From a virus (lineage: Duplodnaviria > Caudoviricetes): a stretch of DNA of 25,780 bases. A program made the translations under genes and the position numbers. Location: IMG/VR virus record IMGVR_UViG_3300045093_000058, positions 1 through 25,780 of that record. The stretch is one strand, 5' to 3'. Under the pieces are notes generated by a model. That model was not told the DNA's origin, ran no database searches, and saw only the letters and a list, made by a program, of their open reading frames with translations. This document shows positions 1 through 25,780 of the stretch, in pieces (the stretch's first letter is position 1; each line of letters opens with the position of its first letter).

Positions 1-258
1 TGGCTCGACTGCAACGTCTATGGCTGGGCGCTCACCCATTTCGCGGGTCTTTGGAACTGGGACGACAGCCAGTGGGAAAAGCGGGCGCGCGAGTTGGCCG
101 AGATGATGGCATCGGCAGAACCCGACCTGTTCGGGCCGTCGATCACCGCCGTCCCGTCGGCGGCGCCGGTTGAGGCCAGCGAGTTGCCGGCGGCCAAGGC
201 CATTGGCGCGAAAAAGAAAGATGATGGGCTCGACGCCCTCGCGAAACTGAATCGATAG
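1..258 (+). CDS. Terminase large subunit (lambda gpA-like), 3' end only
   Basis: Frame 1 reads WLDCNVYGWALTH...DALAKLNR* (TAG 256-258). The LDCxVY motif matches the gpA C-terminal nuclease region, and the gene lies directly upstream of gpW and portal. Confidence 0.85.
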   Translation, partial: WLDCNVYGWALTHFAGLWNWDDSQWEKRARELAEMMASAEPDLFGPSITAVPSAAPVEASELPAAKAIGAKKKDDGLDALAKLNR

Positions 259-267
259 GAGACGCCA

Positions 268-510
268 ATGGCGCGGTCCAGGGCCGATATCGAAGGCGAG
301 CTTGCCGAACTCTATGCGGCAAAGCGGAGATACCTGACCGGCGGCATGGTGACCGAGGTCAACCACGCCAGCGGAGGCGTTAAGAAACAGGCCGCGACGC
401 TGGAAGAGATCAATCAGGCGATCATGATGCTGGAGCTTGAATTGTCTCAGATCACTGGTGACCGGTCCAAACTCGGGCCGGTGCGGTTCGGCTTTGGAGA
501 TCGTCCATGA
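268..510 (+). CDS. Head-tail joining protein, gpW-like
   Basis: 80 aa, AGGAG RBS, located between terminase and portal, ATGA overlap with portal; gpW-like helix-hairpin-helix pattern. Confidence 0.75.
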   Translation: MARSRADIEGELAELYAAKRRYLTGGMVTEVNHASGGVKKQAATLEEINQAIMMLELELSQITGDRSKLGPVRFGFGDRP

Positions 511-2120
511 ACAAGCCTCGGGTGCGCGTCCAGGCCGGTGATGCAACGGGCGCCACGCTGCGCCGCGTAGCTGCCGCGCCGCGCTCCGCCTATACCGCCG
601 CCGATCAGGGACACTCGGCGCTTGGCGGATGGGTTCCTCCCATGCAATCGGCCGATGCCGAGTGGCTGCGTGAGCGCGACGTGTCGGTTGCGCGTATCCG
701 CGACCTCGAGCGCAATGACGGAACGGTTTCGGCTGGGATCGACCGGCAGGTCGACATGCTTGTCGGTTCCGCGCTGCGCCTGAATTCTAAGCCGGATCAT
801 GAGGCGCTGGGGATTTCGTCGGACGCGGCGCATGGTCTGGGAAAGGCCATCCAGTCGGTTTGGCGGGGCTGGGCCGACGATCCGATCTTTCGTTGCGATG
901 CGGAGCGCCAGTTGAACTTCAATGGCCTGGCGGGCATGGCGGCGCGAGAATTCGTTGGGGTCGGCGAGGGGGTTTCAGTCTTGCGTTTCCGCGAGATGGC
1001 AGGATGGCAATATCGGACGGCCGTTCATATGGTCGATCCCGATAGGCTTTCCAATCCCGAAGGTCACCCAGACACCGAATTCCTGCGCAAGGGTGTGGCA
1101 AAGGACGAGGATGGCGCTCCAATCGGATATCACATTCGACGAGCGCACCCGGCGGACGTATTCGGTCTGGCGACTGATCCTTTGACCTGGGACTATTTCG
1201 AACGCTGGCACGAAACCGAAAACGGCTGGCAGCGGCCAGGAGTAGTGCATTTCTACGACAAGAAACGTCCGGGCCAGTCTCGCGGCGTTTCGCGCCTGGT
1301 GGCCAATCTCGTTAAAACCCGGATGCTGCACAGGTATTCGGAGAACGAAGTCCGGGCGGCGGCGATCAACGGGTCGATCATCGGCGCCATCTACACCCAG
1401 CTCGGGGCCGAGTATGCGGCCGAGCGGCTTGGAACCGACGGGGAAACCAATACCGACTGGTCCCAGTTCAACACCCAGCGCGGCGCATTCTACGCGGATC
1501 GATCGATCATGAATGATGCGCGATTGCTCACATTGTTCCCGACCGACCGCCTGGACCTCAATACCCAGCCGCGCCAAACCGCAGGCTATCCCGCGTTCGC
1601 GCGTTCCTTCCTGCAATCGTTCGCAGCCTCGCTCGGTATCAGTTACGAGCAGCTTTCCATGGATTGGAGCCAGACGAACTATTCGTCGGCTCGTGCAGCC
1701 CTCAACGAGGTCTGGCGGGGCATCCAGCGCCTTCGTTCGGTATTGATCAGCCAGTTTGCATTGCCGGTCTTTGCCGCCGTCCTCGAGGATGCGCTGGACA
1801 ACGATTTGATCGAAATCCCGCGCGGGTGTGCCGACTTCTACGATCGCCCGGCCGCATGGCTGCGGGCCGAGTGGATCGGGCCGGGACGCGGCTATATCGA
1901 TCCGGTCAAGGAAGCCCAGGCCAGCTCGGAGCGGATCAAGGGCAGGACTTCGACGCTTGAGCGCGAAGCGGCCGAACAGGGGCTCGACTGGGAAATGGTG
2001 CTCGAGCAGCAAGCGCGCGAGGCGGCCGAGCTGGAGAAATACGATCTTGCCGGACCCGAGAACGATCTTTCAATCGTGCCGCGTTCGGACCTCGAAGATC
2101 AGCGCCCGGCGCAGAACTAG
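507..2120 (+). CDS. Portal protein, lambda family
   Basis: 537 aa with RDLERND, RPGQSRGVS, SYEQLSMDWSQTNYSSARAAL and WIGPGRGYIDPVKE motifs typical of lambda-family portals. Confidence 0.95.
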   Translation: MNKPRVRVQAGDATGATLRRVAAAPRSAYTAADQGHSALGGWVPPMQSADAEWLRERDVSVARIRDLERNDGTVSAGIDRQVDMLVGSALRLNSKPDHEALGISSDAAHGLGKAIQSVWRGWADDPIFRCDAERQLNFNGLAGMAAREFVGVGEGVSVLRFREMAGWQYRTAVHMVDPDRLSNPEGHPDTEFLRKGVAKDEDGAPIGYHIRRAHPADVFGLATDPLTWDYFERWHETENGWQRPGVVHFYDKKRPGQSRGVSRLVANLVKTRMLHRYSENEVRAAAINGSIIGAIYTQLGAEYAAERLGTDGETNTDWSQFNTQRGAFYADRSIMNDARLLTLFPTDRLDLNTQPRQTAGYPAFARSFLQSFAASLGISYEQLSMDWSQTNYSSARAALNEVWRGIQRLRSVLISQFALPVFAAVLEDALDNDLIEIPRGCADFYDRPAAWLRAEWIGPGRGYIDPVKEAQASSERIKGRTSTLEREAAEQGLDWEMVLEQQAREAAELEKYDLAGPENDLSIVPRSDLEDQRPAQN

Positions 2121-2132
2121 GGATTTACCGAC

Positions 2133-3665
2133 ATGACCGATCTCGACCTGGCCTTGCGGCGTCCGGGGCAAATCCTCCTGCTCGAACGCACCCACGCCCT
2201 AGGGCTCCTCGACCGCATGCTCACCACTCAGCGCCCGGGCCGTGGGCTGTTCGGGAATGCGCTTTCCGCGCTGGGCCTCAAGCCGACGGCAGGCCACGAT
2301 ATCCCCGAACGGCCCAAGGTTCTGGGCTTGCCTTCGCTCCCATGGGCAGAGAATGCCGAGCAGGGCGAGGGCTATCTGATCGTCGACGGCATCGCGGTGA
2401 TGGACGTCGCCGGTGTGATGACGCCCCACGGTTATTACGACTGGTGGGAGGATCGCTGGGTTGGCGGCTATGCCCAGATCGGCGCCAGCCATGATGCAGC
2501 CGAGGAAGATGACCGGGTGCGGGCAATCTTCGCGCGCGTCAATTCCCCGGGAGGGCTGGTCGATGGATGCTTCGATCTTTGCGATGACATGGCAGCGCGT
2601 TCCAAGCCGTTTCACGTCCATGCTCGCATGGCTTGTTCGGCCGCCTATGCATTGGCCTCGACCGCCGACCGGATCGACGCGCCGCGCGAGGGTGACGTCG
2701 GGTCGATCGGCGTTTTGATCACCCACTACGATATTTCCGACATGCTCGCCGAATGGGGCGTCAAGGTCGAGGCGATCCAGTCCGGCCCTCGTAAGACCGA
2801 TGCCGCTGAGTGGAAGCCACTTTCCGACGACGCCCGTGCCCATCTCAAGGCCGTCGTCGATCAGATCGCCAAGCGCTTCGTGGCGACCGTCGAGGCCGGT
2901 CGGCCCATGACGGCGGAACAGATCCGGGCCACCGAAGCGCGCTGGTATCTCGCTGAACACGACGATCCCGAGATGAGCGGCATGGCCCTCGGCCTTGTCG
3001 ATGGCATCGCAACCGAACGCGCGGCCTTCGCCGCGCTGCACCAATCCCTCGAGACATCGGGGGGACCTGCGGCCAGGGCCGCATCCACGACAGAGAAGGA
3101 AGCTGAAATGTCTCTAGAAGAGCAGATCGCGGCCCTGCGTGCGAAAGCCGCACGGGGGGACGCTGCCGCCAAGCGCAAGCTCAAATCGCTCGGCGTCAGC
3201 CTCAAGGCGACGACGAACGACGACGATCCCGATGCGGAAACCGAAGAGGATGATCCGGAATCGGAAACCGAGGAAGACGATCCCGAGGCCGAGACGGACA
3301 AGGAAGAGGAAGGCGAGGGGACCGATGACGATCCCGAGGCCGAGACCGAGGATGAGGAGGCAGAGGACGATGATGAAGAGCCTGCCGCCAAGGCCACCGG
3401 ATCGAAAGCCGGTTTCGCACTCATGGGCTGCAAGGAAGCCAAGGGGCGCGAAAAGCTCGCTGCAAACCTCGCCCGCAAGGTCGGCGCCAAGAAGCTGAAC
3501 TACGGCGAAGCGAAGCAGATGTTGGCGGCCGCGCCGAAGGGATCGCGCCTCGGACAGGCCATGGCAGGCCGCGACCGCAATCCCGGAGCATCGCACGGTT
3601 CCGGAAAGGCTTCGGCCAAGGGTCTGGCCTCCGCTGTCGATCGCTACAACGCCAAGCGCAAATAG
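2133..3665 (+). CDS. S49-family head maturation protease fused to scaffold domain
   Basis: VNSPGG, ACSAAYALAS and VGSIGV S49 motifs; acidic low-complexity C-terminal part; lambda gpC position. Confidence 0.93.
   Translation: MTDLDLALRRPGQILLLERTHALGLLDRMLTTQRPGRGLFGNALSALGLKPTAGHDIPERPKVLGLPSLPWAENAEQGEGYLIVDGIAVMDVAGVMTPHGYYDWWEDRWVGGYAQIGASHDAAEEDDRVRAIFARVNSPGGLVDGCFDLCDDMAARSKPFHVHARMACSAAYALASTADRIDAPREGDVGSIGVLITHYDISDMLAEWGVKVEAIQSGPRKTDAAEWKPLSDDARAHLKAVVDQIAKRFVATVEAGRPMTAEQIRATEARWYLAEHDDPEMSGMALGLVDGIATERAAFAALHQSLETSGGPAARAASTTEKEAEMSLEEQIAALRAKAARGDAAAKRKLKSLGVSLKATTNDDDPDAETEEDDPESETEEDDPEAETDKEEEGEGTDDDPEAETEDEEAEDDDEEPAAKATGSKAGFALMGCKEAKGREKLAANLARKVGAKKLNYGEAKQMLAAAPKGSRLGQAMAGRDRNPGASHGSGKASAKGLASAVDRYNAKRK
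3108..3665 (+). CDS. Putative nested scaffolding protein (Nu3-like), in frame within the protease gene
   Basis: AAGGAAG followed by an in-frame ATG at 3108 (MSLEEQIAALRAK...), just after the protease domain; same layout as lambda C/Nu3. Confidence 0.6.
   Translation: MSLEEQIAALRAKAARGDAAAKRKLKSLGVSLKATTNDDDPDAETEEDDPESETEEDDPEAETDKEEEGEGTDDDPEAETEDEEAEDDDEEPAAKATGSKAGFALMGCKEAKGREKLAANLARKVGAKKLNYGEAKQMLAAAPKGSRLGQAMAGRDRNPGASHGSGKASAKGLASAVDRYNAKRK
3222..3378 (+). repeat. Degenerate 27-nt coding repeat DDP(D/E)(A/S)ET(E/D)x in the acidic scaffold linker
   Basis: Four copies in the translation: DDPDAETEE, DDPESETEE, DDPEAETDK, DDPEAETED. Confidence 0.8.
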
Positions 3666-3691
3666 CGCGATTGCCCTTTCGGGTCTATCCG

Positions 3692-3724
3692 CCCGCCCCA
3701 CGCTGATCGCGTCGGGCGGGTTTT
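3692..3724 (+). terminator. Intrinsic terminator-like hairpin after the protease gene
   Basis: CCCGCCC...GGGCGGG stem followed by TTTT. Confidence 0.55.
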
Positions 3725-3758
3725 CATCTCCGCAAACGCAAGTCGAGGACTTTGAGCC

Positions 3759-4439
3759 ATGCTTGGCAAATCCTTTTCGGTCGCGGCGCCCAAGCTCCAG
3801 ACCGCTTTCCTGAAATTCGAGGTCGATCCTCAATATACCCGTGCCTCTCTCGTGCTTCTGGCGGGCACCGTTGCCGCCCGTTCCATCGAGATCGGCACGC
3901 CGCTGGGTCTTGCCGCCGATGGTGGGCCGACCCTCGTCACTGGTGCCGACAATGTCGGAGACGGCGAACTGACCCTGGCGGGCACCCCGCTCGGCGCCGG
4001 CGTCGTTCCCGGAATCTATCGCGCCGTTCTTGTCGAGGCGGTCGAGGGTGGTGGTGAGTTCGAAGTGTTCGATCCGGCCGGTTATTCGATCGGCACGGTC
4101 GAAACGGGCACGGCGTTTACCGATGCCGTCAATTTCACCATCGCTGCGGGCGACACCGATTTCGAACTTGGCGATCTCTTCGAAATCCATGTGCCGATGG
4201 GCACCAAGGCCAAAGAGTGGGACCCGGAGGCCACCGATGGGAGTCAGGTCTTCCATGGTTTCGCCATTGCCCGGGCCTCGGCGCCCGTAGGCCGCGACAG
4301 CCAGGTTCTGGCTCTCGAAGATGGACCGGCCATCGTCCTCGCTGACGAGATCGTCTGGCCCGAAGGGGTTACCGCTGCCCAGCGTCTCGACCTGATCGCT
4401 GCCGCCAAGGCCAAGGGCATCAAGGCCCGTCGCGGCTGA
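3759..4439 (+). CDS. Head decoration protein (gpD-like) with an inserted beta-rich domain
   Basis: Lies between protease and capsid; WDPEATDGSQ and IVWPEGVT motifs; 226 aa, long for this family. Confidence 0.8.
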   Translation: MLGKSFSVAAPKLQTAFLKFEVDPQYTRASLVLLAGTVAARSIEIGTPLGLAADGGPTLVTGADNVGDGELTLAGTPLGAGVVPGIYRAVLVEAVEGGGEFEVFDPAGYSIGTVETGTAFTDAVNFTIAAGDTDFELGDLFEIHVPMGTKAKEWDPEATDGSQVFHGFAIARASAPVGRDSQVLALEDGPAIVLADEIVWPEGVTAAQRLDLIAAAKAKGIKARRG

Positions 4440-4535
4440 TCGCTTCCAAACGCTTCGGCTCTTGCCGCAGCGGTCGCCGGGGCGGTCCGTCGCGATCCCC
4501 CATCACATTGCTTTTGATGAAAAGGACCGGAGATC

Positions 4536-5591
4536 ATGGATCCCGAAGATTTCATTTTTCCCTATACCGCGACGGACCTCACCGAGCAGGTCAATCGCAT
4601 TCCCAATTCCTACGGCCTGCTGCGGGCCATGGGCATTTTCGACACCGAAGGGGTGATTTCAACCCTTGTCGAAATCCGCCTTGAGGATGGCATCCTGCGC
4701 GTTTTGCCCGCCAAGGAACGTGGCGCGCCCGGCACCCCGGCAGGCCGTGAAAAAGGCAAAACGATCTTCCTTGAAGTTCCCCATTTCCCGCACACCGACC
4801 TGATCACACCGCAGGATATCCAGAACCTGATGATCATCGTCGGCCGGGCCAAGCGTCCCGGAACCCTCGAGGACGAGATCGTCAAGCGGTTGGGCACTCT
4901 GCGTCGCAATCACGATATCACGCTCGAGTATCTTCGCATGTGCGCCCTCAAGGGCGAGCTGCGCGATGGTGACGGCGTGCTGCTCTACGACCTCTTCGAG
5001 GTTTTCGACCGCCAGAAGAAGACGGTGTATTTCGACCTGGGCAATCCCAATGCCGATATCATCGGAAAATGCGACGAAGTGTTCGCCCATGTCGCCGATA
5101 ACCTCAAGGGCGAGACGATGCAGGGCGTCGAGGTTCTCGTTTCCCGCGAGTTCATGAACCAGTTCATCCAGCATCCCAAGGTTGAGAAGTACTGGCTGGG
5201 CCTGCAGGAAGGCATTCAGGCAATCGCAAAGGCAGAGCGTGAGCGGCTTGGCGGCCAGTGGGGCCGGGTGTTCGACTTCCACTCCCTGTTCTTCCGCGAG
5301 TATTACGGCACCGCCTCGGTGCGCAATGCCAATGGCGAGGAAATCAACGAGCGCTTCATCGCCCCCGGCCGTGGCCATGCCTATCCCACGGGAACCATGG
5401 ACACCTTCAAGACCTGGTTCGCTCCTGCCAACGACATCCGGTTCGTCAATACGGTCGGCGAGGAAATCTACATCTCGCCCGAAGTGCTCAAGCACGGCGA
5501 GGGGATCGAACTGAAATCGGAATCCAACCCGCTCGCCGTTCCCAAGCGCCCCGAAGTTCTGGTCGAAATCTCGGCTGCTGCCGGAGCGTAA
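4536..5591 (+). CDS. Major capsid protein (lambda gpE family)
   Basis: 351 aa; TLEYLRMCALKG and ESNPLAVPKRPEVLV motifs; AAAGGA RBS; synteny. Confidence 0.93.
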   Translation: MDPEDFIFPYTATDLTEQVNRIPNSYGLLRAMGIFDTEGVISTLVEIRLEDGILRVLPAKERGAPGTPAGREKGKTIFLEVPHFPHTDLITPQDIQNLMIIVGRAKRPGTLEDEIVKRLGTLRRNHDITLEYLRMCALKGELRDGDGVLLYDLFEVFDRQKKTVYFDLGNPNADIIGKCDEVFAHVADNLKGETMQGVEVLVSREFMNQFIQHPKVEKYWLGLQEGIQAIAKAERERLGGQWGRVFDFHSLFFREYYGTASVRNANGEEINERFIAPGRGHAYPTGTMDTFKTWFAPANDIRFVNTVGEEIYISPEVLKHGEGIELKSESNPLAVPKRPEVLVEISAAAGA

Positions 5592-5616
5592 TCATCTGGC
5601 CAAGGGCTAAATCACC

Positions 5617-5647
5617 GGGGCGCCGAATGGCGCCCCTTCAGTTTTTC
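5617..5647 (+). terminator. Terminator-like hairpin after the capsid gene
   Basis: GGGGCGCC-GAAT-GGCGCCCC followed by TTCAGTTTTT. Confidence 0.65.
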
Positions 5648-5670
5648 GCCAATCCGAACGGGATAGAAAA

Positions 5671-6126
5671 ATGGAAGACCTCAAGAAAGTCGGGGGAATC
5701 GGCCCCGCCCATGAAGCATCGCTGCACAATCTCAACATCAAAACGATCGCCGAGCTGGCGGCCATTACCGAGCCGGGAAAATTCGTCGATGCCGCCGTTT
5801 TCAAGGCCGACGATCTGGCCGGTTGGATCGAGCAGGCGAAACAGCTTGTCGAAGCGGACAAGTCCAATGCCGGCGCCCAGACGGAGGCTCCGCCGCAGGC
5901 AGCGCCCCAGTCAGGGGACAAGCCGAGAAGGTCGCGAAAATCCAAGAAGGACGAGGTCGCAGGCCCCCGGAAATCGGTTGTGCTGCTAGTCGACGACAAG
6001 ACGCATGGCAAGCGCGGCGAGATTGCGACCATGGCGACCGACACTGCCGACGAGCTGCGCCGTGATGGGAAAGCCCGCCGCGCCACGATCGATGACTTCC
6101 GGCGCGCCGGAAAGATCAAGGCCTAG
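5671..6126 (+). CDS. Helix-hairpin-helix domain protein in the gpFI position
   Basis: DLKKVGGIGP HhH motif, low-complexity linker, small C-terminal domain. Confidence 0.7.
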   Translation: MEDLKKVGGIGPAHEASLHNLNIKTIAELAAITEPGKFVDAAVFKADDLAGWIEQAKQLVEADKSNAGAQTEAPPQAAPQSGDKPRRSRKSKKDEVAGPRKSVVLLVDDKTHGKRGEIATMATDTADELRRDGKARRATIDDFRRAGKIKA

Positions 6127-6129
6127 GCC

Positions 6130-6450
6130 ATGCGCAAGGATCTCGTCCTCGACAGTTTTGAAACGATCCGTGAAGAGCTGTTCGAGGACGTGATCTATAC
6201 GCCGGTTGGCGGGAGCGCGGTTGGCGTTCGCCGGGCGATCGCCGGCGTCGAACCCAGATCGGAACGGTTCGAAGTCTTCGGCGAGAAAGTGCGGACCGGA
6301 TCGCATGTGGCACGGGCAGCGATTTCCGCCTTTCCCAATCTCAAGCCCGGCGATCTGATCGACGACGGCGCGCGCTGGCGCGTCATCGATTTCGAGCCGA
6401 TAGGCGATGGCCGCTGCGAAGTGATGCTCTCGCTTTCGAAAGTCGCATGA
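6130..6450 (+). CDS. Head-tail joining (closure) protein
   Basis: 106 aa, beta-rich, PNLKPGDLI motif; gpFII position. Confidence 0.7.
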   Translation: MRKDLVLDSFETIREELFEDVIYTPVGGSAVGVRRAIAGVEPRSERFEVFGEKVRTGSHVARAAISAFPNLKPGDLIDDGARWRVIDFEPIGDGRCEVMLSLSKVA

Positions 6451-6451
6451 C

Positions 6452-7099
6452 ATGCGCCTTATCGCGGCAAATTTTGGCAATCTCGAAGAGGTCGTTGCCG
6501 CAGAACAGGCGGAGGCGGCCGGCGCCATAACGTTCGGGACCTCGGCGGCCACCAAGGCCCTGCAACTGCGCTTGCGGCAATTGGTGTTGCAGCATCTGGG
6601 CTCACCTCGCGTCGCCAATGCATGGCGCAGCGCGGTCTATCCGACGCCGCCGGCAAAATCGATGGGTCCGACCGGCGTCGTCTGGTCGAACGCCCCGCAT
6701 ATTATCGATGCCTTTTCGCAGGCTCGCCTGGTGCGCAGCGCCAATGGCTTCTTTCTCGCCATTCCCAGCCCCGACGCGCCGCGCGAATACATGGGCAAGC
6801 GGGTGACGCCGTCGAACTGGAATGAGGATCGATACGGGCCCCTGCGGTTCGTCTATCGGCGCACCGGGCCATCGCTGCTCGTTGTCGATGGAGTACGGCG
6901 GAGCGCCAGCGGCAAGGTATCGCGGCGGCTTTCGGGCGGCGGCATGACCAAAACGGGCAAGTATCGCAAGGGGTGGAGCACGGTGGTGATGTTCTTTCTC
7001 GTGCCGTTCGTCCGGCTCAAACAGTTTTGGGACCTCGACCGCGAGTACGATCGCGCGGGCAACGACATGGTCCACCTGATCATCGAGGCCTGGCAATGA
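6452..7099 (+). CDS. Neck/tail completion protein (DUF6441-like)
   Basis: Basic 215-aa protein with RVANAWRS, FLAIP, LRFVYRR and MFFLVP motifs; gpZ position. Confidence 0.7.
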   Translation: MRLIAANFGNLEEVVAAEQAEAAGAITFGTSAATKALQLRLRQLVLQHLGSPRVANAWRSAVYPTPPAKSMGPTGVVWSNAPHIIDAFSQARLVRSANGFFLAIPSPDAPREYMGKRVTPSNWNEDRYGPLRFVYRRTGPSLLVVDGVRRSASGKVSRRLSGGGMTKTGKYRKGWSTVVMFFLVPFVRLKQFWDLDREYDRAGNDMVHLIIEAWQ

Positions 7100-7554
7100 C
7101 CACGCGGCGCGAAACCATCCTGTCCATGCTTCAATTGGGGCTGGAGGCCTCGGGCCGCAAAATCGAGCGCAATGCTCCGCTCAACGATCTGGGCGGCAGG
7201 TTCCTTTCGCTTCGGGACGGCGGCTGCGAGACGATCGAGGAGTTCATCAATCCACCGATCTATGAGTTCGTTCAAAGACCGGCGCTGGTCATTCTGGTGG
7301 CAAGTTCGGACCCCGAGCTTGCCGAAGGCCCAGAAGATGCCGAGGCGCGTGCCGCGCGTGATCGCGCTTTGGACCAAGAGATCGAGGCCGTCACTGGGGC
7401 CTTTGAGGCCATGGCGAACTGGCCGGGCTATGTCACCGCGTGGCGCATGCTTCCCGCCGATTTCGACACCCATGAAATCCTGGGCGCTGCGCGGATGAAG
7501 GGGTGCGAAATTCCCTTTGAAATCGAATTCTGGAGCAATCGGCCCAACGGCTGA
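7096..7554 (+). CDS. Putative tail terminator protein
   Basis: ATGA overlap at 7096 (MTTRRETIL...); position just before the tail tube gene. Confidence 0.65.
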   Translation: MTTRRETILSMLQLGLEASGRKIERNAPLNDLGGRFLSLRDGGCETIEEFINPPIYEFVQRPALVILVASSDPELAEGPEDAEARAARDRALDQEIEAVTGAFEAMANWPGYVTAWRMLPADFDTHEILGAARMKGCEIPFEIEFWSNRPNG

Positions 7555-7573
7555 TCGTCACATTTTCCATAAT

Positions 7574-7596
7574 CCGGCAAATTTGCCGGTTTTCTT
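7574..7596 (+). terminator. 16-bp palindrome plus T-tract before the tail tube gene
   Basis: CCGGCAAATTTGCCGG followed by TTTTCTT. Confidence 0.45.
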
Positions 7597-7612
7597 CCGA
7601 AAGGACCGGATC

Positions 7613-8593
7613 ATGACCAAACCCCGCGCGGTCGGCGCAGATGCCGTCCAGCTCATCGCCGTCGAGCCGAACTATGGCGTTGCGCCCGACGGTGCCGCAG
7701 GTGGCGTATATGCACGCCTGCCCATGCGTTCCTATGGCCTCTCGCCGGAAACCACGCTTGAAGAGGACCCGACTTGGAACCGGGGAACGCCCGATGCCGG
7801 CGATCCGGTCGAGGGGCCGATCACGGTCACCGACAACATGATCATGCCGGCCTGCTCGCGCGCGACCGGTGCAGTGCTGGCCCTGATCCTGGGGGAGCCG
7901 GACACCGAGGACAATGAAGACGGCACCTATACGCATGTCTATACGTCTGGCGAGGCGCTGCCGAGCTTTGCGATCCAGACCGGGCACCCCGAACTGACGG
8001 TGGCGAAATGGCGTACGGTATTGGGGGTCAAGGCCGGTGGCGTCAATTTCGACATGAGCCGCACCGGGCGCGCCCTGCTCGAAATTCCGCTTATCGGGCA
8101 GAAAGAGGTCAAGGACGTGACCGGCGCGCGCGATGCAAACCCGGTGATGTTCGAATATTTGCCGTTCGACAACATGACGGGCGCCATCACCGTGGAGGGC
8201 GATCCTCTCGCCAATGTGACGGCTGGCCGGTTCACGTATTCCAATGCGCTCGAAACCATCGAGACGATCCGGGAGGACGGCGTGATCGACGGTATCGATG
8301 AGGGGCAGCGGGCCGCCTCGGGCAGTCTGGACGCCCGATTTGGCGCCGATGCTACGCTCGAAGACCTTGCGGACAACAAGACGCCCTGCGTGCTCGAATT
8401 CAGCTTTACGTTGCGGCAATATCCCACCTGGTCCCTGAAATTCAGCCTGCCACGCGTCTTTCTCTCCAATCCCAAGCGGCCGATCACCGGACCCGGAGGG
8501 ATTTCGCAGAGCTGGCAGTGGCGTGCCGCCCATGATGCTACCTTGGGCCATCTCATGTCGGTGACGCTCACCAATGACGTGGAGAGCTACTGA
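7613..8593 (+). CDS. Tail tube (major tail) protein
   Basis: ATG 7613 with AAAGGA RBS; YTHVYTSG, LPSFAIQ and PITGPGGI motifs; precedes the chaperone and tape measure genes. Confidence 0.85.
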   Translation: MTKPRAVGADAVQLIAVEPNYGVAPDGAAGGVYARLPMRSYGLSPETTLEEDPTWNRGTPDAGDPVEGPITVTDNMIMPACSRATGAVLALILGEPDTEDNEDGTYTHVYTSGEALPSFAIQTGHPELTVAKWRTVLGVKAGGVNFDMSRTGRALLEIPLIGQKEVKDVTGARDANPVMFEYLPFDNMTGAITVEGDPLANVTAGRFTYSNALETIETIREDGVIDGIDEGQRAASGSLDARFGADATLEDLADNKTPCVLEFSFTLRQYPTWSLKFSLPRVFLSNPKRPITGPGGISQSWQWRAAHDATLGHLMSVTLTNDVESY

Positions 8594-9015
8594 TGCGGGT
8601 TGCGACAAAAGCGAGAGGAGAAGCTACGCCCGTCGTTCTTTACGATGGTGGCGTCGTCATGAGCTTGCCTGTCAACTCGGCTGTGGTTTATGCCGCCCGA
8701 GCCCGCGCCGAAGCGCTTGTGGTCGCCCTCGCCGAGAGTGGAGGGGCCGTCACGAAAGCTGGCGGTAAGATCAGTGGAGTGCCCGATCTCAGCGATCCCG
8801 TGGAGCGACAGGGCGTATGGGATGCGATGTTCGCGCTATCCCTGGCTGAAATGCAGATCGTGGATTGGCAGGGCATCAGAGACGAAAACGGGAACGCGCT
8901 TCCCTTTTCGGCCGCGAGTATCGTCCACGTGATGGCCGATGCGCATGCTGCCGATCTCTATATCGGCCAGGTCATGGCACCTCACCGGGTAAGAGAATCG
9001 GAAAAAAACGTCTAA
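8593..9015 (+). CDS. Tail assembly chaperone (gpG-like)
   Basis: Lies between tube and tape measure; IVDWQGIRDENG motif; ends in a slippery A-run. Confidence 0.75.
   Translation: MRVATKARGEATPVVLYDGGVVMSLPVNSAVVYAARARAEALVVALAESGGAVTKAGGKISGVPDLSDPVERQGVWDAMFALSLAEMQIVDWQGIRDENGNALPFSAASIVHVMADAHAADLYIGQVMAPHRVRESEKNV
9003..9009 (+). other. Programmed -1 frameshift slippery site A AAA AAC
   Basis: GAA AAA AAC GTC TAA at the end of gpG; the -1 frame is open to 9362. Confidence 0.8.
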
Positions 9016-9362
9016 CGGCCCTCGCTCATTGGCATTTTGGTGAGGGCCGTGGGGAAACCTATTGCAGTGGCTGTAAGTCGGCGGGGGAATCCTGTGCCAC
9101 AACGCGGCCAGGACAATGCATGTATGCCCAGCATGCCCCGCGTACCGACGAGGGGCGAATGGCCTGGGGTCTTTTCAAGGACAATAGCTGGCGCGCGAAG
9201 ATTGCGGGCTTTGGAGCGGTAACGGGAGTTGATCTCGCCCTGGCCACCAATCGGCTTGTAGGTGCTGGCATCGACCGCGAGACGGCCGAAGACCTCCTAT
9301 CCGGCTGCGAAATGGGCTTCGTGGCCGCGGTTAACGAGAAAGACGACGATGGCAAACCGTAA
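9003..9362 (+). CDS. gpT-like extension of the tail chaperone (gpGT fusion via frameshift)
   Basis: -1 frame reads KKRLTALAHW...YCSGC..., has no suitable start of its own and overlaps the tape measure start. Confidence 0.7.
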   Translation, partial: KKRLTALAHWHFGEGRGETYCSGCKSAGESCATTRPGQCMYAQHAPRTDEGRMAWGLFKDNSWRAKIAGFGAVTGVDLALATNRLVGAGIDRETAEDLLSGCEMGFVAAVNEKDDDGKP

Positions 9363-11622
9363 CAAGGAAGTCGGCATTCGCCTTTCCGTCAAGGATAAGG
9401 AGGTTGCTGTCCGGGCCTTGCAGCAATTTGGCAAAGAGGGGCAAGGCGCGCTCGATGCGATCCAGCGCGCCGGTCGCCCAGCATCGGATAGCCTGCAGAT
9501 GGTCAACTCGGCGGCGCGCGGCGCCCAGGATGCCTTGTCCGGGGTCGCCAACCAGGCAGGGCCTCTGGGTCGGTTGTTATCGCGGGGTGGCTTGCTGGGG
9601 CTCGGGCTCGCAGGGCTGGTGGGCGGCCTCACGCTTATCAGCAATAGGGTGGTCGCGATCTCCCGAGAGCTGCGGGAGATCGAGGAAGAGGCACGCCGAT
9701 CGGGACTTGGTGTGGAAGCGTTTCAGGAATGGACCTATGCCGCCCAACAGCTCAACGTATCGCGCGAGGCAATCACTGATGGTTTTCGTGAACTCAATAT
9801 ACGGGCGAGCGAATTTGCTGCGACCGGAGGCGGGTCAGCGGCTGAAGCATTCCGACAGATCGGTTTCAGTCAGGAGCGGGTGCAGGAAGGGCTGCGCAAT
9901 ACCGAGCAACTGATGTCCGATCTCATCGACAGGATCGGTGAATTCGGGCGTGCAGACCAGATTAGGCTTGCCGATGAGATATTCGGGGGGCAGGGCGGTG
10001 AGCAATTCATGGCCCTGATCGCATCGGGGTCAGCAGCAATCGCAGGTTTGCGCGCCGACGCCCAGGCCCTTGGCGTCGTGCTGCGGGAAGATCTTTTTGA
10101 GAGCGCGCGTGAGGTGGAGACCCGGTTTGCATCCGTGGCCCGCGTCATCGATACCCAGCTCAAGGTCGCGTTCATGGAACTGTCCCCGATCGTGCTGGAA
10201 ACTGGAAACTTTATCGTCTGGGTTGCGGGTGTCATTCGCGATATCGCCGATGCCATTGCCTTCATGCGCGGAGAGATGGATCAGCTTTCCACGCGCAATC
10301 TAGAAACTCGTCTGACGCAGTTGGGAGCCGAGCGCGTTCAACTGGAGGCAGATCTTTACAGTTTGAAATCGCAAGATTGGCGGCCGCAGAACGATCCCGT
10401 GGGAATTGCCTCCGACCTGGCCGGGCGATCGCAGACTAACCAGATTTCAAACCTCGAGGCTGGCCTGCAGGCCATCAGCGACGAAGAGCGCAGAATTCTG
10501 GATATTCTGGCGCGCCGCGATAATCAGCCGACCAATTTGCCTCCTGCCCAGACTATTGCGCCTACATCGGCAGGTCTCGATCAATTGGCAAAACAGGCCG
10601 AACAACTCATGGCGCGTCTGCGCACGGCCTCCGAGGAATACGCGCGGACCATGGATCAGCTCAACGCCATGCTGGCGCGGGGGCTGATCGATCAGGACAC
10701 CTACAATCGAGCCGTGGCCGAAGCGGTGCTCAAGCGCGCGGAATCGGTGGAAACGGAGGCCGACTATGCCGAGGCGCTGGCGTTGGTTCAGCAGGCGCTG
10801 GCCGCCGGCATCATCACGGAAAGCCAGTACACCGAGGCCGTCGAACAGATGACCCAGCGCAGACTGGAAGCGCAGAACGATTGGGCGGCCGGTGTTCAAT
10901 TGGGCCTAATGCGGATCGCTGCCCAGGGCGGGGATCTCGCCAAGAGCGTTGGCGATGCTTGGGCATCGGCCTTTTCGGGGACCGAAGATGCGCTCGCCAG
11001 TCTCGTCCTGACCGGGAAGGCGGATTTCAAATCCCTTGCGGATTCCATTATCGCCGACCTGCTGCGCATATCGATCCGGCAAGGGGTCACCGGGCCGATT
11101 GCCGGCATGATTTCAAGCTTCATGGGCGGCGGGCCGGCCGCCCCGATACCTACAGTCGGTGGGCGCCAGGCGAGTTTCATCCCGGGCACTGGATGGATGC
11201 CGGTCGCCCATGACGGATGGATGGTGGCGCGGGGCAATCCGCCCAGCATGCGGGCGATGTCGGCTGGGCTCGACCGCTACCATAATGGCGGCCTCAATCC
11301 GCGTGAACGCCTGGTGGTCGCCGAAGAGGGCGAAGGCATTTTTACCCCGCGTCAGATGGACAATGCTGACGGATTGTTTCGCGGGATGATGCGCGCCCTT
11401 GGCGCGATGATGCAACGCAATACCCAGGAACGATCCGGTAGTCGTGTAGAGGTCCACAATCATACCGGCGCCGAGGTCACGCGGGAAACCACACGCGACA
11501 GCGATGGCCTCGACGTCGAAAAGATCGTTATCGGCACCGTGAACGCAGGGCTGGGACGTGGGGCATTCGACACCACGTTGAGCACAATTTTTGGTGTTCA
11601 GCGCAAGGGGAGGCGGCCCTGA
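9349..11622 (+). CDS. Tail tape measure protein
   Basis: ATG 9349 (MANRNKEVGIRL); 757 aa, Ala-rich and helical, with a lambda-type C-terminal motif TGKADFKSLADSIIADL. Confidence 0.92.
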   Translation: MANRNKEVGIRLSVKDKEVAVRALQQFGKEGQGALDAIQRAGRPASDSLQMVNSAARGAQDALSGVANQAGPLGRLLSRGGLLGLGLAGLVGGLTLISNRVVAISRELREIEEEARRSGLGVEAFQEWTYAAQQLNVSREAITDGFRELNIRASEFAATGGGSAAEAFRQIGFSQERVQEGLRNTEQLMSDLIDRIGEFGRADQIRLADEIFGGQGGEQFMALIASGSAAIAGLRADAQALGVVLREDLFESAREVETRFASVARVIDTQLKVAFMELSPIVLETGNFIVWVAGVIRDIADAIAFMRGEMDQLSTRNLETRLTQLGAERVQLEADLYSLKSQDWRPQNDPVGIASDLAGRSQTNQISNLEAGLQAISDEERRILDILARRDNQPTNLPPAQTIAPTSAGLDQLAKQAEQLMARLRTASEEYARTMDQLNAMLARGLIDQDTYNRAVAEAVLKRAESVETEADYAEALALVQQALAAGIITESQYTEAVEQMTQRRLEAQNDWAAGVQLGLMRIAAQGGDLAKSVGDAWASAFSGTEDALASLVLTGKADFKSLADSIIADLLRISIRQGVTGPIAGMISSFMGGGPAAPIPTVGGRQASFIPGTGWMPVAHDGWMVARGNPPSMRAMSAGLDRYHNGGLNPRERLVVAEEGEGIFTPRQMDNADGLFRGMMRALGAMMQRNTQERSGSRVEVHNHTGAEVTRETTRDSDGLDVEKIVIGTVNAGLGRGAFDTTLSTIFGVQRKGRRP

Positions 11623-11981
11623 TGCAGGCGTGGCCAGATGACGTCCCGCATGAACCGCTCGCCAATTCTTTCCAGGGAGAGCCGTTTCGGGCTCCCTATT
11701 CAACTGAAATGGAGGATGGGAATTTCCGTCAGCGTCGGCGGTCCACTCTCAGGGTCGCGACCTTGAGATTTTCGGTGCGCATGCCGAATGAAGCTTTCGA
11801 CGTCTTTGACGCATGGGTCGAAGGCGATCTTGTCGAAGGCACCCTGCCGTTTTTGATGCCGGTCTGGAAGGGCGGGCAATACGTAACACGTACCTGCCGT
11901 TTCCGTGAGCCATTCCGCGACAACCCTGGACATGGACTTCGACACCGTGTCGCGCTGGTCCTCGATGTCGAGGATTACTGA
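11622..11981 (+). CDS. Distal tail protein (gpM-like)
   Basis: 119 aa directly after the tape measure gene; STEMEDGNFRQRRR and GTLPFLMP motifs. Confidence 0.7.
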   Translation: MQAWPDDVPHEPLANSFQGEPFRAPYSTEMEDGNFRQRRRSTLRVATLRFSVRMPNEAFDVFDAWVEGDLVEGTLPFLMPVWKGGQYVTRTCRFREPFRDNPGHGLRHRVALVLDVEDY

Positions 11982-12550
11982 TGAGCGATTGGAACGCAGC
12001 CATCGAGGAGGCCTATGCCTCCGCTCCGGCCGATGAATACCCAATCTCCACTCTGGAGCTGATCCATCCCCAGTTCGTGGACTTCGAGAACAACCAGGAT
12101 TCGATCCGTGTTGCCCTCGATGAACGGGCGTGGAACCTCCAGCACGAGGTTGGGGCGCCGCTCTTTGGTGGGCAGATCAAACGATACGATCCGCTCGCCA
12201 TGCAGATCAAATTGCCCGAACAGTCCGAGAGCAGCTTCGGCACGCTGGAAATGACGCTCGACAACGTGCCGCGGTCGATCTGGCCGTACCTGCAGAACGC
12301 GGCAAAGGTTCGAGCGTCGGCCATGGTGATTTTCCGCCAGTGGGTCGCCGAACGCGATCTGATGACGGGCGCATACACCGTATCGGGGCCGCCCGACATG
12401 ATCGTCGATCAACTCACGATGAAAGTGGTCAAGGCCACGCAACTGCAGTTGACCGGATCGGCAGGCTTCGTCGACCTGCTCAACAAGAGCTTTCCGCGTC
12501 GTATCTTCGATCGGGACAATTTCCCCGGGCTCCACGGGGTTTCGAGTTAG
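11981..12550 (+). CDS. Minor tail protein (DUF1833-like)
   Basis: EAYASAP...TLELIHP and LNKSFPRRIF...FPGL motifs. Confidence 0.8.
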   Translation: MSDWNAAIEEAYASAPADEYPISTLELIHPQFVDFENNQDSIRVALDERAWNLQHEVGAPLFGGQIKRYDPLAMQIKLPEQSESSFGTLEMTLDNVPRSIWPYLQNAAKVRASAMVIFRQWVAERDLMTGAYTVSGPPDMIVDQLTMKVVKATQLQLTGSAGFVDLLNKSFPRRIFDRDNFPGLHGVSS

Positions 12551-12558
12551 GAACGACA

Positions 12559-12807
12559 ATGCCGATTTCCCACATCGACAATGGCGATGCGCGTCCGGTC
12601 TATTTTGCCAGGATCAATGAGGTGATCGACGCATGGCACGGGCCGGGCACATCGGCCGCATTCAGCCGTCAGGGAGAGATCCGTGGGGCGTTCAACCAGA
12701 TCGCCCAGGCGCTGGACCTGCCGGGATATGAAAATGGAGAATCTCTTGGCGAGGTTCGACACAAGATCAATGAAGCGATCGACGCGCTCAATTCGTCGGG
12801 GAGCTAG
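12559..12807 (+). CDS. Small hypothetical protein with an internal duplication (82 aa)
   Basis: AGGAA RBS, ATG 12559; fills the gap between neighbouring genes; NG(D/E)...INExIDA occurs twice. Confidence 0.7.
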   Translation: MPISHIDNGDARPVYFARINEVIDAWHGPGTSAAFSRQGEIRGAFNQIAQALDLPGYENGESLGEVRHKINEAIDALNSSGS

Positions 12808-12814
12808 GAAAGTC

Positions 12815-13225
12815 GTGTCCGGTCGTATCGCTGCCCTCAATGCCCTCATCGGCAAGCCCTATCGCCTGGGGGCGCAGGGGCCCGACGCCTATGATTGCTA
12901 CAGCGCCGCCCGCGCCGTCCAGCGCGCCGTTTTTGGGCGAGAGATGCCCGCGTTCGAGATGCCCGGCGAGGCGGGACGATGGGCCATTGCAGCGGCGATA
13001 TCGGCCCATCCCGAGCGCAGCCGTTGGCGCGAGATCGATGTGGCGGCGGATGGTGCGCTGGTGACGATGGCTCGCCATGTCCAAGGCTACCACATCGGCG
13101 TCTGGATCGACGACGATGACGGCCTGATCGTTCACGCTCTCGAAGGGTTGGGCGTCGTGGCCTCTCGCCTCATCGAACTTGAGGCCGAGGGCTGGCGAAA
13201 ATTTCGGTTTCACCTGCCGGCATAA
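12815..13225 (+). CDS. NlpC/P60 tail tip protein (gpK-like)
   Basis: GTG 12815 after AGGAA; GKPYRLGAQGPDAYDCY and HIGVWI motifs. Confidence 0.88.
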   Translation: MSGRIAALNALIGKPYRLGAQGPDAYDCYSAARAVQRAVFGREMPAFEMPGEAGRWAIAAAISAHPERSRWREIDVAADGALVTMARHVQGYHIGVWIDDDDGLIVHALEGLGVVASRLIELEAEGWRKFRFHLPA

Positions 13226-13239
13226 GGTTCTGAACACCT

Positions 13240-16200
13240 ATGAATTCAAATCTTCCTGCCGTGCAGGCGGGCGGCAAAGCCGTTCTGCTGACGGGGCCTT
13301 TTGGCGCGCCCGAACGCACGATCCATCTGTCGCGCCCGATGACGATTGCAGAGGTGATCGCGCTCCATGGATTGCGCTTCAGGTTGCCGACGATTGCCGT
13401 GCTCGATGGCGCACCGGTTCTGCGCGGCGCGTGGAACGTGCGGATGGTGCGTGCCGAGGACGTGATTGGGTTCGTTGCCATGCCCGCAGGTGGTGGCAAC
13501 GCCTCGGGCAAGCAGGTCATTGGGCTTGTCGCCGCGCTTGCCCTATCGATTGCCGCGCCGATGGTTGGACACTGGGCGGCAGCCTCGTTCTTTGCTGGAT
13601 CGTCGATCGCTTCGAGCCTTGTTTCAGGGCTGGTTCTGGCGGGTGGGGCGTTCCTGCTCAACACCTTGTTCCCGCCTCCTGCCGAAGTCCCCAACGATAG
13701 CGGAGATCAGGTCTATATCGCCAATGCCGCGAGCAATCAGGCGGCGCCCTTCGATGTCGTTCCCGTGCTTTATGGCCGCGAGAAGTTTGCCCCACGGCTG
13801 GCCTCGCGTCCCTATTCGGAATATTCGGGCAATGATCAGTTCCTCTACCAGCTCTTTGCGGTCACCTTGGGCAAGGCCGATATCGAAAGGATTGATATCG
13901 GCGAGACCGAAGCCTGGAGAGCGGAGGGCGGACTTACCGACAGCTTCTCCGACCTCGAGATCGAGATCGTTCATCCGGGCGAGGACGTAACCCTCTTCCC
14001 GGCCAATGTGGTGACGGCGCCGGAAGTGGGAAGCCAGGTTCTTCCCGATCCTCCCGACCAGCTCGGGCCGTTCGTGGTCAACGCGGCCGGAACGACGATC
14101 AACCGCATCGCGCTCGATTTCTCGTTTCCGCTCGGTCTGTTCGATCCCAAGAGCGAGGGCGGCACAAGGGCCGCCAACCGTGGCCTGGTGGCGCAGTATC
14201 GCCGTATCGACGACAGCGGTGCGCCGATCGGTGGGTGGTCGAACCTGATCAATGAGACGATCACCCGAAACACGCGCACGCCCCAGCGGATGTCGCGGTC
14301 GGCATCGGTTCCCGAAGGGCGCTATGAGGTAACGTTCCGCGCCACCAACAGGGATACGAGCGGAGAGGAGGATGGCGGGACTGCGGGAGCCCCTTATAAC
14401 CGCGTCCAGTGGGAGGGGCTGCGCGGCTATCTGACAGGCTTTGTGACGCCGCCGAACTGCACCCTTCTGGCGGTCAAGATCCGGGCCAATGAGCAGCTAA
14501 GTCAGGTGTCCGCCAACCAGTTGAAGGTGACTGCCGCCCGCTATCTGGACGTCTGGAATTCGGGCGCTGGGCAATGGGTCGAGCAAAAGACCTCATCGAT
14601 CGCATGGGCCGCCGCCGACATCCTGCGCAACAGTGATTATTCGATCGGCCTTGCCGATACCCAATACGACCTCGCATGGCTGATGGCCAAGCACCAGCTT
14701 TGGGCCGGACGTGGGGATGAATTCAATGCGCTCTTTGATCGGTCGTGGACAATTTCGGACGCGCTGCGCGCGGTGCTCAGGGCAGGTCGCGCCCAGCCGG
14801 TACGGGTGGGCGGCAAGGTGGGCTTTACCCGCCTCGAGCCCAAACAGGTCAAGCGTGCGGTTTTTACGCCTCGCAACGTGATCCGGGGCAGCTTCAGCCA
14901 TGAGCTGGTGCTGTTCGACGAAGAAAAGCCTGACAGCGTGATCGGCGAATATCGCGATCGCACGATCTGGGACACGCGCGAGGTCCGTGCGGGGCTCGCA
15001 TCGATCGGATCGGATGCGCCGCAGCGGATCGACTATTTCGGCATGACGGATCACGATCATGTCTGGCGCGAGGCGGTGACCGATGCCGCCGTCAACGCCT
15101 ATCAACGCGAGTTCGTGGGGTTCACGTCCGAATGGGAAGGCAAATTGCTCGTGCGGGGCGATCCGATCCTCGTGCATCACCCCTTTATCGAACAGGCCGC
15201 GACGGTCTCACTGGTCGGTATTGCGGGTCAAAACCTCACAATCGACCGCGACTATTCGGGCGATGATTGGGATGACGGCGGTTCCTGGTCGGACTTCGAT
15301 ACCTGGACGTCCGAGGAACAGGACCGTTATGTCATCGTCCGCGACAAGCGCGGCGAAGAATGGGGCCCTTGCCGGGTGGCGTCGATCAATGGGCGGGTCC
15401 TCACGCTCGATGCCGCCGATCGCGCAGTGGTCGAGGCCCAGATGGGCACGCTCGCGTCCTTGCTTCCCGGCGACCGATCCGAGCGCGCGCATGTCATAAT
15501 CTGCACGGGCGAGACGCGGCCTTTCAACGGCCTGGTCGTATCGGCCATTCCGAACGGCTCCGACCGGGTCGATGTGCTTGCTGTGATCGATGCCCCCGAG
15601 GTCTATATGGCCGACGGCGAGGAGGTCATGCCCTCGCCCTGGACGCCGCCGACGCTGCCGCCGGCAGTGCCTTTGAGGCCGATAATTCTGGGCCTTGTCG
15701 CTGAACTCCGGGCCTCCGGTGCCGGTCTCGAGATCGAGGCCATGTGGCGACCTTCGGTTGGTGCCACCAGCTACGTCGCCGAAGTGAGTTATGACGGTGA
15801 GGAGAGCTGGATTCCTGTCTATGAGGGCAGCAACAACCGGTTCAACGCCACCGTGCTACCACAGGTTCTTACGCTGCGCGTGGCTCCGCTGGGCCGTGTG
15901 CAGGGTCCGTGGGTGATCCGCGAATTTATTGAAGGAGAAGTTCCGGATATCCGTATCCCTGGCGGGTGGCTCGATCTGGATGGCGTTGCTGAGCAAGTCC
16001 GAGATTCGGTCAGCGAGATGTCTGACTGGGAAAGGCACAACACGCGCGAGACCATCGAATCCATTCGGGAAGCCTTCCTCGAGGATGGGGCGAGCAGCGC
16101 AAACGCCTATCTCGACCGGCAGAAGATTCGCCAGGAGATCATCAGCACGACAGGGGCAAATCGGGCCGCATGGTCGCTGGATATTCTGGCGGCGACCGGT

Positions 16201-16806
16201 CCTGACAGCGCGATCGTGGCGCGGATCGAGGAATTGCGGGCCGAAGTGTTCGATCCGAATACCGGCTTGCCGGCGACGGCGTCGGCGCTGAGCCTGCTAT
16301 CGTCGCAGGTCAACAATCCCGCGACGGGGTTGGTCGCGGCGTCCAATGCCATCACCTCGCTCGTCTCTAGCGTGCCTGGGGCGTCGGCCGAGGGGCTGTT
16401 GAGGATCTTTACCGAGGCGTCGGCGTCGGGGGAAGATGTTCGCATCGCGCTCTCGGCGGCTACCAGTGGGAGCGTCGGCCCGGCTAGTGCCGCCATGTAT
16501 GTGACGGCAGGTGGCGGGAACTCCGAAATTCTGATGGTGGCCAACCGGATCGCCTTCATCACGTCTCCGACCGGAACGAAGCGTGGCCTGCTGGTGGTCG
16601 ATGGAGACAATGTGTTCATCGACACGGCTCGCATTCGGAACCTTTCCGTTGCGAACATGTCGGCGGATTTCATCGACGCGCTGGATATCAGCGCCGAGAG
16701 CATCCTGTCCCAGAACGCCAACATCACCGGCACCCTTCATGTCGGGACCGGGAGCACGGGTGTCTTCATCCAAGGTCCAAATAACCGCATTCTGATCGTG
16801 GATTGA
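13240..16806 (+). CDS. Central tail tip / host specificity protein (gpI-gpJ-like fusion)
   Basis: 1188 aa; hydrophobic gpI-like N-terminus, VPVLYGR motif, FN3-like segment, coiled coil and gpJ-type C-terminus. Confidence 0.88.
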   Translation: MNSNLPAVQAGGKAVLLTGPFGAPERTIHLSRPMTIAEVIALHGLRFRLPTIAVLDGAPVLRGAWNVRMVRAEDVIGFVAMPAGGGNASGKQVIGLVAALALSIAAPMVGHWAAASFFAGSSIASSLVSGLVLAGGAFLLNTLFPPPAEVPNDSGDQVYIANAASNQAAPFDVVPVLYGREKFAPRLASRPYSEYSGNDQFLYQLFAVTLGKADIERIDIGETEAWRAEGGLTDSFSDLEIEIVHPGEDVTLFPANVVTAPEVGSQVLPDPPDQLGPFVVNAAGTTINRIALDFSFPLGLFDPKSEGGTRAANRGLVAQYRRIDDSGAPIGGWSNLINETITRNTRTPQRMSRSASVPEGRYEVTFRATNRDTSGEEDGGTAGAPYNRVQWEGLRGYLTGFVTPPNCTLLAVKIRANEQLSQVSANQLKVTAARYLDVWNSGAGQWVEQKTSSIAWAAADILRNSDYSIGLADTQYDLAWLMAKHQLWAGRGDEFNALFDRSWTISDALRAVLRAGRAQPVRVGGKVGFTRLEPKQVKRAVFTPRNVIRGSFSHELVLFDEEKPDSVIGEYRDRTIWDTREVRAGLASIGSDAPQRIDYFGMTDHDHVWREAVTDAAVNAYQREFVGFTSEWEGKLLVRGDPILVHHPFIEQAATVSLVGIAGQNLTIDRDYSGDDWDDGGSWSDFDTWTSEEQDRYVIVRDKRGEEWGPCRVASINGRVLTLDAADRAVVEAQMGTLASLLPGDRSERAHVIICTGETRPFNGLVVSAIPNGSDRVDVLAVIDAPEVYMADGEEVMPSPWTPPTLPPAVPLRPIILGLVAELRASGAGLEIEAMWRPSVGATSYVAEVSYDGEESWIPVYEGSNNRFNATVLPQVLTLRVAPLGRVQGPWVIREFIEGEVPDIRIPGGWLDLDGVAEQVRDSVSEMSDWERHNTRETIESIREAFLEDGASSANAYLDRQKIRQEIISTTGANRAAWSLDILAATGPDSAIVARIEELRAEVFDPNTGLPATASALSLLSSQVNNPATGLVAASNAITSLVSSVPGASAEGLLRIFTEASASGEDVRIALSAATSGSVGPASAAMYVTAGGGNSEILMVANRIAFITSPTGTKRGLLVVDGDNVFIDTARIRNLSVANMSADFIDALDISAESILSQNANITGTLHVGTGSTGVFIQGPNNRILIVD

Positions 16807-16809
16807 GAA

Positions 16810-17154
16810 ATGGCGAACCGTGTTTTGCTCGATGACGATGGCCTGCGCATTTCGAAACCCGGCAAGAACGTGCTGACGGCAGGATCGGCGGACCTCATGT
16901 TCGATTCGGTCTCCAAGATGGTGCAGGTGATCCATTCTGGCGTGGCGACGAATGTCAGCACCAGCAACAACCCATCGATAACTTGGCCCGCATTGGGTTT
17001 CGTGCCGTTTGTCTGGTTCTACGGGCGTGATTACGCTTCCGCACAGTTTCACTATTCGGGGGCGAACGGAGGGTATTTCCGCTTGGGCGAAGCCCAGGGA
17101 AGAACCTCGGACATTTATTGGGCCGTTCTCAACATCCCCAGGGGGGCGTATTGA
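16810..17154 (+). CDS. Tail tip accessory protein, paralog 1
   Basis: N-terminus MANRVLLDDDGLRISKPGKNVLT is shared with the next two genes. Confidence 0.75.
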   Translation: MANRVLLDDDGLRISKPGKNVLTAGSADLMFDSVSKMVQVIHSGVATNVSTSNNPSITWPALGFVPFVWFYGRDYASAQFHYSGANGGYFRLGEAQGRTSDIYWAVLNIPRGAY

Positions 17155-17603
17155 GCAACAGAACCGTGTTGGGCCAACTGCCCGATGGCCAGATGGGCTT
17201 GAGGGTGTCCCGGCCCGGGCAGAATGTTCTCAACGACAATCTGCCCGCAAAGCAGGTTGCCTTCGATACCCGATGGATTGGGGCGTGCCGCGTTTTTGCT
17301 TCCGGCGTCATCAACGTGGGTGACGGCAGCACTGCAACGGTGATGTTTGGAACAACGCTTTCCGAGCCGCCCGCTGTTTTGGCGCTGCGCCGAAACACCG
17401 AAGGCACCATTCAAGAGCGTTTTTATCCGCTCGGTGACTCCTCTTCGGGCCGAACCGTGGTGGGAGGGCCAGCGGCGGGGCCGGTGAACGCAGGGCTGCG
17501 CCCAGACACTAACCCGATAATGGATGTTCGCGCCGATCGTGTCATCTTCCGAAACGAGGGCACCCTGAATATGCGCGTCTATTACATCATCCTGATGATC
17601 TGA
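17151..17603 (+). CDS. Tail tip accessory protein, paralog 2
   Basis: TTG start overlapping the previous stop; SNRTVLG...GLRVSRPGQNVL. Confidence 0.7.
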   Translation: MSNRTVLGQLPDGQMGLRVSRPGQNVLNDNLPAKQVAFDTRWIGACRVFASGVINVGDGSTATVMFGTTLSEPPAVLALRRNTEGTIQERFYPLGDSSSGRTVVGGPAAGPVNAGLRPDTNPIMDVRADRVIFRNEGTLNMRVYYIILMI

Positions 17604-17604
17604 C

Positions 17605-18066
17605 ATGGCCAATCGCGTCCTTCTCGATCAGAATGGCCTCAAGGTGTCGATGCCGGGCCGCAACGTCCTGACCGACAGCAACGTTGACCTGCTCTTTACG
17701 TCAGACTGGCCCACGCTCGGCGTCGTAGAGCAGGGGACGCAAGTGGTAAATTGGGGAGGCGGAAACTCGGGGAGCTACGATCAGAGCGTCTATTTTGATC
17801 GCCCCTTTTCGAGCATTCCGTCCATGCAGGTCAGCCTGCAGATTGAAGGGGGTGGCCGTTCGATATCGTCGGGCGGCAACATCATTATTGAGCGCAATGT
17901 TCTTCAAGATATCAGCGGCAACCTGGGCTCAATAGCCTATTACCGTTTGCGCTCCATCGCTTATGCCGATCGTGTCCGGTTTCTCGGCGAGTTCACTCGG
18001 AACTCGGGCAGCTACATCATTCCGACGCTGACGATCGACTGGAAGGTCTTTGCTTACAGTTATTGA
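17605..18066 (+). CDS. Tail tip accessory protein, paralog 3
   Basis: N-terminus MANRVLLDQNGLKVSMPGRNVLT. Confidence 0.75.
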   Translation: MANRVLLDQNGLKVSMPGRNVLTDSNVDLLFTSDWPTLGVVEQGTQVVNWGGGNSGSYDQSVYFDRPFSSIPSMQVSLQIEGGGRSISSGGNIIIERNVLQDISGNLGSIAYYRLRSIAYADRVRFLGEFTRNSGSYIIPTLTIDWKVFAYSY

Positions 18067-18074
18067 GGGTTCCT

Positions 18075-18272
18075 ATGTCCCAAAAGATCCCGCCGCTCTC
18101 CGCAGCGGCACATTACCTCGCGGGCATGCAGATGTGGGAAGGCAGGGCCAAAAGCCTGCAAGCCCTCGTCGATGCCCAGGACGCCGAAATCACCCGATTG
18201 CGAGAGCTGCTGGCGGCGCATGAGCCGCCCGAGCAGTCCGCCGAACCCCAAGCCGAACCCGCCGCCGAATAG
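18075..18272 (+). CDS. Small coiled-coil hypothetical protein
   Basis: GAGGG RBS, ATG 18075, heptad pattern. Confidence 0.6.
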   Translation: MSQKIPPLSAAAHYLAGMQMWEGRAKSLQALVDAQDAEITRLRELLAAHEPPEQSAEPQAEPAAE

Positions 18273-18283
18273 GCGGCTTTTTT
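18261..18283 (+). terminator. Terminator-like hairpin upstream of the tail fibre gene
   Basis: GCCGCC-GAATA-GGCGGC followed by TTTTTT. Confidence 0.7.
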
Positions 18284-18298
18284 ATTGCCGGAGATATC

Positions 18299-19273
18299 AT
18301 GGCCGATCTGACGGTTTCTCACTATTCGACCGGAACGGCGACAGTCGCCGCCAACGGCACCAACGTCGTAGGGCAGGGGACGGCCTGGCTCGGCGCCGTG
18401 CGGCCGGGCGATCTGTTCGGCACGCATCGCGGCCTTTCGATCCGCATCCTGTCGGTCAACAGCAACACCAGCTTGACGTTGGCGCGCGCCTGGCCGGGGC
18501 TGGCGCAGACGGCAGCGGCGTACGAGATCCAGCGCACGCCCTATGACATGGGATACCGGCAGGCGATCGAAGACCTGATTACCGGTATCAGCGATGGCAA
18601 TTTGCCCATGTTGGCTGCGCTCACCGGCGCGGCGGACAAGCTTCCTTACTTCGATAGCGCGAATTCGATGGCGACGGCGGATTTCCCTGCATGGGCCCGG
18701 TCAATGCTCTCCCAGCCCGGCGCGGCGGACAAGCTTCCTTACCTCACAGGGGCAAATGGTGCGGCTCTCACGACTCTGACGAGCTTCGCGCGATCTCTCC
18801 TGGATGACGAGGATGCGGCAGCCTTCTATAGTACGCTCGGTCAGGTCCCCGCCGCCCAAATCCGCAACGATCTGCCGCCCGACAAGGCGTTCCGGCGCGG
18901 CAATATTCTAGGAACTGTGTCGCAGTCTGGTGGCGTGCCGACAGGGGCGGTGATCGAGCGGGGAAGCAATTCAAACGGCGAGTATGTGAGGCTCGCCGAT
19001 GGGACCCAAATCTGTTGGAACTTCGAGGCGGGTTCGGCCGATTGCAGCGACACCAATACCTTCTTGGGCAGTCTTTATCGTGGGGCCGTCGCTTGGTCGT
19101 TTCCCGCTGGATTCTCCGCCATCCCGAATGTCTTGGTCGTGACACGTACGAATAGTCGAGTTCCCGGGCCGGCAACCGCAACAACTTCGGCAAGCACTCT
19201 TTATCATCTGCAGGGAGTGAGTTCGTCCACGCTCACTGCCATTGGTGGAATCGCCGTTGGCCGGTGGAACTAA
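18299..19273 (+). CDS. Tail fibre protein: constant 155-aa N-terminus plus currently expressed variable tip V1
   Basis: GGAG RBS; YSTGTATV...VVGQGTAW anchor, ADKLPY repeats, C-terminal ERGSNSNGEYVRLADGTQICW...GRWN domain. Confidence 0.9.
   Translation: MADLTVSHYSTGTATVAANGTNVVGQGTAWLGAVRPGDLFGTHRGLSIRILSVNSNTSLTLARAWPGLAQTAAAYEIQRTPYDMGYRQAIEDLITGISDGNLPMLAALTGAADKLPYFDSANSMATADFPAWARSMLSQPGAADKLPYLTGANGAALTTLTSFARSLLDDEDAAAFYSTLGQVPAAQIRNDLPPDKAFRRGNILGTVSQSGGVPTGAVIERGSNSNGEYVRLADGTQICWNFEAGSADCSDTNTFLGSLYRGAVAWSFPAGFSAIPNVLVVTRTNSRVPGPATATTSASTLYHLQGVSSSTLTAIGGIAVGRWN
18624..18742 (+). repeat. 26-bp perfect direct repeat (18624-18649 and 18717-18742) encoding GAADKLPY
   Basis: CCGGCGCGGCGGACAAGCTTCCTTAC occurs twice with a 93-bp period. 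Confidence 0.9.
18764..18781 (+). repeat. Putative recombination site 1 (inside the expressed gene)
   Basis: GCTCTCACGACTCTGACG, read as ALTTLT. Confidence 0.9.
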
Positions 19274-19276
19274 GCT

Positions 19277-19290
19277 GCTCTCACGACTCT
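19277..19290 (+). repeat. Putative recombination site 2 (14-bp core only)
   Basis: GCTCTCACGACTCT followed by AAG, 3 bp after the V1 stop. Confidence 0.85.
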
Positions 19291-19657
19291 AAGTTCGTTC
19301 GCGCGATCCATGCTGGGCACCGCCAACGCCAGCGCCCTACACGATTTAATCGGCAGTGAAATTGAGTACGGCGAGAACGCCAATGGGCAATACGTGCGGT
19401 CACAGAGTGGACTGCAGATTTGTTGGTTCCAAGCATCCGGGTCGGAAGCGAATGACGTGACCGTTTTGCTGCCAGCCAACTTTATCGACAACTCTTATTC
19501 GATAGTCGGAATGACATCCGGTGGCGCGTCTACGGCAGTCGCAATGCCTAGGTTGGGTGGCCGAACGACATCGGCGGTCACCTTTAGAATTTCCAGTAGC
19601 TCCGATGCTCGCGTCAACGCTAACGCGACCTTCATTGCAATCGGAAGGTGGTTCTAG
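19277..19657 (+). other. Silent tail-fibre tip cassette V2 (126 aa)
   Basis: ALTTLSSFARSML...GENANGQYVRSQSGLQICW...IGRWF; no start codon at the cassette head. Confidence 0.85.
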
Positions 19658-19662
19658 AAGCC

Positions 19663-19680
19663 GCTCTCACGACTCTGACG
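19663..19680 (+). repeat. Putative recombination site 3
   Basis: GCTCTCACGACTCTGACG, 5 bp after the V2 stop. Confidence 0.9.
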
Positions 19681-20085
19681 GGCTTTGCCCGCACGATCTT
19701 GGACGACGGAAGCGCGGCCGCCGTCCGGCAAACCCTCGGGGTGGCGTTCGAAACGGGCAGCAATGCCAACGGCGAGTTTGCGCGCTACGCTGACGGAACG
19801 CAGATTTGCTGGAATGTCGTCAGAACTTCCGTGTCCGAAGGACACACCGTAAATTCCTCAGGTTGGTACGTGAGCGATGTAACTCCCGTAACTTTTCCTG
19901 TGTCGTTCGCGTCGGTGCCCAATATCGATACAACATCCAAAAGATCGTCACCCGACCAGGCGATCATATTCGCCTTCTGCAATTCGCCATCCGCTTCCGG
20001 ATTTGGCATCTACTCGGCGCGTACTATCGCCTCGACCGCATCGGGTTTCACGCAAGAATATGTGGCAATCGGCCGGTGGTTTTAG
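19663..20085 (+). other. Silent tail-fibre tip cassette V3 (140 aa)
   Basis: ALTTLTGFARTIL...GSNANGEFARYADGTQICW...IGRWF. Confidence 0.85.
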
Positions 20086-20301
20086 GCAGCGTTCGCTCGC
20101 TCGTTGGGGATTATAAAGTGGCACGTTACGGTGGCACACTCGGCTACAGGCAAAAAATCCCGACAATTTGCAATTCGGAGCGCCAATTTCGGCTCCAAAT
20201 CGGCCCGCCGGCACTATCATCCGCATAAAATTCACCGATATCGCCGGTTTTTCACCGTCAAATTCAGCGTGCCACCCCGGTGTGCCACCATCGCGGTATT
20301 T
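20086..20301. promoter_or_regulatory. Central non-coding spacer with mirrored heptamer pairs; candidate recombination accessory site
   Basis: GTGGCAC at 20118 and 20131; GTGCCAC at 20269 and 20282; A/T tracts between them. Function is inferred. Confidence 0.55.
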
Positions 20302-20712
20302 TCAAAGCCATCGTCCGACCGCAATGCACCACGCCATCATGCTCAAATCTGCGGGCCATGCTCCGTTCTGGAAGACTGCAAGGCTCATGGCCGTGTTGCC
20401 CGAATTCACTGACGGACGCTGCGAGTTTTCTCTGAACCCGGGAGGCGGGATCGAGTCGACCGCGAAGTCGGCATAGAACGGGGTAGCTGAAAAGGCGACC
20501 GGGAATGTCCACGATCCTGATGCGGTTGCGTCGGTGCTTTTAGTGATCGGAACAGACGGCGCCCCGCAAACCTGAAACCCATTTGCAAAGCGCACATAGC
20601 TGCCGTTTGCATTGGCCCCGATCTCGCTATCCACCCCGAGGGTTTGCCGGACGGCGGCCGCGCTTCCGTCGTCCAAGATCGTGCGGGCAAAGCCCGTCAG
20701 AGTCGTGAGAGC
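20302..20712 (-). other. Silent tail-fibre tip cassette V4 (136 aa)
   Basis: ALTTLTGFARTIL...GANANGSYVRFANGFQVC...VGRWL on the minus strand. Confidence 0.85.
20695..20712 (-). repeat. Putative recombination site 4 (inverted)
   Basis: CGTCAGAGTCGTGAGAGC on the + strand. Confidence 0.9.
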
Positions 20713-20725
20713 GGAGTGGAAGGAG

Positions 20726-21190
20726 CTAGAACCACCTGCCTACCGCCTCGGCATGAACGATGTTCCCGCCGGACGATCCATTGCTCCGCCAGCATCGCAA
20801 GATGGCCGATGAAGTGGTGGGAGACCCATTGAGCTGCATCACGCGCCCGTCTGCGCTCCCACTAGCTCCCAGGCCTCCTTCGGCGGCGCCCACAACCACA
20901 GGCGGAGCCGCAAAGGCTGCGGGGTATGTCCATTCGAAGGTCCCGTCGACCACTGCCGTCCGGATGAAACATTTTTGAGTACCATCGGCGCACCTGACGT
21001 AATTGCCTCCGGCATTGCTGTCCTGCTCGATGATCGCTCCGCTCGGTGACCCACCCGATTGCGACACAGCCCCGAGTATGTTTCCGCGCCTGAAAGCCTT
21101 ATCGGGCGGAAGATCATTTCGAACCTGCCCATTGGGTAGCTGCCCTCCAGCGAGCAGGTCTCGCGCCGCCGGCGTCAGAGTCGTGAGAGC
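20726..21190 (-). other. Silent tail-fibre tip cassette V5 (154 aa)
   Basis: ALTTLTPAARDLL...RNDLPPDKAFRRGNILG...YVRCADGTQKC...VGRWF. Confidence 0.85.
21173..21190 (-). repeat. Putative recombination site 5 (inverted)
   Basis: CGTCAGAGTCGTGAGAGC on the + strand. Confidence 0.9.
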
Positions 21191-21196
21191 CGCGCT

Positions 21197-21934
21197 TTAG
21201 AACCACCATCCGACGGCGAGATACCGAACGAAAAACAAAGTGCTTCCTTGGGATGTAAAGCGGAAGAGCTGGGCCCCGGGCGGCTGCGTGGAAGTACCTG
21301 AACCGACAGCCGTAGCAATGGAATAGAGTGACCCTCCAGTATTGCCACTAATCAGACCGACAACGGGCGGTCCGCTAAAGGAAGCGGGATAGGTCCCGAG
21401 GGGGGTTTCTCCGAGGCTCGAAAATCCACTACCGACCACAGAGCTGATCGGTCCGATATTGTCTGCTCTGCCGATGCAAATTTGCGTGCCATCAGCGAAG
21501 CGGACATACTCACCACTGGCATTTGCACCCCGCTCGATGATGCCGCCGGTAGGAACGCCACCGGATTGCCCCACGGTCGCAAGAATGTTCGAGCGACGAT
21601 ATATGTCGGACGTCCATGCCGTAAGTGTCGATGCACGCTTGTGTCTCCACCATTTGATGCCGGTGGTGAGGTCGAGATACTCTTGGTACCAGCCCGCCGA
21701 GTTGATGTACTCGGTATATACGATACCTGCCCCGGCTCCGGGCGGGACATCCATTGTCGCCGTGTCCTCGGAGAAGACATTCCGCCACCCGCTTTCAGTG
21801 ATGTTCGCGAGGGCGTCCGATCCTCCGGTAATACGTTCAGCAATGGCATTGGGTACGCTAAGACCTGCCCGCGCCGCTGCCGCATTCGCGTCCGCCAGTC
21901 TCTGACGCGCAAAGGCCGTCAGAGTCGTGAGAGC
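21197..21934 (-). other. Silent tail-fibre tip cassette V6 (245 aa) with an extra knob-like domain
   Basis: ALTTLTAFARQRL...ITESGW...WYQEY...KWWR...ERGANASGEYVRFADGTQIC...VGWWF. Confidence 0.85.
21917..21934 (-). repeat. Putative recombination site 6 (inverted, outer boundary)
   Basis: CGTCAGAGTCGTGAGAGC on the + strand, 30 bp before the next gene. Confidence 0.9.
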
Positions 21935-21964
21935 GGCATTTTTTCTTAAACCAAGGAGTGATCC

Positions 21965-22285
21965 ATGAGGATTTCCCTCAGCCCCCAGCGCCGTGATGAC
22001 GCGCTGGAGGTTCTGAAGCATGGTGACGTGCTTACAATCAACGGCGAAGAATTCGACTTTTCCGACCTGTCCAATGGCGAAAAGCTGCCTCGTGAGGCGG
22101 TCGATTGCGAATGGCTTGCCAGCGATGTCGAGCGGATCAATGGCGGCATCAGCTTGACGCTGATCCTGCCGCACGGGCCGAACCCATCGCAGGCCGTTGC
22201 CTTCCCCGAGACCCTGGTGAACCCCGCCAATGGTAAGCTGGCGCTCCCGCGCGATCCGGAACCGGAGGTGCCGGCCGATGAGTAA
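21965..22285 (+). CDS. Tail fibre-associated protein (probable assembly factor)
   Basis: AAGGAG RBS; MRISLSPQRRDD...GDVLTINGEEFDFS, a type I recall downstream of GRW-ending fibres. Confidence 0.75.
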   Translation: MRISLSPQRRDDALEVLKHGDVLTINGEEFDFSDLSNGEKLPREAVDCEWLASDVERINGGISLTLILPHGPNPSQAVAFPETLVNPANGKLALPRDPEPEVPADE

Positions 22286-22568
22286 TATCGATTGGTCCCA
22301 AATCATCACCCGTGAGCAGCGGGAAGCGGAAGCTAGGGCGGGGGCATGGGCTGCATTGCGGGGCGCTCGCGATGCGCGGCTCGCCGAACTCGACTGGCTG
22401 ATCACTCGCCATTACGAGGAGACCCTTGCAGAAGGCCGAACACCAACGCTGACGCCTCAATTGTTTGACGCCTTGTTCGTTTATCGTCAGGCTCTGCGTG
22501 ATCTTCCGGAAAACACCGAGGATCCGGCTCATCCGGTCTGGCCGGTCAACCCGTTGCTCGCCGCCTAA
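22278..22568 (+). CDS. Phage tail fibre assembly chaperone
   Basis: GGAGG RBS, ATG 22278; LRGARDARLAELDW...YRQALRDLPE...WP motif. Confidence 0.8.
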   Translation: MSNIDWSQIITREQREAEARAGAWAALRGARDARLAELDWLITRHYEETLAEGRTPTLTPQLFDALFVYRQALRDLPENTEDPAHPVWPVNPLLAA

Positions 22569-22654
22569 TCCCGGCTGCGATGCAGGAGTGCCAGCGCTGC
22601 CACGGCGATCAGGCCACCCACCGGTATTCCGAGCATAAAACTGAAAATGTCCAT
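22565..22654 (-). CDS. Putative 29-aa membrane peptide MDIFSFMLGIPVGGLIAVAALALLHRSRD
   Basis: GGGGGA RBS a few bases before the ATG on the minus strand; single hydrophobic helix and charged tail; too short for the ORF track. Confidence 0.55.
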   Translation of the reverse strand: MDIFSFMLGIPVGGLIAVAALALLHRSRD

Positions 22655-22693
22655 GTGATCCCCCATTCAACGGGCGGATGACACCATGATCCC

Positions 22694-22723
22694 GCCCCGC
22701 CGTCCATCGGGGCTTTTCTTTTT
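22694..22723 (+). terminator. Terminator-like hairpin before the lysis genes
   Basis: GCCCCG...CGGGGC followed by TTTTCTTTTT. Confidence 0.65.
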
Positions 22724-22742
22724 CCATCTCAGGGAGAACAGC

Positions 22743-23708
22743 ATGAAGCTGACAGTCGATCAGCTCGTGCCGCTCGCGCATGCGCGGGCGGACCGGGCCA
22801 ATATTGCGTCCGTAGTCGGGGCGCTGGACACCTATGGCGGTCGGGTGGGGCTCGATCAGCCGCATCGGATCGTCCACTATCTCGCGCAGATCATGCATGA
22901 AAGTGGCCGTTTCCGGTACGATCAGGAGGTTTGGGGGCCGACGCAGGCGCAGCAGCGTTACGATACGCGAACCGATCTCGGCAACACGCCTGAGCGGGAC
23001 GGAGACGGAGAACTCTACAAGGGCCGCACGGGTATCCAAATCACCGGCAGGGACAACTATCGCCAGTTCCGCGATTGGTGCCGAGAGATTGGGCTTACCC
23101 CTCCCGATTTCGTCGCCCGGCCTTCGGCCGTCAATTCCGACCCGTGGGAAGGTCTCGGGCCGATCTGGTATTGGTCGACCCGCAATCTCAATCGCTACGC
23201 CGATATCAACGATATCGAAATGATCACCCGCCGGATCAATGGCGGGCTCAATGGCTTCGCGGATCGTCTGGTGCTCTATACCGCAGTCGGGCTGCTTTGG
23301 CTGGGATATGGTGGCACCAAAGAAGAATTGAAGCGCTTTCAGGCCAGCGCCAAGGCGACCGGGGCGTACACTGGCGATGTCGATGGCATCGACGGTCCCA
23401 AGACGCGGGCGGCCATCCATAAGGGATTGGTTGAGCTGGGCACGGTTCGGGCGACCAAAGCCGCACCGGTAACCGAGGATGTCGCTGTTCCGGTCGCCAA
23501 CTCGGAAAGCACCGCGCCTCTCAACACAGGTCTATCGTTGGTGGGCCTCGGGGGTGTGGTGACGGCTATGGGCGATTTCCTCGGCGGCTTGCATCCGATC
23601 GTCCAGGGTGGCGCGCTACTGCTGATCGCGGCTGGTGCCGTCGTCGTTTGGCGTGACCGCGCCAAGATCGCCAAGGCAGCGCGCCAGATCCTCGCGGGGC
23701 GGGGATGA
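22743..23708 (+). CDS. Endolysin, glycoside hydrolase family 19, with peptidoglycan-binding segment and hydrophobic C-terminus
   Basis: AGGGAG RBS, ATG 22743; LAQIMHESG, YKGRTGIQITGRDNY, ITRRINGGLNG and VDGIDGPKTRAA motifs. Confidence 0.9.
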   Translation: MKLTVDQLVPLAHARADRANIASVVGALDTYGGRVGLDQPHRIVHYLAQIMHESGRFRYDQEVWGPTQAQQRYDTRTDLGNTPERDGDGELYKGRTGIQITGRDNYRQFRDWCREIGLTPPDFVARPSAVNSDPWEGLGPIWYWSTRNLNRYADINDIEMITRRINGGLNGFADRLVLYTAVGLLWLGYGGTKEELKRFQASAKATGAYTGDVDGIDGPKTRAAIHKGLVELGTVRATKAAPVTEDVAVPVANSESTAPLNTGLSLVGLGGVVTAMGDFLGGLHPIVQGGALLLIAAGAVVVWRDRAKIAKAARQILAGRG

Positions 23709-23998
23709 TCGATTGGTTGCTCTATCAGGTGCCCTGGTGGGTCTGGGCTTTGCTCGGGCTCGCCGTAGTCGGGGCGATTCAACGCGCAATCGGCTGGCGC
23801 AACGCAATCGCTGCGGCGGCCGTCATCGGCGCTGCGCTGTTTGGGCACCGGTCCCGCCAGCGCGGCTATCAGGATCGCCAAGCGCAGGAGGAAAAGGCCA
23901 GTGACACGCTCGAGGAATACTATCGTGAAATCGACAACCGCCCTCGTGATCCTGGCGACGCTTACGAGCGGCTGCACCAGCGTTCGCGCGATCGGTAG
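23705..23998 (+). CDS. Membrane lysis protein, probable i-spanin (Rz-like)
   Basis: Hydrophobic N-terminus, charged helical C-terminus, overlapped at its 3' end by a lipoprotein gene. Confidence 0.6.
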   Translation: MIDWLLYQVPWWVWALLGLAVVGAIQRAIGWRNAIAAAAVIGAALFGHRSRQRGYQDRQAQEEKASDTLEEYYREIDNRPRDPGDAYERLHQRSRDR

Positions 23999-24131
23999 CT
24001 GTCCGGACCTTCCTCCGCCGCCCGAAGCGGCCGTTATCGCCCTCCAGACCGCCGACAATCCAGTGGTCGACGAATGGGCGATCGATCTCGCCAACCATTA
24101 CGACAAGCTCGATGTCTGCAGGGGGCGTTAG
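23925..24131 (+). CDS. Probable o-spanin lipoprotein (Rz1-like)
   Basis: GAGGAA RBS, GTG 23925; signal peptide KSTTALVILATLTSGC with lipobox; Pro-rich mature part. Confidence 0.7.
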   Translation: MKSTTALVILATLTSGCTSVRAIGSCPDLPPPPEAAVIALQTADNPVVDEWAIDLANHYDKLDVCRGR

Positions 24132-24559
24132 TGGAGGAAGGGAAAGGCGACGATCTGCGGATCGGCCTGTTGCTCAAGATGATCGAGCGACAGGGTGAGC
24201 AGATCGATCAACTGGCGCGCAACGTCTCCACGGGGCACGACCGTTCGAGTGATAGCCGGGCAAAGCTGCATGAGCGCATTGATCACGTGGCCGAAAAGCT
24301 CGGCAAGATCGAGGGAGATATCCAGTTGTTGGGTAAGGTCGACGGGCAGGTGATGCGAGATGTCACCGAATTGGCGAAGACCGTCGATGCCAATCACCTG
24401 GCCGTCCGGCCGGCCGTCGAGGCCTGGGACGAGTTCGGCAAGCTCATGAAGACCGGGCGCAAGATCTCGCTCATCACCGGTATTTCGGGGATTACCCTTG
24501 TCGGATGGATCACCGGCGCCGGCGAAGCTGTATGGGAATGGCTGAAAACCAGAATGTAG
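24131..24559 (+). CDS. Coiled-coil protein with C-terminal membrane segment (DUF1515-like, holin candidate)
   Basis: GTG overlapping the previous stop; SRAKLHERID motif; hydrophobic C-terminus. Confidence 0.55.
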   Translation: MEEGKGDDLRIGLLLKMIERQGEQIDQLARNVSTGHDRSSDSRAKLHERIDHVAEKLGKIEGDIQLLGKVDGQVMRDVTELAKTVDANHLAVRPAVEAWDEFGKLMKTGRKISLITGISGITLVGWITGAGEAVWEWLKTRM

Positions 24560-24562
24560 CGG

Positions 24563-24820
24563 CTATTCCATATCCGGCACCGGACCGAAGCGGAACAGCA
24601 CTTCGGGCTCACCATATTCCCCTAGGTTGGGATCGGCCGTGCGCGACCAGGCAATCACGGCTGGATAGGTGCTGACCAGTGAGCCGGCCTCGATCCTGGC
24701 TCGCTGCTCGCTCTGGTATTCGCGAGGTTCGAAGGCGGGACGCAACCCGCCTTCACCGTCATCTTCAAAGGCTATCACCACGATGAGCTTGGCGGGTGTC
24801 GTCGGGTTATTTGAGGACAT
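24563..24820 (-). CDS. Hypothetical protein (85 aa)
   Basis: Globular-looking LIVVIAF...VIAWSR...GEYGEPEVLF sequence; overlaps the upstream minus-strand gene. Confidence 0.75.
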   Translation of the reverse strand: MSSNNPTTPAKLIVVIAFEDDGEGGLRPAFEPREYQSEQRARIEAGSLVSTYPAVIAWSRTADPNLGEYGEPEVLFRFGPVPDME

Positions 24821-25160
24821 CTTCGTATCCTAGCGCTTGTTGCGTCTCGTAGAGCACCGCCTCGAGTTCGTCGCACGCGTCCCATTGATCGTCGAATGTT
24901 GAGGCCGATCGTGCGGCCTCGATCGCCGGGGTCAATTTTGCCAGACATTCTTTCGAGGCCAGCGGGGCGTAGCGCGCCGCGTCGTCGATAAATTCGGCAA
25001 CGACGGCGATGAAGGTGGCAAGGGAAACAGCGACCTCGTTGTCGGTAGCGCCGTCTTCCCAATAATCCCAAGCGACAATCATGTGCTCAAAGGCTTTTTC
25101 GGCCCGCGCATGAAGATATTGAGCGGTCGGTTCCTGCGTCATCACATTCACCATAGGCAT
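24807..25160 (-). CDS. Hypothetical acidic helical protein (117 aa)
   Basis: ORF starts immediately after the LexA box; exact start codon uncertain. Confidence 0.65.
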   Translation of the reverse strand: MPMVNVMTQEPTAQYLHARAEKAFEHMIVAWDYWEDGATDNEVAVSLATFIAVVAEFIDDAARYAPLASKECLAKLTPAIEAARSASTFDDQWDACDELEAVLYETQQALGYEDVLK

Positions 25161-25163
25161 CTT

Positions 25164-25178
25164 GTTCTCACTATGTTC
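25164..25178. promoter_or_regulatory. Alphaproteobacterial LexA (SOS) box
   Basis: GTTC-TCACTAT-GTTC matches GTTC-N7-GTTC exactly, in a 62-bp divergent intergenic gap. Confidence 0.8.
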
Positions 25179-25222
25179 TCATTTTATGACTCCACTCGTG
25201 CTTTCGCGCAAGGGTGTTGTGA

Positions 25223-25780
25223 ATGGTCAAGGGAACAGACAGGCTCAATCAATTCAGGCCGACGGTCATCCGGGTGGAGTGCCTGCGGTGTAAGCGGATG
25301 GGCGAAATGCAGACCCATCCGGCCCGCCAAAAGCACGGCAATATCACGCTCGACGAATTTGCGCGCCGGGTGGCCAAGAGCGGGGGGTGCTCCCTGGCGG
25401 CCGAGGGCGACAACGTGTGCAGCGCTCGCGTGGTCGAGCCGTCGTTCGATTCCTGGGCGCGGTTACACGAAGCGCTCGAGGATGGCTGGTCGGCTACGCT
25501 TTACTGCCAGCGCCGCTATTACGCCCTCAAACGGGTTCAGGCTTGCCCGGCGACGCCATTGGACGTCGAGACGCTGGTGGCTGCACTAGGCTCTGAGTAC
25601 CGCTTGGACCGGCTGGAATTAAAGGCTCGATGCCCGCAGTGCGGGACGGATGGAGCGAAGATTCACTGGCATGAGCCGGCCCCAGCGCCCGATCCGGGCG
25701 GCACGGCCGAGCGAGCGCCGGTGCTGCAGCTCCGCGAGACAAAGGCGGTGCTGGGGCGGAAGCGGTTTCGAGTGATCTGA
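25223..25780 (+). CDS. Hypothetical Cys-rich protein, probably two zinc-binding modules
   Basis: VECLRCKR, further Cys residues and RCPQCG; 185 aa. Confidence 0.7.
   Translation: MVKGTDRLNQFRPTVIRVECLRCKRMGEMQTHPARQKHGNITLDEFARRVAKSGGCSLAAEGDNVCSARVVEPSFDSWARLHEALEDGWSATLYCQRRYYALKRVQACPATPLDVETLVAALGSEYRLDRLELKARCPQCGTDGAKIHWHEPAPAPDPGGTAERAPVLQLRETKAVLGRKRFRVI

Follow-up and report, generated by a model that had tools for sequence, protein, structure and literature searches.

The window analysed here, a stretch of 25,780 nucleotides from a Caudoviricetes virus (IMG/VR record IMGVR_UViG_3300045093_000058), belongs to a lambda-like prophage, the likely host of which is a Pelagibacterium bacterium. 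Its fibre locus consists of a single expressed gene for the side fibre and of five tip cassettes that lack starts (Table 1). The six tip frames are all intact and end in G(R/W)W(N/F/L)*, and joining the constant part of 155 residues to V1–V6 in turn gives fibres of 324, 281, 295, 291, 309, and 400 residues. Four of the five silent cassettes closely follow the preceding stop, with gaps of 3, 5, 13, and 6 bp. Shine-Dalgarno-like sequences were found only at the constant gene (-6.6 kcal/mol) and the downstream gene (-7.5 kcal/mol), with values of -1.1 kcal/mol or weaker at the cassette starts. For V5 and V6, the stretch reaching from 20 codons upstream of the site to 25 codons downstream is free of start codons, whereas V3 has an in-frame GTG five codons upstream, and the frame of V6 stays open for 157 further codons upstream, antisense to real genes. 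A preliminary description of this DNA had stated that no cassette has a start at its head, which stands, with the GTG of V3 and the long open frame of V6 as minor reservations. The site positions, their common reading frame, the tip endings, the fibre lengths, and the gaps that it gave were all reproduced.

Table 1. Features of the fibre locus, with positions in the window.
Feature	Position	Strand	Remarks
Constant N-terminal part of the side tail-fibre gene, 155 codons	18299..18763	+	own ribosome-binding site
Expression-site block, 27 bp, AATGGTGCGG-CTCTCAC-GACTCTGACG	18755..18781	+	identical in relative L412
Tip V1, 169 aa, presently fused to the constant part	18764..19273	+	site 18764-18777
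Silent cassette V2, 126 aa	19277..19657	+	site 19277-19290; PF21882
Silent cassette V3, 140 aa	19663..20085	+	site 19663-19676
Perfect inverted repeat, 84 bp, heads of V3 and V4	19661..19744	+	partner 20631-20714
Central non-coding spacer, 216 bp, 54% G+C	20086..20301		attached to the V3 and V4 tails
Left arm-like pair, GTGCCAC twice, 13-bp period	20118..20137	-	
Right arm-like pair, GTGCCAC twice, 13-bp period	20269..20288	+	
Silent cassette V4, 136 aa	20302..20712	-	site 20699-20712
Silent cassette V5, 154 aa	20726..21190	-	site 21177-21190
Silent cassette V6, 245 aa	21197..21934	-	site 21921-21934
Conserved fibre-associated gene	21965..22285	+	own ribosome-binding site
Tail-fibre assembly chaperone, single, outside the switch	22278..22568	+	PF16778

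The family profile of the side fibre matched the F2-pyocin side fibre (PDB 25ve) over its whole length with an E-value of 1.8e-30 and over the tip with 1.2e-12, and all six tips matched PHROG 2712. The homology to this F-pyocin/siphophage type (PyoF13-like) extends over both the attachment part at the N-terminus and the receptor-binding domain at the C-terminus. The distal parts of the tips share 19–33% identity with one another, and they would bind different surface sugars. In single-tip relatives, the conserved fibre-associated gene is coupled to the fibre stop by TAATG.

Each cassette is headed by GCTCTCACGACTCT, of which exactly six copies exist, three in each orientation, all read in frame as ALTTL. 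Searching with up to three mismatches still returned only these six, all exact, against a mean of 2.6 in a shuffle control for the three-mismatch search. The six copies do not differ in any of the four full site codons (P about 5e-9, based on codon usage), whereas only 142 of 439 pairs of shared four- and sixfold degenerate codons agree elsewhere in the cassettes. The sites are conserved at the DNA level beyond the protein. The locus has the anatomy of a shufflon, with at least three copies of one site in both orientations and start-less 3' cassettes fusing in frame; as in Rin-type systems, a short asymmetric site heads each variable gene. A symbolic inversion model gave 240 possible arrangements and reproduced the earlier statement that V4–V6 are one inversion away and V2–V3 two.

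The preliminary description had missed three features: the lack of an adjoining invertase, an att-like site, and arm-like repeats in the spacer. No dedicated recombinase lies beside the cassettes in the window, and no armless tyrosine recombinase of the Rin type flanks the variable genes. We followed the prophage 23 kb upstream through overlapping records that are 99.99–100% identical, and both ends of one 39,157-bp contig, seen in three of four runs, support the linkage. The sole recombinase from attL to the window end (48.5 kb) is a DUF6538 tyrosine integrase at tRNA-Leu(GAG), about 40 kb upstream of the cassettes. The serine invertase family PF00239 was absent from the window and the five overlapping upstream records searched, with a control positive in 12 of 14 genomes. 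A metagenome scan for the right end of the window found nothing, and the attR of the prophage was not seen. The catalytic columns R, K, R, H, and Y of the integrase are invariant in 31 of 31 aligned rows; its model has an N-terminal domain of three strands and a helix, and 435–464 columns align with full-length lambda Int. As modelled, the integrase has arm-binding, core-binding, and intact catalytic domains, with the arm domain assigned by topology and weak Atlas leads (0.82–0.85).

On its antisense strand, the expression-site block resembles the attL core of the prophage, with the 7-bp middle replaced. With a 10+7+10 split that was picked after the alignment had been seen, 17 of the 20 flank bases match, which is the best of 96,724 positions (the next best scores 14). 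Only two of 48,362 27-mers reach 17 in any register, the expression site being one of them, and the match has P 0.002 given the peptide NGAALTTLT. At the silent sites the right flank matches at 7–8 of 10 bases and the left element at 2–6 of 10; both att-like flanks occur at the expression site only. Of 10 attR-type copies belonging to family integrases, all have an identity block that covers the 7-mer, and in four the block begins one base ahead of it. Among 192 related fibre ORFs, only that of the single-tip relative L412 also reaches 17/20. Synonymous identity to L412 is 9/9 within the block against 55/114 outside, and its tip diverges directly after the block, which favours the integrase reading; that L412 keeps the block without silent cassettes counts against it. 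A match in L311 (16/20) was rejected as a single match inside the distal part of a tip.

The central spacer falls within every possible inversion. Its two repeat pairs face each other and share their heptamer with the arm sites of the integrase, each pair having P-arm orientation relative to its nearest sites. This pair pattern occurs three times in the 48.5 kb, at attL and twice in the spacer, compared with once in 2.84 Mb of unselected loci. In IMG/VR, the matches to the arm pattern were unrelated (6 of 8 loci), and 243 genomes gave a single match, apparently coding. In the spacer the arm period is 13 bp, with different flanks, as opposed to 12 bp at the att arms, which counts against the integrase reading. 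A matrix trained on relatives gave the left pair the second rank, with 15.7 (attL, 26.9), and placed the right pair outside the top ten. Distances from the spacer arms are also longer, at about 430 bp to the nearest site and 1.35 kb to the expression site, than the 60–110 bp at real att sites. We rejected the spacer as a working attP because the tRNA-Leu core is missing and the arms point towards each other, not in one direction as at attL and attR; an att-like match at 20193 was weak (14/24, with 68 positions scoring at least as high), and a sigma-70-like site over the left arms was at chance level (2 found against 1.9 expected). No homologue of the spacer was found in the related loci examined or in 401 genomes of the order, where short DNA matches in three genomes all lay outside the spacer. 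Neither the spacer nor the window held a recombinase remnant in a search with the family profile (--max).

Switching was not seen in the available assemblies. Both IMG/VR records have the same arrangement, no alternative joints were present in the contigs of 4 of the 24 listed runs, and the constant part was not found with another tip among the 120 matches listed. Deleted cassette forms were likewise absent from the two records and the four runs. The V1-joined protein was found on 49 contigs; the sole form of V6 was an isolated call of 185 aa, on 48 contigs. The assemblies searched for alternative junctions probably represent one uninduced strain, and in four of four runs prophage and host flank have about the same depth, as an uninduced lysogen would show. 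Logan contigs break at the 84-bp V3/V4 repeat, as its length would lead one to expect, and this break is not evidence of inversion. The anatomy of multi-site inversion proposed earlier is real, but inversion itself was not observed, and a role in host range is suggested by homology only.

Relatives were gathered as the best 80 of 505, the best 80 of at least 312 (17 of 64 parts scanned), and the best 80 of 411 candidates; the related loci are partly redundant and hold the 192 distinct fibre ORFs. The same layout was found in none of 240 tip-bearing loci (254 examined): opposing cassettes were absent, and two or three same-direction copies occurred in four. Among Devosiaceae, 9 of 243 genomes carry a tip, none clustered. 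In IMG/VR the exact 14-mer forms multi-copy loci from this phage only, other matches being single-copy and never with more than one tip, and the pattern of a stop followed by ALTTL gave 36 stretches with fibre matches in only four, all from this phage. A single-tip prophage whose integrase is 88% identical lacks a spacer of this kind, and the G228 prophage was discarded, its tail region being unrelated.

The Gin, Cin, and Min invertase genes adjoin their loci, which work with a Fis enhancer, and the R64 shufflon sites are asymmetric with one conserved flank, as here; to our knowledge, the R64 sites are not att copies. The likeness to these systems drawn in the preliminary description holds for the anatomy, but they encode a dedicated invertase, and this prophage has none. 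According to the available parts of the published accounts, Min of p15B, Gin of Mu, Cin of P1, and the FRφ shufflon share the multi-state switching of tail-fibre C-termini and differ in using serine invertases, adjoining the locus in FRφ; some loci reportedly hold as many as six paralogues, and locked FRφ variants differ in infectivity (PMC6109161; PMC13418256). The R64 pilV shufflon with Rci shares a tyrosine recombinase and one constant 5' gene part, whereas it serves a plasmid pilus adhesin and has an adjacent dedicated rci gene, as far as the accessible text describes it (PMC9881135). The Rin shufflon of Bifidobacterium prophages resembles this locus in its tyrosine-family enzyme, its constant receptor-binding N-terminus with multiple silent C-termini, and its short asymmetric crossover sites, which occur in both orientations (PMC6109161, in part). 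There, however, a separate armless recombinase distinct from the prophage integrase flanks the locus and rearrangements were seen in reads, whereas here no enzyme flanks the locus, the site resembles attL, and there are arm-like pairs; for a two-state locus without a flanking recombinase, the portion available suggests an invertase in trans, not the integrase (PMC6109161). Lambda Int and mv4 Int are heterobivalent integrases with core sites flanking a 7-bp overlap and with tandem arm pairs, mv4 Int recombining any 7-bp overlap common to both partners, and their role in the accessible part of that account is integration and excision (10.1101/2023.11.06.565760). pTN3 Int is described, in the excerpt available, as inverting DNA with low sequence specificity (PMC5495485). 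The F2-pyocin side fibre PyoF13 (PDB 25ve) shares the whole-length and tip profile match and is followed by two accessory genes, whereas it belongs to a tailocin with one fixed tip per gene and no cassettes; its receptor-binding domain resembles LPS-binding R-pyocin domains in the available account, and by analogy the tip here would determine the receptor or host (PMC13455828). Multi-tip shufflons are already known (Min, Rin, and FRφ), and the literature searched held no report of this locus, of integrase reuse as an invertase, or of programmed inversion of a second orthogonal site set by a heterobivalent integrase.

We consider it about an even chance (roughly 0.5) that the tRNA-Leu integrase of the prophage doubles as an invertase on an orthogonal att-like site, joining other tips to the constant part. 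The 7-bp CTCTCAC would be the strand-exchange overlap, and with such an overlap the six sites should recombine with one another and not with attB or attP. Because both att-like flanks occur at the expression site only, events might be biased towards that site. The central arm pairs might tether the integrase and favour inversion over deletion. Presumably scarce in a lysogen, the integrase would leave the cassette order fixed until induction, when the tips would switch. A more elaborate version, in which the site is a second orthogonal att core, the central arms act as an inversion enhancer, each induction releases a tip-shuffled burst, and the same site, which single-tip relatives also have, captures tips in an integron-like manner, is put forward only tentatively.

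The main rival, which we regard as somewhat unlikely, is a dedicated invertase derived from an integrase, a paralogue within this family. Its gene would since have been lost, perhaps out of the spacer, or another element in the host would provide the enzyme in trans, leaving the locus frozen or rarely active; the att-like site and arms would then reflect the ancestry of that enzyme. The 13-bp arm period with its divergent flanks and the lack of observed switching suit such a paralogue, as do the dedicated enzymes of the known systems in the available accounts (PMC6109161; PMC13418256) and the presence of such integrases in 41 of 243 Devosiaceae genomes, several with two or three. Since GTGCCAC is also present at less closely related integrases of the family (L384/L449, L391, L427, and L387) and other, related tRNA ends score 11–16 against the block, a paralogue fits almost as well. 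However, all five silent cassettes are intact, no recombinase remnant was found in the spacer or window, the closest att match comes from the attL of the prophage itself (17, others at most 16), and a family integrase lies within 5.8 kb of the tip in none of the 240 loci. Integron-like gain and loss, by which the integrase would insert foreign-phage tips at the expression site and excise them between direct repeats instead of flipping them, seems improbable. L412, with the perfect block, a seventh tip joined there, and no silent cassettes, speaks for it. V1–V3 and V4–V6 are also head-to-tail direct repeats, a substrate of an excising integrase, and the cassettes have a GC3 of 0.60–0.68 against 0.74–0.79 in the constant part, J, and capsid genes. 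Three cassettes are inverted, however, the symmetric arm pairs and the 84-bp inverted repeat suit inversion, and deleted forms were not seen.

Less probable still is a silent donor library for homologous recombination or gene conversion, in which the 14-mer would mirror the conserved ALTTL peptide. ALTxLT is indeed a family motif, single-tip relatives have exchanged tips at several other breakpoints, and V3 and V4 share the 84 bp as V1 and V5 share 178 bp at 71%. Against this stand the synonymous identity across the six copies, the match of the 14-mer at only 8–11 bases in other fibres with the same peptide motif, and the start of every cassette at the site; the att-core match and arm pairs would be left unexplained.

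If a lost paralogue is the explanation, the locus would be an intact yet orphaned six-tip shufflon. If the integrase is the invertase, the locus would be an alphaproteobacterial tail-fibre switch, of which none turned up in the literature searched, and a natural case of the orthogonal overlap reprogramming so far described in vitro for mv4 Int in the accessible part of that account (10.1101/2023.11.06.565760). What keeps tyrosine shufflons from deleting the DNA that lies between direct repeats is posed as an open question in the available text of PMC6109161, to which arm sites in the invariant centre would offer a concrete and testable answer. Integrase reuse would also account for some "orphan" invertible loci and frozen-looking lysogen assemblies. 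Host-range shuffling would then need no extra gene and would be tied to prophage induction, providing a new route to phase variation.

The window carries head, tail and lysis genes of a lambda-like siphovirus, among them those for portal, capsid E, tape measure, J, chaperone and endolysin, and its record is classified as a provirus. The preliminary description had claimed one expressed side-fibre gene followed by silent, site-headed tip cassettes, and this anatomy was confirmed. The 14-mer site occurs in six exact copies, three per strand, all in frame as ALTTL and each opening an intact frame. Joining the constant part (155 codons) to the expressed tip V1 or the silent tips V2–V6 reproduced the proposed fibres of 324, 281, 295, 291, 309 and 400 aa. 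Four cassettes begin 3, 5, 13 and 6 bp past the preceding stop, and a Shine-Dalgarno-like sequence is restricted to the constant gene and the gene that follows the cassettes, in line with the claim that the cassettes lack their own starts. Judged from its codons, the 14-mer is kept at the DNA level, because four synonymous codons are common to all six copies (P about 5e-9), compared with agreement in 142 of 439 shared-codon pairs elsewhere in the cassettes. A symbolic inversion model yielded 240 arrangements and the proposed reachability, with V4–V6 reached in one step and V2–V3 in two; the step numbers for V2–V6 were unchanged when only the expression site could react.

The anatomy fits the inversion switching that had been proposed. 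No switched state was found in the assemblies. Both IMG/VR records have the same cassette order, and no rearranged joint was found in Logan contigs from 4 of the 24 listed runs; rare variants are dropped in such assembled contigs. The contigs break at the locus solely at an 84-bp V3/V4 repeat (4 runs). The V1-joined protein was found on 49 contigs and V6 only as an isolated 185-aa prediction (48 contigs), and no different tip on this constant part appeared among the 120 listed of 1,201 matches. The contigs are 100% identical and therefore probably represent one strain. The depth of the prophage (10.7–25.7) and of the host flank (10–25) is about equal in all four runs, as in an uninduced lysogen.

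The expression site resembles the attachment site of the prophage. The closest fibre relative, L412, has a constant part 81% identical to that of the window and shares a 27-bp block with it exactly. Synonymous codons agree in 9 of 9 cases within the block and in 55 of 114 outside, and the block is the longest identical run (27 against 13). Directly after it the L412 tip diverges; L412 has a single tip, of a seventh type, and TAATG couples the gene downstream of it, as in other single-tip relatives. Read antisense, the block is CGTCAGAGTC-GTGAGAG-CCGCACCATT, and the attL core is AGTTCGAGTC-TTCTCGA-CCGCACCATT; under a 10+7+10 split chosen post hoc, the flanks match at 17 of 20 positions and the middle at 1 of 7. 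This match ranks first of 96,724 prophage positions (the runner-up scores 14), only 2 of 48,362 27-mers reach 17 in any register, and its probability conditional on the peptide is 0.002. Among 192 related fibre ORFs, L412 alone scores 17; other tRNA ends score 11–16 against the block. The silent sites match attL at 7–8 of 10 positions in one flank and just 2–6 of 10 in the other. Because the identity blocks of attR-type copies of family integrases always include the 7-mer (10 of 10, starting one base ahead in four), the 7-bp middle is likely the strand-exchange overlap. According to an excerpt of 10.1101/2023.11.06.565760, mv4 Int accepts any 7-bp overlap common to both partners.

No recombinase gene lies in the window. 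We walked upstream through overlapping records (99.99–100% identical); one 39,157-bp contig was seen at both the shufflon and the integrase-region side in 3 of 4 runs, and record G252 spans the repeat gap that was left. The attL end, with tRNA-Leu(GAG), an arm-like pair and a DUF6538 tyrosine integrase in this order, is located about 22.7 kb upstream of the window. Searches of 48.5 kb with PF00589, PF00239 and a family profile, together with PHROG scans of 63 chosen ORFs, revealed no recombinase other than this integrase. Its catalytic columns are invariant in all 31 aligned rows, and its predicted structure (pLDDT 87) can be aligned to Tn1549 Int and to lambda Int over its full length. The N-terminal domain has three strands and a helix, which we take to follow an arm-domain topology. 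Since 88%-identical integrases occur in G001 (Pelagibacterium lentulum) and G228 of the same genus, Pelagibacterium is the likely host.

The 216-bp spacer between V3 and V4 contains two facing GTGCCAC pairs, each oriented like a P-arm toward its nearest sites. Family integrases have each their own arm array with a 12-bp period; the GTGCCAC/GCGCCAC pair is characteristic of this integrase and its 88% relatives, and a few less closely related members have heptamer copies as well. In the prophage the pair pattern is present three times (attL and both spacer pairs), and 2.84 Mb of background (232 unselected loci) contain it once. The spacer is absent from the single-tip G001 prophage. Speaking against a role as integrase arms, its pairs have a 13-bp period, flanks unlike att arms and positions far from the cores; an arm matrix ranked the left pair 2 and the right outside the first 10. 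The spacer was rejected as a working attP.

Positions of the features in the window and in related stretches (prefixed)
Position	Strand	Feature	Remark
3219-3375		acidic 27-bp repeats	C-terminal part of head protease gene
18624-18652; 18717-18745		29-bp direct repeat (97%)	within constant part; duplicated GAADKLPY unit right before site
18755-18781		27-bp block	identical at L412:2509-2535
20110-20137	-	sigma-70-like site (10/12)	over left arm pair, directed into V3 antisense; count at chance level
20118; 20269		left and right spacer pairs
20193-20216		weak att-core-like match (14/24)	nearly midway between arm pairs; may represent the decayed core of an attP
21197-22405	-	V6 frame open 157 codons upstream	antisense to both accessory genes; no constant-region homology found in it
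22649-22683		35-bp element upstream of endolysin	also on another contig in the same runs (53.9 kb in 3/4 runs); perhaps a second prophage or common regulatory hairpin
L370:1962-2007; 3050-3095		integrase 3' end and its copy about 1.07 kb downstream (integrase stretch)	flank a Fic-domain gene and small ORF, a moron that seems to have entered at the 3' end of int
L367:1356-2294		early gene (PHROG 4433) containing short tandem repeats	assemblies break there
L180:7162-9667		three tandem fibre genes, all complete	alternative way of carrying several tips
L409:1-813 and end of L411		identical 813-bp tip and accessory-gene module	two G001 prophage contigs

The locus works like the Min, Rin and FRφ shufflon systems as outlined in excerpts of PMC6109161, PMC13418256 and PMC9881135, but their dedicated recombinase is missing in this prophage, which places the locus outside Gin/Min and Rin. 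The preliminary interpretation is partly supported: the multi-site tip-switch anatomy holds, and the dedicated invertase of the systems it cited was not found in this prophage. In the literature searched, which left subscription journals mostly uncovered, we found no report of this locus, nothing on DUF6538 integrases, and no case in which the integrase of a prophage operates a tail-fibre switch. The 13-bp period of the spacer pairs, as opposed to the 12-bp arrays, would suit a lost or trans-acting paralogue of the integrase, a rather unlikely explanation. The exact block and seventh tip of L412 would be consistent with integron-like capture and excision of tips, which we regard as doubtful, and homologous conversion seems very improbable. 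The leading explanation, to which we assign a probability of roughly one half, is that the prophage integrase acts as the tip invertase. Made upon induction, it would occupy the central spacer arms and catalyse recombination between the expression site and one in inverted orientation via the common CTCTCAC. The different overlap would separate tip events from attB/attP recombination, and the spacer, lying inside every inversion, would bias the outcome towards inversion rather than deletion.

Each of the six tips has a match to PHROG 2712. The F2-pyocin side fibre is hit along its length by the fibre family profile (E 1.8e-30), and its tip by the cassette profile (E 1.2e-12). According to an excerpt of PMC13455828, this tip is a receptor-binding domain resembling the LPS-binding domains of R pyocins. 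Near-identical N-termini with tips exchanged at several further breakpoints, in many cases past GTQIC, were seen among single-tip family proteins (P0021/P0045, P0057/P0063, P0064/P0117 and others). The cassette layout was found in none of 240 related tip-bearing loci, so this locus is the only example to date. Identities among the cassettes are 33–49% overall and 19–33% in the distal part. Very probably the locus is some form of site-specific tip switch that is active now or was until recently, and its tips presumably differ in receptor specificity.
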